64,000 nt of DNA from an uncultured Clostridium sp. (lineage in GTDB: Bacteria; Bacillota; Clostridia; TANB77; CAG-508), in contig CAMCQH010000003.1 of assembly GCA_945877035.1 (NCBI GenBank), forward strand, positions 326 to 64,325. Reading direction: 5' to 3'. The translations under genes were made by a program, and so were the position numbers. This document shows positions 1 through 64,000 of the stretch, one piece after another. The notes under the pieces were generated by a model. It saw only the letters and a program-made list of their open reading frames with translations. It made no database searches and was not told where the DNA came from. Each line of letters begins with the position of its first letter. Within the stretch, counting starts at the first letter, position 1.

Positions 1-1377
1 AAACTTGCATTTAGTTTCATCATAGTTTTTTATTAAGGCATCATATTCTTTTTTATATTTTTCTTGATTTTGTGCTACTCTAGAATTTATATCGATTAGG
101 TCTTGTATTTTTTCTACTTGTTCCGTTAGGCTATTTTCCAATTTTTCTTTTTCTTCTAGCAATTCTTTTTTGTTACATATCTTATCAAGTACTTTTTCTA
201 AATTTGAAATTATCTCATCTTTACTTTCAATTAATATATTAACTACATTTACAAATCTGCTTTCGATATCTTCAGACCTTATTGCGGGTGTTTTACATTT
301 CTCTTTTCCAGAGTATTTACTATTGCATTGATACATTACCCTTCTATACTTATCATTTGAATGCCATACTTTAGCTCCATAGCTACCACCACATTCTCCA
401 CATCTAATCTTCGCTGTCAAAATATCAGTTCCACTATACTTACCCTTAAGCATTAATCGTCTATCAATTTCTAATCTTACCATCTCAAATACATCTGGTT
501 CTATAATCGCTGGATGGTTATTTTCAACATAGTATTGTTGTACCTCTCCATTATTTATTTTTTGCTTTTTAGTTAAGAAATCAACAGTATAATGCTTTTG
601 AAGTAACGCATCTCCTTTATATTTTTCGTTGGTAAGAATACTCCTAACAGTTGTAGCATACCATTTTTGTTTATGTCCTGGAGTCTCTATTCCATCATTT
701 GTTAGTCCCTTTGCAATAGCAACAGATGATGACCCTGATAAAAATTCACGATATATCCTTTTTACAATCATTGCTTGTTCTTCATCAATAACAAGGTTTC
801 CATCTTCTCCTTTTTTATAGCCTAGGAAATTATTAAATGGCACTGATACTTTACCATCGGCAAATCTTTTCCTGTGTCCCCATTTGACATTCTCTGATAT
901 GGATCTACTTTCTTCTTGAGCTAATGAACTCATTATTGTAAGCAACAATTCTCCCTTACCATCAAATGTCCAGATGTTTTCTTTTTCAAAATAACATTCG
1001 CACCCTATATCTTTTAGTTTTCTTATGGTTGTTAAGCTATCTACAGTATTTCTAGCAAATCTTGAAACAGACTTTGTGATGATTAAATCAATGTTACCAT
1101 CTAATGCCGATTTAACCATTTTATTAAACCCTTCACGATGTTTGGTTGAAGTTCCACTTATTCCTTCATCAGTATAAACATCTACAAATTCCCAATCATC
1201 TCTTGATTTTATATAATTGGTATAATAATCGACCTGTGCCTCATAACTTGTTAATTGTTCTTCTTGGTCTGTTGAAACTCTGGCATATGCAGCAACTCTT
1301 CTCTTTTTTACTATTCCAACCTGATTTGTAGATTGCTTATTTAGTAATGCTGGTATCGTTGTTACTTTTTTTGTCAT
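1..1377 (-). CDS. Large serine recombinase, C-terminus cut by window edge
   Basis: Absent from the ORF track because it runs off the window. My translation from ATG 1377 reads MTKKVTTIPALLNKQSTNQVGIVKKRRVAAYARVSTDQEEQLTSYEAQVDYY...TKSVSRFARNTVDSL (resolvase catalytic domain), then a recombinase domain and a Cys-rich region (CGECGGSYG...YQCNSK). It overlaps the stop of the upstream recombinase by 41 nt. Confidence 0.85.
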   Translation of the reverse strand, partial: MTKKVTTIPALLNKQSTNQVGIVKKRRVAAYARVSTDQEEQLTSYEAQVDYYTNYIKSRDDWEFVDVYTDEGISGTSTKHREGFNKMVKSALDGNIDLIITKSVSRFARNTVDSLTTIRKLKDIGCECYFEKENIWTFDGKGELLLTIMSSLAQEESRSISENVKWGHRKRFADGKVSVPFNNFLGYKKGEDGNLVIDEEQAMIVKRIYREFLSGSSSVAIAKGLTNDGIETPGHKQKWYATTVRSILTNEKYKGDALLQKHYTVDFLTKKQKINNGEVQQYYVENNHPAIIEPDVFEMVRLEIDRRLMLKGKYSGTDILTAKIRCGECGGSYGAKVWHSNDKYRRVMYQCNSKYSGKEKCKTPAIRSEDIESRFVNVVNILIESKDEIISNLEKVLDKICNKKELLEEKEKLENSLTEQVEKIQDLIDINSRVAQNQEKYKKEYDALIKNYDETKCKF

Positions 1378-2701
1378 TTTTCATCCTCCAACTCTTTTTT
1401 AATTTTTCTCCACGTTCTCTTCTTTTTTCTTCTGTCCAATATTCTTTTCTAGCATTGTATTCCCATTTCTCACTTATTATCTTTCCATCATTAAAATGAA
1501 ATTCTAGCAAGTCATCACCAATTACTATTACTTTTTTTATTTGTTCGTCAAATGCATTTGAGTCAAATTCATCTAATCCAAGAACTTTAGCTGACACTCT
1601 CTTTAATGCAATCTCATTTATAGTTTTTCCAGGACAGGCTTTTGATCCACCTGTTAATCTTGTACCACAAGTCCATATATGAGCTTTTATTCCATCAGAA
1701 TTTTTAGACCTTGAATTTCTCATATAATTCTTACCGCATATTGGACATTTTACTCTGCAAGAAAAACAAGTTATATTCTTACCAAAATTAGCTCTCTGAC
1801 CTTCTGCTTTTCTTCTTTTTCTTTCTTCTTGAACTTGAATAAACATCTCCATAGGAATTATAGCTTCGTGATTATTCTCTACATAGTATTTTGGAAGTTC
1901 TCCATTGTTTTTTACTTTTCTTCTTACCAATGGATTTGGTGTATAGGATTTTTGTAATAATAAATTTCCAGTATAAGTTATATTTAATAGCATATCTCTA
2001 ATAGTTCCAATATTAAAATATCCTCCATTAGTTGCAATCACACCCATCTCTTTAAGTTCTATCTCCATTCTTTCTGCTGATACTTTATTTAAATACATTT
2101 GAAATATGAGCTTTACTATTTTTGCTTCTTCAGGTTCTATTACTAAATTATCACCATCCCAACGATACCCATATATCTTATATCTGCATTGTGGTTTCCC
2201 ACTTTCAAATTTCTTTTTTATAGCCCATTTAATATTGTTACTTGTTGATATAACCTCTTCTTGAGCAAATGAAGCTAGTATTGAAAGCATAAGTTCTCCA
2301 TCCCCTGTTAAGGAACTGATGCCTTCTTTTTCAAATCTAACTTCAATACCTAATTCTTTTAAGTGCCTTACTACATTTAAAAGGTCAACTGTATTTCTAG
2401 CAAATCTTGAAATAGATTTTGTAAGAATAATATCAATCTTGCCTTCTTCACAATCTTGTAATAACCTTTTAAAATCATTACGTTTTTCAATTCCAGTACC
2501 ACTTATACCTAAATCAGAATAAACACCTGCAAATTCCCACTCTGGATTTTTTTGAATTAATTCATTGTAGTAACTAACTTGAGCAGAATAAGAATGTAAT
2601 GTTCTTCCTCTTTCAACTGATACTCTTGCATAAGCAGCCACTCTTTTAAGTTTAGGAAGTTCTATGTTTTTTGTTTCTAATTTTGTTATTGTACGCATCA
2701 T
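1337..2701 (-). CDS. Large serine recombinase
   Basis: 454 aa. N-terminal resolvase domain (RVAAYARVSVERGRTLHSYSAQ...TKSISRFARNTVDLL), recombinase domain and zinc-ribbon-like cysteines (CFSCRVKCPICGKNY...WTCG). Confidence 0.9.
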   Translation of the reverse strand: MMRTITKLETKNIELPKLKRVAAYARVSVERGRTLHSYSAQVSYYNELIQKNPEWEFAGVYSDLGISGTGIEKRNDFKRLLQDCEEGKIDIILTKSISRFARNTVDLLNVVRHLKELGIEVRFEKEGISSLTGDGELMLSILASFAQEEVISTSNNIKWAIKKKFESGKPQCRYKIYGYRWDGDNLVIEPEEAKIVKLIFQMYLNKVSAERMEIELKEMGVIATNGGYFNIGTIRDMLLNITYTGNLLLQKSYTPNPLVRRKVKNNGELPKYYVENNHEAIIPMEMFIQVQEERKRRKAEGQRANFGKNITCFSCRVKCPICGKNYMRNSRSKNSDGIKAHIWTCGTRLTGGSKACPGKTINEIALKRVSAKVLGLDEFDSNAFDEQIKKVIVIGDDLLEFHFNDGKIISEKWEYNARKEYWTEEKRRERGEKLKKSWRMKNDKKSNNDTSITK

Positions 2702-2724
2702 GCACCTCCATTTTTACCATTACT

Positions 2725-2756
2725 ATATATCACTCTAAATGATGTATATATCAAGT
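2725..2756 (-). promoter_or_regulatory. Copy A of bipartite promoter-like motif ACTTGA-N14-AGAGTGATATAT
   Basis: Minus-strand reading CACTTGATATATACATCATTTAGAGTGATATATAG, about 25 nt upstream of recombinase start 2701. Confidence 0.5.
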
Positions 2757-2911
2757 GTTATTGGGCTATTTCAAAGAATAAACTGCTTACTTTTGGTGTA
2801 TATTTCTTTTTAAATTCAGCCATCATCTGATTGTATTCTTCTATTGAAATAATCTTCTTATCAAGCATATCTTTTAAATAATTCATTGTAATTTGATAAG
2901 CTATTTCATTT

Positions 2912-3340
2912 TTAAGTTTCATCAGAGACCACCACCTTACGTTTGCTTATGTAGTAGCACTCCCTGGAACAATACTTTCTATTCCTTGATGGGTATTCAA
3001 AGTATTCTTTATTACAAACGATGCAGTTATACTTTTGAGGAATTAACCTACGTTGCTTATCTTTATGAAGAGTCCAATAAACCTTACAACAACTATCTGA
3101 ACAAAATGTTTTATTTTTCCTTCCTGCTATTTGGTAGAACTTCTTTCCACATTGTTTGCACACTTGGAGATTATCTTTTCCCTTTAATTGTTCTCCAGTT
3201 TTAATGTATCCTGCTATATTTTCCTTTTTACAAAAGGATCTAATTGTATTTGGAGAAATTTCTAGCAAAGATGATATTCTTAAATACCCATATCCTTGAC
3301 TTCTTAACTTTCTAATTTTTTGTCTTTGTATTTCATCCAT
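2912..3340 (-). CDS. HTH plus Cys-rich (zinc-ribbon-like) DNA-binding protein
   Basis: N-terminal HTH-like segment LRSQGYGYLRISSLLEISPNTIRSF and several Cys pairs (CKQCGKKF, CSDSCC, CIVCNKEY, CSREC). Lies directly upstream of the recombinase genes. Confidence 0.5.
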   Translation of the reverse strand: MDEIQRQKIRKLRSQGYGYLRISSLLEISPNTIRSFCKKENIAGYIKTGEQLKGKDNLQVCKQCGKKFYQIAGRKNKTFCSDSCCKVYWTLHKDKQRRLIPQKYNCIVCNKEYFEYPSRNRKYCSRECYYISKRKVVVSDET

Positions 3341-3421
3341 TGACTATTACCTCCTAAATAACAGTCAAAAATTAGTATGCGATTTTTAACCTATAAACAA
3401 AAAAAAATAGCTTTTATCATC

Positions 3422-3453
3422 ACTTGACTTTTAATAAAGAAAGAGTGATATAT
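3422..3453 (+). promoter_or_regulatory. Copy D of bipartite promoter-like motif (plus strand)
   Basis: ACTTGACTTTTAATAAAGAAAGAGTGATATAT, 22 nt upstream of ATG 3476, followed by an AGGAGG RBS. Confidence 0.5.
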
Positions 3454-3475
3454 AAAAGCTAGGAGGATTAATTTT

Positions 3476-3757
3476 ATGTATGATGAAATAAATCAAAATA
3501 AATTTGTGCTTGATTGCGAACGTTATATTGAATAGAATGTTGCAGCACCTTATATTGCATTTTATCTGGCAAGAGGTTATTCATTAGATGTTCTTGGCAC
3601 GTCATCATTGAAACAGCATTTTAATTCGGCAGCAGATGTTTTCAATATCTATTTTGAAAATACTGATAAAGTTATCACTGATATAAAACAAATATTGAAA
3701 GAAAAGTATAAATTAGAAATAGTTGAAGAAAATCCATTAAAATTAAAAGAGATATGA
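3476..3757 (+). pseudogene. Small plus-strand ORF with in-frame TAG at 3533-3535
   Basis: Strong RBS AGGAGG. The frame reads MYDEINQNKFVLDCERYIE-stop-NVAAPYIAFYLARGYSLDVLG...KLKEI and is followed by a hairpin at 3746-3777. Confidence 0.35.
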
Positions 3758-3777
3758 TTTTGCTTTCATATCTCTTT
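3746..3777. terminator. Hairpin between convergent small ORF and XRE gene
   Basis: Arms AAAGAGATATGA (3746-3757) and TCATATCTCTTT (3766-3777) are perfect complements. Confidence 0.5.
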
Positions 3778-4009
3778 ATTCTTCAAAAAATTTTTCAATA
3801 CTGACATCTAAAACTATGGATATCTTATATAGGGTTGTTAATGATATATTGTTTCTATCATTTTCAGATTCAATCCTTTTCAAATGATCAGGAGTTACAT
3901 CCACAGCTTCAGCTAAATCCATCAGTCTTACATTCTTTTCGTTTCTATACTTTTTAATATTTTGGCATATGACTGACTTGATGTTTTTATTGAAATTATA
4001 TTCTTTCAT
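3776..4009 (-). CDS. XRE/Cro-C1 family HTH regulator (phage repressor-like)
   Basis: HTH VRLMDLAEAVDVTPDHLKRIESENDRNNISLTTLYKI. Start moved to ATG 4009, which has an AGGGTGA RBS. Confidence 0.75.
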   Translation of the reverse strand: MKEYNFNKNIKSVICQNIKKYRNEKNVRLMDLAEAVDVTPDHLKRIESENDRNNISLTTLYKISIVLDVSIEKFFEE

Positions 4010-4132
4010 ATCAATCACCCTAATAGATATTATTCCATTTTTTTTACAAAAAATAAGTGACCTTCCGTGCCGAATTTCCATTTTTATGGTATACTATTTA
4101 TGAATCAAGCAAAAAAGGAAAGGAGTAATTGT

Positions 4133-4465
4133 ATGGACTATGAAAAATTGTCTAAAGAAGAGCTAATCGAAGCACTAAAAGAATCACAAGATTTAAACAA
4201 AAAACTTTTAGATTTAATGGAAATACAAAATAATAAATTTACCGAAATTTCCATCAAAGCATTAGAAGAACAAATTAAATCAAGACATAATTTTTTAGCA
4301 GAGTTAGAACAAAGTGAACCTCCTAAACTTTTTAAATCTTTACATCGTGATTGGGAAAACAAAGTTCACTACACAAAAAAAGACATTGAAGAATTAGACA
4401 AAAAATTATTTGAAGACTATACCGAGTATGGAGAGTTCATTGAAAAAATGAGCAAAAAAAAATAA
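4133..4465 (+). CDS. Hypothetical coiled-coil protein
   Basis: RBS AAAGGAAAGGAG before ATG 4133. Charged helical sequence, divergent from the XRE gene. No family recognised. Confidence 0.45.
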   Translation: MDYEKLSKEELIEALKESQDLNKKLLDLMEIQNNKFTEISIKALEEQIKSRHNFLAELEQSEPPKLFKSLHRDWENKVHYTKKDIEELDKKLFEDYTEYGEFIEKMSKKK

Positions 4466-4490
4466 GGACAGCGAATAAGCTGCCCTTTTG

Positions 4491-5465
4491 TTATGGTATT
4501 AATAATTTTTGACCTACGCTTATGATGTTTGGATTTGCTATATTATTAGCTCTTGCTATCTCTGGATATTTGTTTCCATCACCATAATATTTTTTAGCAA
4601 TAGCCCATAAAGTATCACCCTTTACTACTGTGTGATATTTTGCAGATGGTTTTGGTGTAACTCCTAATCTAGCATTTACTATTGATTGAATTACAGCATA
4701 ATCATAACCTGCATTAGTAAGTGCATTTTTTCTATCAGCACCATTACCCCAATTTCCATTAATGACTTCTGTGGCAATTTCATCATTGCTCTTTTTTGTT
4801 GGCTCGACTTTTGGAGTTTCTGGTGTTCCTTTTGAATAACCATTTAATCCAGCTTTTTTAATTATAGTTGGATAATCTTTATATGCATAATCTGTATCAA
4901 CTCTCATTCCAGAAATATAACCACTTGATGAATTTTGCCACAAACCATAATCACCATATTTAAATGAAGGCTTATTGCTAGTCCATACTGCAAGCCATTT
5001 ATCATACATAGATAATTTTGCAGTATCTATGAAATTATTAAAGTAATTACTATTAGCATAAATACCTACATAGTATCCTTTATTTTCTAAATATTCACAG
5101 AAACCTTTTATTGCATCTGCCATTCTTGATTTTCCTACTTGTTGGTGTCTATCTTCTTCAACATCCATATAAATTGGATATTCAAATTGTTTTCCTTTTA
5201 AACAATTATTATATAAGTATTCCGCTTCTGCTTTACCTTTTTCATAAGTATTAGCACAGCTATACCAATATGCACCTACAGGTATTCCTCTCGCTTTTGA
5301 TTTGCTATAAAAATCTTCAAAGCAACTATCCTTATTTTTATTAGTACCATCTCCACCCCATCCAGTGAATCCAGCTCTTAAAATTAAAAAATCAACTTTT
5401 GACTTTATTTCATCAAAATTGATTCCTTTTTGATAAGATGATATATCTAATCCTTTTCTTTCCAT
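4491..5465 (-). CDS. Endolysin: GH25 muramidase + Cpl-7-like repeat + LysM
   Basis: GH25-like KGLDISSYQKGINFDEIKSKVDFLILRAGF, Cpl-7-like NGNWGNGADRKNALTNAGYDYAVIQSIVNARLG, and LysM YHTVVKGDTLWAIAKKYYGD...GQKLLIP. Start set at ATG 5465, behind a GGAGGAG RBS. Confidence 0.9.
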   Translation of the reverse strand: MERKGLDISSYQKGINFDEIKSKVDFLILRAGFTGWGGDGTNKNKDSCFEDFYSKSKARGIPVGAYWYSCANTYEKGKAEAEYLYNNCLKGKQFEYPIYMDVEEDRHQQVGKSRMADAIKGFCEYLENKGYYVGIYANSNYFNNFIDTAKLSMYDKWLAVWTSNKPSFKYGDYGLWQNSSSGYISGMRVDTDYAYKDYPTIIKKAGLNGYSKGTPETPKVEPTKKSNDEIATEVINGNWGNGADRKNALTNAGYDYAVIQSIVNARLGVTPKPSAKYHTVVKGDTLWAIAKKYYGDGNKYPEIARANNIANPNIISVGQKLLIP

Positions 5466-5466
5466 G

Positions 5467-5862
5467 TTATTCTCCTCCATTCTTATCTTTTAATTGTTCT
5501 AATGTTCCAATTATTTTTTTAGGTAATGGCAATCCCATAGCCCCCCAATTTTCTAGAATTGATATTCCTTCATTTGCTACGAAAAAATAGATTACAAGAG
5601 TTCTAATTGCACCGGTTTCTCCAGTTATAGTATCTAACTGAACTGCCAGAGCAACTATTATCAAGTAACCTATCTTTTTCATTATTCCTTTAGCACCTAT
5701 TATGCTATTTAGTCTTTTATTCGTTATTGCTTCACATACTCCTGTAATATAATCGAGTAATATGAAAACTAATAATGTCTTTAGTGCCACATCTAAACCT
5801 CCTAAAAAGTACACTACCGTTGTAAGTACCGTACCTGTTATAAAATTAAAAATTGACTTCAT
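5467..5862 (-). CDS. Holin (phage_holin_4-like)
   Basis: 131 aa with several hydrophobic segments and the motif LDYITGVCEAI...GAKGIMKKIGYL. Immediately upstream of the endolysin. Confidence 0.8.
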   Translation of the reverse strand: MKSIFNFITGTVLTTVVYFLGGLDVALKTLLVFILLDYITGVCEAITNKRLNSIIGAKGIMKKIGYLIIVALAVQLDTITGETGAIRTLVIYFFVANEGISILENWGAMGLPLPKKIIGTLEQLKDKNGGE

Positions 5863-5882
5863 TTATTTTTCTCCTTTCAAAG

Positions 5883-7721
5883 TTAAGCAGTTCTTTTCCA
5901 ACAAAATACTGCTATATAAGGGACGATGTGTGTATGCGAATTCAATGTATGCGTATGTCCTTTACTTCCACCTACATATGAATTTTCTATAAGCCAGTTG
6001 TAAGTTGTATTGTTTGCATTCCAACTATATCCGCCTTCCATCATGTCACCTGTTGCTGAACCACTACTCCAATTCCACTTTCCTGCATTTCTCATTTTTA
6101 ATAAATGGCTGTGGTTTGGTATCTGATCAATAGTTAATGTTGTACTTCCTGTATTTCCACTTGCTGCTCCAGTTGATGTTCCAGTACCGTTTCCAGTTCC
6201 TGAACTATTTACGCATCCATATAAAAAGCCACCAGATAATCTTTGCCATGTTCCACCAAATAAGTTTTTAGGATCTGTTGAATTCATAGACATATAGATA
6301 CTTCCTACTGGATAAATCATGTCAAAAATACTCTTCCCATTAACTTCTAGTGATTCACTTTTTGATGGAAAACAATTCACACCAACTGATAATTTTTTTG
6401 TATCTACAAATAAAATAAATTGTCCTTTTGCAAGTGTGACATTATATGTTGTCGTACCAAACTTATCTTTTATTATTATTTGATAATTCCACGCATAATT
6501 TTTATCCTTACTCATAGTTACTTTTGTATTATTGCTTATGGTTGTTGCACTTCCATATGAACTATCTGTAGACTTCTTGAATGCATATGTAATCGTTATT
6601 GAGTTCTTACTATTTACACTTGAATACGATGCATTAACTGTTAAATAAGTTTCGTTTTCATAGTTATTTTTTCTCTTTAATGAAACTACTGCTGATGGTA
6701 ATGACCATGCTAAAAAAGTAACCGTTTTAGTAGCAGTTGTTGTATTTCCTCTACTGTCAGTTACTTTTACACTTAATGTTAAATTTTCACTTGAATTTAT
6801 CACACCATAGTCTATATTTCCTGCTGAAGTAATTGTTTTTGTTACTCCATTTATAGTTGCCTCATATTTACTTATACTAGCACCTTTCTTTGCAGTTGCA
6901 CTTGTTATTGTTACTAACAACTTTGAAAGATTTTGAACCAGCTGTTGATTATTTCCTGTAACTGCTGTTGTTGTACTATTGTTATCTTTATAACTTATAT
7001 TACTTGATGAAAAAGTAGGATTTCCATTTACTATTGAAAGAGTTTTTGTAATTGTAGAATAGAATGTATTTCCACCAATGATTGTCCTAACAAAAAAAGT
7101 AACACTTCTACTGTTACTTGTTGTACAGGCATTTCTTAATACATTTCTTTCAGCCTCTGTTAAATTAAACGTGTATGACGAGCCAGTTTTTGATATAGCT
7201 CTATATCCTACATCATCTTTTGAACCAGTAAGTGAAATACAAGCATCAAGATTATTTGCACTATTACCTGCTGGGTTTGAATAATTAATTGTTGGATTTT
7301 GTTCATCATTAAAGTCTGGTGCTGATGTCAAATTAGCTTGTCTTGGAATATTAGTTAATGCCCATGATCCACTTCCACTAACATTTCTAGCATATGTATA
7401 AATACCAGCCTCAACACTAGCACTAAATGATTTCGTACCATCCGAGTTATGTCCTATAGTCGCTTGTCCACTTGCTACCGTTGTTCCATTATATAAACTT
7501 ATTCTATCATTTTGTCCTGTTTCATAAACAGTACTTCCATTTATAACAACTTTAAAGCTACCTGCTTTATACCATGATGTCGTTGAACCACCAGCACCAA
7601 CTACTGACCAGTTGATTACTGTTCTATTATTTCCTATATCCTGTGAAGCTATGCTCCAGTTAAATGTTAAATACCTGCCACTATAACTACTTGTATTAAA
7701 TGAACCACTACTTGCCATCAA
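5883..7721 (-). CDS. Tail fibre / receptor-binding protein
   Basis: Last structural gene before lysis. Ser/Thr/Asn-rich, with a Gly-rich linker GTGNGTGTSTGAASGNTGS and C-terminal HxH motifs (NHSHLL, GHTHTLNSHTH). Confidence 0.7.
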   Translation of the reverse strand: MMASSGSFNTSSYSGRYLTFNWSIASQDIGNNRTVINWSVVGAGGSTTSWYKAGSFKVVINGSTVYETGQNDRISLYNGTTVASGQATIGHNSDGTKSFSASVEAGIYTYARNVSGSGSWALTNIPRQANLTSAPDFNDEQNPTINYSNPAGNSANNLDACISLTGSKDDVGYRAISKTGSSYTFNLTEAERNVLRNACTTSNSRSVTFFVRTIIGGNTFYSTITKTLSIVNGNPTFSSSNISYKDNNSTTTAVTGNNQQLVQNLSKLLVTITSATAKKGASISKYEATINGVTKTITSAGNIDYGVINSSENLTLSVKVTDSRGNTTTATKTVTFLAWSLPSAVVSLKRKNNYENETYLTVNASYSSVNSKNSITITYAFKKSTDSSYGSATTISNNTKVTMSKDKNYAWNYQIIIKDKFGTTTYNVTLAKGQFILFVDTKKLSVGVNCFPSKSESLEVNGKSIFDMIYPVGSIYMSMNSTDPKNLFGGTWQRLSGGFLYGCVNSSGTGNGTGTSTGAASGNTGSTTLTIDQIPNHSHLLKMRNAGKWNWSSGSATGDMMEGGYSWNANNTTYNWLIENSYVGGSKGHTHTLNSHTHIVPYIAVFCWKRTA

Positions 7722-7729
7722 ATCACCTC

Positions 7730-9385
7730 CTATGTTAATGGAACTATTCCAATTCCTGTATTATCTGTTGTTTGTATTCCTAGCCATCTTGCTAGACCAC
7801 ACAATGTTATTTCTTCTTCAATTACTGATTTCTTCATATGGAACTCATCACCATTCATCCAGAAAACTTTAGCACCTGTATGGTCATACCCAGTAAATTC
7901 TTCTGGATTGATTACAACTCTACTTCCATCTTTTCCATAAATGCATATTCCATTTTCATCGAATGTTCCAATTAGTCTGTTTGAAACATCATAGATTTCA
8001 ATTCTACCAGCCTCATTAATTTTTGCACCGACTTTGAAAGTACCACCTTTTACTTGATTGGCAGTCATATTGATAACATTGATATTTTGCATATCTAAAG
8101 TTCCATCAATTAACCAAGCTGAATTAAATCTTCCATTTATTCCTGTATTAGAGAATCCTATTCCTTGAGCGTTAATCATCATTACGTTTGTAGCTTTTTC
8201 CTTTGGTAGACTATCAACCACCAAAATCCTATCGCCTTCATAAATAACATAGCTGTTTCCAAGCTTACCCCATATTTTAGAGGTTGCCTCATTTAGTTCA
8301 TTTTCTAATGTTACTTTAACCACTTCATTTGCTGATGATATTTGTTCCTTTGTATCTCCTTTTATAGTTTTAACAAGATCCTTTAATTGAGTCTTAAAAT
8401 TACCAAACTCTATCTCTGTGTATTTATCTCGTATACAATCATATTTTAATGAGATTACATTTGTTGTTATCTTTATTCCAAGCTTTTCATGTTCTACTAC
8501 GATTACATCTCCTAAATCTACTACACCTTCTATATGAGCTTTTACTTTATAATTACATTTGAAGTACTGATTTTCCTCAAGGTATGCTATTGCTTGAGTT
8601 CTTAAATCAGATATTAATGCCTCTCTATACTCATCTTCTTTTAGGTTTCCATCTCCATCTTTGTAATCATCTTGATTTATATCCTGGTCAAATTTAATAA
8701 CTTTTGTATAAGGAATTGAATATTGCATTGCTGATTCAAGATAAACCTCTGGCAAAGTTATTCCATCATAACCAACTGGGAGTATTTTTGTTACTACATT
8801 ATCCCAGTTTTCTTTAACCTCTATGTCAGTTGAGTTTTTTCCATACTTAATTACAATGCCTCTGTCAGCTCCTATTGTTTCTTTTACTCCAATAACCCAG
8901 TTATCTCTATATAAGTGTCCTCCCCATTTTTCAACAACGATTGAGATTGCCTCTTCTAAACTTTTTCTAATCACTCTAGTAGAATTAATCCTTGTAATAT
9001 CTGATATTGTTGTAAAAGGTGTACCAACATCACAAGCACTATTTAAATGATCCAATGCATCATTGCAATTTTTATCAACGACATTTGAATCAACGATTAC
9101 ATAGTTTTGAGAGTCTTTCCAAAGATGATATCCTTTTACAGATACTTTGGTGTTTTTCTTTTCTGGATTAGTTAATCTAAATCCTTGCTCTCCCCATCTT
9201 GTTTTTGCTCTTATAATCATTCCTTCTTGAAGATATGGTAAGTCTTCAATTGATGATTCAATAGTTATATAGTAGTCGCCATTGTCTTCTATAAAGACTT
9301 CTGCTTTATTAGGATGTAATATTTTTAATCCATTGTGGTCAAATAATCTCTCGTCTGCATCATAAACTTTAATCATTACAACCAC
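7730..9385 (-). CDS. Tail-associated (Tal-like) baseplate / prophage tail endopeptidase family protein
   Basis: Position after Dit. N-terminus IKVYDADERLFDHNGLKILHPNKAEVFIEDNGDYY is typical of siphovirus minor structural/tail proteins. Confidence 0.7.
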   Translation of the reverse strand: MVVMIKVYDADERLFDHNGLKILHPNKAEVFIEDNGDYYITIESSIEDLPYLQEGMIIRAKTRWGEQGFRLTNPEKKNTKVSVKGYHLWKDSQNYVIVDSNVVDKNCNDALDHLNSACDVGTPFTTISDITRINSTRVIRKSLEEAISIVVEKWGGHLYRDNWVIGVKETIGADRGIVIKYGKNSTDIEVKENWDNVVTKILPVGYDGITLPEVYLESAMQYSIPYTKVIKFDQDINQDDYKDGDGNLKEDEYREALISDLRTQAIAYLEENQYFKCNYKVKAHIEGVVDLGDVIVVEHEKLGIKITTNVISLKYDCIRDKYTEIEFGNFKTQLKDLVKTIKGDTKEQISSANEVVKVTLENELNEATSKIWGKLGNSYVIYEGDRILVVDSLPKEKATNVMMINAQGIGFSNTGINGRFNSAWLIDGTLDMQNINVINMTANQVKGGTFKVGAKINEAGRIEIYDVSNRLIGTFDENGICIYGKDGSRVVINPEEFTGYDHTGAKVFWMNGDEFHMKKSVIEEEITLCGLARWLGIQTTDNTGIGIVPLT

Positions 9386-10074
9386 CTCGACTTCGGTTCA
9401 ATTTCTATTTTGGTTAAAGTTCCTGTCCAAGAAATAGTATTATTTCCTACTTCTAGTTTTGGAAATTCTCCAAGCATATTTCTATTCTTATAAACTCCTT
9501 CCAAGTATGCCTCTTCTTTTAAGCTATCAACTATTACTTTGTTTTCTCCATTTGGGAATGTATATTTAAATATGTTTATTCCATTAACTGCTATTTCAAT
9601 TGTTCCAGAACCTTCAAGCATAAAAATAGGCTTAGAAACTTCTAAGCCTTTATTTTCAACTTCAACTGATGTTTGAGTAGTAATACTTAAACTAACCTTG
9701 CTTTCATCTTTTAAATACTTGTATGGTTGAACATGAAATTTAACTGTTGCCTTTCTAATTTGTAACAGTCTTTCATAATCTACATCATCAAATATACTAG
9801 CAATATACACTTTATCTGGTTCATCGCTTAATATGAGCTCACCATCTCCTGTGAAGTATTTTATTACTTCATCAATATCATAATTTCTAGCTAGTCCTAT
9901 TCCTACATTTTTTGTATAACTTTCATATCCTACTTTTTCTATAATATCTCCATCTCTACCATCGATTTCGATTTTATCTACTTTCATTTTTGGTTTAGTA
10001 ATTGGTGGCGTATTTGTGATAATAAGTCCTTCTATTTCTTTACTTGATTTATTTTTCCATGTTATTTCTGCCAT
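9376..10074 (-). CDS. Distal tail protein (Dit, Sipho_tail-like)
   Basis: Follows the tape measure gene. ITWKNKSSKEIEGLIITNTPPITKPKMKVDKIEIDGRDGD. Confidence 0.75.
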   Translation of the reverse strand: MAEITWKNKSSKEIEGLIITNTPPITKPKMKVDKIEIDGRDGDIIEKVGYESYTKNVGIGLARNYDIDEVIKYFTGDGELILSDEPDKVYIASIFDDVDYERLLQIRKATVKFHVQPYKYLKDESKVSLSITTQTSVEVENKGLEVSKPIFMLEGSGTIEIAVNGINIFKYTFPNGENKVIVDSLKEEAYLEGVYKNRNMLGEFPKLEVGNNTISWTGTLTKIEIEPKSRWL

Positions 10075-12653
10075 TATCCATACACCACCTTTTCTACATT
10101 ATCAATTACTAATTCTCCAAACACGTCTTCTGATATTCTTATACTCATACCATTTAGAGCTTGTTGAAAAGCACTAACCAAATTATCTTTTGAATATGAG
10201 TCAGCATTCATTCCAATATTATCTACATCAGCAGTCATACCAACATTGAAGTCAGTAGGAATTGCATCTTCCATCATATCAGAAACATTATTCATTTCTT
10301 GAGTAAAACCTTCTCCTAAACCTAAAGCAAGATTTGAACCAATCTCGTCTCTAAATACTCTTGATGGAGAATGAATACCAAAGAAACTTTTAATACCATT
10401 AAGAATTGACTTACCAAAACCTTTGATTTTATCAAGCACCCAATCTTTTGCATTATTGATACCATTCCATAAACCTTGAATTAAGTTTTTACCTACTTCA
10501 GCTAATGACCCTATACCATTTTTAAATCCATTAACTAATGCAGATACGATTTGTGGTACTGCTTTTACTATTTCTACAATGATTGTAGGCAAGTTCTTAA
10601 TCAATGCAACAAATAACTGAACTCCTGCCATTATAATTTTATCGATGTTCCCAATTAAGGCATTAACTATTCCAGTTATTATTTTTGGTATAGCATTTAC
10701 AATGGTTGTTATAATTTGAGGAAGTGCTTGTATAAGTGCAATAAGTAAATCGATACCTGCTTGAATAATAAGAGGTATTGACTCCATCAAAGCAGTAAGT
10801 AACCCATCAATTATTTGTGGTATTGCCTCAACTATTGTTTTTATAATGTCTGGCAAAGCACCAATTAACGATGTAAGAAGTTCTATTCCAGTTTGAATTA
10901 TTTGTGGTATTGAATTTAATAAAAATGTCACGATACCATTTATAATTTCTGGAAGTGCTGCTATAAGAATTGGAAGTGCAGTGATTAATCCTTGTGCTAG
11001 TCCCATTATCAATTGAAGTGCTGCATCCAAAAGCATCGGTAGGTTTTCAATTAAGCCATTAACAATTGTGATAATTGCTTGAACTGCAGTTGGTATTAAT
11101 GTAGGTAGTAACTCTCCTATTCCTTCTATTAAAGAAGTAAATATAACTACAATTGCATCCATTAATAGTGGTAGGTTTTCCACCAATGTTTCTATTATTG
11201 TGGTTAATGCCGTAACTACGGTTGGAATAAGCTCTGGAATTAAATTCAATATAGTTTCAAGTAAACTAGAAAAAAGTTCTGTGACTGCCTCTAATAAGGT
11301 TGGCAACATTTGACCTATTGCACCTAAAAGAGCATCCAGAACCGTTGGTAGAACTGATACTATATTATTTAAAACTGGAGTTATATTGTTAATAACCGTA
11401 TTTAATGAGTCAGCTAGGTTTTTAACCAAAACTTGCATATCTGCATCAGCATTACCAAATCCAGTTAGTAAATTTTCAAATGCACTTTTCATAGCATTTG
11501 CTGATCCTGATATTGTCTTTTCAGCCTCTGCCGCTGTAGTACCTGTTATTCCCATTTCAGTTTGAATAACATGAATTGCACTATAAACATCATTTAAGTT
11601 AGAGATGTCATATTTAACACCACTGATTTTCTCGGCATCTTTCAATAACCTTTCCATTTCAGTTTTAGTACCACCATATCCTAATTTTAAGTTATCCAAC
11701 ATTGTATAGTTTTGTTTTGCGAAACCTTGGTATGCACTTTGAATTAAGGACATATCAGTACCCATCTTATTAGCGTTATCTGACATATCAACTATGGCTT
11801 GATTTGCTGCTCTTGCTGCTGCCTCAGTATCTCCATTTAATGATGATATTAAACTAGCACTAAAAGATGTAACTGTATTCATATATTCATTTGCAGAAAG
11901 TCCTGCTGTTTTATAAGCATTGTTGGCGTCATTAAAAACTTGTTTTTGTGCTGCAAGAAGTGAGTTATATTTTCCTTCTACTTCTCCTACACTTTTACCA
12001 ACACTTGCTGCATACTCTTCAACCGAAGATGCCTCTGTACCAAATAGAGTTTTAACACCACCTTCAAGCTGTTCAAATTCTGCATAAGCTGATACAACTT
12101 TAGATGCTAGAGCAACTGCCGCAGCTCCTGCCGCAACAGCTACTGCTCCCATTGTTGCACCTATTCCTTTTAAGACTGAACCTAGTTTTTCAAACTTGCC
12201 ATTGCTATTTTCAGCTTTATTTCCTGCATCATCTATATCATTTCCCATCTTACCTGCACTTTTAGATACATCGTCCATTTCAGTTCCAGCACTATCAAGT
12301 GCAGCCTCGTTGGTTTTCAACTCTTTTTCCATAGAATTTAATTCAGCAGTAGCGTTATTTAATTTAATTTGCCATTCTTGAGTTCTTTTATCATTTTCTC
12401 CAAAAGACTCGGAAGAGTTATTTAAGGCATTTTTTAATAATTCTATTTTTTGTTTTTGTGTATCTATTTCCTTATTTAACACCTGGTTTTTAGCTGTTAA
12501 TGATTGTATAGAAGTATCGTTTTTACTGAATTGGGATTCAACTAACTTCATTTCAGATCCTAGAACTTTAAAACTTTGATTGATACTATAAAGAGCACTT
12601 TTGAATTCCTTTTCTCCCTCGACACCAATCTTCAATCCGAAATTATCTGCCAT
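10074..12653 (-). CDS. Tail tape measure protein
   Basis: 859 aa. N-terminal coiled coil and a long hydrophobic internally repetitive helical core (LPxLI/IPxII units). Position after the frameshifted chaperone pair. Confidence 0.9.
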   Translation of the reverse strand: MADNFGLKIGVEGEKEFKSALYSINQSFKVLGSEMKLVESQFSKNDTSIQSLTAKNQVLNKEIDTQKQKIELLKNALNNSSESFGENDKRTQEWQIKLNNATAELNSMEKELKTNEAALDSAGTEMDDVSKSAGKMGNDIDDAGNKAENSNGKFEKLGSVLKGIGATMGAVAVAAGAAAVALASKVVSAYAEFEQLEGGVKTLFGTEASSVEEYAASVGKSVGEVEGKYNSLLAAQKQVFNDANNAYKTAGLSANEYMNTVTSFSASLISSLNGDTEAAARAANQAIVDMSDNANKMGTDMSLIQSAYQGFAKQNYTMLDNLKLGYGGTKTEMERLLKDAEKISGVKYDISNLNDVYSAIHVIQTEMGITGTTAAEAEKTISGSANAMKSAFENLLTGFGNADADMQVLVKNLADSLNTVINNITPVLNNIVSVLPTVLDALLGAIGQMLPTLLEAVTELFSSLLETILNLIPELIPTVVTALTTIIETLVENLPLLMDAIVVIFTSLIEGIGELLPTLIPTAVQAIITIVNGLIENLPMLLDAALQLIMGLAQGLITALPILIAALPEIINGIVTFLLNSIPQIIQTGIELLTSLIGALPDIIKTIVEAIPQIIDGLLTALMESIPLIIQAGIDLLIALIQALPQIITTIVNAIPKIITGIVNALIGNIDKIIMAGVQLFVALIKNLPTIIVEIVKAVPQIVSALVNGFKNGIGSLAEVGKNLIQGLWNGINNAKDWVLDKIKGFGKSILNGIKSFFGIHSPSRVFRDEIGSNLALGLGEGFTQEMNNVSDMMEDAIPTDFNVGMTADVDNIGMNADSYSKDNLVSAFQQALNGMSIRISEDVFGELVIDNVEKVVYG

Positions 12654-12667
12654 TATAACTCACCTCC

Positions 12668-13239
12668 TTAAATCCCATCTGGAATAATATCGTCTATAAA
12701 GACCTCTCTTTTTGGTTTAGCTATTCCATTAAATTGTCTATGGCATTCCCATAAATCTAGTAATAATCCAAAAGGCATAAGCCATACTTCGTCATAAGAT
12801 AGATTTAGATGAGCTAAACCGTAATATAAAAGTCGAGTAAATAATTCTTCATCACTTACTCGACTTCCACGTTTTTTGAATTTTCTTCACTTTCAATATT
12901 TCTTTTTGTTCCTTTATATAAACAATCTGTTATCGCTTGTTTATAATCAGCTAAATCAAATGGAGTTGTTAAGACTTCAACTTCTTCTTCAGTTAATAAC
13001 TCTTTTTGATTATCTTTGTTTTTAATGTTATGAATTAAAATTGATTGATTTGCTAAAAGACATATAAGCCATACTATTTCTCCTAGAGCCATTTCAAAGT
13101 TTTCAGCCTTCATTAGTTTATCTCCTAAATTCTCTAAACCACCATATCTTCCTGCTATCTCCTTTGTTGCTTTTGTTGTTAAGATTAGCTCATATTCCTT
13201 ATCACCAACTTTAATTTTACTTACTCTATCAGTTTCCAT
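12668..13239 (-). CDS. Tail assembly chaperone -1 frameshift product (gpGT-like)
   Basis: Heptamer A AAA AAC (plus 12871-12877) lies 4 codons before the gpG stop. The -1 frame reads KKRGSRVSDEELFTRLLYYGLAHLNLSYDEVWLMPFGLLLDLWECHRQFNGIAKPKREVFIDDIIPDGI and stops at 12668-12670. Confidence 0.65.
12856..13239 (-). CDS. Tail assembly chaperone (gpG-like)
   Basis: 127 aa, between the major tail and tape measure genes. Ends just after the slippery site A_AAA_AAC. Confidence 0.75.
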   Translation of the reverse strand: METDRVSKIKVGDKEYELILTTKATKEIAGRYGGLENLGDKLMKAENFEMALGEIVWLICLLANQSILIHNIKNKDNQKELLTEEEVEVLTTPFDLADYKQAITDCLYKGTKRNIESEENSKNVEVE

Positions 13240-13255
13240 TACTTACCTCCAGTTT

Positions 13256-13864
13256 CTATTTTCCACTAGTTTGTGTACTTGTTGTTGCATATGTAGGCTC
13301 GTATACAGAGTTGTACCAATCATTTATAGTTGCTGCTGTTACACCTGTATCACCTTCAGTTACTTCTGCTTTCCAAGGATGTTTTCCATTTGCATCTGGT
13401 TTATTTCTGCATAATACTGTACCTTCAATTGATGGTGTAGAGAATGTAATTGAATCACCTTTTGTTGCAAGACTTGCTGCAGGTATTCCAAACTTAACTC
13501 TATATAACCAATAATATTTATATTTACCATTTGATTTTTTTGCTCTAAATCCAATTGCAACAGGACTTCCAGCATCTTGACCACCTGATATCAAAACATT
13601 ATTTTTATCTACTTGAGCTCCTGTTAAATCCGCTGCCACACTAATTCCAATATCATCAACACCTAGTGTTAAAGTACCACTTTTAAATTCCTTTACTATT
13701 TCTGCTGCAACATCATCAGCATAAAGAGTTGCCTCTGCAAGCTCTACAGATAATTCAGCAGATATAGCTTTTGCAAGGACAGTTGGTGTAGCATATGTTT
13801 CATTACCAGATGCATCTTCTGTAATTTTTGAATAATATAATTTATCTAAACCTATTGTAGCCAT
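13256..13864 (-). CDS. Major tail protein (phi13/TP901-like)
   Basis: MATIGLDKLYYSKITEDASGNETYATPTVLAKAISAELSVE; position upstream of the chaperone genes. Confidence 0.8.
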   Translation of the reverse strand: MATIGLDKLYYSKITEDASGNETYATPTVLAKAISAELSVELAEATLYADDVAAEIVKEFKSGTLTLGVDDIGISVAADLTGAQVDKNNVLISGGQDAGSPVAIGFRAKKSNGKYKYYWLYRVKFGIPAASLATKGDSITFSTPSIEGTVLCRNKPDANGKHPWKAEVTEGDTGVTAATINDWYNSVYEPTYATTSTQTSGK

Positions 13865-14209
13865 TTACATTTCCTCCATTTCATAATATTTTGCTACGTC
13901 TATGTTGTAATGATGAAATCCAGTATCGTTTTCATATTCAACATATCGTTTATCTGTTATCGTAAAGTTGTTATTTAATAAGCCCTTTACGATTTTCTTT
14001 TTTAATTGCATATAGTTTCCTTTTGTAAAAATAGATAGTCTTACTTCTGATGTTTCATACTTTGGTTTGTCATCACAAAATAATGAAAAGTTATCTGATA
14101 TAGGAACTAAAACAACATACTCATCTAATGCTTTGTCGCTTAATTTAGCTGTTTCAGTTTGTATCGACATATCACTCAAAAGTGTATTTAATTCGGATAA
14201 TACTGTCAT
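13865..14209 (-). CDS. Tail completion/terminator-like protein
   Basis: Assigned by position only, between the gp10-like and major tail genes. Confidence 0.45.
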   Translation of the reverse strand: MTVLSELNTLLSDMSIQTETAKLSDKALDEYVVLVPISDNFSLFCDDKPKYETSEVRLSIFTKGNYMQLKKKIVKGLLNNNFTITDKRYVEYENDTGFHHYNIDVAKYYEMEEM

Positions 14210-14637
14210 ATGTTGTTTACCTCCTTATCAAATGTTGATTTCATTACTTCTATGCATTTTGCTTTTGATGATGCTTTTGCAGGTTTCATAAATGGTTTAG
14301 CAACTTGACCTGATTTTCCATATTCAATAATATTGGCTAATTTTGCGTTGCTAGTTCCATCTCTTCTTGTTTCTGCAAATCCAACTTTAATATTGTAATT
14401 TCCATTCCTATCAAGCCTTACTTCTGATAGTCCTAATGCTCCCTCAAGCTCTCCTGTGGATCTTGATTTGTATTTTGTACCACTCCCCACTACTGAACTT
14501 AAATTGCTTTTTACTTTTGAAAGAACTACCTCTCCTCCAGCTTTTAGCATCTTTTCACAAATTTCATCAGTCTTATTTCCAAGCTTTGATAATTTTTGTA
14601 GATATTCTTCAGGTAATTGCACATAAGCCTTAGCCAT
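14206..14637 (-). CDS. HK97 gp10-family head-tail joining protein
   Basis: Position, and N-terminal LSKLGNKTDEICEKMLKAGGEVVLSKVKSNL typical of the family. Confidence 0.6.
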   Translation of the reverse strand: MAKAYVQLPEEYLQKLSKLGNKTDEICEKMLKAGGEVVLSKVKSNLSSVVGSGTKYKSRSTGELEGALGLSEVRLDRNGNYNIKVGFAETRRDGTSNAKLANIIEYGKSGQVAKPFMKPAKASSKAKCIEVMKSTFDKEVNNI

Positions 14638-14962
14638 TTTGAATCACCTTCTTTGCTAGAATTTCAATATACATATTTTTTCCTTTAACATCTTCAATTG
14701 AAGTAATTTCAAAGTTCTCATCATCACATAAAATAGTCATATCAGTTGAGAGTTTTGTTCCTGGAATAGCACGAATAATAAAGAGGTCAGTCGCCTCAGT
14801 AAAAGTAGTTCTATTTGCCCACTTTTCACTTCCGTGTCTGCCCTCTCTATATCCTCTAACTCTTGCAACTGTTATTTCTTGTTTTGTTGAGAAACCATCT
14901 TCATCCTTTACATTTTGGATACTTTTTATTTCAATAAATTTATTCATTTTACCAAAGCTCAT
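14630..14962 (-). CDS. Head-tail adaptor (head closure) protein
   Basis: 110 aa. Position, and SPP1 gp16-like character. Confidence 0.55.
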   Translation of the reverse strand: MSFGKMNKFIEIKSIQNVKDEDGFSTKQEITVARVRGYREGRHGSEKWANRTTFTEATDLFIIRAIPGTKLSTDMTILCDDENFEITSIEDVKGKNMYIEILAKKVIQNG

Positions 14963-14965
14963 GGG

Positions 14966-15280
14966 CTACACCTTCCAATCTCTATTAAGTCTTAATAGTA
15001 GATTTACTGTGTTCCATACTTGGCTTGATGCATTTACATTGTCAGCAAAGAAACCACCAGTTGAGCCATCTCTACTTTCATAGAAATGACTTACAAGCAT
15101 AATAATTGCTTGTTTTGTTGTTTCTGACATTTCATGTTCTTGATAGTATCCTTCTTCTATATGCTGATAGCTTTCTGCATAAGAGATTGCAGCAGTGATG
15201 AATTGTTTTAGTAATTCATCATCTACTGAATGTTCTAATATAAGATTTTGTTTTACTTTAATTAATAACTCTTCAATCAC
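14966..15280 (-). CDS. gp6-like head-tail connector protein
   Basis: 104 aa, first gene after the capsid gene. LLKQFITAAISYAESY motif. Confidence 0.6.
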   Translation of the reverse strand: MIEELLIKVKQNLILEHSVDDELLKQFITAAISYAESYQHIEEGYYQEHEMSETTKQAIIMLVSHFYESRDGSTGGFFADNVNASSQVWNTVNLLLRLNRDWKV

Positions 15281-15299
15281 TGCTATTTACCTCCATTCA

Positions 15300-16502
15300 C
15301 TATTTTGTAGTAGTTGTTGTTGTATTTGTAGTAGTTGTTTTTTCAGCAACAACTTTTAAGATTTGAACTGCCTCTGGAAGTACTAATTTTCCATCAACTC
15401 TTTCTTTTGCAACATAACCAATCATTCCATTACCAGCGAATAATTCTGTTAATTGTTTGAATGATCTTACACCTCTATCACCAATGTTGTAATAACTAAA
15501 ATCACCAAATGCAATTGAGTCTTCTGGTGCATATTGAGAAGTATATACTGGATAACCAAGTAATCTATCTGGTTCTCCTTGTACTAATGATGGTTGCCAC
15601 ATATATGCTCCATTTCCATCTTTGTAAGTTCTAATTGTTGCTATCATTTTGTCATTCATAATAAATGCAGCATTTTTTCTATATGCTCTTTTTAAGTTAT
15701 ATACAAGTTCTATAATTGCATCTGCTCCTGTTGTTTTTGCTGTTATATAAGTACCACCACCAGTTGTTGCAAATATACCTGTAGGTTGTCCTTCTCCTGT
15801 TCCATTTAAAAACGCATTCTCTTCAGCATTTCCGATTGCCTTACCAAAGCTATCAATCAAGAAATTCTCTAAACCGAATGCGTTATCATATAATAATTCT
15901 TCTGTTACTTTAACTGCAACGTGTAATTTATGTGCATCTAGGATTTTTTGGTCGAATGCTGCTTCTCCAAAAGATAAAGTGTCACCTTCTTCAATCCAAG
16001 CTGCTGCAGGTGCAGTACTTGCAATATTTATTTTGTGTTCTCCACTTGTTTTAATATTTGTAGCTAAACTACGAACAATATTATTTTCTTCTAATTTTTG
16101 GATTAATCTAGTGTCATATTCATCTGGTACTAAATATCCTCCATCTGCATCTACACCTTCTTGTAAGACATTTGATACTTGTCTAAAGTTTGAACGTAAT
16201 GCAGTTAACATTGCATCTTTATATTCATTTGATGCTCTTCCTGTTTTTACTTCGTTATCAACTTTTGATGGTCTTGTAACGATAGGAGTATTAACAGGTT
16301 TATTTAATTCATTCTCCATATTTTCCATTGCCTCCATTCTTTCAATTTCCTTACTATAGTTTTTAATTTTTTCTTCCATTGAGTTATAAGTTTCAGCATC
16401 TTCTTTTGAAAGAAGTCCGTCCTTATCTCTTTTACTTTCTACAAAGGCTTTAGCACCTTCCCAAGCTTTATTTCTAGCTTCTCTTAATTCTAAAATAGTC
16501 AT
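15300..16502 (-). CDS. Major capsid protein, HK97 family
   Basis: About 400 aa after the ClpP-like protease, with an N-terminal coiled-coil delta-like domain. Start set at ATG 16502, behind GGAGG. Confidence 0.85.
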   Translation of the reverse strand: MTILELREARNKAWEGAKAFVESKRDKDGLLSKEDAETYNSMEEKIKNYSKEIERMEAMENMENELNKPVNTPIVTRPSKVDNEVKTGRASNEYKDAMLTALRSNFRQVSNVLQEGVDADGGYLVPDEYDTRLIQKLEENNIVRSLATNIKTSGEHKINIASTAPAAAWIEEGDTLSFGEAAFDQKILDAHKLHVAVKVTEELLYDNAFGLENFLIDSFGKAIGNAEENAFLNGTGEGQPTGIFATTGGGTYITAKTTGADAIIELVYNLKRAYRKNAAFIMNDKMIATIRTYKDGNGAYMWQPSLVQGEPDRLLGYPVYTSQYAPEDSIAFGDFSYYNIGDRGVRSFKQLTELFAGNGMIGYVAKERVDGKLVLPEAVQILKVVAEKTTTTNTTTTTTK

Positions 16503-16507
16503 TTTTA

Positions 16508-17251
16508 TTACCTCCAATTTCTTATTAATTCCAGACGTTCTAATAAACTGTCTGATGCTATTTCATTTTTTGTTTTCTGTGCTATCTTGCACTTTTCTGC
16601 CATCTTCTCCATTAATGAGTTAGTAACAGATGCACGAGAAAACGTCATGCTTACATTAGGAACTTCAAGCTCATCATCTTCTGTATTTCTTTGCATTATT
16701 TCATCTGCAAATCCCATCTCTATGGCACTATTAGCGTCCATCCATGTTTCTGCATCCATAAGGTGTGATAACTTTGCTCGAGATAATCCTGTTTTGATTT
16801 CGTATGCATTGATGATTGATTCTTTAACTTCATCAAGCATTGCTATGGCTTTTTGCATTTCTGATGTATCTCCAGCTGCTATTGTTGCAGGGTTATGGAT
16901 CATAATCATTGATACTGGAGATACAATTACTTTGTTTCCAGCCATTGCAATAACAGATGCTGCACTTGCTGCAATTCCATCTATTTTTACTGTTACATTA
17001 CCTTTGTAATCCATCAGCATATTGTAGATTTGAGCTGCTGCAATACAGTCACCTCCTGGAGAATTTATCCATACGGTAATATCTCCTTCGCCACTATTTA
17101 ATTCATCTTTAAATAAGGCAGGTGTAACTTCATCATCGAACCATGACTCTTCAGCTATTGTTCCATTTAGGAATAGTATTCTTTCTTGACTTTGAGTCAT
17201 TGTTTCCTGATTTGTTATCGTCTTGTTCTTCCAATTCCAAAACTTTCTCAT
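16508..17251 (-). CDS. Head maturation protease (ClpP/S14-like)
   Basis: WINSPGGDCIAAAQIYNML...IAASAASVIAMAG...MIHNP. Start chosen at ATG 17251 (RBS GGAGAGGAGG). The start is uncertain and overlaps the portal 3' end. Confidence 0.8.
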   Translation of the reverse strand: MRKFWNWKNKTITNQETMTQSQERILFLNGTIAEESWFDDEVTPALFKDELNSGEGDITVWINSPGGDCIAAAQIYNMLMDYKGNVTVKIDGIAASAASVIAMAGNKVIVSPVSMIMIHNPATIAAGDTSEMQKAIAMLDEVKESIINAYEIKTGLSRAKLSHLMDAETWMDANSAIEMGFADEIMQRNTEDDELEVPNVSMTFSRASVTNSLMEKMAEKCKIAQKTKNEIASDSLLERLELIRNWR

Positions 17252-18500
17252 CTTTTTCCTCCTCTCCTTTAGGTCTATATGCTGCACCTACTTCTGTGAT
17301 TGGCATCATGTTTCCATTTACCATGTATGTATTTCCACCATCTTCATCTGGAATTAAATCTAGATTTTCAAGTTCTCTTACATCATTTGGTGACATGAAT
17401 CCATTTTGTATACCAATGCTATATCCACTCATTCTGCTTTGATAATCTCCACGAAGTAAGCCATCAACATTAAACTTAATAAAATATTTTTTCTTTTCTT
17501 CTTTACTTAATAGCGACCTTATAAGTGTTTGTTCCCATCTTGAAACCCAAGGATCAAGCGTATATTTCACAAATTCTAATGATTGTTGCTCTATATTAGA
17601 AAAACTCGACTTTTCAAGGTCACCAACCATATGTGGTGGTACTCTGAAAATTCGAGCTATCTCATTTATTTGAAATTTACGAGTTTCTAAAAATTGAGCT
17701 TCATTAGGAGAAATAGAAATAGGTGTGTATTTCATACCTTCTTCTAATACTGCTACTTTGTGAGAATTACGACTTCCACCAAAAGTTTCAGTCCAGCTTT
17801 CTCTTACTTTAGTAGGGTCTTTCAATGTTCCTGGATGCTCTAATACACCACTTGGTGCAGCTCCATTTGCATAAAATTTACTACCATATTCTTCTGCTGC
17901 AATTGCAAGACCTATCGCATTTTTAGCCATCGCAATTGGAGAATATCCAACCAATCCATCAAATCCTAAACCTGGAATATGTAAGACATCGCTTTCACTT
18001 AGTCTTACTGTTGTTTCTTTATTAATTGGAACATCATCTGTTGTTGTTAAATATTCGTAGTAAAGTTTTCCCTTTTCATCTCTATTAACTGTCATCCTAT
18101 CTGGCATAAGTGGATACAATGCTATGATTTCTCCCTTTCCATTTCTTATGATTTGTGCATAAGCATTACCCCATAATAAAAGATGAGTCATAAGTGTTTC
18201 TCTAAACACAAATGATGTCATCTCTGGATTAGGTTCATCATGCAATAAAAAATATAATGGATGTTCTATAGCTTTTTTCTTACTTCCGTTTTCATCGTAT
18301 TTGTAAAAATGCAAAGGCAAACTTGCTACCGCTTCTGACAAAATTCTTACACAGCTATAAACTGCTGTCATTTGCATTGCTGAACGCTCATTTACTCTTT
18401 TACCACTTGTTGTTCCTCCCATAAAAAAGCTATAATTACTTCCTGTCGTTCTATCTTTAGGTGCATCCCTCGACCTAAATATGCCACTAAAAATTCCCAT
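17151..18500 (-). CDS. Portal protein (HK97 family)
   Basis: 449 aa, between the large terminase and the protease. Confidence 0.85.
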   Translation of the reverse strand: MGIFSGIFRSRDAPKDRTTGSNYSFFMGGTTSGKRVNERSAMQMTAVYSCVRILSEAVASLPLHFYKYDENGSKKKAIEHPLYFLLHDEPNPEMTSFVFRETLMTHLLLWGNAYAQIIRNGKGEIIALYPLMPDRMTVNRDEKGKLYYEYLTTTDDVPINKETTVRLSESDVLHIPGLGFDGLVGYSPIAMAKNAIGLAIAAEEYGSKFYANGAAPSGVLEHPGTLKDPTKVRESWTETFGGSRNSHKVAVLEEGMKYTPISISPNEAQFLETRKFQINEIARIFRVPPHMVGDLEKSSFSNIEQQSLEFVKYTLDPWVSRWEQTLIRSLLSKEEKKKYFIKFNVDGLLRGDYQSRMSGYSIGIQNGFMSPNDVRELENLDLIPDEDGGNTYMVNGNMMPITEVGAAYRPKGEEEKDEKVLELEEQDDNKSGNNDSKSRKNTIPKWNNS

Positions 18501-18516
18501 ATCTAATCATCTCCTT

Positions 18517-20148
18517 CTATAAGAATAAAATTCCTCTGTTATCATAGACACTTTCACTTAAACTGCTACCACATCTAATTGCTCTATCAAGTGCCATAAT
18601 AGTTGCAATTACTCCATCTATTTTTTCAGTAGACTTTTCTTTATCTGCTTTTATATTTCCAGCAGGGTCAGTTTTAATAAAGACATTGTCCATATTCCAT
18701 CTTAAAATTGGATGACCTCCATGACGAAGTTTCTTTTCAAGTGTTAGTTTCATTAATTCTTTAGTTGGTGGACTCATGTCTTTAAATCCCTGTCCAAATG
18801 GAACAACAGTAAATCCCATGTTCTCTAAATTTTGAACCATCTGTACTGCTCCCCATCTATCGAATGCAATTTCTCGAATATTAAATTTTTCTCCTAACTT
18901 TTCTATAAACTTTTCAATATAACCGTAATGAACTACATTCCCTTCAGTTGTTTGTAAGAAACCTTGTCTTTGCCATACATCATAAGGAACATGATCCCTT
19001 TTAACTCTCAAATCAAGAGTATCTTCTGGTATCCAAAAGTAAGGTAGAACAATATATTCTTCCTCATCATCTATTGGTGGAAAGACTAAAGAAAAAGCCG
19101 TTATATCTGTTGTGGATGATAAGTCTAATCCTCCATAACATACACGACCTTCTAATTCTTCTTCTATAATTTTTCCACCACACAAATCCCATTTTTCCAT
19201 AGGCATCCATCTTATTGATTGTTTTACCCATTGGTTGAGTCGCAATTGCCTGAATGCATTTTCTTCTCCAGGATTTTGTTGTGCTGATTCACAAGCAGCT
19301 CTTACTTTATCCTCAGCAACTGTTATTCCAAGTGACGGATTTGCTTTTCTCCATACTTTTGGATCAGTCCAATCTTCGCTTTCATCAGCACCATAAATTA
19401 CTGAATAAAATGTAGGGTCAATTTTATTTCCTTTTTCAATATCTTTTGCCTTTTGATGTATTTCATAACAAATTGAGTTAGTATCATTTCCTGCTGTTGT
19501 AATTAAGAAATACAAAGGTTGCATTCTTGCATCACCAGAACCTTGAGTCATTACATCATACAATTTCCTATTAGGTTGTGTGTGTAATTCATCAAATATA
19601 ACGCCATGAGTATTGAAACCATGTTTATTAGCAACATCTGCAGATAACACTTGATAAGAACTATTTGTTGGTTTGTATATTAGTTTTTTCTGCGACTCTA
19701 ATATTTTTACTCTTCTTGATAATGCAGGACAGAACTTAACCATATCTACTGCAACATCAAATACAATTTTCGCTTGGTTTCTATCTGCAGCACACCCATA
19801 CACTTCAGCTCTTTCTTCTCCATCACCACAAGTTAGTAACAGTGCTACTGCCGCTGCAAGTTCTGACTTACCTTGCTTTTTAGGAATTTCAATATAAGCA
19901 GTATTGAATTGTCTGTATCCATTAGGTTTAAGTACACCAAAGATATCTCTGATGATTTGTTCTTGCCAGTCTATTAATTCAAAGTGCTTTCCTGCCCACG
20001 TTCCTTTTGTATGACAAAGGCTCTCAATAAAAGCAACTGCAAAATCTGCTGCATCTTCATCATAGTAGCTTGTTTTAGCCATAAACTTTGTTGGCTTATA
20101 GTTCTTTAACTTTCTCAATTTATCATCTCCCTTCCACACAAAAAGCAC
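18517..20148 (-). CDS. Terminase large subunit
   Basis: Terminase_1-like: Walker A-like IEIPKKQGKSELAAAVAL and a C-terminal nuclease region. The exact start is uncertain. Confidence 0.9.
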   Translation of the reverse strand: MLFVWKGDDKLRKLKNYKPTKFMAKTSYYDEDAADFAVAFIESLCHTKGTWAGKHFELIDWQEQIIRDIFGVLKPNGYRQFNTAYIEIPKKQGKSELAAAVALLLTCGDGEERAEVYGCAADRNQAKIVFDVAVDMVKFCPALSRRVKILESQKKLIYKPTNSSYQVLSADVANKHGFNTHGVIFDELHTQPNRKLYDVMTQGSGDARMQPLYFLITTAGNDTNSICYEIHQKAKDIEKGNKIDPTFYSVIYGADESEDWTDPKVWRKANPSLGITVAEDKVRAACESAQQNPGEENAFRQLRLNQWVKQSIRWMPMEKWDLCGGKIIEEELEGRVCYGGLDLSSTTDITAFSLVFPPIDDEEEYIVLPYFWIPEDTLDLRVKRDHVPYDVWQRQGFLQTTEGNVVHYGYIEKFIEKLGEKFNIREIAFDRWGAVQMVQNLENMGFTVVPFGQGFKDMSPPTKELMKLTLEKKLRHGGHPILRWNMDNVFIKTDPAGNIKADKEKSTEKIDGVIATIMALDRAIRCGSSLSESVYDNRGILFL

Positions 20149-20187
20149 TCCATAAATGAAGTGCTTTCAAAAAATATTTATTTAGTT

Positions 20188-20388
20188 TTATTTTTCTTGA
20201 GTTCTATGTATTGTTTTAATGATGTGTTCTTGTTCCTTAATATCAACACCTATTGACTCAAGTGCCTCCCTTGTTCCACAATCGGGACATATTGGTGTTT
20301 TATTATCTCTTCTTGATATTGCAGGATGTCCTTGATATTCTGCTCCACATTTTGGACATTTTCTTGTCCTATTCAATTCCTTCTTCAT
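20188..20388 (-). CDS. Small zinc-ribbon protein
   Basis: 66 aa with CPKCG...CPDCG and RBS GGGAGGA. Overlaps the 3' end of the upstream gene by 20 nt. Confidence 0.55.
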   Translation of the reverse strand: MKKELNRTRKCPKCGAEYQGHPAISRRDNKTPICPDCGTREALESIGVDIKEQEHIIKTIHRTQEK

Positions 20389-20854
20389 CTTCTATCCTCC
20401 CACTTTTACTTTTATTCAGAGCATCTACTAAATAATCTGGATTAAAACCAAACCTTAAATATCCTTCAAGGCAAGTTCCCAAATAATGTTGACTTGGTAT
20501 TCCAAGTTCTCTATCTTCATGCATTATATAAACATAGGCTTTTCTAATTCTTATCTTTTTTGATTTAATTCCTTTGATTGGAAGATACATTTCAGTTTTG
20601 TAATAAAACTGTGGGCATCCTTCATATCTATCAAGTGCAAGTTCATCACTTTCTTTTGTTTCCCAAATTACTACTGGTACTTGTTCGCCTTTCTTTTTTT
20701 CAATGGTTAAATAAGAACCTGTCTTACTACCTTTAAATAATAATTCATAATCCTTAATAACCGATGTTCCAATAATCCTTGCTGTTGGACATCTGTATTT
20801 CATCTGTCTAACATTTAAATTACTACCGTAAGCTATATAATATCTCCTCTCCAT
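20369..20854 (-). CDS. Gamma-glutamyl cyclotransferase (AIG2/GGACT-like) protein
   Basis: YYIAYGSNLNVRQMKYRCP is the N-terminal signature of the GGCT fold. Start at ATG 20854, behind AAGGAGG. Confidence 0.7.
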   Translation of the reverse strand: MERRYYIAYGSNLNVRQMKYRCPTARIIGTSVIKDYELLFKGSKTGSYLTIEKKKGEQVPVVIWETKESDELALDRYEGCPQFYYKTEMYLPIKGIKSKKIRIRKAYVYIMHEDRELGIPSQHYLGTCLEGYLRFGFNPDYLVDALNKSKSGRIEDEEGIE

Positions 20855-20937
20855 AAGATATCCTCCTTTCTTTTTCAAGGGATTACCCTTCTACCACCTT
20901 AAGGGCAGTCAATGCTGCCGATTAAAGTACCAGGAGG

Positions 20938-21903
20938 CTAACTCCTTGAGCTTACTCTTTTTTGTCTAAATGCTGTGTCACCTTCAAGTCTTTTTGTTAA
21001 TACATCTCTTGCTGTTTTAAATTCATCTCCAATGAATCCTAATCTTAATAACCATGTTCTCATTGCATATTTTGGATTATCATTTTGTTGTCTTTTGGCT
21101 GATGCAAATTTCACATCTTTTGCCATTTGACTTAATGCTAGGCAAAATTGAATGTAGCTTTTTAATTGTCCTGCATGAAGTCCATTTTGTTTTCCTTCTG
21201 CTGGTGGATCAAATTGAAATAATCTAAATTCAATAGTTCCTTTTGTAAATGTTGCATGGAAGTTTAGCATATGGTATCTGCTATCGTTGTAATGCTGATT
21301 TCTATAATAACTAGCATTTTGTGTTTGATACCAAATGTCTGCGAATTTTGACATTGTCTTTGGTTTCTTTCTATTAAGTACTCTTAAGAACTCTGGATTA
21401 ACTGTTCTGCAATATCTAGCCATTCTCATTGAATCAAGTTTTAATGCATCTGCTATCAACAATTCATGACTTGCCATAATGTTTGCTAGGTTTCTCATTG
21501 TTTGAGGTGTGTGTCCATCTGCTCCTATGTGGATGTGAACTCCGCATCCTCTTGTTGCATCACTCTTTGCACCTGCTTTCCTTAAAAGTCTTATTAGTTC
21601 CTGTAATGTTTCAATATCGTCATACTTTAATATTGGTGTTACCAATTCACATTTTTTACTTTCTACTCCAGAAATACTTGTATCTCTTTGAAACTTCCAT
21701 TCTCTTCCGTCACTTGACCAGGCAGACCATGTTAAGTATCCATTTCTATTATCTGTGTATTCATATCTGCCTGTTCCAAATAACTCGGCTGCTATCTTTG
21801 CAGCTTTCTCTCTGGTTATGTTATTCATTTCAACTTCTACTCCGATTGTTTGTTCTTTCATTTTTTCGGATTGTCTTATTGCTTTTTCACTCATCTTACT
21901 CAC
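20938..21903 (-). CDS. Putative amidoligase (Amidoligase_2 family)
   Basis: IGVEVEMNNITREKAAKIAAELFG...GCGVHIHIG...TIEFRLFQ, resembling the glutamine-synthetase-like amidoligases common in phages and ICEs. Confidence 0.7.
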   Translation of the reverse strand: MSKMSEKAIRQSEKMKEQTIGVEVEMNNITREKAAKIAAELFGTGRYEYTDNRNGYLTWSAWSSDGREWKFQRDTSISGVESKKCELVTPILKYDDIETLQELIRLLRKAGAKSDATRGCGVHIHIGADGHTPQTMRNLANIMASHELLIADALKLDSMRMARYCRTVNPEFLRVLNRKKPKTMSKFADIWYQTQNASYYRNQHYNDSRYHMLNFHATFTKGTIEFRLFQFDPPAEGKQNGLHAGQLKSYIQFCLALSQMAKDVKFASAKRQQNDNPKYAMRTWLLRLGFIGDEFKTARDVLTKRLEGDTAFRQKRVSSRS

Positions 21904-21940
21904 CTTTCTTTATATAAGATTTCCTCTTTTTGTTATGTAT

Positions 21941-21972
21941 ATATATCACTCTAAAAGGCATATATATCAAGT
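21941..21972 (-). promoter_or_regulatory. Copy B of bipartite promoter-like motif
   Basis: Minus-strand GACTTGATATATATGCCTTTTAGAGTGATATATAT, about 38 nt upstream of amidoligase start 21903. Confidence 0.5.
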
Positions 21973-22002
21973 CATTTAGGCAAAATAAGTGTATATTTTT
22001 TG

Positions 22003-22221
22003 CTATATTTTGATACATTTGTCGACATTGTAAATAACATTTAAAGAACTACCATTGTCCCAGGCAACCATAATTGATCCAGTATCATCTACACCAATTA
22101 CAGTTCCTAAAGTTCCAATAGGTGGTGCTTGAAAATCATCCATCTTTACAAGTTTTACTTTTGTTCCTTTTGGATATTCTTTTCTTATTTTTTCAACTAT
22201 TTCTTGTTTTGGAAACATCAT
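22003..22221 (-). CDS. DUF4314-like small protein
   Basis: 72 aa. KVKLVKMDDFQAPPIGTLGTVIGVDDTGSIMVAWDNGSSLNV. Confidence 0.5.
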   Translation of the reverse strand: MMFPKQEIVEKIRKEYPKGTKVKLVKMDDFQAPPIGTLGTVIGVDDTGSIMVAWDNGSSLNVIYNVDKCIKI

Positions 22222-22243
22222 ACCGCTTACCTCCTTGTATTAC

Positions 22244-22275
22244 ATATATCACTCTAAAATACAGTAATATCAAGT
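22244..22275 (-). promoter_or_regulatory. Copy C of bipartite promoter-like motif
   Basis: Minus-strand ATACTTGATATTACTGTATTTTAGAGTGATATATGT, about 23 nt upstream of start 22221. Confidence 0.5.
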
Positions 22276-22281
22276 ATGGTA

Positions 22282-23538
22282 TTAATCCTTCACTTCAACT
22301 TCTTTAACTAAACTAGAATATGGTATCTTCTCACCATTTCTAATTACATACACGTTTTCACTATCATTAGTATCTTCAACATATCTTCTTAAAATAACTG
22401 ATGCATATTTTTCATCAAGTTCCATTGTGTAGCAAATTCTATTCATTTGCTCACAAGCCATAAGTGTTGATCCACTACCACCAAATGTGTCTATAACAAT
22501 TGCATTAGCCTGAGTGGAATTGTTTATTGGATAAGCTAATAAATCAAGTGGTTTAGAAGTTGGATGATTTGAGTTCTTTTTAGGTTTATCAAAGTTCCAG
22601 ATAGTAGTTTGTTTTCTATCTGAATACCATGGATGCTTTCCATTTTGCATAAATCCATATAAAACAGGTTCATGTTGCCATTGATAATCAGAACGTCCAA
22701 GTACTAAACTATCTTTTACCCATATGCAACAACCTGCTAAATGAAATCCTGCATCTATGAAAGCTTTTCTAAAATTTAAACCTTCAGTGTCTGCATGAAA
22801 TATGTAAGCAGCTCCACCATTTTCTAAATGCTCTGCCATATTTTTAAATGATGAAAATAAAAACTCATAGAAGTCATTGTTTTTCATACTATCATTTTGA
22901 ATTGTTAATCCATCTGAACTTTTGAAAGCTACATTGTAAGGTGGGTCAGTTAAGATTAAATTTGCTTTTTTATCTTCCATAAGTTTTGCTACATCTTCAC
23001 TTGATGTTGCATCTCCACACATCAATTTATGCTTTCCTACAAACCACACATCCCCTCTTTCAACAAAACTTGCTTTTTCAAGGGCAGCAGTTAAATCAAA
23101 TTCATCATCTTTTACTTCTTTATCATCTATTCCAAATAAGTCGGCTAGTTCTTTTTCGTCAAATCCTGTGTAACCTAAGTCATATCCTAGATTTTGTAAT
23201 TCTTCCATTTCTATTTTAAGTAATTCTTCATCCCAACCTGCATCCATTGCCATACGGTTATCTGCTAAAATGTATGCTTTCTTTTGAGCATCAGTTAAGA
23301 AGTCAGCAAACACACATGGTACTTCTTCTATTCCTTCTTCTTTAGCTGCCATCAATCTTCCATGACCAGCGATTACATTAAACTCTCTATCAATTATTAT
23401 TGGATTAACAAATCCAAACTCTCTAAGTGAAGAACGAAGTTTCAATATTTGTTCTGCCGAGTGTGTTCTTGCATTATTCACATAAGGCACTAATTTATCA
23501 ATTGATATTAGTTGCATCTCTGTTGTTGTTTTAGACAT
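22282..23538 (-). CDS. ParB-like N-terminal domain fused to beta-class N6A/N4C DNA methyltransferase
   Basis: ParB-N ISIDKLVPYVNNARTHS...GHGRLMAA. Motif IV ILTDPPYNV comes before motif I DTFGGSGSTLMA. Start at ATG 23538, behind AGGAGGTGGAG. Confidence 0.85.
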   Translation of the reverse strand: MSKTTTEMQLISIDKLVPYVNNARTHSAEQILKLRSSLREFGFVNPIIIDREFNVIAGHGRLMAAKEEGIEEVPCVFADFLTDAQKKAYILADNRMAMDAGWDEELLKIEMEELQNLGYDLGYTGFDEKELADLFGIDDKEVKDDEFDLTAALEKASFVERGDVWFVGKHKLMCGDATSSEDVAKLMEDKKANLILTDPPYNVAFKSSDGLTIQNDSMKNNDFYEFLFSSFKNMAEHLENGGAAYIFHADTEGLNFRKAFIDAGFHLAGCCIWVKDSLVLGRSDYQWQHEPVLYGFMQNGKHPWYSDRKQTTIWNFDKPKKNSNHPTSKPLDLLAYPINNSTQANAIVIDTFGGSGSTLMACEQMNRICYTMELDEKYASVILRRYVEDTNDSENVYVIRNGEKIPYSSLVKEVEVKD

Positions 23539-23550
23539 TTTCTCCACCTC

Positions 23551-24333
23551 CTAATAAAGTCCCCATTCAGCGAATTTCTCAAATCCACCGACAGACTCAA
23601 TATATTCTTTAGCAATCTTTACTACTTCATCATAAGGTTTACCATCTATTTCTTTATCACCAATAGCACAGCATACTTTTACTACTTCATTAGTTTCTTG
23701 AGCTTTCAAGAATGCATAAATGTTTACTGATACATCTGCCTTTGATAAGTCCTTACCATGAAGTCCTCCACCAGTTACACTATCTGCCATATCAGATCCT
23801 AACTTTCTATTTGTAGCACCTGTATCAACATCAGTGCCTCCAGTCCAATCTCCTAATGGATTAATTATTGCATCTTGATACAATTCTTTTAATTCTTCAG
23901 TTTTGCAATTGCTTTGACAAATTATTAATTTTTCTTTATCTAAAATGTACTTACCATCACTTGGATATTTTTCATAAATAAAACGAGCAATTTCTGATAA
24001 CTTCTTTTGCTCGTCTGTTAAAGGTACTCCCTTAAATATTCCGTTGTCACCACATCTTATTTCTTCCTCTTGGTTTTTAGATAAGTGTATATCTTGTGGC
24101 ACTAATACGACATCTTTCGACATATTTCCTGCTATTCTTGTGATGATATTTTCTATATCTTCCTTATTAAAATCTACTGATGTTTCAACAATTACATGAC
24201 AAACTCCATGTCCTATTAAAACCTCAACTGCTATTTTAGGATTTTCTTGTAACTTATATCCTAAATCTACTATTGCACCTGCTATTCTATCCGCAACTTT
24301 GTCTGGGTGCTTTGGATTAACTTTTTCTATCAT
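23551..24333 (-). CDS. Short MetK-like S-adenosylmethionine synthetase
   Basis: 260 aa with MetK-like blocks NPKHPDKVADRIAGAIVD, CGDNGIFKG and INPLGDWTGGTDVDTGATNRKLGSD...GGGLHGKDLSKADVS. About 120 aa shorter than bacterial MetK. Confidence 0.6.
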   Translation of the reverse strand: MIEKVNPKHPDKVADRIAGAIVDLGYKLQENPKIAVEVLIGHGVCHVIVETSVDFNKEDIENIITRIAGNMSKDVVLVPQDIHLSKNQEEEIRCGDNGIFKGVPLTDEQKKLSEIARFIYEKYPSDGKYILDKEKLIICQSNCKTEELKELYQDAIINPLGDWTGGTDVDTGATNRKLGSDMADSVTGGGLHGKDLSKADVSVNIYAFLKAQETNEVVKVCCAIGDKEIDGKPYDEVVKIAKEYIESVGGFEKFAEWGLY

Positions 24334-24887
24334 TATTTTCTCTCCTCTCTTGCTCTTAGCAATCTTTCCATCAAATCATTTTGTGGTGCAGCATCTTCGT
24401 AAGCTGTACTGCAATTTTCTTTTACAATTTGGAATATCTCATTCCATAACCTAACTGCCTGATTCATATAGTTAATACCAATATTTATGAATGGCGATGG
24501 TATAGGCTTTTGTGTTGTTGGATGTTTTGATAAAAGTCCCAACTTGTTAGTTAGTTCTTCACATTGAATCCATCTAGCACTACACATTGAATATCTTTCT
24601 AAAAGTTGTGGCGAGATTTTTTGAGCACAACCTACTTTTTTAAGCCACTCCCAAGTTTCCTGATATATTTCTTTTGCTTGTAGTTCATTTCCATCACGTT
24701 GTTTTTCAGATAAGAAATCGTGTGGTTTCGGCATCTCTGCTCCTTCAATTTCTGGTATGTCTAATGTTTCCAAACTTCTACCTCCAGGATTACCATTTTG
24801 TGCTTTTTCTTTTACTGCTGATTTCTTTCTTCCAGCACCAATTCTAGCACCGCCTCTACCACCAATATTGTTTGATTTTGTGGGCAT
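24333..24887 (-). CDS. Terminase small subunit (P27 family)
   Basis: Gly/Arg-rich N-terminus, then EIYQETWEWLKKVGCAQKISPQLLERYSMCSARWIQCEE. Follows the HNH gene. Confidence 0.75.
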   Translation of the reverse strand: MPTKSNNIGGRGGARIGAGRKKSAVKEKAQNGNPGGRSLETLDIPEIEGAEMPKPHDFLSEKQRDGNELQAKEIYQETWEWLKKVGCAQKISPQLLERYSMCSARWIQCEELTNKLGLLSKHPTTQKPIPSPFINIGINYMNQAVRLWNEIFQIVKENCSTAYEDAAPQNDLMERLLRAREERK

Positions 24888-24989
24888 TTAATCTCACCTC
24901 CCTTTAATACCCTTTTGAATTCGCCTTTTTTACACATAAGACCCCACGCCCGTTGCACTGCTCTTACTTTTTAGAGATTTGACTCCCCC

Positions 24990-25364
24990 CTACCTATAAT
25001 ATTTTGGTTTAGGTTTCCATCTATCTCCTCGTTCAGCATGAATCGTTGCATGGCATGATTTACAAAGTGAAATCAAATTCTTTCTGTCATGTGTTCCACC
25101 TTCTGCAAGAGGTAATCTATGATGTACCTCTTCCATCGCTCTGTACACACCTTGTTCCAAACACTTCTCACACAAAGGGTGCTCTTTTGCATAGCTATCT
25201 CTTATTCTTTTCCAAACTCGTCCGTACCTTTTCTTTACTTCTGGACTTCTATCGTATTGTTCATACCTTTTGTTTTCTTGTTTCTCATGTTCTAAACAAA
25301 ACCTACCGTCTGTTAATCGTGGACATCCTGGGTAAGAACATGGACGCTTTGGTTTCTTCGGCAT
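24990..25364 (-). CDS. HNH endonuclease
   Basis: CEKCLEQG...EVHHRLPLAEGGTHDRKNLISLCKSCHATIH. Confidence 0.85.
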   Translation of the reverse strand: MPKKPKRPCSYPGCPRLTDGRFCLEHEKQENKRYEQYDRSPEVKKRYGRVWKRIRDSYAKEHPLCEKCLEQGVYRAMEEVHHRLPLAEGGTHDRKNLISLCKSCHATIHAERGDRWKPKPKYYR

Positions 25365-25492
25365 CTTTCCTTTTCCTTTCTTGCATAATAAAAGCCCTAC
25401 AGGTTTCCCCATAAGGCTTTCATCATTCTAATTTCTTCCATTATAATAATATCACAAGACCATAGTCTCATACTATCACATTTACTCTCATC

Positions 25493-25900
25493 TTAACTTG
25501 GAACTACAATTTCTTTCAAAGCTGAACTATGCATACGGTGTATATGCTGTATTGAGTAGTTCATATCAACAGATATTTGTTCCCAAGTGTTGAAACACAA
25601 GTACCTCTTTTCAAGAAGTGTTTGGTATTCAATGTTAGGAACTGCTCTTATAACTTCCATTATCTCTTGCTTTAGGTTTATTAACTTTTCTATGTCTTCC
25701 TTAAGCTTGTCTTCCAAATCAATTATTTTAATAATGCAATCTTCCATTCTTGATCCACCACGATTAGGACTCTTTGGCATATCAGAAATGGTAGACGTGC
25801 ATCTGGTTGCTAATTCATTTAAGGATGCTATCTGTTGTGTCTTTGATGTTATTCGTTCATCTAAATAATGAGCTTGTAACAAGTATTCTTTTGCTGTCAT
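25493..25900 (-). CDS. Sigma-region-4-like late transcription regulator
   Basis: C-terminal HTH EYQTLLEKRYLCFNTWEQISVDMNYSIQHIHRMHSSALKEI. Position before the packaging genes. Confidence 0.55.
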   Translation of the reverse strand: MTAKEYLLQAHYLDERITSKTQQIASLNELATRCTSTISDMPKSPNRGGSRMEDCIIKIIDLEDKLKEDIEKLINLKQEIMEVIRAVPNIEYQTLLEKRYLCFNTWEQISVDMNYSIQHIHRMHSSALKEIVVPS

Positions 25901-25924
25901 ATTTTAACCTCCGATTCTTTTTGA

Positions 25925-27307
25925 TTACCCTCGGATTGACTCTGATTTACTAAGATTTACTTTTACTGCACTAATCAACGAATCCTGAACTTTGTATTTT
26001 CCTTCTAAAGCTTGTATTATTTGTTCATCAATAGTGCCTTTTGAAATAATATGTTCTATTACAACCGTTTTAGACTTTTGACCTTGACGCCATAATCTTG
26101 CATTTGTTTGTTGGTATAACTCTAAAGACCAAGTAAGTCCAAACCATATAATTGTAGAACCACCATCTTGAAGATTTAAGCCATGTCCTGTTGATGCTGG
26201 ATGAATAAGTGCTACTGATATTTTTCCATTGTTCCAATCTTCGATACTTTTGTCACTATCAAGCCTTACAAATTCAATCTTCTTACTTTTTAGGTGTTTT
26301 TCAATTCTTTCAAGATCGTGCTTAAACCAATAAGCAACAAGTACGGGTTTTCCATTTGCTGATTCAATTAAATCTTCTAAAGCCTCTAATTTTTTACTAT
26401 GGACATCTACGAACTCTCCATTTTCATCATATATGGCTCCATTTGCCATTTGGATTAATTTGTTTGATAATACGGCAGCATTACTTGCTGTTATTTCTCC
26501 TCCTGGAAGTTCCAATACTAAATCTTCTTTTAATTCTTGATATTTATTCCATTCTTTATCATCTAAAGTTACAGAATAGTTGCTTTTTATTAATTCAGGC
26601 ATTTCTAAATAATCAGTTGATTTCATAGAAATCGTAATATCGGATATTTGCTTATATATTTGTTCTTCTGCATTAGGTAATGGTTTATAACTGAATATTA
26701 TTTGACCATTTCGCTTATCTGGTTCAAAGTAGTTGTTTCTATATTCTCCAATAAACCTTCCTAGCCTTTTTCCCATATCTAGAACTTTAAATTCAGCAAA
26801 TAAATCCATTAATCCATTACTTGATGGAGTTCCTGTTAATCCAACCATTCTTTTAACTCTAGGTCGTACCTTCATAAAACTTCTAAATCTTTGTGAGTTG
26901 TAATTTTTAAAAGATGATAGTTCATCAATTACAACCATATCAAAGTTAAATTTAGAACCCATTTTTTCAACTAGCCACTTAACATTGTCACGATTAATAA
27001 TATAAATATCGGCATTGTTCCTCAAAGCAGCTATTCTTTCTTTTTCTGTACCTACTACAATTTCATATTTCAAGTTATGTAGGTGTTCCCATTTTTCTAT
27101 TTCAGCTTTCCAACTAAATCTTGCAACTCTTAAAGGTGCAATTACTAAAACTTTGTGAACTTCAAAACTATCAAATAATAAATCATTTATTGCAGTAAGT
27201 GTTATTGATGTTTTTCCAAGTCCCATATCAAGTAGGACTGCTGACTCGTTGTGAGTTTCAATAAACTCGGTTGCATACTTTTGATAATTATGTGGTTTGT
27301 ATATCAT
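25925..27307 (-). CDS. SNF2-family helicase
   Basis: DMGLGKTSITL, VVIDELSSFKN and QQTNARLWRQGQ. Confidence 0.85.
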   Translation of the reverse strand: MIYKPHNYQKYATEFIETHNESAVLLDMGLGKTSITLTAINDLLFDSFEVHKVLVIAPLRVARFSWKAEIEKWEHLHNLKYEIVVGTEKERIAALRNNADIYIINRDNVKWLVEKMGSKFNFDMVVIDELSSFKNYNSQRFRSFMKVRPRVKRMVGLTGTPSSNGLMDLFAEFKVLDMGKRLGRFIGEYRNNYFEPDKRNGQIIFSYKPLPNAEEQIYKQISDITISMKSTDYLEMPELIKSNYSVTLDDKEWNKYQELKEDLVLELPGGEITASNAAVLSNKLIQMANGAIYDENGEFVDVHSKKLEALEDLIESANGKPVLVAYWFKHDLERIEKHLKSKKIEFVRLDSDKSIEDWNNGKISVALIHPASTGHGLNLQDGGSTIIWFGLTWSLELYQQTNARLWRQGQKSKTVVIEHIISKGTIDEQIIQALEGKYKVQDSLISAVKVNLSKSESIRG

Positions 27308-27572
27308 CGATTACACCTCCTATATCTTCTAAAGTGTCTAACACATATACACTAAATCCCAGTTCTTTTAACTTCTTAATTCTTACAAGTTGGAGTTTTC
27401 TTGGTTTTTGTTTTGGTGCTTTCAACTCTACAAAAGCAATCTTGCCTTTTGCCATTAGTACCAATCTATCTGGTATGCCATCTAATCCTGTTGATGCAAG
27501 TTTCAAACAAATGCCACCACGCTTTTTAACTTCACTAACCAACTTCTGCTCTATATACTTTTCTCTCATCAA
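27288..27572 (-). CDS. VRR-NUC domain nuclease
   Basis: GIPDRLVLMAKGKIAFVELKAP (PD...ExK-type core); 94 aa. Confidence 0.75.
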   Translation of the reverse strand: MMREKYIEQKLVSEVKKRGGICLKLASTGLDGIPDRLVLMAKGKIAFVELKAPKQKPRKLQLVRIKKLKELGFSVYVLDTLEDIGGVIDDIQTT

Positions 27573-27704
27573 TCTTTACTCCCATCTGTCTTTTAAAGGG
27601 TTGTGACACTCAATGACTGCCATTTCCATAACTTTTCTTATATATTGATTTTTTTACTTCTATAGAAAACTTTATATAAAGACTGTCATAGAGTGTCATT
27701 TTCT

Positions 27705-29963
27705 TTAATTTTCAAGAAATTCTGATTTTAATTTAAGTCCATAAATCAGTCTTGCAGTGCTTGTTCTCTTTCTTTGAAATCCTGCTGTTTCAAGAGCTGC
27801 ATAAAAATCGGTTGTACTTCTTATGTAGTCACCAACCCTCGAACAGTACTCTCTATAGGCACTATAAACATCACCAGAATTATCACTATATGAATCATCT
27901 ACTTCGCAACATTCATCCAAGAATTGTGAAAACCAATCGTTGCTTTCTTTGTACTTATCAATTGCATTTTCAACAACTGCAGGTTTAGTTAAGTGATATC
28001 CGTTTTCTATTACTCGTTTAGAGCCTTCCATTATCCACTTAAGAATTGCTCCACCAGCATTTTCATACAAATAATCAGCATAATTCTTTATATCTGATGA
28101 ACCATCAATTACAGCATTAAATGGAATAACTATAAGTCTTCTCCACGTTCCTTCATCAATAGCTCCTACCTTTGGAAGATGATTTGTATAAAGTACCAAA
28201 GTATGTGTTGGTTCAAACTTAAAAGGCTCTTTATATTTTTTCTCGGCATAGATTTCATCGGTAGAACACAACTGCTTTATATTGGAAGTATTAAACCTCA
28301 TACCTTCTTCAAGTTCTGCTGCAATTACAAGTCGCTTTCCTTTTATCTCTGCCATCTCTGGTTTAACATTTCTCTTGCATCCAACAGTTAGAGTATCAGC
28401 TGACATATTGCCACTATAAGTGCCTAGTATTTTGGAGATTGTATTCCAGAATGTAGACTTACCATTTCTACCACCACCGTAAGCAATAATAAGACCTTCA
28501 AGATGCACTTTACCTATTGCAGCAAGTCCTGCTACTTCTTGCACGTATCTTATTAAGTCCTTATCTTCACAGAAGAATGTGTTTAGAGCATCATTCCATA
28601 TTTCTTCTCCTTCACTAGATGGATCAAGTGTTGTTTGTTTTGTAATGTAATCATCAGCTGAATGTTCATGCTTTTTATCAGCACCAAACCTTAAATCGTA
28701 TGTTGCTGTTGGTGTGTTTAACAAGAACTCATCACTATCTAATCTATCCTGCTTGATTTCAACCATAGGACTTGCCTCTTTTAATGATGCAAAAATATAC
28801 TTGGAGTCTCTTCTTTTAATCGCATACTTCCTATAAGCTGTAACATCTTCATAGTCTTTGAAAACTCTAGCTTGTTCTTCATTAAATAATCCAACTGCCT
28901 TTTTAGGACCGACAGAGGATAATATATCCCAAGCACCATTTTTAAGCATTACATCAGTTAGTTTCTTTATTCCTATTTCCGCTTCTTCAAGTTGCCTTGT
29001 TGTTAGCTCTTGTGATATTGCTTGAGCCTTAGACTTTGACTCTTCCCAGTAACTTCCGTTATAAACAAGAAAGTCTGTCGATGGAGAATACCTTAATTGG
29101 TTCTCATATTCTTTTGCTAGTACTGTTGCCTGTCCTACATCTGAATAATCCAATGGTTCTAAAAGGAAGTCTTGGTTATATTGTTCTGGGTCAACATAGC
29201 CTTCTTGATTGGATAACTTCTTATAAAACTTTTTAGCACTATTCCAAATAGAAACTAGTTCTTCATCTTCTAGTGGTGGATCACAAAGAGCAGCTTTTTC
29301 CATAAATACTTCATATGCTTTTTCGGTGTCTCCATATTTCTTTATAACTCGACCTGCGAAATGAGATAATGTGGAGTTACGACTACCTTCTTTGATTACC
29401 AAACTCTCTGGCATCTTATTCATTTCCATGTTTTCAAATTCATCAGAGTTTAAGTATTCGGTTAAGTTTATACTTCCTTGATAGATTTCAACTTCAGCCT
29501 CTTTTGTACCAAAGAAGAACCTTGCAGCATCAAGAGCATTTGTATCAAAGTATGGAAATATAGAATTAACCCTTAATTTGATGTCTTTATATTTAGTTGC
29601 ATCAGTTTCATAATCAATTGGAAATAAAACATGGAACTTTGGACGAGCACTTTTTCCGTTCTTTTCCTTGTTGTTTGACCTACTATAATGAATAGCAAAT
29701 GAAACATCAGGGAATGCCTCTCTTATAATACTTGGTGTTATCCAATCTTCTGGATTATCAGAGTGGTCATTATCACAATCAACAGGAAGACAATCACTTC
29801 CTATGAAATTGTCACCATTACGATAGCTGTTTTTATATTCAGCACATACATAATCATGACTAATAGCCTCTTTTAAGCTACCCTCATCAGTTACCAGTTT
29901 CTTATGAGGATAACTGCAGTTACTTGGAACTCCAGTAACATCTGAATAATAAATTGTAAACAT
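27705..29963 (-). CDS. Primase-helicase (AEP prim-pol N-terminus + P4/D5-type SF3 NTPase)
   Basis: AEP motifs LPVDCDNDH and KFHVLFPI. P-loop AYGGGRNGKSTFWN. Confidence 0.8.
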   Translation of the reverse strand: MFTIYYSDVTGVPSNCSYPHKKLVTDEGSLKEAISHDYVCAEYKNSYRNGDNFIGSDCLPVDCDNDHSDNPEDWITPSIIREAFPDVSFAIHYSRSNNKEKNGKSARPKFHVLFPIDYETDATKYKDIKLRVNSIFPYFDTNALDAARFFFGTKEAEVEIYQGSINLTEYLNSDEFENMEMNKMPESLVIKEGSRNSTLSHFAGRVIKKYGDTEKAYEVFMEKAALCDPPLEDEELVSIWNSAKKFYKKLSNQEGYVDPEQYNQDFLLEPLDYSDVGQATVLAKEYENQLRYSPSTDFLVYNGSYWEESKSKAQAISQELTTRQLEEAEIGIKKLTDVMLKNGAWDILSSVGPKKAVGLFNEEQARVFKDYEDVTAYRKYAIKRRDSKYIFASLKEASPMVEIKQDRLDSDEFLLNTPTATYDLRFGADKKHEHSADDYITKQTTLDPSSEGEEIWNDALNTFFCEDKDLIRYVQEVAGLAAIGKVHLEGLIIAYGGGRNGKSTFWNTISKILGTYSGNMSADTLTVGCKRNVKPEMAEIKGKRLVIAAELEEGMRFNTSNIKQLCSTDEIYAEKKYKEPFKFEPTHTLVLYTNHLPKVGAIDEGTWRRLIVIPFNAVIDGSSDIKNYADYLYENAGGAILKWIMEGSKRVIENGYHLTKPAVVENAIDKYKESNDWFSQFLDECCEVDDSYSDNSGDVYSAYREYCSRVGDYIRSTTDFYAALETAGFQRKRTSTARLIYGLKLKSEFLEN

Positions 29964-29967
29964 AGTT

Positions 29968-30363
29968 TTAACTCTCCTCCTTTAAATCGTGATTGAAATA
30001 CCTAATTGGCTTTTTTCTCTTCTTCGCAACAGATATTTCTCGTTTCATTCCTTCTGTAATGACATCACCAAAAACCCACACTTCTTTACAAAGCCCTAAA
30101 AGAACATAGTTGATTTTGTGAATCGCAATGTTTCTTTCAAACAGGTCATCGTCATTAATGAATTGCGGGTATAAAAGATGTGGTGTTATTGGTATGTTTT
30201 TCTTTTCAAATGTGAACCTACTATACTCTCTAGCCTTTCGAGTATTCTCCTCTATGTTTCCTCTATATGGAGAACATACATACACAAGTGGGTAGAACTC
30301 ATCAGTTAGATTGAATTTGTTTAGTAAATCTTTATAATCAAGAATCTCTCCGTCACTTGCCAT
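29968..30363 (-). CDS. DUF4406 / nucleoside deoxyribosyltransferase-like protein
   Basis: VYVCSPYRGNIEENTRKAREYSRF...ITPHLLYPQF...VWVFGDVITEGMKREI. Start at ATG 30363, behind AAAGGAGG. Confidence 0.45.
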   Translation of the reverse strand: MASDGEILDYKDLLNKFNLTDEFYPLVYVCSPYRGNIEENTRKAREYSRFTFEKKNIPITPHLLYPQFINDDDLFERNIAIHKINYVLLGLCKEVWVFGDVITEGMKREISVAKKRKKPIRYFNHDLKEES

Positions 30364-30449
30364 TATTCTTGCCTCCTTTCTTTGGTTTTGGAGAAACACC
30401 TTCTCCTAAATAACAGTCAAAGAAAAAAGGCTATATTTTAGCCTCTCGT

Positions 30450-32438
30450 TTAATCTTTTTTATAAAATTCACATTCATACCCGTCAGCTCTTAAAAGTAA
30501 GCCTTTAATCCAAGGAGGGGTTTCTCCCATTTGTTCACATACCTTTTCAAGCGACATCTCTTTACTACATTCAATTATCATTTCATCATGGACGTGTCCT
30601 ACTATAAAACAATAAGATAACCTTTGCATTGCATAACACAAGATGTCTCTACTAATGGCTTGTATAATGTTTTCTACAAACTTTGGACCGTAACTTTCTA
30701 ATCGTTCCCACTTTTTAGTAGCACCTACACCTTCATATGTTACACTTTCTGATCCATATTGATTAATTTCAATCTTAGGTTTTACATAGGCTAGTCTTCT
30801 ACCACTTGGTAATTCAATAAAGAGCATCCCACTTTTATAAATAAACTTTAATCCATGAGTTTCAGTTTTAGTTCTATTTCTAACTGCAGTTTTTATTGCT
30901 TTATCTACTGCCCACCACATTTCCACGATGTGTGGATTTGCCTCTCTCCAGGATTTAACAAGAGGTTCTAATTCCTCTTCTTGAAGTCCCATATCAATGG
31001 CTCCCATTGCTTTCAAAGCTCCAACAGAACCACCATAACCACAGGCAAGTTCTGCAATTTTTCCTTTTTGTCTTAGATGTCCATTTACTCCATGTTTTTC
31101 AACTGGCACTTTGAACATAGCAGACGCTGACTGACAATAGATGTCGCCGTTGTTTGCAAACACATCCATCCTCCACTTTTCATTTGCTAGGAAAGATAAA
31201 ACTCTAGCTTCAATCGCAGAAAAGTCTGCTACTATAAACTTCATACCTTTTCTTGGAACAAATGCTGTACGGATAAGTTGAGATAAGGTATCTGGAACGT
31301 CATATAAAGTTTCAAAAGCATTATAGTCGCCATACTTAACAAGCTCTCTTGCATCTTTTAAATCTTCTATATGGTTTTGTGGTAGGTTCTGCAGTTGTAT
31401 AATCCTTCCTGCCCATCTTCCTGTTCTATTAGCACCATAGAATTGAAACATACCTCTAGCACGATTACACCAGCAACCTGCATTCTTCATGGCTAGATAT
31501 TTCTTTACTGAAGATTTAGATATTTGTTGCCTTAGTTCTAAAACTTCAGCTATTTCTTTTGGTGCATCTTTTATCATTTCAGCCACTTGCTTTTTACCAA
31601 GTGACTCTGCCTCAACTCCATTATTGTTGAGCCATTCTTTCATTTGCATGACTGAGTTTGGATTTTCTATGTTGGTTAGGGTTTGTAGTTTTTCTGATGT
31701 TTCTTGCTTTGCTATTTCATCAAACTTTATAGCATTTTCTACAAGCTCCATATCAAGCCCAATTCCTCTATCATTTATTTCTTGATCCAAGTGATACTCA
31801 TCCCATAAGAACTCTGGCACAGGATAACTTTGTAATCTTTCCTGGATAGATACTTCAACTTCAACATCTCGCTTATTATACTTTTTGAAAAGCTCCCATT
31901 TAGTCATATCATGCTCTGGTAGGTTTCTTGTTCTACCTCCATTTGTTTTTGTTGGATTACAAGGAACACAAAAGTACTTGATTAAATCTTTACCCTCTTT
32001 TAGTTTTTGTTCTTCTAATCCTAATACAGCACCAACTCCTGCAAGTGACAAAGGAAGTCCTAAATAAGCCGACCATATCATAGAACATCTCCAAGAACTA
32101 GGGTCTAAAAACTCATTAACTGTGTCCTCATCAATGCTATAAGATATAAAGTATTCAGGGTAATATCTTGAAATATAGCGAGATAAACACACTCTTTCAA
32201 AGTTAGCATTATAAGCCCACTTGGTTACTTTATCATCAGCAAGTGCCGATATTATTTCTAATGATATCTTTTCTCCTAAAGCTAAATCAACAACTTGTAC
32301 CTCTTCATGATTTATGGAATATGCAAATAGTAATATTTCAAATTTCTCTGATTCAGAGTATTTGTAGACACCACACTTCGATAGGTCGATGTCAGAAAAT
32401 GTTTCTATATCAATAGAGATTGTTTTAATTTCTCTCAT
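30450..32438 (-). CDS. Family A DNA polymerase with 3'-5' exonuclease domain
   Basis: Exo I ISIDIETFS; motif A IVADFSAIEARV; motif B RQKGKIAELACGYGGS; motif C VGHVHDE. Confidence 0.9.
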   Translation of the reverse strand: MREIKTISIDIETFSDIDLSKCGVYKYSESEKFEILLFAYSINHEEVQVVDLALGEKISLEIISALADDKVTKWAYNANFERVCLSRYISRYYPEYFISYSIDEDTVNEFLDPSSWRCSMIWSAYLGLPLSLAGVGAVLGLEEQKLKEGKDLIKYFCVPCNPTKTNGGRTRNLPEHDMTKWELFKKYNKRDVEVEVSIQERLQSYPVPEFLWDEYHLDQEINDRGIGLDMELVENAIKFDEIAKQETSEKLQTLTNIENPNSVMQMKEWLNNNGVEAESLGKKQVAEMIKDAPKEIAEVLELRQQISKSSVKKYLAMKNAGCWCNRARGMFQFYGANRTGRWAGRIIQLQNLPQNHIEDLKDARELVKYGDYNAFETLYDVPDTLSQLIRTAFVPRKGMKFIVADFSAIEARVLSFLANEKWRMDVFANNGDIYCQSASAMFKVPVEKHGVNGHLRQKGKIAELACGYGGSVGALKAMGAIDMGLQEEELEPLVKSWREANPHIVEMWWAVDKAIKTAVRNRTKTETHGLKFIYKSGMLFIELPSGRRLAYVKPKIEINQYGSESVTYEGVGATKKWERLESYGPKFVENIIQAISRDILCYAMQRLSYCFIVGHVHDEMIIECSKEMSLEKVCEQMGETPPWIKGLLLRADGYECEFYKKD

Positions 32439-32488
32439 TGCTTTACCTCCTATTATGATAAAAGCGGTAGCTTTACTACCGCCTTATC

Positions 32489-32677
32489 TTATTTCATAAA
32501 TTCTCTCATTCTTGCTTTGTGGTATTCTTCATCTCTTTTTTCTTGTTTAGTTCTTCTTTTTTCTGTGTTTACATCAGATGATAATGAAAACAAAGAACTT
32601 AGAACAAAAAGGAACATTAGAGTAATAAACTCAATACCTACAATTACACAGAATATTGTTGATAAAACGTTAATCAT
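32489..32677 (-). CDS. Small membrane protein
   Basis: One strongly hydrophobic N-terminal segment and a basic tail. Confidence 0.35.
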   Translation of the reverse strand: MINVLSTIFCVIVGIEFITLMFLFVLSSLFSLSSDVNTEKRRTKQEKRDEEYHKARMREFMK

Positions 32678-32689
32678 CTTTTTATCCTC

Positions 32690-33253
32690 CTATTCTAAAA
32701 AGTCATCTTCATCGCTAGTTGCGAAGTCGTCTTCAGCCCTTGATTTTCCACCAAGACTTTCTCCGTCTTTTATTTTTTGTAAGTTATTTAATCCACAGGC
32801 AATACCTTTATTACCATTGGAATTAAAAGCATATAGGTTTATACTTGCTCGTCCATACACTCCACTATAAACTTCAGAGCGTTCTAAAATAGGTTGAAGA
32901 GCTGCATCTACGATACCTGGTGCTTTTGGAGAATTTGCATTTATAAAGTAACATCCTTTATATGCCTCGTCATCTGGTCTTTCTAAATCTCCATCACGAA
33001 GTGGTGTCTTAATTGCTTGTAATGCTGGTACACTTTTTCCTGTTCCTTTTAATTTACTTTCTCCTTCTTTATATGCTACTTCAATCGCCTTTTTAATCTT
33101 CTCAACTGTTACTGTGTCAGTTTTTGGAATTATTAATGACACGCTGTATTTTGGTGTTCCTCCATTGATAGATTTTGGCTCCCACACATTGCAGTAGCTC
33201 CATCTTGTATTTACTCCTGTTATTACTTTTGTCGAATTAAAACTATTATTCAT
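32690..33253 (-). CDS. DUF2815 (SSB-like) protein
   Basis: VITGVNTRWSYCNVWEPKSINGGTPKYSVSLIIPKTD and an acidic C-terminal tail DDFATSDEDDFLE. Confidence 0.7.
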   Translation of the reverse strand: MNNSFNSTKVITGVNTRWSYCNVWEPKSINGGTPKYSVSLIIPKTDTVTVEKIKKAIEVAYKEGESKLKGTGKSVPALQAIKTPLRDGDLERPDDEAYKGCYFINANSPKAPGIVDAALQPILERSEVYSGVYGRASINLYAFNSNGNKGIACGLNNLQKIKDGESLGGKSRAEDDFATSDEDDFLE

Positions 33254-34382
33254 AATTATTTTCCTCTCTTTCCTCTTTAAAATCATTTATTTGCATGGCT
33301 GGTCTTTTATCGCTTTCCAGTACAAGCGTTGGTTTGCCTTGAGGTTTATAAATTAAGTTCCCTAAAACCTCATTAAATTTTGTTCTTCCTAGAAGATTAG
33401 TCATTGCTGTAATTCCTAGAACTTTCTTTTCGTAAGGATCATATCCTGCATTTGTAACTGCTGTTGCTACTTCTTCTTCATTTAAGTATTTTCGATTAGA
33501 ACGTCCTTCCACCAGTTTCAAATTAGGATAACTCTTTCCGAGTAAGGCTTGATTTAAAGCATAATCTTTTACATCAGATACCCAAGATACCAAATCACTT
33601 GATTTAATAAGAATTGATGATATCTCTTCATCTGTTAATTCAGCAGGTTCTTCAAAATCATATTTTGCAAGTTCCATATTGTATTCAGCTCTCTTTCTAC
33701 AAGTTGCTTTTATCTTGCAAAACTGACAGTGGTCTCCTGCTTTGAACTCGCCTTTTCCTTCGTAGGCAAGTTCTGCTATTGGTTTTAGTGTATTTTCTGC
33801 CCAACTATATAACTCTGTAACACTCATGGTTGAAACACTGATGTTTTCTATTCTTGGCTGATAAATCACCATGCACACTTCTTCAATGTCATATAAGCTG
33901 TTAAATAGTTCTAGAGCTCCAATTGCGTAGCACATCATTTGTGAATTATCTTCGCTCTCAACTTCTACACCTTTACCATATTTAAAATCAATTATATAAA
34001 GTTTCTTGTCTGCTATAATTAAGCAATCTCCTGTTCCAAATCCCTCTGGAACAAACCTTGAAAAGTCTAGCCTTTGTTCTATTAAAACAAGTGGGTCTTT
34101 ACAATAGCTCTTTGCCTCTTCTATAACTTCCATGACATAACTTGCATAATCATTAGCACAGCGTTCCATCTCTTCATTATAGTAAGATAAACTATCGGTA
34201 GGATCTTGCATTTCAATTCCTAGCATTGACTTAACTTTATACTCACAAAGTGTGTGTGCATCAGTTCCTTCTCTCGCATATTCAGATGTTGTATCTTCTA
34301 CCTCTGCACATAACTTTGCTGAAGGAGGACAATTGAGCCATCGCTTACTACTAGATGCTGATAATATTGCATGACTGCTCAT
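33246..34382 (-). CDS. DUF2800 PD-(D/E)xK (Cas4-like) nuclease
   Basis: N-terminal WLNCPPS, core GDCLII...LYIIDFKYGKG, and C-terminal Cys cluster CQFCKIKATC. Confidence 0.75.
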   Translation of the reverse strand: MSSHAILSASSSKRWLNCPPSAKLCAEVEDTTSEYAREGTDAHTLCEYKVKSMLGIEMQDPTDSLSYYNEEMERCANDYASYVMEVIEEAKSYCKDPLVLIEQRLDFSRFVPEGFGTGDCLIIADKKLYIIDFKYGKGVEVESEDNSQMMCYAIGALELFNSLYDIEEVCMVIYQPRIENISVSTMSVTELYSWAENTLKPIAELAYEGKGEFKAGDHCQFCKIKATCRKRAEYNMELAKYDFEEPAELTDEEISSILIKSSDLVSWVSDVKDYALNQALLGKSYPNLKLVEGRSNRKYLNEEEVATAVTNAGYDPYEKKVLGITAMTNLLGRTKFNEVLGNLIYKPQGKPTLVLESDKRPAMQINDFKEEREENNYE

Positions 34383-34383
34383 A

Positions 34384-34719
34384 TTAAATTCCCTCCGTTT
34401 CTTTCAATAACTCATCATATTTTGATGCGTCTAATTCAGATAATTTGTTAACTCCAAATTTAGTAAGTAACCCTTTTACTTCTGCTGTTTTACCTGCTCT
34501 AGATTTTTCTGCTAAAATTGCTCTTACTTCTTCTAAAGTTACAGACTTTTTAATTTCTTTAGGTTTTTCTGGAGAACTTGAAAATGCTGATTCAATAGTT
34601 CCTACAATATCGTTGATTGTTGTTATGATGTCGCTAACTGTAGAAAGTATTTCACTTAATTTATTAGTATTCTTTCTTAGTTCTTCTAGTTCTAAAGATA
34701 AATTATTCATCTTGCCCAT
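34384..34719 (-). CDS. Hypothetical phage protein
   Basis: 111 aa, helical. Assigned by position in the replication module. Confidence 0.4.
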   Translation of the reverse strand: MGKMNNLSLELEELRKNTNKLSEILSTVSDIITTINDIVGTIESAFSSSPEKPKEIKKSVTLEEVRAILAEKSRAGKTAEVKGLLTKFGVNKLSELDASKYDELLKETEGI

Positions 34720-34921
34720 CGGTACTTCCTCCTTCCTTTATTTCTTTGACATCAACGGATTGTACTGACTGACCAGGGTCTAATAAAAATACTTGTCTAT
34801 AATCTCCAAATAGAAATTTGATGATTTTCTGTGGCAAAGTTAATTGACCACCTCGCAGTACTTTCACATTGTTGCCTTTTTCATCAGTTACGTTGATTGT
34901 GACCTTATGCTTTATAGCCAT
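34703..34921 (-). CDS. Hypothetical phage protein
   Basis: 72 aa, overlaps the next gene. Confidence 0.35.
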   Translation of the reverse strand: MAIKHKVTINVTDEKGNNVKVLRGGQLTLPQKIIKFLFGDYRQVFLLDPGQSVQSVDVKEIKEGGSTDGQDE

Positions 34922-34993
34922 TCCCGTGATCCTCCCTTCGTATTTGTAAGTTCACTGCCTTACAAGTACTAGGCAAAGAATTTTTTATCTTTT

Positions 34994-35530
34994 TTAACCT
35001 CTCTTGAAATTTTCTTTTATAAACTTCAAAATTTTTTCTTTGTGCTTATGCACACTTGGTATAGAAGTTCCCATAATTGCGGCTACTTCAGTAAGTGAAT
35101 AACCTTCTAGGAAATGAAGTTCATATACTCTTTGTTGTTTTTCAGTCATCATTGAAACAACTTCTCTTAATCTATCTACTTCATCTGATGTATCTTCTAC
35201 AGCAGTTGTATTATCTGCAAGATAGATACACTTATCTTGGTTTCCATCTTCGTCAAAGATTGAATCAATAGATATGTTCCATATTTCTTGATACTTTTCG
35301 CCTGGATGTCTCTCTTCCCATTCCTTAATATCTTGTTTTTCTTTTTCAGATATGGGTCTATGCCAATTCTTATGATTGTAATAAACTTCTGAGTCATCCA
35401 AAGAATGTAGCTTCTTGATGAACTCCTCTGTTACTCCATCCTCTCCTGTCTTGATTGTGATTTTAGTTTCATCGTCAAAGATGTAGGTATAAGTACCTCT
35501 ATTTTCTTGTTTTGTTTTATGACTTTTCAT
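34994..35530 (-). CDS. Sigma-70 family (region 4) protein, first gene of the phage minus-strand block
   Basis: QQRVYELHFLEGYSLTEVAAIMGTSIPSVHKHKEKI. RBS AAGGAAGGGAGG. Confidence 0.7.
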   Translation of the reverse strand: MKSHKTKQENRGTYTYIFDDETKITIKTGEDGVTEEFIKKLHSLDDSEVYYNHKNWHRPISEKEKQDIKEWEERHPGEKYQEIWNISIDSIFDEDGNQDKCIYLADNTTAVEDTSDEVDRLREVVSMMTEKQQRVYELHFLEGYSLTEVAAIMGTSIPSVHKHKEKILKFIKENFKRG

Positions 35531-35580
35531 TTAAAAGTCCTCCCTTCCTTTTGCCTGTTGTTTCAGTGCAGAAGGAAAGG

Positions 35581-35615
35581 AAAAAAGAGTCCGTGCTTTT
35601 TTAGTACACGGACTC
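35581..35615 (-). terminator. Intrinsic-terminator-like hairpin in the leader of the sigma-like gene
   Basis: Stem GAGTCCGTG (35587-35595) pairs with CACGGACTC (35607-35615). It is followed on the minus strand by TTTTTT (plus A6, 35581-35586). Confidence 0.55.
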
Positions 35616-35836
35616 CTACTGCCTAATTTAGGGTGCAATAAAGAGAGGGTACTAAAAATAAGCATTCTTACCTTTATGGGTATTAAATAGCTTTTATTCG
35701 TATCCTTCTGCCCTATTGCAAACTCAGGCATCAAAACATTAAATTTATAAAAAGCAAAAAGTTATTCGTTTTTGTATTTTTTTTATGCGATTGCATATTT
35801 TTTTTATACAAAAGCATGGTTTTCTTCATAATTTTC

Positions 35837-35845
35837 TGATATAAT
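35837..35845 (+). promoter_or_regulatory. Extended -10 promoter candidate for the plus-strand island operon
   Basis: TGATATAAT, about 155 nt upstream of ATG 36000. The -35 is weak. Confidence 0.4.
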
Positions 35846-35999
35846 ATTTTCATCAATTTAAAAATCATATCGTGCTATCTATGAAGTACTTCTTTCTGCT
35901 TTTTACACTTAAGATTTTAACAGCTTTGCTATAAAATCTCTGGTAGTCATGGGTAGTCTTCGGGATGTATCGGTAAAACAAGAAATGAGGGGATTATTA

Positions 36000-36821
36000 A
36001 TGACTTTTTCAATATTTGCTAATGTATTAAAACCAATCATTGGTGGTTCAGACAACACAGTTGAATTTACTAGAAAACTCTTTATAGCTATGATTGGAGA
36101 AGATAACTCTACAGTAATTGAAAATAAATCAGATGATAGTTTTAAAGCCTATTACAATGGAAGATCAACAATAAATGGAATAGCTAGAGAAATATCTCCT
36201 GTTGCTGACCTAGAGAACTTTGTATCCTTCCTTGATAATTTTGGAGACTCAGTTTCAGAGAAATTTTGTGAAGCCTTTTCTGGATACATTAATGAAATAG
36301 ACTTACAAAATGTTAATTACAAAATAGCAAGTTGCTTTGATGAAATCATAAAAAAAGCAGCAGCAACTCAAAGAAAAAGCCCATCTAATAAAGATGAGCA
36401 ACTTAATATTCCTATTGAGCATACTGCTACTAGCAATCCTTATACGGAAAAGGATAATAAATTACTTACTGAATTTAATTCAGATTATGAAGAAATCGTG
36501 CTTACTTTAATTGGTGGAGATTATGCATCCCATCTAGTAGATATGAGTATTCCTAACCAGATTAAAAAACTATATCAGGAGAAATGGAAAGAAAAATCTA
36601 ATGATTTTATAAATCCAACACTAAAATCAGATATATTTGGAATTTTAGGAACTCTAGATGAATTAAGTACAAGTTTCATTTCATGTAATTCAAATACAAG
36701 TGTAATCAAAAGTCAAAGAATAAAAATAAGAAATTTATATGTTAAACTTCATCCAGAAAAATATGACAAAAACATCCCATATGATGTTTTGTTAGATGAT
36801 TGGAATGATAGTGATTTTTAG
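36000..36821 (+). CDS. Uncharacterised 273-aa protein (partner of the helicase fusion)
   Basis: Start set at ATG 36000, behind GAGGGGA. No motif or family recognised. 15-nt gap to the next gene. Confidence 0.6.
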   Translation: MTFSIFANVLKPIIGGSDNTVEFTRKLFIAMIGEDNSTVIENKSDDSFKAYYNGRSTINGIAREISPVADLENFVSFLDNFGDSVSEKFCEAFSGYINEIDLQNVNYKIASCFDEIIKKAAATQRKSPSNKDEQLNIPIEHTATSNPYTEKDNKLLTEFNSDYEEIVLTLIGGDYASHLVDMSIPNQIKKLYQEKWKEKSNDFINPTLKSDIFGILGTLDELSTSFISCNSNTSVIKSQRIKIRNLYVKLHPEKYDKNIPYDVLLDDWNDSDF

Positions 36822-36836
36822 AAAGGATGATAATAA

Positions 36837-39596
36837 ATGCCAACAATTGATAGTTCTATAAAAAGAATAGATAGTGTTATATGTAGACACTTAGATGAAA
36901 TCGAAGACTCTTCTCGTGGTGCAATTTCACAAGATATATTAGAACAACTAATAAAATTCATTAATCATGTAATGCTTAAGTTTTATGCCAATGGCAAAGA
37001 AATCGACATTAACGAAGAAAATTTAACTAAGGCAATCGAGTATTGCCAAGTAAATAGTGACCTATATACCCTATATAAGTTTCGTAACTATCTACAAGTT
37101 GTAACTACGCAATACACTTTAGATGAAGATGGATCAGAACGTTTAATGTTAAAGTATTATCAGTACTTACTAGAAACCAAAAATCTTCTTAGTCAACACT
37201 TTGGTATTGAGGTACTGCATAATTTAGATAAATTTCCTTTACATTTAGATGATACCCTACAGGAATACTATAAAAAAATTGCAGAAAAAATAGAACATCA
37301 TCCTGCAGCATTACACACAGATAGTAAAGATAAATATTATATCCAAAAAATCAAACCTCTATTTGTAGATAGAAAGATATATTATGAAGTTACATTTACT
37401 CCAATTGATGACAGGAAGAACAAATCTAAGACAAACAGAGTTATTGCTTTTACAAAACTTCCAGTCAAAAGTAACTATGCATCTAAATTTCACCTTATAA
37501 ATGAAACTATCGAAATATTAGGCAAAACAATGCCTATCATCGTTATTGATGGTTGGGAAGTTTCAATAAGAGATTGTGAATTTCAAAATTTCATATCAAT
37601 AATAAATGGAGATAAAATAAAAGTAGGTTATCCAGAACAACGATTAATTTGTGAATTTCTTACTAAAACAAAATACACCTTAAATAATCTAATAGACTTT
37701 CCAGATGCTGCATATAATGATATTACTCTCAAATGGAAAAGTAGCCTTAAAAATCCTATATTTATTCCAATATTAGATTATTGCAGAAATTTAATATTAA
37801 GTGGCAAGAGTGGAAAAAATATATTAAGATACCTACTTTATAATATGAATAATGTCATAATAAAAAGTCAATATTCGTCAGGATACTATAGTAAATATTA
37901 TGAAGAATGGGTTAAAGCTCCAAACAGCTATCTATCTAACTTGTATTTAGATATTGGTAGTAAGCAATTTGATGACTTACCATTTAATCGCTCTCCTCTT
38001 GGACATAATCCAAAATTATCTGCAATATTTGAGTGCATTCCTTGTAATGGTAATCGTCATGAATTATTTGCAAGATTTATAGAAAATAATACAGAAGGCA
38101 AAGGACAATTATTCACTGATATTAGTGAATTGGAAAATTACCCTGATTATCCAGAGCTTATAAAAACATATAATGAAAATCTTTACTCTGGTCATAGACC
38201 TGAAGGTGATTTAATGCTAGAACATAATCAAGTATTTATAAATGATTATAAGCTAGATACTTGCACCATAATTAAAAGATTACAAGAATTAGCTGAATCT
38301 GGTATAGAAAACTATAGTGCTGATGTTGACTTCTGGCTACTCTTTGATGGTTATGAAATTGATTGTGATGAAAAGAAAGATATTATTAGACAGATATTTT
38401 CTGATTCAAAAGTTGGTGTAATATATGGTTCTGCCGGTGTAGGAAAATCCACATTAATAAACCATGTTTCACACTTTCTAAACGATGAGCCTAAACTATA
38501 TTTAACTCAAACAAATCCAGCAAAAGAAAACTTGATTAGAAAAATTGATGCAGAAAATACTACTTTTTCTACAATCGAAAGTTTTAAGCACCAAACTTCT
38601 TCAATTGATTATAAATTATTGGTCATTGATGAATGTAGTACTGTCAGCAATAAAGATATGGTTGAAATACTACAAAAAGCAAATTTTGAAATGCTTTTAT
38701 TAGTTGGAGATACTTATCAAATTGATGCAATACAATTTGGAAACTGGTTCTCAGTACTAAAGGCGTTCTTACCCGAAACTGCTGTTTTTGAACTAAAAAA
38801 ACCTCATAGAACTAAAAACAAACATCTGCTAGAGCTTTGGGATAAAGTTAGATGCATGGATGATACAGCTAAGGAAGTAATTGAAAGAGAAAGTTATTCT
38901 CTAAAAGTAGATGAAACATTACTTTCTTCACTTGAACCTGGCGAGGCAATTCTATGCCTTAATTATGATGGACTATACGGTATAAATAATATTAATAGGT
39001 TCTTGCAAGAAAGTAATCCAAACCCAGCAGTTACTTGGGATGTTCAACAATATAAAGTTGGCGATCCTATACTATTTCTTGATTCAGATAGATTTAGACC
39101 AGTCATATATAACAATATGAAAGGAATAATCCGTGACGTAAAAGTCGTTGATGTAGATACCCCTACTGAACGCATCCGATTTGATATTGAAATTCCTAAA
39201 TTAATATATGAAAGAGATACGTTTGGTACAGGTCTTGACCTTCTTGAAAATAATGAGGAAGAAGAGAAATCTCTTATTAGATTTTATGTACGTAAACTTA
39301 AAAGTGCTGATGAAGAAGGAGAAGATTTTGGAACTATAGTTCCATTTCAAGTTGCTTATGCAGTTTCCATACATAAAGCACAAGGATTAGAGTTTGAATC
39401 CGTCAAAATAGTAGTAACTGATGAAGTTGAGGAATTAGTAACGCATAATGTTTTCTATACTGCTATAACAAGAGCAAGAGAAAAACTAAAAATCTACTGG
39501 ACACCAGAAGTAGAAGAAAAAGTTATAAATAGAATTAAACCTAGGGACATAAGTAAAGATGTTGAAATTTTAAAAAACTATATTGATAAAAAATAA
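36837..39596 (+). CDS. 919-aa protein: about 530-aa uncharacterised N-terminal region + RecD/Dda-like SF1B helicase
   Basis: Walker A VIYGSAGVGKSTLINH, Walker B LLVIDECSTVSN, motif III LLLVGDTYQIDAIQFGNWF, and C-terminal AYAVSIHKAQGLEFESVKIV...FYTAITRAREKLKIY (AAA_30/UvrD_C_2 type). I recognise nothing in the N-terminal half. Confidence 0.8.
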   Translation: MPTIDSSIKRIDSVICRHLDEIEDSSRGAISQDILEQLIKFINHVMLKFYANGKEIDINEENLTKAIEYCQVNSDLYTLYKFRNYLQVVTTQYTLDEDGSERLMLKYYQYLLETKNLLSQHFGIEVLHNLDKFPLHLDDTLQEYYKKIAEKIEHHPAALHTDSKDKYYIQKIKPLFVDRKIYYEVTFTPIDDRKNKSKTNRVIAFTKLPVKSNYASKFHLINETIEILGKTMPIIVIDGWEVSIRDCEFQNFISIINGDKIKVGYPEQRLICEFLTKTKYTLNNLIDFPDAAYNDITLKWKSSLKNPIFIPILDYCRNLILSGKSGKNILRYLLYNMNNVIIKSQYSSGYYSKYYEEWVKAPNSYLSNLYLDIGSKQFDDLPFNRSPLGHNPKLSAIFECIPCNGNRHELFARFIENNTEGKGQLFTDISELENYPDYPELIKTYNENLYSGHRPEGDLMLEHNQVFINDYKLDTCTIIKRLQELAESGIENYSADVDFWLLFDGYEIDCDEKKDIIRQIFSDSKVGVIYGSAGVGKSTLINHVSHFLNDEPKLYLTQTNPAKENLIRKIDAENTTFSTIESFKHQTSSIDYKLLVIDECSTVSNKDMVEILQKANFEMLLLVGDTYQIDAIQFGNWFSVLKAFLPETAVFELKKPHRTKNKHLLELWDKVRCMDDTAKEVIERESYSLKVDETLLSSLEPGEAILCLNYDGLYGINNINRFLQESNPNPAVTWDVQQYKVGDPILFLDSDRFRPVIYNNMKGIIRDVKVVDVDTPTERIRFDIEIPKLIYERDTFGTGLDLLENNEEEEKSLIRFYVRKLKSADEEGEDFGTIVPFQVAYAVSIHKAQGLEFESVKIVVTDEVEELVTHNVFYTAITRAREKLKIYWTPEVEEKVINRIKPRDISKDVEILKNYIDKK

Positions 39597-39608
39597 GGAG
39601 GTTAATTT

Positions 39609-39833
39609 ATGCATATTAGTTATAACAAATTATGGAAATTATTAATTGATAAAGGAATGAATAAGCAGGATTTAGGAAAAATTGCAAACATTAGTCCTGC
39701 GTCTATAGCAAAACTCGGAAAAGGTGCAAATGTGACCACAGATGTTCTTCTAAAAATATGTGAAGCATTAGAATGCAATCTTGAAGATATAATAGAAACA
39801 GTAAAAGAAAGTAATAATAAAGAGGAGGAATAA
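39609..39833 (+). CDS. Small XRE-type HTH protein (possible controller protein)
   Basis: 74 aa. MNKQDLGKIANISPASIAKLGKGANVTTDVLLKICEALECNLEDII. RBS AAGGAGG. Stop is 3 nt before the nuclease gene. Confidence 0.75.
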   Translation: MHISYNKLWKLLIDKGMNKQDLGKIANISPASIAKLGKGANVTTDVLLKICEALECNLEDIIETVKESNNKEEE

Positions 39834-39836
39834 AAA

Positions 39837-41234
39837 ATGGAAAATTTATGGCTTCTTACTGAAGAAAGACCAAAACCTTCAGTAGTTAAACAAATTATGG
39901 AAATGTATTGTAAAGATTTTAACGACACCTTAACAATAAACGAAGATATAAAAATCCGACCACTTATTGAAAACGGATATTTTAAATTTGTATATATTGT
40001 AGAAAATATGAGTGTCCAAAAAGCTAAAAACATTTATATAAAAACAGTAAGTGGTAGTTCTAGTTTCTTAGACTTCCTACTTTTTAAGCAAATAGAAGAA
40101 CCTAGTGAAGGTAGTTCTTCAGATAATTTAATCATGGCTATAGAAGAAACAAAAACAAGCGATGATGAATCAAGAAATACAGGTGTCTATCAAAGGGGAT
40201 CTAAATTTGTTTATATTACTCCTTATTACAAGGACGTTAAACTTTATATGTTATACAATGAAGAACTAGCAGCACGTGAAGAAAAAAAACCATCTGATAC
40301 AAGTATTTTTGGAACAAATATTTTATTAACTTTGGGTGTTACTGTTGTTGGAAAAGATACATCTAAATGGTTTAAGCCCTTTAAAAATATCGATGATTTA
40401 ATCAATTTCAAATCAAAAATGAGAAAGCCACCCGCTGGAAATGTTCCTATTACTATAACAAAATATGATGAACGAATTGAAATATCAGGTAGACTTGCAA
40501 AACCTGCCGATGCTGGCAATATAGGGCATGATCCAAACATTGGTGCTCTATCTATGATTTCCGCCTGTATAAGAAAACTAGGCTGGGATAAAGATATTAT
40601 TATTACACTACATGGTGTGTCTCAAAAATATGTAGATAGAACAAAAGGAAAAAATAAATTTCTATACATATGTAATATTTTAAATATGAAATTAGACCAA
40701 ATTCAAATGCCACCACAAGTAGCAATGCCAGAATTATACTGGCATTATGAGCGACACTCTGAAAAAATGGCTGATATTCTTCTTCATATGCAAACAATGT
40801 ATACAGGTATGAAAGGAATCTATGAAAATCATGCTGGTTGTGAAAGAGGATATTTCTTTTCAAAAACTGGTGCACAAATAACTTTGCCTAAAAAAGATAA
40901 AAATGGTATTAATCTTTACCTTCCAGATGTTGTTTTATACGATGAAAAAACGAATTATATAATCCTTGTAGAAGGAAAAATGCTATCAACTATAAACCAA
41001 GGAATTAAAGAAATTGAAAACTATGACAGTATTGAAAAAGAATATATCTATCCTAGTTATGGAGATGTAACAATAATGAGATGTTTAAGTATTTTTGGCG
41101 GCGATTGTAGAAAACTGCCTCACTCTAAAGTTCTTTTTTATCTTGCTAGTGATGGTCGTATAATAATAAATAATAATGCCCCAGAATGTATAAAATTTGC
41201 ATTTAATGGTTTAGGTGTAGTGTTTGATTCATAA
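39837..41234 (+). CDS. PD-(D/E)xK nuclease, candidate restriction endonuclease
   Basis: LYLPDVVLYDEKTNYIILVEGKML gives PD...ExK with typical spacing. RBS GAGGAGG. Converges on the methyltransferase operon. Confidence 0.6.
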   Translation: MENLWLLTEERPKPSVVKQIMEMYCKDFNDTLTINEDIKIRPLIENGYFKFVYIVENMSVQKAKNIYIKTVSGSSSFLDFLLFKQIEEPSEGSSSDNLIMAIEETKTSDDESRNTGVYQRGSKFVYITPYYKDVKLYMLYNEELAAREEKKPSDTSIFGTNILLTLGVTVVGKDTSKWFKPFKNIDDLINFKSKMRKPPAGNVPITITKYDERIEISGRLAKPADAGNIGHDPNIGALSMISACIRKLGWDKDIIITLHGVSQKYVDRTKGKNKFLYICNILNMKLDQIQMPPQVAMPELYWHYERHSEKMADILLHMQTMYTGMKGIYENHAGCERGYFFSKTGAQITLPKKDKNGINLYLPDVVLYDEKTNYIILVEGKMLSTINQGIKEIENYDSIEKEYIYPSYGDVTIMRCLSIFGGDCRKLPHSKVLFYLASDGRIIINNNAPECIKFAFNGLGVVFDS

Positions 41235-41239
41235 TAAAT

Positions 41240-41276
41240 AAAAGAGAAGCAGAATTTATATTTCTACTTCTCTTTT
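41240..41276. terminator. Bidirectional hairpin between convergent operons
   Basis: AAAAGAGAAG (41240-41249) is complementary to CTTCTCTTTT (41267-41276). Flanked by A/T runs. Confidence 0.6.
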
Positions 41277-42400
41277 CTAAATACTAATATATACTGGTGA
41301 ATTTGGTTTGAAACATAAGAGAACGGATATCCATAAGGAAAAAGTTTTGCTGTTTGGTCTGCCCATATTTTAAGCCCCTTATAATTTAATTCTTGAATAT
41401 CATTTAATGTTTCAACTATTTTTGCATGTAATAAATTAGTTTCTTTTTTATTTGGTTGTAAATCTTTTATAAAGATAACAACATATCCCTTCTTTTTTAC
41501 ATAAGGTAATATAAGCTGAATTGATTCTTTCAATTTATCATAAAAATTATATATATCTAGATTTCCAAAATCCTTATCACTACTTGTAAATGGCGTAGCA
41601 ACATTTCCATACACTTTTATATCCGCCCCTGTTTTTTTTCTACTCATCATATTTCCATATGGTGGGTCTATTAAAACAAGACTTATTTTTTCATTTCCAA
41701 GAAGCGATTGCATTTTATTGTCATCTGCTAGTATTTCCATACAGTCGCCTTCTACACAATCAAACACAGGAACACCCATTTCAGTAGCCGCTTCTTTATA
41801 TGCATCAATATATTTTCTTTCTAAGTCAATCCCTACTGCCCTTCTACTACACATCCCCGCTCCTAATAACGTTCCTCCAACTCCCATAAAATAATCAAAT
41901 ATAATCTCATTTTCTTTAGAAAAAAATTCAATTATTTCTTTCATTAATTTTGGTGGTTTAGGAGTTGGATGTATTTTTCTAATATGATGAGCACATGAGT
42001 CTTTACCATTAGTAGTGTAGTTAGTATTTATAACAGAATTTATAAAATGATTCCATTCTTTTCCAGATAAATCATTTAATGTATTATTAAGCTGATATCT
42101 TCTACCATCTTTAAGTATTACCATTTGTTTAGAATTTCCATATATTCTTGCATCTTCAATATTCTGCTTTACCCAAGAAGGTAACTTTGTAAAATCATAA
42201 TCAGGATACACATCAAAAAAAGGAATTCCTTCTTTGTATTGTTCATCTTCTTTTGGTTTTGAATTTTTTATTTTGTTGCGTATATATTTATTTACAATTT
42301 TTTTAATTTCTTTTATATCTTCTTCTGGGTTTTCAATACCAGCATCACTTAATTTTTTTATTATAACATCATTATTTATAACAGATTTTCTGTTTAGCAT
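41264..42400 (-). CDS. N6A/N4C DNA methyltransferase with N-terminal extension
   Basis: Motif I DYFMGVGGTLLGAG and motif IV LVLIDPPYGNM. Confidence 0.8.
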   Translation of the reverse strand: MLNRKSVINNDVIIKKLSDAGIENPEEDIKEIKKIVNKYIRNKIKNSKPKEDEQYKEGIPFFDVYPDYDFTKLPSWVKQNIEDARIYGNSKQMVILKDGRRYQLNNTLNDLSGKEWNHFINSVINTNYTTNGKDSCAHHIRKIHPTPKPPKLMKEIIEFFSKENEIIFDYFMGVGGTLLGAGMCSRRAVGIDLERKYIDAYKEAATEMGVPVFDCVEGDCMEILADDNKMQSLLGNEKISLVLIDPPYGNMMSRKKTGADIKVYGNVATPFTSSDKDFGNLDIYNFYDKLKESIQLILPYVKKKGYVVIFIKDLQPNKKETNLLHAKIVETLNDIQELNYKGLKIWADQTAKLFPYGYPFSYVSNQIHQYILVFRKEK

Positions 42401-43272
42401 TTATCATTTTCCTCACTTTCAAAGTTAGTTATAACAACTTCTACTGTTTTGGCATTTTTTTCTTTGAAATGATAACTACAATTTGCATATGATTTATCAA
42501 TATAGTGAACCTTATATTTTTTACTCCATTCAATTAATAAATCATTTGATAAGCCTTTATGGTACAGAACATTTGATAAAGCAAATTTTATTCCTCTAGA
42601 ATTCAACTCATCTAATAATCCAAGTAATTGTTTTTCTTCTACTTCAGTCCAATCTTTAAATCCTCTTTTTCCATCATTATAAGAACCAGTTGATATTAAG
42701 TATGGTGGATCACAATACACTAAATCTTTATCGCTTAAATCACTTAAATTAACACTTAAAAAGTCAGTATTATGAAATTCTACATTTTTTTCTTTTAAAG
42801 CCTTACAAAACTCTTTTAGATTTTTTTCTATTGAATCATTGTAGCTACTTCTTTCTTTTCCAAAAGGCGTATTAAATTTTTGACTATTGTTAAACCTTAT
42901 CTGATGATTAAATGCATAAAAAGTAAGAACTAAAAAATCCAATATATCTTTATTCTCATTATACCTCTCTCTTAATTTATTATATCCATCAGCATTTGAC
43001 TTTGATAGTTGAAACTCATTTATTATTTTATAAATATTATTAATTACCTCTTCTGTATTAGATTTTTCTAAAAATTCATATAATTCAATTAAATAATTAA
43101 TTTGGTCATTACATATTATTTTATTTGCATTTACATTAATTCCAACATTGAAACCTCCGGCAAACAAATCAACAAATGTGTTAATATTGTTAGGAAAAAT
43201 ATCAAAAAGTGAATTCAACAATTTGTATTTTCCACCTGTATAATTTAATGGACTTTTTATATACTTCATCAC
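42394..43272 (-). CDS. D12-class (Dam-like) DNA adenine methyltransferase
   Basis: PLNYTGGKYKLL, FVDLFAGGFNVG, VYCDPPYLIS, and C-terminal EVVITNF. Confidence 0.85.
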   Translation of the reverse strand: MMKYIKSPLNYTGGKYKLLNSLFDIFPNNINTFVDLFAGGFNVGINVNANKIICNDQINYLIELYEFLEKSNTEEVINNIYKIINEFQLSKSNADGYNKLRERYNENKDILDFLVLTFYAFNHQIRFNNSQKFNTPFGKERSSYNDSIEKNLKEFCKALKEKNVEFHNTDFLSVNLSDLSDKDLVYCDPPYLISTGSYNDGKRGFKDWTEVEEKQLLGLLDELNSRGIKFALSNVLYHKGLSNDLLIEWSKKYKVHYIDKSYANCSYHFKEKNAKTVEVVITNFESEENDKC

Positions 43273-43281
43273 GCATCTCCT

Positions 43282-44325
43282 TTATTTTTCAATATAAACA
43301 AGCATTTCTTTTAGTTCTTCTTTATCTCCTTGAGCTCTACTTTTATATCTTCTATATGGTATCCAATATATTTTAAATGTTTCAGCTTTACCATACTTTT
43401 TCATAATACTTTCTATGTCTTCAACCTTCATTAATCCATCGGTACTATAGCTTAATATAATATGCTTAAAATTTGCATTTTTTATTAATTCTTCAAATGC
43501 TTGAGTTACTTTAGTTTTTAAACAAAAATCTGATTTGTTATTTTCATATGGTCTTTGTGCAGTAACTCCCCTAACTTCAGGATAATCATATTTTGCTGCT
43601 GTCTCAAGGACATGATAGTTAGGAAGATATTGTCTTCCATTGTAAGGTGGATCTATATATAAAATATCCCCTTTTATTTTCTTTATTAATTCAACGCCAT
43701 CTTGATTATAGCATTTATTTTTCTTTCCATTTTGGTATACATCTAATCTATATAATTCGTACTTTTTATAAGACCTTCTCTCCCATTCTTTATGAAAAGC
43801 TCCATACGTTCCTGATGTATTTGATACAAAAGGAATTCCCTCAACTATACAAGCCACAAGATAAAAGTATTCATCGTCATCTATTAAGCCTTCATTATGC
43901 CAATCTTCAACGGTAATTCTTGCATAATCAATACGAAGTGCATTTTCATCATTTACGTACATTCTCCCACCTGTTGGTGCATAGTTATTTTGAAAAAATC
44001 TTTTTTCTTGAGGCAAGTTCTCCATATCTGAATTTGAAAGACTATTAAAATAATCTATTGGATCTTTTATATTCTTTATTTTATTCAATTTTTTAAATGC
44101 TGGTAACTTATCGTTTTGAATAGTACCTCTTTGTAGCACGTATGAAAAATATAATAAATCATTAGAGTATACTTGATACCATCTTTTAAAGTATCTGGCA
44201 ACTGTAGATGTCCCAGAAAATATATCACAGAATGATTCTGCACCTTTTACATTTTCATCTATTACTTGCTTAATATTATCAAGTAATAATGTTTTACAAC
44301 CTATAAATCTCATTATTTCACCCAC
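43282..44325 (-). CDS. D12-class (Dam-like) DNA adenine methyltransferase, second copy type
   Basis: FIGCKTLLL, FCDIFSGTSTVA, ILYIDPPYNGRQY. Confidence 0.8.
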   Translation of the reverse strand: MGEIMRFIGCKTLLLDNIKQVIDENVKGAESFCDIFSGTSTVARYFKRWYQVYSNDLLYFSYVLQRGTIQNDKLPAFKKLNKIKNIKDPIDYFNSLSNSDMENLPQEKRFFQNNYAPTGGRMYVNDENALRIDYARITVEDWHNEGLIDDDEYFYLVACIVEGIPFVSNTSGTYGAFHKEWERRSYKKYELYRLDVYQNGKKNKCYNQDGVELIKKIKGDILYIDPPYNGRQYLPNYHVLETAAKYDYPEVRGVTAQRPYENNKSDFCLKTKVTQAFEELIKNANFKHIILSYSTDGLMKVEDIESIMKKYGKAETFKIYWIPYRRYKSRAQGDKEELKEMLVYIEK

Positions 44326-44520
44326 CTATTCTAAAGCACTTTTACCACTTTTTACCCATTCATCAAGTTCTGTCTTTTTAAACTTCCACTGTTTTCCAAT
44401 TTTATGCGCAGGTAAATCATGTTTTAATTTTATCCAAGTTCTTAAAGTAACTACTTTTATGCCTAGATAAACTGCAGCTTCTTCAATACTTATGTAATTA
44501 TCTTCTAATATATTTTTCAT
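44326..44520 (-). CDS. Excisionase-family (HTH_17/MerR-like) DNA-binding protein
   Basis: ISIEEAAVYLGIKVVTLRTWIK...HKIGKQWKFKKTELDEWV. First gene of the methyltransferase operon, about 340 nt from the element end. Confidence 0.7.
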   Translation of the reverse strand: MKNILEDNYISIEEAAVYLGIKVVTLRTWIKLKHDLPAHKIGKQWKFKKTELDEWVKSGKSALE

Positions 44521-44559
44521 AACAACCTCACTTTTATATTTTCAAATACTCTATAACAC

Positions 44560-44588
44560 ATTATAACTTTTATATGTATAAAAAGCAA
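44560..44588 (-). promoter_or_regulatory. Sigma-A-type promoter of the HTH/methyltransferase operon
   Basis: Minus strand TTGCTT-17 nt-TATAAT, about 40 nt upstream of ATG 44520. Confidence 0.6.
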
Positions 44589-44592
44589 CTAA

Positions 44593-44633
44593 TTTGCTTA
44601 TATTTGCTTATATTTATTTATATTTGTTTATAT
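44593..44633. repeat. Four tandem 10-bp repeats (TTGCTTATAT-like)
   Basis: TTGCTTATAT TTGCTTATAT TTATTTATAT TTGTTTATAT G, immediately upstream of the -35 element. Confidence 0.8.
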
Positions 44634-44742
44634 GATAGCATACAATAATTTTTTCATTGAACTCCCCAATTAACTGCAACACATAAAAATTTCACTATTA
44701 AATAATAATACCTCACTTCTTGCTTTCTTTAAATCCAGGCAT

Positions 44743-44787
44743 AAAAAAAAGAGCCTTCTCTAAATCACTTTAAATTTAGAAAAGGCT
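44743..44787 (-). terminator. Intrinsic terminator at the element edge
   Basis: Minus strand AGCCTTTTCTAAAT-loop-ATTTAGAGAAGGCT (one mismatch), followed by T8 (plus A8, 44743-44750). Confidence 0.6.
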
Positions 44788-46573
44788 ATATTTCCTTTGA
44801 AATCAAAGGTTTTCTTTCAAATATCCCGATTATTCTTTGTATCATATTTGGAGTTGTTTGGTCAATAAAATGGATTTTTAGATTTTGTTGTTTTAGATTT
44901 ATGGCAAAAATAAAAAAAATGATAATTGCTAATATGTATTTTATTTTTGGTTTGCTTTGTCTTAATTTTATTTTCATTAAGGCCACTAAATTTTTTACTC
45001 TTATTTGCGTTTTATTTGGCTTTTTAGAAGAATAAATGTTGTAACTGAAAAATAATACTATTAGAAACAAATAATAGATTAAAATTGAAAATAAGCTTGG
45101 TGTTGCTAAATAAATTTTTGAAAATGGAAGTTTTCCAATATTTGATATGAAATTTAAAATTTTGATTCCTGCTGACATTACAGGTGAAATAATTTCTGCT
45201 ATTGGAACAATTAAGCTAGCTATTATTATGAATAAAAATCCTAAAATAACAATTGGTCCTATTGCAAAACTTAAAACTAAATTTGATATTAAAAAATAAG
45301 GATTAAAAGTATTTAAATTGTATAAAATTATTGGCAATATAGCTATTTGTACTGAAATTGAAACTGAAATGATTTCTTTTATCTTATCTAAATATTTTTG
45401 AATTTTAGGTTTTATTTTATATTTATATACTTTGTTTCTCACTTTAATATTTTTCAAAAATTTCAAAATGCTTTTATTAAAAATAACTATCCCGACTACT
45501 CCTCCATATGATAGTTGAAGGCCTAAATTTTGAATTAAAAATGGATTATAAATTAGAATTAAAAGCAATGATATAGAAATAGATGTGTATATATCATTTT
45601 TTCTATGAAGTAATTTTGAAAAAAGTAGTATAATTCCCATTATTCCTGCTCTTGTGATTGATGGTGAAAAGTTTGTTATAAACATATAAAGTATTAAAAT
45701 TATTATGTTCAAAATATTTGTATTTCTTTTTCCAATTAAGCCTTTAAAAATAAGATTTATTCCTAAAATCACATATGCTACATGCATTCCAGATACTGCT
45801 AAAATATGCGACATACTTGCATTTCTGAAATTTTCTTGTGTTTCTTCATCTATATCCTGTTTATTTCCTAGTATTAATCCTAATAAAATTGATGATGTTT
45901 CTTCTTTTAAAATCTTTTTTGTATTCGCAATTATTTTATTAGATATTTGATTTGAAATTTGAAAAAATTTATTTGCTTGTTTTTGACTTAAAACTTGTAC
46001 TTTTTCGCATCTTATTGTTCCATATATCTTTAGTTGTTTTAGATATTCTGAATAATCAAATCCTTTGTAATTTCTTTGTGTTTCTGGTTGGGTATAGCTT
46101 CCTGAAAATGTGATTTTGTCTCCATATTCTAGTTCTATATCTTTTTTCGTAGTTATATAAAATCGTAATTTCTGGTTGTTATAATTTACTTTTATCTTGT
46201 ATTTATTATAGTATTGCTTTTCTTGTTTTTCACTTATAATTGTTCCTGTTAAATTTAGATTCTCTTGAATTGATAAGTTGTTATAAATTTTTTCATAATT
46301 TTTGTTTTGGAAAATTACAATTGTATTTGAAATTATTGAACTAATCATTAATAGAATTATTACTTTTGAATTTAAATATATTTTGATATATCTTAAATAT
46401 CTTTTTATTGATAATAATTGAAATTTTTTTGTTTGTTTTTTATTACAAAATTTATAAATAAAATATGTTGCAATTACTGGAATATAAAATGAGACTATAC
46501 TAATTTTAAAGTATAGTCCCACTATTATACCTATTATATATCCTATAACTGCAATTAGAATTGGTCTTTTCAA
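44786..46573 (-). pseudogene. comEC: comEC 5' portion (DUF4131 + competence membrane domain), interrupted before the metallo-beta-lactamase domain
   Basis: 595 aa polytopic membrane protein. It ends ...LKIHFID, where ComEC proteins normally continue VGQGD. Instead it reads QTTPNMIQRIIGIFERKPLISKEI-stop, encoded by element DNA. Confidence 0.75.
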
Positions 46574-46718
46574 GTTTTTCTCTCCTTTACATATGCAAAT
46601 TGGAAAAGAATTGTTATTTGGCTAGGCAAACGAAATTTTAATTTATGAGGCGTACTGGTGTACGTTGATTAAATTAAAATTGAAGTTTAACGACGCCAAA
46701 TGGCAATTATTTTTCAAT

Positions 46719-48200
46719 TTAAAGAATTTTTCTTGCACCTACATAATTAGTTTTATAATATCCACTAGCAAGTGTGTCTGTTGTTACTCCTCTACTTGCA
46801 TTTGCAGCATGTATGAATGTATTTCCCCCTATATATATTCCTACATGGTTTATGCCTGATTTTCCAAACATTACTAAATCTCCTGCTTGTAAGTTTGTTA
46901 CTGATCTACCATTACTGTATTGTGCCGCAGCTGTTCTATTTAAATTTATTCCAAAATGTTTATATACGAATTGTGTAAATCCAGAACAGTCAAATCCACT
47001 AGTTGTTGTTCCTCCATATACATATTTACATCCTAAAAATTGTTGTGCATATGTTACTACTGCACTTCCTGTTGTTGATGTTGTACTTCCTGATGTTGTA
47101 TTTTCTTTTTTTTGTGTATTTGATGATGTTGTATTTGCTGTAGTTGTTGTTTGTTCATTTGTTGCAGTTGTCTCAACTGTTGTAGCTTGTGTTTGTGAAT
47201 TTGTTGTACTTCTTTCTGTCATTGTACCTCTGGATGTTTCTTTTTTAGTATTTGATAATAGATTTTCTGCTATATATCCTTTTGTTCCATTTATATCTAC
47301 ATATGACCATCCATTTTCAGTTGATATTACTGTTACTTGTGTGTTTATTGATAATTGTTTTATTACTTGTGATGTTTTATCTGCTTTTTGTCTTACATTT
47401 ATAGTTTGTGAATTTACATACATTGTTTTTGTTGTATTTTCTGGCTGATTATTAGATGTTTCATTATCGTTAGATGTATTATTGGATGTATTATTATTTT
47501 CTGTTTCATTTCTTGTTGATGTGTTATTGTTTGTTGTCTCATTATCTGTATTTTCAAGTGTTCCAAATAATACAACTATTTCTCCTGTTGAAGCTGTTCT
47601 TCTTCTGATAACCCATCCTTCTTTTCCATCAGCTGTTTTTATTTTAGCCCAGTCATTTAAAACTTCTGTAACTTCTACTTCACTATCTTTGTTTACTTCA
47701 CCTAGCTCTATTGCATTTATTAGTGGTATTATTTTTAATTTTGCATTTTCTAAAATTTTGTATTTTCCTTTTTCTAATGCTGTCTCTTCAGGTGTTGTTT
47801 CATTTGTTTCAGTATTAGTATTTTCTGTTGTTGTAGTTTCTTGAGCATTTACATTTTCTGTTTGTGTATTTTCAGTTTCTGTATTCTCTGTTTCTACATT
47901 ATTTGCTACATTTTCTTCTTTATTTTTTGCTTCTATTAAGTCATTTCTTATATAGCCTGTTATATTTTTATATTTTACTTTATACCAACCATCAACTTCT
48001 TCTAATATTTCAACTTCTTCGCCTAATGATACAAGTTCTAAAACTTCTGCATCTGTTTGTGGTTGTTCTCTAAGTCTTGCTGTTTCTGTCGTGATTTTTC
48101 CAGTATTTGTGGCAAAACATATATTTATAAAAAACATACTTGCTAAAAACATTGCTGCCATTACCATTATTATGTTTTTTATGCTCATTCTTGCTTTCAT
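46719..48200 (-). CDS. Secreted cell-wall hydrolase: three SH3b-like domains + NlpC/P60
   Basis: Signal peptide MKARMSIKNIIMVMAAMFLASMFFINICFA. SH3-like GWYKVKYKNITGYI, WAKIKTADGKEGWV, GWSYVDINGTKGYI. Thr/Asn/Glu-rich linkers. NlpC/P60 core YVYGGTTTSGFDCSGF...INHVGIYIG. Confidence 0.85.
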   Translation of the reverse strand: MKARMSIKNIIMVMAAMFLASMFFINICFATNTGKITTETARLREQPQTDAEVLELVSLGEEVEILEEVDGWYKVKYKNITGYIRNDLIEAKNKEENVANNVETENTETENTQTENVNAQETTTTENTNTETNETTPEETALEKGKYKILENAKLKIIPLINAIELGEVNKDSEVEVTEVLNDWAKIKTADGKEGWVIRRRTASTGEIVVLFGTLENTDNETTNNNTSTRNETENNNTSNNTSNDNETSNNQPENTTKTMYVNSQTINVRQKADKTSQVIKQLSINTQVTVISTENGWSYVDINGTKGYIAENLLSNTKKETSRGTMTERSTTNSQTQATTVETTATNEQTTTTANTTSSNTQKKENTTSGSTTSTTGSAVVTYAQQFLGCKYVYGGTTTSGFDCSGFTQFVYKHFGINLNRTAAAQYSNGRSVTNLQAGDLVMFGKSGINHVGIYIGGNTFIHAANASRGVTTDTLASGYYKTNYVGARKIL

Positions 48201-48262
48201 TTTTTTACTCCTCATATTATTATATTCAATTCGTGTAATCACGTTTCACAGTATATAATTAA

Positions 48263-49186
48263 TTAAATATTTTTATCAATTTGTGGTAATAATTGTTTCT
48301 TTCTTGAAACAACACCTTCTAGAAATACTCTATTGTTTTCTATTTTTTTGCCAAATGCTTTTTCTACTACATCTGCTTTAGAACCTAATGCAATTATTTC
48401 AGAATTACTGTTTAATATATCTGTTATTGCTAACACAAATAAACTTAATCCTTTTTCTTCTATTTCTTTGTTTATGGCATCTTCTAATTTTTCTTGTCTT
48501 TTTAATACATCTTCTATACTTACTGTATTTACTTGTGCTATAACAAATTTTGTTCCTTCTTTATCTAGGCTTTTGGCATCTATATTGATTAATTCTTCTT
48601 CTGAAAAATCATCTAAGTCTGTTCCTGCTTTTAGCATTTCTAGTCCATATTCATTTACATCAATATTTGCTTTTTTTGCTAGTTCTTCTAAGGCTTTTTT
48701 GTCATGTTCAGTTGTTGTTGGTGATTTTAATAATAATGTATCTGATATTATTGCGCTTGCCATTAATATTGCTTCTGTTTTTTCTATTTCATGTCTTAAT
48801 CTTTTGAATTCTTCAAAAAGAATTGTTGATGTGCATCCATATGGTTTTGCATTATAGTATAGTGGTTCTGTTGTTTCGAAATTTGCTATTCTATGGTGGT
48901 CTGTAACGCCTAATATTTTAGCTTTTTCTATTCCTTCTACACTTTGATTGAATTCGTTGTGGTCTACTAATATTACTTTTTGTCCTTCTTCTACTTTTTC
49001 TATTAATTCAGGTGCTTCTATTCCTAAATAATTTAATACATATTGTGTTTCTTTATTTACATTTCCTAATCTTACAGCTTTTGTTTCCCATCCATTTTTT
49101 TTGTCTAATATTGCATGTACTATGCTTGAGCATATTGAATCTGTATCTGGATTTTTGTGTCCAAATATTAAAACTTTATCTTCCAT
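48263..49186 (-). CDS. ppaC: Family II (Mn-dependent) inorganic pyrophosphatase
   Basis: 307 aa DHH/DHHA2 protein: LIFGHKNPDTDSICSS, VDHNE, GVTDHHR. Confidence 0.85.
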   Translation of the reverse strand: MEDKVLIFGHKNPDTDSICSSIVHAILDKKNGWETKAVRLGNVNKETQYVLNYLGIEAPELIEKVEEGQKVILVDHNEFNQSVEGIEKAKILGVTDHHRIANFETTEPLYYNAKPYGCTSTILFEEFKRLRHEIEKTEAILMASAIISDTLLLKSPTTTEHDKKALEELAKKANIDVNEYGLEMLKAGTDLDDFSEEELINIDAKSLDKEGTKFVIAQVNTVSIEDVLKRQEKLEDAINKEIEEKGLSLFVLAITDILNSNSEIIALGSKADVVEKAFGKKIENNRVFLEGVVSRKKQLLPQIDKNI

Positions 49187-49250
49187 TTTTTAATTACTTC
49201 CTTTCGCTTCGATTATTTATATTTTTATCTTGTAGATTATATTGTTATTT

Positions 49251-50144
49251 TCATTTTTTGTCAATAAACTTATTTGTAAATATTTCTTCTAGTTCTTCTT
49301 TATTAAATTCATATTTTTTATTGCAAAAATGGCATAAAAGCTCTGCTTTTCCATCTTCTTCTATCATTTCTTTTAAAACATTTTTATCAAGTGTTGCTAA
49401 ACCATCAGCCATATGTTCTTTTGAGCAATCACACTCATAAATTGGTGTTATGTTTTCTTCAATGATTTGAACATTTTCATCTCCAGTTACTTTTTTTGCA
49501 ATTTCAAGTAAACTTAAATTTTTGTCTAACATTTTTGAAATTGCACCTGCTTTAAATATTGCTTGTTCAACTTTTGATATTTCTTCATCTGTTGCATCTG
49601 GCATTGGTGTAATTATATATCCACCTGCTGATTTAACTCCATTTTTATCTACTAAGACTCCTAAAGCTACTGCTGTGTTTTTTTGTTCTGATTTTGCAAA
49701 ATATTCTGCAAAGTCTTCTGCTATTTCTCCTGAAACTAATGGGCAAATTCCTACATATGGTTCTTTTAGTCCAATGTCTTTTATGACATTTATAAATCCT
49801 GCATTTCCAACAGCTCCACCAACATCTAATTTTCCCATATCATTTAATGGTAAATCAACTATTGGATTTGATACATATCCTTTTACTCTTGGAAAATTAT
49901 CTGATGTTGTTAGCATTGTTCCAAGTGGTCCATTTCCTTTCAGTTGAATTGTTAGTTTATTGTCTTTGCCTTTCATTTCATTTCCCATTATTGCAGTTAT
50001 TGTTAGTAATCTTCCAAATGCTGCTGTTGCAACTGGGCTTAAGTCATGTGTTTTTCTTCCTTTTTCTACTAATTCTGTTGTGTCTGCACATATTACTGAT
50101 ATTTTCCCTTCATATGCTAAAAATTTTATTATTTTGTCTTGCAT
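49251..50144 (-). CDS. hslO: Hsp33 redox-regulated chaperone
   Basis: C-terminal zinc centre YECDCSKEH...LCHFCNKKYEF. Start at ATG 50144, behind AAAGGGAGAG. Confidence 0.85.
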   Translation of the reverse strand: MQDKIIKFLAYEGKISVICADTTELVEKGRKTHDLSPVATAAFGRLLTITAIMGNEMKGKDNKLTIQLKGNGPLGTMLTTSDNFPRVKGYVSNPIVDLPLNDMGKLDVGGAVGNAGFINVIKDIGLKEPYVGICPLVSGEIAEDFAEYFAKSEQKNTAVALGVLVDKNGVKSAGGYIITPMPDATDEEISKVEQAIFKAGAISKMLDKNLSLLEIAKKVTGDENVQIIEENITPIYECDCSKEHMADGLATLDKNVLKEMIEEDGKAELLCHFCNKKYEFNKEELEEIFTNKFIDKK

Positions 50145-50202
50145 CTCTATCTCTCCCTTTTGTCCGCTTATTTTAAAATTATATTTATAATATATCATAA
50201 TT

Positions 50203-50448
50203 TTAGATAAAATGGAATAAATAATTAATTTTATTTTCTTCTAATTTTGCTAATACTTTTTTGGTTACAGATACAGGAAATGCGCATACACATACATTTT
50301 CTTCTACTTTTTTTATTTTGTAATTGAAAATATATGAAATTATATACGCATCTTTTCCATAACTATAATAAAACTTCCCTATCTTTATCAATGCTACATA
50401 TTCTGGATGTATTTGTTTTATATTTTTTACTATATTCGTTACACTCAT
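50203..50448 (-). CDS. Stand-alone MutS domain-I-like small protein
   Basis: 81 aa. [37 protein letters not shown]...[25 protein letters not shown] parallels the MutS N-terminus ([15 protein letters not shown]...PMCGVPYH...YIAKLIEKGYKV). Confidence 0.45.
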   Translation of the reverse strand: [81 protein letters not shown]

Positions 50449-50534
50449 TTTCCTTGGGTTTTAAAATTCGCGGTTTTCCCGAGAAGTCCAAAGGCCTTCT
50501 TGGTGTATTACTACTGCATTTTTCTCTCTACCAC

Positions 50535-51611
50535 CTATATTCCATATGGTGTTGTTTGTGTTCCTTCTCCTGATTTTACTAGGACATTAGAATTTAGAGT
50601 TACTACAGGGCGAAGGGCACACGCACCGCCGCTAGGGTCGCCAAGAGAGCTATACAAGCTGTTAGCGCGCACGTTACCAGAGCCCACATCGCGCACACGG
50701 AAGCTAGCACCGTTAGAGTTAGCAATGACGCAACGTGATGACATCCAATATGTTGAATATGGACTTCCATTATTTATAAATAAATTATAATATATTGGGT
50801 TTGTAAAATCACTTTCTGCCATTGTTTTACTCCAATATGTATATTTTACTGTCCATGATGTTGCTGTATTTACTCCTGTTATTGGATCTGTTTGTTTACT
50901 TAATCCTAATCTTGTTTCTGGTTGTGTTATTACTGTTATTGCTTGTCCTTCTTCTTGTGCAAATATACTTGGATATTTGTAAGTTGTTGGTGTAAATGGT
51001 TGTCCATAATTTGAATCTATTGTAGTATAATTTGTTGACATTTTATTTTGTATATCTTCTATTTTTAGATTTTGCACCTTTTCTGAATATCCTGCTTTAC
51101 TATATAATGTTTTACATGTTTTATCTAATAAATATACTGCATTATTATATCCATTATAACTAGATAATGTTACTTTTGTTGTTGGTGTAGCACTTATTAA
51201 TCTTACCTTTCCATCTACTACATCTAACACTCTCCATTTTAGTCCTTCTTCTTGTGTTAATGTACTTGATGTATTTGCTGTACTTCCTGAATATGTTCCT
51301 AGTTCTGTTATTATTGCATCTGTACTTGCTGTGTCTGGTGTATATGTTACATAGTCTCCTGGTTGTACTTTACTTGCTAATGTTTGTTTTCCTCCTGTTA
51401 TTGCTTCGATTTGTTCTAAGTAGTTTGCCAATGTTTCATTTTCCTCTGCTGTTTTCTCCTCTGTTAAATTTTTTGCATTTTGTGCTTGTGTAAATAATCC
51501 TTGATTTGTTAGTGCTGATATTGAGATTCCTGCCAATATCAATAAAATAATGATGGTTATTACTAATGCCACCAATGTAATACCGTTTTGTTGTTTTTTT
51601 CTTTCTTTCAT
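50535..51611 (-). CDS. Prepilin-type N-terminal domain surface protein
   Basis: KKQQNGITLVALVITIIILLILAGISISAL (pilin-like leader and helix). C-terminal YWMSSR...A..V..G...G..LRPVVTL module. Confidence 0.7.
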   Translation of the reverse strand: MKERKKQQNGITLVALVITIIILLILAGISISALTNQGLFTQAQNAKNLTEEKTAEENETLANYLEQIEAITGGKQTLASKVQPGDYVTYTPDTASTDAIITELGTYSGSTANTSSTLTQEEGLKWRVLDVVDGKVRLISATPTTKVTLSSYNGYNNAVYLLDKTCKTLYSKAGYSEKVQNLKIEDIQNKMSTNYTTIDSNYGQPFTPTTYKYPSIFAQEEGQAITVITQPETRLGLSKQTDPITGVNTATSWTVKYTYWSKTMAESDFTNPIYYNLFINNGSPYSTYWMSSRCVIANSNGASFRVRDVGSGNVRANSLYSSLGDPSGGACALRPVVTLNSNVLVKSGEGTQTTPYGI

Positions 51612-51688
51612 TTTCTTTTCCTCCTTTAATTTTTTTATTTATTTTTTAAATGTTAATAACTTTTTTAAAACACAAAAAGACAGTAATA

Positions 51689-51856
<168 letters not shown>

Positions 51857-51954
51857 TTATTTTCCTCTTTTCTTTTGTCATTCTATGGATATATTATAAC
51901 TTTAAGTTTAACACATTGTCAATCCTTTTTTGAATTATTTTTATAATAAAATTT

Positions 51955-53214
51955 TTATTCATGTATTTGAAACATATCTTTTCCTTCTCCACAAACTGGG
52001 CAAACCCAATCCTCTGGAAGTTCATCAAATTTTGTACCCTTTGCAATTCCTGCTTTTTCATTTCCGAATTTAGGATTATAAATATATTTACATTGTGTAC
52101 ATTCATATTGTTCATTTCCTGTTCTTTCAACAGAAAAGTTCTTGTACCCTACTGCAACTGCTACTATCACAATTAGTAAAAATGAAATAGCTTTCCATAT
52201 TCCGCTATCACATAAAATTACTGCAAACATTCCAAATATTGCACTAATTCCGTATAATACAAATACTGCTTGTTTTTGGCTAAATCCTTTTTCTACTAAT
52301 TTATGATGTAAATGTCCTTTATCTGCTTTAAATACAGCTTTTATTGATTTTCCTTTTATTAATCTTCTTAAAATCGCCCATAATGTATCAAATATAGGTA
52401 GTCCTAAAACTATTAATGGTAAAACAATTACTGCTGCTGTGTATGTTTTAGCAGAGCCTAATATTGAAATTACTGCTAATGAAAATCCTAAAAAGTTTGA
52501 TCCTGTATCTCCTATAAATGTTCTAGCTGGTGTAAAATTAAATGGTAAAAATCCTACCAATGCACCTGCTAGTGCTGTTATTAGTACTATTGATATTAGT
52601 GATGAACCATTTAATACAAATATTACAAGTAAAGATATTGCTGATATTACTGATATTCCTGATGATAAACCATCAAGTCCATCTATTAAGTTTATTGCAT
52701 TTGTTACAATTATTATCCAAGCAATTGTAAGTAATATTGATGTAATTTCATGCATTTCTGGGAAATTTAAAAATGGTAATGTTATTCCATCTATTCTGAT
52801 TCCAGAAACTACAATACATATTGCTCCTAATACTTGTCCTATTAATTTTGTTATTGGTTTTATTGTTTTTATATCATCAACTATACAAAAAGCTGATATT
52901 ACTAGTATTCCCATTAAAAAGCCTAATAGTTTTTTCCAATATTCTTGTGGACCAAATATATTTATTGTGTTTTCTGTACTCATTACAATTAATAAATATA
53001 TTGTTGAAATAAGAAAACCTAATATTACAGCTGGTCCACCAAATTTTGGTATTGATTTTTTATGTGCTCTTCTTTCATCTTTTGGAATATCTATTGCTCC
53101 TACTTTTTTAGCAATTTTCATTGTATATGGTGTAGTTACAAATGTTACTACAAATGCAAGTATAAATGCTATTGCTATATTCCCCCACATATTTTTTGTC
53201 CTTTCTAAAACCAT
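51955..53214 (-). CDS. WecA/TagO/MraY-family polyprenyl-phosphate sugar-phosphate transferase fused to a C-terminal rubredoxin domain
   Basis: Polytopic protein with NAINLIDGLDGLSSG and IGDTGSNFLGF. C-terminal YECTQCKYIYNPKFGNEKAGIAKGTKFDELPEDWVCPVCGEGKDMF matches the rubredoxin consensus. Confidence 0.8.
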   Translation of the reverse strand: MVLERTKNMWGNIAIAFILAFVVTFVTTPYTMKIAKKVGAIDIPKDERRAHKKSIPKFGGPAVILGFLISTIYLLIVMSTENTINIFGPQEYWKKLLGFLMGILVISAFCIVDDIKTIKPITKLIGQVLGAICIVVSGIRIDGITLPFLNFPEMHEITSILLTIAWIIIVTNAINLIDGLDGLSSGISVISAISLLVIFVLNGSSLISIVLITALAGALVGFLPFNFTPARTFIGDTGSNFLGFSLAVISILGSAKTYTAAVIVLPLIVLGLPIFDTLWAILRRLIKGKSIKAVFKADKGHLHHKLVEKGFSQKQAVFVLYGISAIFGMFAVILCDSGIWKAISFLLIVIVAVAVGYKNFSVERTGNEQYECTQCKYIYNPKFGNEKAGIAKGTKFDELPEDWVCPVCGEGKDMFQIHE

Positions 53215-53251
53215 TTTGAAAAAGAATAGTTATATTATTTTTCAAAATTCT

Positions 53252-53698
53252 TTATTTCATATTATCTTTTTCAATTTCTTCTACCATCTTTAGTCTTTCT
53301 TCATATCTTCCACCTTTGAATTCTGTTCCTAACCAATTTCTTATTATGCAAATTGCTTCATTTGTTGTTAGATAATCTCCTCCTAATGTGATTACATTTA
53401 TGTCATCATCTGCTTTTGCAAATTTTGCTGATTCTTCATCATGTATTGATGCTGCTCTTATTCCTTTAAATTTGTTTGCTACTACTGTCATTCCATATCC
53501 TGATCTGCATACTAATATTCCTGAATCACATTCTTTTTTTTGTATTGCTTCTGCTACTTTTTTTGCATATATTGGGTAGTCTGTTCTTTGTTCATCATAT
53601 GTTCCAAAATCTTTGTATTCTATTCCTTTTTCTTCTAAGTATTTTTTTATTTCTTCTTTTAATTTATATCCTCCATGGTCTGCTCCTATTGCTATCAT
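53252..53698 (-). CDS. rpiB: Ribose-5-phosphate isomerase B
   Basis: IAIGADHGGYKLKEEIKKYL...GILVCRSGYGMTVVANK. Start at ATG 53698, behind AAGGAG. Confidence 0.85.
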   Translation of the reverse strand: MIAIGADHGGYKLKEEIKKYLEEKGIEYKDFGTYDEQRTDYPIYAKKVAEAIQKKECDSGILVCRSGYGMTVVANKFKGIRAASIHDEESAKFAKADDDINVITLGGDYLTTNEAICIIRNWLGTEFKGGRYEERLKMVEEIEKDNMK

Positions 53699-53820
53699 TT
53701 GTATCACTCCTTTTTATTTTTTTGCAGTTTTTTCAACTGCATTAGTCAGCTGTAACTGGTTTTGTTCGAACAGCTGACTTAACTATATCATATTTTTTTG
53801 TATATTACAATAATTTTGAT

Positions 53821-53858
53821 TAAAAAATAGGGATTTGAGATGTGCCCCCTAATCCCTA
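53821..53858 (-). terminator. Terminator after the ABC transporter operon
   Basis: Stem TAGGGATT pairs with AATCCCTA. A T-run follows on the minus strand (plus A6, 53822-53827). Confidence 0.55.
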
Positions 53859-53862
53859 TTTT

Positions 53863-54876
53863 CTATTTAATTGCTTCTTTTGCATATTTATTATTTACAA
53901 TTTTCTCATAAGGAGCTTTTTGAGTTAATTCTCCAGCCTCACTTATAACCTCTTGTAATTTATCAAAGCTTTCTTGTTTAAGAACTGGTGTATCATTCCA
54001 AGCATCTATATCTTTATAGCTTTGAATTGCTGTTGCTAATAAATCTAAATCTGTATCTGGGAAGAAATCTTGAATAACTTCTGCTATTTCTTCTGCAGTA
54101 TGTTCTTGAACCCATTTTTGTCCTTTATAAATGGCATTTGTAAAATTTTGAATTGTTTCTTCATTATTTTCAATATAGCTTTTTTTAGCAAAATAAGCTG
54201 TATATGGTATTTCTCCTGATTCTTTTCCAACAGAAGCAACAATATATCCTTTCCCAATTTTTTGAATATTTGATGCTGTTGGTTCAAATAATGTAACAAA
54301 ATCTGCATCACCTGATGTAAATGCACTTGCCATTAAGTCAAATTTTATACTATCATCTAGTATTAGGTCTTTTCCAGATTTTATTCCATGTTGTTTTATA
54401 ACATATTCTAATGTCATATATGGTACTCCACCTTTTCTTCCTGGTATAACTGTTTTTCCTTTTAACATGTTCCAATCAAAATTATCTATTTTTTCTTTTG
54501 ATACTAAAAATGAACCATCTCTTTTTGTAAGTTGTGCAAATACTTGTGTATAGTCTTCTTTTCCTTCATTATAAACATATATTGATGCTTCTGGTCCTGC
54601 AAATCCTATTTGTGATTCTCCAGATAGTACTGATGTCATTACTGCATCTGCTCCTTGACCTGTTGTTAAATCTATTTCTATTCCATAATCTTCAAAATAT
54701 CCATTATTTATTGCAACATATTGTGGTGAATAAAATACTGAACGTGTAACTTCATTCATTTTTATTTTTGTTGTTTCACTGTCTGTTGAGTTGTTTTTAT
54801 TTTTGATTGTTACAATTCCTACAACTATTGCCACTATTAATAGTATAACAACACCTATGATTATTTTCTTTTTCAC
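53863..54876 (-). CDS. ABC transporter substrate-binding protein (NMT1/SsuA-like)
   Basis: N-terminal membrane anchor/signal. Periplasmic-binding-like sequence downstream of the permease and ATPase genes. Confidence 0.65.
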   Translation of the reverse strand: MKKKIIIGVVILLIVAIVVGIVTIKNKNNSTDSETTKIKMNEVTRSVFYSPQYVAINNGYFEDYGIEIDLTTGQGADAVMTSVLSGESQIGFAGPEASIYVYNEGKEDYTQVFAQLTKRDGSFLVSKEKIDNFDWNMLKGKTVIPGRKGGVPYMTLEYVIKQHGIKSGKDLILDDSIKFDLMASAFTSGDADFVTLFEPTASNIQKIGKGYIVASVGKESGEIPYTAYFAKKSYIENNEETIQNFTNAIYKGQKWVQEHTAEEIAEVIQDFFPDTDLDLLATAIQSYKDIDAWNDTPVLKQESFDKLQEVISEAGELTQKAPYEKIVNNKYAKEAIK

Positions 54877-54944
54877 TTTAAACCTCCTTAAATTTTATTT
54901 GCTACAAATTGCAACTGTATTATTAAAAGGTTGAATTGTAGCCA

Positions 54945-55740
54945 TTATTTTCGGATAAACTTTTCAAGCAATAAAACTCCTCCATACATAATTCCTGCAA
55001 CTATTCCTAAAATTATTACACTAGTCATTACTAGGTCTAATTTAAAAACTTGCCCTCCATATACAATTAAATATCCTAAACCTGCTTTTGATACTAAAAA
55101 TTCTCCAGATATTACACCTACTAAAGAAAGTCCTATATTTACTTTTAATGAGTTTATAAATGTTCCTATATTTGCTGGTATTACTATTTTTGTTTGTAAT
55201 TGCAATTTGGTACAATTAAAAGTTCTTGCCATTTTGATTATTTCTTTGTCTGTTCTTAAATATCCATTTAACATTTCTAGTATTGTTACTATCAGTGATA
55301 TTGCTATTGCCATTACTATTATTGCTGGTTTTCCCGAACCAACCCAAATAATAATTATTGGACCTAATGCAACTTTTGGTAAACTGTTTAATACTACTAA
55401 ATATGGCTCTGCTACTTTTGCTAAGAATTTAGACCACCAAAGAATAATTGCTATTCCTACTCCTAAAATTGTTCCTAGTCCGAATCCAATTATTGTTTCA
55501 TAAACTGTTACTTTTGTATGCATTAATAAATTATTGGCTTTTAGATTCATAAATGTTTTTAATATTCTACTTGGCTGACTTGTTATAAAACTATCTATTA
55601 TGTTTTTATTTGCAAGTATTTCCCAAATTGCTAAAAATCCGTATTAAAATCACTAATTGTGTTAGTATTACTAATACTCTGTTTTTCTTTACTTTATTAA
55701 GATATTTTTTTCTTTCTTTTGATATTTCATTATTTTTCAT
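54945..55740 (-). pseudogene. ABC transporter permease split by a 1-nt frameshift
   Basis: The N-terminal 44 codons (MKNNEISKERKKYLNKVKKNRVLVILTQLVILIRIF...) run from ATG 55740 and stop at 55606-55608. The remainder (FLAIWEILANKNIIDSF...) is in another frame, open from 55643. The A5 run at 55633-55637 lies in the overlap. Confidence 0.6.
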
Positions 55741-56500
55741 CTACACCAAGCTCCTTCCATAAGGTATCAAAGTACTTACTGAATTTAGGACTTTGTCTGC
55801 AATTTATTGGTGTTCTATTTTCCATTTCAAAATCAATTTTGTGTATATCTTTTATTGTTCCTGGTCTTTTACTTAATACAAGCACTCTATCTGCCATGCT
55901 TATTGCTTCTGATATATCATGTGTTACCATTATTGTTGTTATATTTTCTTTTCTTAATATTGAATATATGTCTTCTGTTACCATTATTCTTGTTTGATAA
56001 TCTAATGCTGAAAATGCTTCATCTAATAGTAATATTTTGGGTTTTACTGCTAATGTTCTAATTAGTGCTACTCTTTGTCTCATCCCTCCTGATAATTCTG
56101 ATGGATATTTGTTTATAAAATCATATAAGTTATATTTCTTTAATAACTCTTTTACATATTCAATATTTTCCTTTGTTTTTATTCCTTTTATTTCTAATCC
56201 GAATAGTGTGTTACTTAATATATTTCTCCATTCTAGTAGGCAGTCTCTTTGTAGCATATATCCTATTTTAGAAGATATTCCTTCTGTTTTTTCCCCTTCT
56301 ATGTATATATCTCCTTCTGTTTTTTCTTCTAGTCCTGCAATTATTGATAGTAATGTTGATTTTCCGCATCCACTTGGTCCTATTATGCTGACAAATTCTC
56401 CTTTTTTTACTCTGAAGTTTACGTTTTTTAATGCTTGAACTTCTCCTTCTTTGTTTTGATATTTTTTTCCTATATTTTTGACTTCTAGTATTTCGTTCAT
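55730..56500 (-). CDS. ABC transporter ATP-binding protein
   Basis: Walker A GPSGCGKST, signature LSGGMRQRVA, Walker B ILLLDEAFSALD. Confidence 0.9.
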   Translation of the reverse strand: MNEILEVKNIGKKYQNKEGEVQALKNVNFRVKKGEFVSIIGPSGCGKSTLLSIIAGLEEKTEGDIYIEGEKTEGISSKIGYMLQRDCLLEWRNILSNTLFGLEIKGIKTKENIEYVKELLKKYNLYDFINKYPSELSGGMRQRVALIRTLAVKPKILLLDEAFSALDYQTRIMVTEDIYSILRKENITTIMVTHDISEAISMADRVLVLSKRPGTIKDIHKIDFEMENRTPINCRQSPKFSKYFDTLWKELGVDEK

Positions 56501-56628
56501 AAATTGCCTCCTTAAATATTTATCCTAGTATATTTTATGTTAAATATAGGAGGGTGGTTACTTTGTTTTTGCTTCTTTAATTGCAAAAAATAAGCAGTAG
56601 AGTTTTTGCTCTATTGCTTATTTTTTAA

Positions 56629-56979
56629 TTATTGTACATCCTCTTCATCATCAAAATTTGTTCTACTAATTAATTCAGAAATTGCATATATCAGTCTTTG
56701 TTGCTCTGGTGTACATTTTTCCAGTACCTGTCTAAAATCCTCTCTTAAATAATCTTTTGAAGCTGTGTTACTACCAGTAAGCAAATATCCAGGTGATACA
56801 TTTAAAATCTCTGCTATTTGAGTTAATCTTTTTAAGTTTATTTTTCCTGTTCCTCTTTCTACTCTGCTCATAAAAGCAACTGATACATCAATTTTATCTG
56901 CAAGTTCCTCTTGTGTTAACCTTTGTTCAATTCTCGCATTTTTAATTCTTCTTCCTATAACATTATAATCTGGTGACAT
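56629..56979 (-). CDS. XRE-family transcriptional regulator
   Basis: QRLTQEELADKIDVSVAFMSRVERGTGKINLKRLTQIAEIL. Confidence 0.8.
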   Translation of the reverse strand: MSPDYNVIGRRIKNARIEQRLTQEELADKIDVSVAFMSRVERGTGKINLKRLTQIAEILNVSPGYLLTGSNTASKDYLREDFRQVLEKCTPEQQRLIYAISELISRTNFDDEEDVQ

Positions 56980-57006
56980 TTTATCTCCTCCGTTTCCTTT
57001 GATGTA

Positions 57007-57035
57007 AATATATCACTTATTAGGTAACTAGTCAA
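57007..57035 (-). promoter_or_regulatory. Extended -10 sigma-A promoter of the XRE gene
   Basis: Minus strand TTGACT-14 nt-TGATATATT, i.e. 17-nt spacing to TATATT. Confidence 0.5.
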
Positions 57036-57049
57036 TACTTTTTGTTGAT

Positions 57050-57697
57050 TTATTTGTAAATATTTATTTTTGCATTTATAAGTTCTTTGACTATGCTTGA
57101 ATTCATTTTTCGTAATTTATTTATTTCTAATTTATTGATATCTATTATGTTATATGAAAAATTAATTCTGTTTCCTTCACATTGTGTATAATTTATTTGG
57201 CTATAAATATCACAGCAATCAATATTCCATTTTTGTTTTCCTAAATATATGACTATAGGGATAACAATTGGATATCTTTTGTTTTCCATTTTTTCTTCTT
57301 CATTCCATCTTTTTATGATGTTTATTGAGTTTTCAAACATTTTATATGTTATATTTGTGTCGATATTGTCTATCACTTTTATTAATATAAAAATTTCTTT
57401 GTCCTCTATCTTGCAGATAACATTATTATTTTGTTTGTCTAATATAGTCTTTACGTCATTATAATAAGAAATATTTTCAATATCACCTATTTCAGATAAA
57501 TTAAAAAATTCTTTCATAAATTTTTTTAAGTAAAATTTGTTTTTTAACATTTTTATAATTTCATTTTTAGTATTATACTTTGTTTTTGCTACGTTTTTTG
57601 GTTCATATTTTTCAATATTTTCTTCTACTCTTTTTACTTCGTTTATTTCTCCATTTTCTGTATAATCCATGTAGTCATTATACGAGAAATAAATCAT
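57050..57697 (-). CDS. Divergent Rpn/YhgA-like (PD-(D/E)xK transposase-like) protein
   Basis: Architecture resembles Rpn proteins (FILIKVIDNID...YPIVIPIVIYLGKQKW), but the usual E-H-Q-S core is not conserved. Confidence 0.35.
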   Translation of the reverse strand: MIYFSYNDYMDYTENGEINEVKRVEENIEKYEPKNVAKTKYNTKNEIIKMLKNKFYLKKFMKEFFNLSEIGDIENISYYNDVKTILDKQNNNVICKIEDKEIFILIKVIDNIDTNITYKMFENSINIIKRWNEEEKMENKRYPIVIPIVIYLGKQKWNIDCCDIYSQINYTQCEGNRINFSYNIIDINKLEINKLRKMNSSIVKELINAKINIYK

Positions 57698-57836
57698 AAT
57701 GCCTCCTTTCTATTTTCTTGTTGATAATTATTTAATTGTTGGGATTTTTATTTAGATATAAATTTAAAGATTTCATTTTGCAAATACAAATGTTGATTTT
57801 AGAAAAATTTTTTCTAGATTTATCTTAACATAAAAT

Positions 57837-57870
57837 GGTAAGAATTGCAATTAAATTGCAAATTCTTACC
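57837..57870 (-). terminator. Long hairpin downstream of trmL
   Basis: GGTAAGAATTGCAA...TTGCAAATTCTTACC is a near-perfect inverted repeat, followed by a T-rich stretch on the minus strand. Confidence 0.5.
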
Positions 57871-57921
57871 AAAGTTATAAAAATTTCTTGTTGTTTTTTG
57901 TAAAAACTTGTAATATTTTGT

Positions 57922-58434
57922 CTATATCATTCCTTTATTATTGAAATAGCTGCTTATTTCCTCTAGGTTTTCAAAGTCTTTTTGTCTTAAAATATCATAA
58001 ACAACAATTGAAACTGAATTTGATAAATTTAGTGACCTTAACGTTGGTCTCATTGGAATTCTTATTGTTTTATCTATGTATTTTACCAAAATATCTTCTG
58101 GTAATCCTTTTGTTTCTTTTCCGAAAAGCATAAAAACTTCATCCATTTCTTTGTAGTTTGGTTCAGAATAAACATGTTTTCCTTTTGTTGTTACAAAAAA
58201 CATATTATTTTCTTCTGGTTTATATTTTTCTAAAAATTTTTCAAAAGAATCATGTTCCTCTATTTCTAGCTTATCCCAATAATCTAGACCTGCTCTTTTA
58301 ACTGCTTTTTCTGATATGCTGAATCCTAATGGATGTACTAAGTGTAGCTTTCCTCCTGTTGCTGCACATGTTCTTGCTATGTTTCCTGTATTTTGTGGTA
58401 TTTCTGGTTCTACTAATACAACATTTAATTTCAT
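57922..58434 (-). CDS. trmL: tRNA (cytidine/uridine-2'-O)-methyltransferase TrmL
   Basis: VVLVEPEIPQNTGNIARTCAATGGKLHLVHPLGF. SpoU fold, 170 aa. Confidence 0.8.
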   Translation of the reverse strand: MKLNVVLVEPEIPQNTGNIARTCAATGGKLHLVHPLGFSISEKAVKRAGLDYWDKLEIEEHDSFEKFLEKYKPEENNMFFVTTKGKHVYSEPNYKEMDEVFMLFGKETKGLPEDILVKYIDKTIRIPMRPTLRSLNLSNSVSIVVYDILRQKDFENLEEISSYFNNKGMI

Positions 58435-58488
58435 TTTTCGACCTTCTTTCTAGAAGAGGGATTTTTTGTGCTGGCCCCTTTCATCCCT

Positions 58489-59277
58489 CTAATTTATTTT
58501 TTGTCTAACATATTCATATAATACAATACCTGTTGCAACTGAAGCATTTAAGCTCTCAGTTTTTCCAAGCATTGGTATTTTAACTTTTACATCTGCCATA
58601 TCTTGAATTTTTTGTTCAACACCATTTGCTTCATTTCCTATAACAATAACTTTTTTATTATAATCTACATCATAAATACTATTTTCTGTTTGTAATGATG
58701 TAATAACTAATTCGAATTTGTGTTTTTTTACTTCTCTTAATGTCTTTTCTAAATCTTCACACTCTATTATTTTGACCCTGAAGATTGCTCCCATTGTTGA
58801 ACGCACCACTTTAGGATTATAACTATCAGCTGTTCCTTTTGATACCAATATTTGATTTAAACCAATACTATCAACAGTTCTTAAAATCGTTCCTAGGTTT
58901 CCTGGGTCTTGTATATCATCTAAAGCAACTATTATATCTTGTGTGTAATCTATTTCCGCTTCTCCAGTATTTCTTCCTACTATAGCTAATATTCCTTGTG
59001 GTGTATTTACATCTGATATTGTTTTGAATATATTTTCTGTTACATATACACATTCATATTTTGCTATTTCATACATTAAATCTTTTGGAATTACATCTGT
59101 ATTTTGGCAATTATCACATATAACTATTTGTTTAATTTTTGTTTTTTCTTCAATTGCTTCTTTTATTAATTTTATTCCCTCTATAATGAATTCTTTGTTT
59201 ATGTCTCTATATTTTTTGTCTTTTAATTTTTTGATATGTTTTATAAATTCATTTTCTTTACTTGAAATTACTTGCAT
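58489..59277 (-). CDS. TrmH/SpoU-family RNA 2'-O-methyltransferase (RlmB-like)
   Basis: GNLGTILRT, VIVIGNEANGV, ESLNASVATGIVLYE. Start at ATG 59277, behind GGAGAG. Confidence 0.8.
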   Translation of the reverse strand: MQVISSKENEFIKHIKKLKDKKYRDINKEFIIEGIKLIKEAIEEKTKIKQIVICDNCQNTDVIPKDLMYEIAKYECVYVTENIFKTISDVNTPQGILAIVGRNTGEAEIDYTQDIIVALDDIQDPGNLGTILRTVDSIGLNQILVSKGTADSYNPKVVRSTMGAIFRVKIIECEDLEKTLREVKKHKFELVITSLQTENSIYDVDYNKKVIVIGNEANGVEQKIQDMADVKVKIPMLGKTESLNASVATGIVLYEYVRQKIN

Positions 59278-59335
59278 AAACTCTCTCCTTCTAAGATCTG
59301 TCCCAAATGGACAAAATGTCCAAAAAGAACCGTCC

Positions 59336-62300
59336 CTATTGGACATTTTTCAAAAATTCGGTAACATCATTTAGTATTTGTCTTTCATTAGTTGTGCCTA
59401 TCTCTAAAGTAATCATAGGTTTTACACCTGGTGAAAATTTTAATCTATTTTTATATTTCTCAATTAATTTTGGAATGTCTACATCAAATTTACTTTGTTC
59501 AAAAGTAAATACAACTGCTGTCTTTTTACTTGCTATTTTATTTATATATTGTGCTTTTGCTAGATATTTTATTCTTGCTATATCTAATAAATTTTCTAAT
59601 TCTGAAGGCATGTTTCCAAATCTATCTATAATTTCATCTACTACATTTTGGATATCTTCTTCATTTTTGCATAATGCAATGTTTTGATATATTTCAATTT
59701 TTTGTGCTGAGTCTGGTATATATTCATCTGGTATATAGCTTGTAACATTTAAGTCTATTTGAATGTCTATTTCTGGCTCTACTTCTACTCCTTGCATTTC
59801 TTTTACTACTTCATCTAATAAGCTACAATATGTATCATATCCAACTTGCTCTAGATGTCCTGACTGAATTTCTCCAAGTAAGCTTCCTGCTCCTCTTATT
59901 TCTAGGTCTCTCATTGCTATTTTGAATCCTGAACCAAATTCTGTAAATTCTTTTATTGCTTTTAGTCTTTTATCTGCTTCTTCTGATAACATTTTGTCTT
60001 TTCTATATGTTATATATGCATATGCTTGCCTGTCTGACCTTCCTACTCTTCCTCTTATTTGATATAATGCTGCAAGTCCCATTCTGTCTGCATTTTCTAC
60101 TATTATTGTGTTTGCATTTGGTATATCAATTCCAGATTCTAATATTGTTGTACATACTAATACATTTGATTTTTTCTCTATGAAATCTTCCATTATTTCT
60201 TCTATTTGATTTCCTGTCATTTGTCCATGTGCGTAGCTTACTGTTGCTTCTGGTACTAGTCTTGATATGTCATCTGCTTTTTTCTGTATTGTGTCTACTC
60301 TATTGTATATGTAGAACACTTGACCATTTCTTTCTAGTTCTTTTGTTATTGCTTCTTTTACAACTTCTTGGTCATACTCTAGCACATAAGTTTGAACTGG
60401 TTTTCTATTTTGTGGTGGTTCATATATTACTGACATATCTCTTATTCCAACTATTGACATATGCATTGTTCTTGGTATTGGTGTTGCTGTCATTGTGAGT
60501 ACATCTATATTTGCTTTATATTGTTTGATTTTTTCTTTTGCTTTTACTCCAAATCTATGCTCCTCATCTATTATTAATAGTCCAATGTCTTTAAATTCAA
60601 CATCTTTACTTAATAATCTATGTGTTCCAATTACAATATCAACTTCTCCAAGTTTTAGTTTTTTGATTACATTATTTATGTATTTTGTACTTTTAAATCT
60701 GTTTAATATTTCAACTTTTATTGGGAAGTCTTTCATTCTGTCTCTAAATTCTTCGTATTGTTGTTGTGCTAGCACAGTTGTTGGAACTAAATATGCAACT
60801 TGTTTTTGGTCCATAACAGCTTTAAATGCTGCTCTTATTGCAACTTCTGTTTTCCCATATCCTACATCTCCACATAAAAGTCTATCCATTGGTCTTTGGG
60901 TTTCCATATCTTTTTTTACTTCTTCTATACATCTTAATTGGTCATCTGTTTCTTGATATGGGAATTGTTCCTCAAATTGTTGTTGCCATGGTGTGTCTTT
61001 GCTAAATGCGTAGCCTCTAGCTTTTTCTCTTTTTGCATATAATTCTATTAGTTCTCTTGCAACTGCTCTTAAATTATTTTTTACTTTTTCTTTTGTTTTT
61101 ATCCAATCTTTGCTTCCTAGACTACTTATAGGCGGATTTAAAGCATCTCCTCCTGTATATTTTCTTATTGCATCTAGCTGATTTGTTGGCACATATAATA
61201 TTGCATCATCTTTATATTTTAATTTTATATAATCTTTTGTTGTGCCATCTGCTGTTATTGTATTTACTCCAACAAAAATTCCTATTCCATAATTTTTATG
61301 TACTACATAATCTCCTACTTTTAAATCTGCAAATACTATCTTTTCACCTTCTTTAAAAGCTTTATTTGCAAATGTTTTTTTCTTTTTGCCACCATCTATC
61401 AAATCATCTGCTGAAACAACTACTTGGCTTATCTCAAAATTTTCAAATCCTTCTGAAATTTTTCCAACTGCAATTGTAACAATATTTTCTGTTGATTTTA
61501 CTATTATTGTTTTATCTAATTTTTCTTCTATTTTGCATAAAATATTTTCTTTTTCAAATAACTCTTTTAATTTATTTGCTTTTTCTTTTGTATTAACCAA
61601 TACATAAATACTTTTTTTCTCTGTATTCCATTTTCTTATATCTTCAAAAAAGTTTTCTATTTCACTTTTGTAATAATTGATTTCTCTATATTCAAAATGA
61701 TATCTTTCAGCTTGTTTTTTTGTAACTGCATCTTGTTTTTCTAAATATATTAATTGATACTTGTTCTCTAAGTTTTCAAAATCTACTGATGATATTACCT
61801 TTATTGCTTCTGGTAATATTTTTTCTTTTTCTATTAAGTTTTTACTTAGATTTTCTATGTCTTGTAAAATATTTATTTGTCTTTGTTCTACTTTGCTTAC
61901 TTCATCTAAAAATATCAAGCAATTTTTATTTAGATAATCTATTAGTGTTTCTTGTTTTTCGTAAAATTCATTAAAATATTTGTCTATTTTACTGATGTAA
62001 TTTCCTGCTTTTATTTGCTCTATGTCTTGTTCAATTATTTCTTCTTGTTTTCCATCTGCTATTGTTTTTGATATTTTGTTACATATATTTTCAATTGTAT
62101 CTTCTAAAACATATTCATGTGCTGGATATATTTTTGCTTTTTCTAGTGTATTAATTGATCTTTGACTATTTATGCTAAAATTTCTTATTGAATCAATTTC
62201 ATCTCCCCATAATTCAATTCTTACACCTGTTTTTTCGTCCAAAGAAATGTCTATTATTCCACCTCTTATGCTGAATTGTCCTCTTCCTTCAATTAAGTCA

Positions 62301-62791
62301 TATCTTGAATATCCTAAATTTACTAGTTTTCTTTTGATGTCTTCTAAATTGCATATATCTCCTATTTTGAATTCTAATATGTCTTTGAATAGTACTTCTT
62401 TTGATGGTAATTTTTGCATTAGTGTTTCTATTGTTGTTACAACTATTAAGTTATTTTTTTCATTTATTTTGTTTAGTGTTTCTATTCTTTCATATGGTAG
62501 GTCTTTGCTTTCTGCAACATAGTCATATGTTACTATTTCTTTTTTTGGAAATAATACTACATTTTCTGTTTCAAATGCTTTTATATTTTCTAACATTTTT
62601 TTTGCTTGTATTTCGTTGTATGTTACAAGTAAAATTGGCTTTTTGTTGTAGCCTTTTATTGCTGAAATAATTTCTGCCATTCCAACGCCAGTTAAGCCCG
62701 ATATTGATATCGGGCTTTGTATTTTTTCTATTTGTTTGCTTAAATCCACAAATTTATTAGATTTGCCAAGTTCTCCTATTATTGTGTTCAT
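59336..62791 (-). CDS. mfd: Transcription-repair coupling factor
   Basis: 1151 aa. CarD-like segment GDYVVHKNYGIG, SF2 motifs LLCGDVGYGKTEVA and LIIDEEHRFG, QLYQIRGRVGRS. Confidence 0.95.
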   Translation of the reverse strand: MNTIIGELGKSNKFVDLSKQIEKIQSPISISGLTGVGMAEIISAIKGYNKKPILLVTYNEIQAKKMLENIKAFETENVVLFPKKEIVTYDYVAESKDLPYERIETLNKINEKNNLIVVTTIETLMQKLPSKEVLFKDILEFKIGDICNLEDIKRKLVNLGYSRYDLIEGRGQFSIRGGIIDISLDEKTGVRIELWGDEIDSIRNFSINSQRSINTLEKAKIYPAHEYVLEDTIENICNKISKTIADGKQEEIIEQDIEQIKAGNYISKIDKYFNEFYEKQETLIDYLNKNCLIFLDEVSKVEQRQINILQDIENLSKNLIEKEKILPEAIKVISSVDFENLENKYQLIYLEKQDAVTKKQAERYHFEYREINYYKSEIENFFEDIRKWNTEKKSIYVLVNTKEKANKLKELFEKENILCKIEEKLDKTIIVKSTENIVTIAVGKISEGFENFEISQVVVSADDLIDGGKKKKTFANKAFKEGEKIVFADLKVGDYVVHKNYGIGIFVGVNTITADGTTKDYIKLKYKDDAILYVPTNQLDAIRKYTGGDALNPPISSLGSKDWIKTKEKVKNNLRAVARELIELYAKREKARGYAFSKDTPWQQQFEEQFPYQETDDQLRCIEEVKKDMETQRPMDRLLCGDVGYGKTEVAIRAAFKAVMDQKQVAYLVPTTVLAQQQYEEFRDRMKDFPIKVEILNRFKSTKYINNVIKKLKLGEVDIVIGTHRLLSKDVEFKDIGLLIIDEEHRFGVKAKEKIKQYKANIDVLTMTATPIPRTMHMSIVGIRDMSVIYEPPQNRKPVQTYVLEYDQEVVKEAITKELERNGQVFYIYNRVDTIQKKADDISRLVPEATVSYAHGQMTGNQIEEIMEDFIEKKSNVLVCTTILESGIDIPNANTIIVENADRMGLAALYQIRGRVGRSDRQAYAYITYRKDKMLSEEADKRLKAIKEFTEFGSGFKIAMRDLEIRGAGSLLGEIQSGHLEQVGYDTYCSLLDEVVKEMQGVEVEPEIDIQIDLNVTSYIPDEYIPDSAQKIEIYQNIALCKNEEDIQNVVDEIIDRFGNMPSELENLLDIARIKYLAKAQYINKIASKKTAVVFTFEQSKFDVDIPKLIEKYKNRLKFSPGVKPMITLEIGTTNERQILNDVTEFLKNVQ

Positions 62792-63009
62792 TTCTTTTCT
62801 CCTAAATTATAATGTATGTATTATACCATATTTTAGTAGAAAAGTGAATACATTTCTTTGAAAAATTTGTCAATAATCTTTCAAAAGTTACAATCAATTT
62901 CCATGCAAAATTTGACTTTTTATGTAAATTGTTGTATACTATATTTAGTTACTTATTAACAAGCATTAAGTCCTTCAACAATAATAATATGAAGGCAGAA
63001 AGGAACTTT

Positions 63010-63267
63010 ATGTCTTTAGATAACGTTTTGGGTAATGGATCTCACAGTTCTTCTTTCATCTACTCTGCACCAATTAACACTGAATGCAGTAAGTGCTCTG
63101 GAAAGTGCTTAAACGTAGAAGACAATTTAGCAACACAATCTGCAGCACGTGAGATGTTTGGATATATTCCAAACAGATGTGTTGCTGATCAAAATGGGAC
63201 TATACGATGTCCTTTTGCTTCGGGCAGCCAAAATAAAACGCTTAAAAACGTTCAAATTGGCCTTTAA
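63010..63267 (+). CDS. Small Cys-containing hypothetical protein
   Basis: RBS GAAAGGA. 85 aa with 5 Cys, followed by a strong terminator. No family recognised. Confidence 0.4.
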   Translation: MSLDNVLGNGSHSSSFIYSAPINTECSKCSGKCLNVEDNLATQSAAREMFGYIPNRCVADQNGTIRCPFASGSQNKTLKNVQIGL

Positions 63268-63274
63268 TGACTAC

Positions 63275-63306
63275 GGGAGAGATTTTATCTCTCCCTCTTT
63301 CTTTTT
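63275..63306 (+). terminator. Rho-independent terminator
   Basis: Stem GGGAGAGA-TTTTA-TCTCTCCC, followed by TCTTTCTTTTT. Confidence 0.75.
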
Positions 63307-63315
63307 ATTTAAATA

Positions 63316-64000
63316 TTACATCTTCACTACTAATTTATTAAATTTAGAATTTATATAATTAACTAATTTATCCATAAAAACTTCAGGCGCAATTTCTTTT
63401 TTAGCAACCATATCTAACCCCTTCTCCCAACTAGCTGTAAGTTTCGGATTTAACATATCTGGCATAGAATTATTTACTATATCATAAATAATTTCACCTT
63501 TATTTGTAGGAGTAATTATTTGTGTTTTTTTGTTAATATCAATATATTTAATTTTTTCTAGTTTTTCAATAATTCCACCTCTAGTTGCACTTGTACCAAT
63601 TCCTGCACCTTTAATTTGTTCACGAAGTTCCTCATCTTCAATTAACTTTCCTGCATTTTCCATTGCAAGAATTATTGTGCCTGAATTATATCTTGTTGGT
63701 GGTGATGTTTCCGCTTCTTTTGTTTCATAATTTTGTACTTGTAATTTTTGTCCTTTTTTTAAATTTTTTAAAATTTCCAAACTATTTTCTTCTGATTTAT
63801 CCACATTTTGCTCATTTTCTGTGGATTCTTGATTTTGTTTTTCATCTTTTTTCTGGTCTTTTTTTGTTTCATTTGATTTTGCAATTTCTAAATATCCAGG
63901 ATTTATACAAACTTTTTCACTAGCATAAAATGTTTCATTTTCTACATTTACAGTTACTTGAATTTTATTAAATTCTGCTGGTGGATAGAAAATTGCTAAA
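63316..64000 (-). CDS. topB: Type IA DNA topoisomerase (TopB-like), C-terminal part; N-terminus beyond window
   Basis: SPPTRYNSGTIILAMENAGK...GIGTSATRGGIIEKL. The frame stays open to position 64000. Confidence 0.75.
   Translation of the reverse strand, partial: LAIFYPPAEFNKIQVTVNVENETFYASEKVCINPGYLEIAKSNETKKDQKKDEKQNQESTENEQNVDKSEENSLEILKNLKKGQKLQVQNYETKEAETSPPTRYNSGTIILAMENAGKLIEDEELREQIKGAGIGTSATRGGIIEKLEKIKYIDINKKTQIITPTNKGEIIYDIVNNSMPDMLNPKLTASWEKGLDMVAKKEIAPEVFMDKLVNYINSKFNKLVVKM

Follow-up and report, generated by a model that had tools for sequence, protein, structure and literature searches.

The 64,000-nucleotide stretch analysed here (the window), from an uncultured Clostridium sp., carries a prophage with two tightly linked genes on its plus strand, A (36000..36821, 273 aa) and B (36837..39596, 919 aa). 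As the first-pass annotation of this DNA had described, the genes are separated by 15 nt and each has its own ribosome binding site; the sites are GAGGGG 8 nt upstream of the A start codon and AAAGGA 9 nt upstream of that of B. The open reading frame list gives A as 35949..36821 (290 aa), but all homologues begin at the internal ATG at 36000, so A was taken as 273 aa. Chance open reading frames are excluded because hundreds of homologues exist. On the same strand, 12 nt after B and preceded by a strong ribosome binding site (AAGGAGG), lies a gene for a small XRE/HTH_26 protein (39609..39833, 74 aa; Pfam HTH_26, 2.5e-19), followed after 3 nt by a type II restriction endonuclease gene (39837..41234; PADLOC REase_II, 9.6e-59). 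The restriction-modification (R-M) partner of this endonuclease is a set of three DNA methyltransferase genes on the minus strand (41264..44325), one of the N6_N4 class (41264-42400) and two of the D12 class (42394-43272 and 43282-44325).

A hairpin between the convergent endonuclease and methyltransferase genes (41240..41276, not assigned to a strand) is the sole terminator-like hairpin downstream of the A promoter region. In that region we read a candidate extended -10 element (TGATATAAT, 35837..35845, plus strand) for a unit running from A through B and HTH to the endonuclease; the consensus scan gave weak matches only in this intergenic region. The endonuclease appears to be neighbouring cargo that lies, in this window, within the transcription unit of the other three genes. 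The genes upstream of the cassette are oriented away from it and belong to phage replication (sigma-like, DUF2800 nuclease, PolA and D5-like primase); downstream, beyond the R-M genes, are an Xis-like gene and comEC. The window has serine recombinases at its left end. The cassette therefore does sit between the phage early region and an R-M cluster, where it had been placed previously.

B is a helicase of superfamily 1B (SF1B; RecD/Dda/Pif1-like). Its core (38397..39596, plus strand) has intact motifs, from Walker A (GSAGVGKS, aa 531-538) through VIDECS, VGDTYQ and SIHKAQGLEF to TAITRAR, and the Pfam domains AAA_30, Viral_helicase1 and UvrD_C_2 are confined to aa 514-889, so the earlier restriction of the SF1B motifs to the C-terminal part stands. 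All the motifs quoted at that time, RSPLGH included, are present in the translation. Scores against the RecD2 and RecD families were far below their cut-offs (TIGR01448, 94.9 bits against 500; TIGR01447, 91.5 against 310). The AlphaFold2 (AF2) model of B (pLDDT 83, pTM 0.81) had its best Foldseek matches in RecD, RecD2, Pif1 and Dda; the full-length search was dominated by the helicase core, and T4 Dda aligned to the core alone.

The N-terminal region of B (36837..38396, plus strand; approximately 520 aa) is family-specific and conserved across phyla, with no sequence relative in Pfam, NCBIfam or the PDB. AF2 predicts a helical bundle (aa 1-153), a five-stranded beta module (167-242) and a helical or mixed part (246-520). 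RSPLGH had been offered as a weak Rx4H hint, but it corresponds to no recognised catalytic motif; GHNP (aa 389-392) is simply an invariant motif of the family. An HNH-like reading of GHNP...CxxC...H (aa 389-408) was rejected, as it had no Pfam support and the predicted structure is not beta-beta-alpha, and so was a PD-(D/E)xK reading of the beta module, where the motif is absent. Profile searches of Pfam, NCBIfam and the PDB detected no nuclease or other killing domain in B.

Over its full length, B belongs to a family that is already listed. It matched the PADLOC model of PDC-S53 (PDLC05035) with E=0 and 1207.6 bits (aa 1-917 to model positions 1-895 of 900), and phrog_325 at 6.2e-147 (aa 1-914 to profile positions 63-892 of 986); the phrog_325 name, 'Dda-like helicase', is a label only. 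PDC-S53 is a single-gene phage defence candidate predicted by "guilt-by-embedding" (Payne et al., 10.1101/2024.01.29.577857), such candidates being nominated because they are embedded in type I R-M, BREX or DISARM loci (10.1101/2024.01.29.577857). The pair is therefore not wholly novel or unrecognisable, as the first-pass annotation had it: its finding of no recognisable domain beyond the helicase motifs held for Pfam, NCBIfam and the PDB, but not for PADLOC and PHROGs, which recognise B and, as PADLOC LmuA, the head of A.

A is built from a variable head and a conserved C-terminal domain, the latter found solely together with B. The head in this window, type 1 (36000..36383, plus strand; aa 1-128), is helical and is a module common to other immune proteins. 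The part strictly linked to the helicase (36402..36821, plus strand) follows a disordered linker (aa 125-148) and comprises a helical C-domain (aa 135-249) and an acidic tail (aa 250-273). The tail is predicted to be disordered yet is the most conserved segment of A (HP..PYDxxxDDWNDxxF), which in the model is as would be expected of a docking peptide. C-domain and tail together would form a docking module for B, a contact proposed from gene linkage; clade-specific conservation indicated no clear docking surface on B. The AF2 model of A is all-alpha (pLDDT 84). Profile searches of Pfam, NCBIfam and the PDB gave no match to the A sequence, Foldseek against the PDB gave nothing below E=0.1, and Foldseek against BFVD gave uncharacterised homologues only. 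For the head in particular, these sequence-profile and Foldseek searches yielded neither a catalytic motif nor a related structure in the PDB.

At least three unrelated heads are joined to one type of C-domain, two of them, in loci L062 and L024, differing from that of the window and each directly upstream of B. Such modularity is typical of conflict systems. A match of a type-2 head to VRR_NUC (1.3e-3) was below the cut-off and was not counted as evidence. The type-1 head of the window matched PADLOC LmuA (PDLC03857, 2.3e-13, positions 1-167 of 327), and its relatives matched LmuA at up to 5.8e-18. Some relatives also matched PADLOC HamA1 weakly (1.6e-8, positions 5-135 of 436 only); A of the window had no HamA match in PADLOC. 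The same head is the N-terminal domain of bacterial NACHT proteins with SNaCT14 and of a protein with ABC-3C CTD6, a domain present only in the relative P0253, and head proteins also occur in three-gene ABC-ATPase operons on prophage contigs. In its C-terminal half, A has a domain other than the ABC-3C CTD.

We analysed how strictly these parts travel together. In one B clade, A lay directly upstream in 23 of 23 genome loci (gap 11-57 nt), and B was directly downstream of the C-domain protein in all 34 untruncated IMG/VR loci; in these loci, the co-occurrence check proposed in the first pass gave pairing throughout. Proteins with the head only had B beside them in 0 of 26 loci, and outside the A-carrying clade the B family had no conserved A or HTH partner. 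Directly after B, an HTH protein of 67-78 aa is conserved (orthologues 70-90% identical in approximately 19 genome loci) and is kept whatever genes come next. On this gene order, the core module reads as three genes, A-B-HTH, rather than the two originally proposed. What is new here is the obligate partner A with its exchangeable heads, along with the recurrence of the type-1 head in other immune proteins, the HTH as a third gene, and the R-M cassettes, differing in type, that adjoin the module in most loci.

The B family as a whole spans at least 462 species and is mostly stand-alone and chromosomal, occurring in many phyla (47-56% identity across them) in defence islands, downstream of type I R-M genes and near serine recombinases. 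Among the 121 neighbours of stand-alone B are LmuB, MADS, AriA, PtuA, type I R-M, AbiLi and GajA, as well as large serine recombinases, and in three loci (L026, L027 and L072) stand-alone B follows HsdS-HsdR. A recurrent pattern of genes sized ~400-740, ~1000 and ~230 ahead of B was considered as Lamassu adjacency (LmuB neighbours) and rejected, the pattern being type I R-M. Only two of 50,697 phage records, phi1605 and TPDSL_ph1, carry B. Both phages are temperate and have the same A-B-HTH and R-M arrangement with differing replication modules, so B is unlikely to be a core phage function. With the module also lying outside the replication module of the prophage, its earlier placement among accessory rather than core genes holds.

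Published systems resemble the module in part. With PDC-S53 it shares the end-to-end match of B and relatives embedded after type I R-M genes, but PDC-S53 is by definition a single-gene system, whereas here a clade-specific, obligate upstream A and a conserved downstream HTH lie outside that definition, and the module adjoins a type II R-M in one transcription unit rather than being embedded in type I. Hachiman likewise encodes a small effector-carrying protein directly upstream of a large helicase sensor. However, HamB is an SF2 (DExH) helicase and B, an SF1B helicase, had no HamB match in PADLOC; HamA is a DUF1837 PD-(D/E)xK nuclease, while Pfam and PADLOC detected neither DUF1837 nor a nuclease motif in A. 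In Lamassu and other ABC-3C systems, LmuA follows the same effector design as A, a variable N-terminal head on a conserved C-terminal coupling domain, but in A the coupling domain is the C-domain instead of a CTD, the motor is a helicase, and the A-B operon has neither an ABC/SMC ATPase nor a middle component; no window gene from 35949 to 44325 matched LmuB.

Bacterial NACHT proteins with SNaCT14 have the type-1 head at their N-terminal effector position, but there head and NTPase form one polypeptide, unlike the two proteins here, which lack a NACHT/STAND NTPase. RecD2, RecD, T4 Dda and Pif1 share the fold of the motor core and all its motifs with B, which differs from them in its unique N-terminal region and genomic context as well as in the low family scores. 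Gabija pairs GajA, an OLD-family ATPase-TOPRIM nuclease, with the UvrD-like helicase GajB; the module has no GajA, and PADLOC GajB models matched B at the P-loop region only (~1e-6). Nhi and Mokosh combine an Upf1-like helicase with a nuclease or PLD domain, neither of which Pfam or PADLOC detected in A or B. The domain order is unlike those of Hachiman, Gabija, Nhi, Mokosh and Shango, as had been claimed. In the literature, we found no SF1B or RecD-type defence system with the A-B architecture, and no published test of PDC-S53 or of the A-B pair for protection.

A-B-HTH is probably a putative prophage-borne anti-phage defence module beside R-M genes. The earlier proposal of a novel defence cassette survives as a candidate defence system in prophage accessory cargo, to which the PADLOC listing of the B family, its relatives in defence islands and type I R-M operons, and the A head common to NACHT, Lamassu-type and Hachiman-type immune proteins all point; the part of it that called the cassette wholly novel and two-gene does not. 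More specifically, we favour, at a probability of roughly 55%, a three-gene immune module in which a helicase sensor works with an effector or adaptor by Hachiman- or Lamassu-like logic. The module would be expressed from the lysogen alongside the R-M cassette. B, a 5'-3' helicase of the RecD/Dda type, would sense foreign or aberrant DNA (ssDNA tails, ends or replication intermediates) through its N-terminal region and motor, with A, the clade-specific partner, docked on it by the C-terminal domain and acidic tail. On meeting invader DNA, an ATP-driven conformational change or clustering of B would release or oligomerise A, and the freed head would abort the infection or block replication.

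The exchangeable head would then be the output, a non-enzymatic effector or adaptor of the kind that fills the effector position in bacterial NACHT and ABC-3C/Lamassu proteins; the N-terminal domains of bacterial NACHT proteins are effector modules (10.1101/2022.07.19.500537). For release on DNA sensing, the model follows Hachiman HamAB, a precedent in which a motor keeps an effector sequestered before liberating it (PMC12278908). Lamassu, with effector sequestration followed by liberation and oligomerisation, offers a plausible activation model as well (10.1101/2025.03.14.643221). The small HTH protein would autoregulate the operon, and in this window it may, possibly as an additional role, be the C-protein of the endonuclease and its R-M system. 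Since most lineages have B without A, A may not be the effector at all but a regulator or specificity factor.

We weighed three other explanations. The tight packing of A, B, HTH and endonuclease (15, 12 and 3 nt) with no terminator until 41240 could mean that A and B are a functional accessory of R-M and not a stand-alone system, the helicase processing or spreading from restriction breaks in a RecBCD-like manner, or backing up an R-M system inhibited by phage, with the HTH as shared controller. Besides the window, phi1605 and TPDSL_ph1, at least 10 of 19 genome loci have R-M genes after the module; in phi1605, the R-M operon begins with an HTH paralogue. The stand-alone copies after HsdR fit as well. 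The adjoining cassettes, however, are of unrelated types (II C5, II N6, IIS and I), which makes a specific physical partnership unlikely; in many B loci the genes nearby are other defence genes or recombinases, with no R-M among them, and unrelated defence genes embedded in R-M loci are a known general pattern. We regard an accessory role as unlikely.

Very improbable, in our assessment, is that B serves phage replication or recombination as a helicase, with A as its loader or accessory factor, as annotations such as 'Dda-like helicase' or 'RecD-like' imply. The phrog_325 label, echoed in GenBank annotations, the fold shared with T4 Dda and the adjoining early/replication region speak for it, but transcription of B diverges from that of the replication module, B lies on the side of R-M and integration, and PolA, a D5-like primase-helicase, a nuclease and annealing genes are already encoded by the prophage itself. 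Such a role also fits poorly with the rarity of B among phages, with the unlike replication modules of the two that carry it, with its mostly chromosomal defence and R-M contexts, and with heads common to NACHT and Lamassu proteins. We give little credence, too, to the module serving the mobile element against its host or rival elements without phage sensing, as counter-defence or as a toxin-antitoxin-like addiction cassette that stabilises the prophage. Modules do lie at element ends beside serine recombinases, the operon ends in a small HTH that looks like an antitoxin or regulator, and head swapping is typical of toxins too. Against this, no toxin-like domain was detected in the module, B is large and conserved across phyla at a level unlike that of an addiction toxin, and the heads are common to sensor-NTPase immune architectures with relatives validated against phage (10.1101/2022.07.19.500537).

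A wider and more doubtful idea concerns the head, which is possibly a non-enzymatic domain for immune output or adaptation that had escaped recognition, death-domain-like in function and interchangeable among four NTPase engines. It would be coupled to the PDC-S53 SF1B helicase through the C-domain and to ABC-3C/Lamassu ATPases through CTDs, be fused to NACHT STAND NTPases, and also be plugged into some HamA proteins. If so, A-B-HTH would be a new helicase-triggered defence system, and its study would show how the common head kills or signals. Confirmation of the favoured reading would make a single-gene PADLOC candidate part of a defined system of several genes, arranged as sensor, adaptor and regulator, and would add an SF1B helicase to the motors that restrain exchangeable effectors (SF2 HamB, SMC-like LmuB and NACHT). 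It would also provide an experimental handle on a helical head that recurs in NACHT, Lamassu-type and Hachiman-type immune proteins. The adjacency of the module to varied R-M systems in prophages of gut Firmicutes makes it a useful case for layered, phage-carried immunity.

The two plus-strand ORFs proposed in the first-pass annotation were present, and the two-gene locus is real. A longer ORF is listed for gene A (36000-36821, plus strand), giving 290 aa from an upstream ATG at 35949. However, all homologues of A start at the residue equivalent to the ATG at 36000, and GAGGGG lies 8 nt 5' of that codon, so the 273-aa reading is correct. Gene B (36837-39596, plus strand, 919 aa) starts 15 nt past the A stop codon, with AAAGGA 9 nt before its start. 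All of the helicase motifs quoted for B were found, and its P-loop/SF1 domains were, as claimed, confined to aa ~514-889 (Pfam and NCBIfam). Downstream of B lie a 74-aa HTH gene (39609-39833, plus strand), a type II REase (39837-41234, plus strand), three convergent MTases, a 64-aa Xis-like gene and comEC. The gaps between A, B, HTH and REase were 15, 12 and 3 nt, an RBS precedes each gene, and no terminator-like hairpin was found from A to the REase before 41240-41276. A candidate promoter with a TGATATAAT element lies at 35837-35845.

Upstream of A, on the minus strand, are a phage sigma-like gene (34994-35530), a DUF2800/PD-(D/E)xK nuclease, PolA and a D5-like primase. The divergent intergenic region holds a strong inverted repeat at 35598-35627, GAGTCCGTG…CACGGACTC, followed by a T-run, which may be a terminator or operator. 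A 35-nt motif, TATATATCACTCTAAA…ATATATCAAGT, occurs three times between prophage genes (2722-2756, 21938-21972 and 22241-22275); these copies may act as promoters or operators specific to the phage, perhaps serving the sigma-like factor. The MTases (41264-44325, minus strand) comprise one of N6_N4 class and two of D12 class against a single type II REase, and the extra enzymes may protect the phage from other R-M systems. Two tandem large serine recombinase genes occupy the left edge of the window (1-2701, minus strand). One spans 1337-2701 and the second starts near 1390 and runs beyond the left end, so the left prophage border lies outside the window. At the other side, the excisionase-like HTH gene (44326-44520, minus strand) directly follows the last MTase. 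It is succeeded by an AT-rich gap of ~265 nt (44521-44785) with short TTATATTTG(C/T)TTATAT repeats, and then by comEC (44786-46573); this gap is the probable attachment junction.

B had been considered unrecognisable beyond its helicase motifs, yet it matched PADLOC PDLC05035 ("PDC-S53") over its whole length (E = 0, 1207.6 bits), and also phrog_325, labelled "Dda-like helicase" (6e-147). The 145 PDC candidates were nominated because their homologues lie inside loci for type I R-M, BREX or DISARM, and they entered PADLOC as material for later work; it was the HEC systems that were put through phage assays in that paper (10.1101/2024.01.29.577857). A literature search yielded no mention of PDC-S53 and no account of an SF1B system with this architecture. 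The AF2 model of B (pLDDT 83, pTM 0.81) begins with a helical bundle (aa 1-153), goes on through a five-stranded beta module (167-242) and a helical or mixed region to ~520, and ends in the SF1B core; its Foldseek matches were RecD, RecD2, Pif1 and Dda. The N-terminal ~520 aa had no sequence relative in Pfam, NCBIfam or PDB, and are kept across phyla with an invariant GHNP motif. An insertion of ~12 aa (GYYSKYYEEWVKA, low pLDDT) at aa 347-358 (37875-37910) was shared by the window and Erysipelothrix phage phi1605, and was missing from most B relatives, including other A-linked ones.

With one genome scanned for each species, relatives of B turned up in at least 462 species, spanning Bacillota, Patescibacteria, Bacteroidota, Proteobacteria, Desulfobacterota, Elusimicrobia, Synergistota and one archaeon. 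We searched near B for A using local HMMs built from A homologues. In one B clade, A lay directly upstream (gap 11-57 nt) in all 23 loci with intact upstream sequence, and these HMMs found it nowhere else. The A-linked helicases formed a single clade in an NJ tree, within which only L019 and L026, both after HsdR, lacked A. The small HTH (67-78 aa, 70-90% identical to that of the window) directly followed B in ~19 genome loci, whichever gene came next. The conserved module is thus A-B-HTH.

Protein A had no match in Pfam, NCBIfam or PDB by sequence or fold. Its model (pLDDT 84) was all-alpha, with helical domains at aa 3-122 and 150-249 joined by a disordered linker. No part of the family is better conserved than the tail (aa 250-273; …RNLYVKLHP…PYDxFIDDWNDGEF), although the tail, too, is predicted to be disordered. 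At the N-terminus, the C-terminal domain is preceded by one of at least three mutually unrelated heads: that of the window (type 1), type 2 (PYLCGG…ARK, ~220-260 aa) or type 3 (MTLCFAALIKVLKICAKPK…, ~170 aa). Directly upstream of B were a type-3 protein in L062 (92.6% identical to P0220) and a type-2 protein in L024 (69.6% identical to P0255). Variants of ~460 aa bear a second, degenerate copy of the C-terminal domain. Scanning IMG/VR from the side of A gave 66 loci. B was immediately downstream in 34 of 34 C-domain loci with enough downstream sequence (contig ends cut six further loci), but in none of 26 in which the protein was head only. Therefore the C-terminal domain, not the head, goes with B.

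An exhaustive profile search (807 hits) found proteins of 170-800 aa that begin with the type-1 head, those at the long end of the range being NACHT plus SNaCT14 proteins; the effector module of bacterial NACHT proteins is their N-terminal domain (10.1101/2022.07.19.500537). The N-terminal half of A matched a PADLOC LmuA model (2.3e-13), and relatives matched LmuA (down to 5.8e-18) and, over its N-terminal part, HamA1 (1.6e-8). P0253 joins the head to ABC-3C CTD6, a layout of the Lamassu LmuA type. Some head-only proteins in IMG/VR contigs share an operon with two further proteins, one of ~215 aa and one of ~770 aa, the larger being an ABC ATPase (Walker A GNNGTGKT, CPYC hook, LSEGE, VVIDDP), and others, with a Cys-rich extension, had a ~555-aa partner. 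These operons (L121-L137 and L139-L144), whose head proteins lack the C-terminal domain, look like ABC-3C-like cassettes, those with the ABC ATPase being ABC-3C/Lamassu-like. The head-only proteins come after a short minus-strand gene, as does A in the window, so these operons appear to be alternative same-head cassettes in prophages.

At least 10 of the 19 A-clade genome loci, and the window too, have DNA MTase genes no more than 6 kb downstream. Full-length hits among 50,697 phage records were confined to phi1605 and Terrisporobacter TPDSL_ph1, both of which carry the module and also have downstream MTase genes; the two differ in R-M type and in replication module. In phi1605, a paralogue of the HTH (59% identity; L001 13750-13989, minus strand) is first in a convergent Dam-type IIS R-M operon, which suggests that the module HTH and R-M C-proteins are related. 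Stand-alone B also occurs beside R-M genes, in the order HsdS-HsdR-(small genes)-B in L026, L027 and L072. A 232-aa protein is conserved between HsdR and B in two distant genomes (L027:5262-5957 and L072:4641-5336); it had no PADLOC or PDB match, and may be a different B partner in that clade.

PADLOC calls among 121 neighbours of stand-alone B included, beside type I R-M, LmuB, MADS, AriA, PtuA, AbiLi, GajA and HEC-01A. The neighbour cluster recurring most was large serine recombinases. Three rival explanations were weighed, namely that the module is an R-M accessory, that B is a replication helicase and that the module is an element-selfish cassette; the replication reading is the weakest of them.

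The data fit an immune module of helicase sensor plus effector or adaptor. B would provide DNA sensing and ATP-driven switching, A would dock via its C-terminal domain and tail and display an exchangeable head, and the HTH would control the operon. The nearest mechanistic precedents are Hachiman, in which the HamB helicase holds back and then frees the HamA nuclease (PMC12278908), and Lamassu, in which LmuA is sequestered, then released and oligomerised (10.1101/2025.03.14.643221); the defining features of the module place it outside these systems and outside Gabija, Nhi and Mokosh. The head had no catalytic motif. It is the sole candidate output in LmuA-like and A proteins, whereas in HamA-like proteins it sits alongside a nuclease. 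On these grounds it may serve as an adaptor, or as a non-enzymatic effector that oligomerisation activates. The reading of the locus as a candidate defence system is reasonable; the claim of complete novelty was overstated because B is PDC-S53. What is new is the obligate, head-swapping partner A, a head common to immune proteins, a conserved HTH and the association with R-M.
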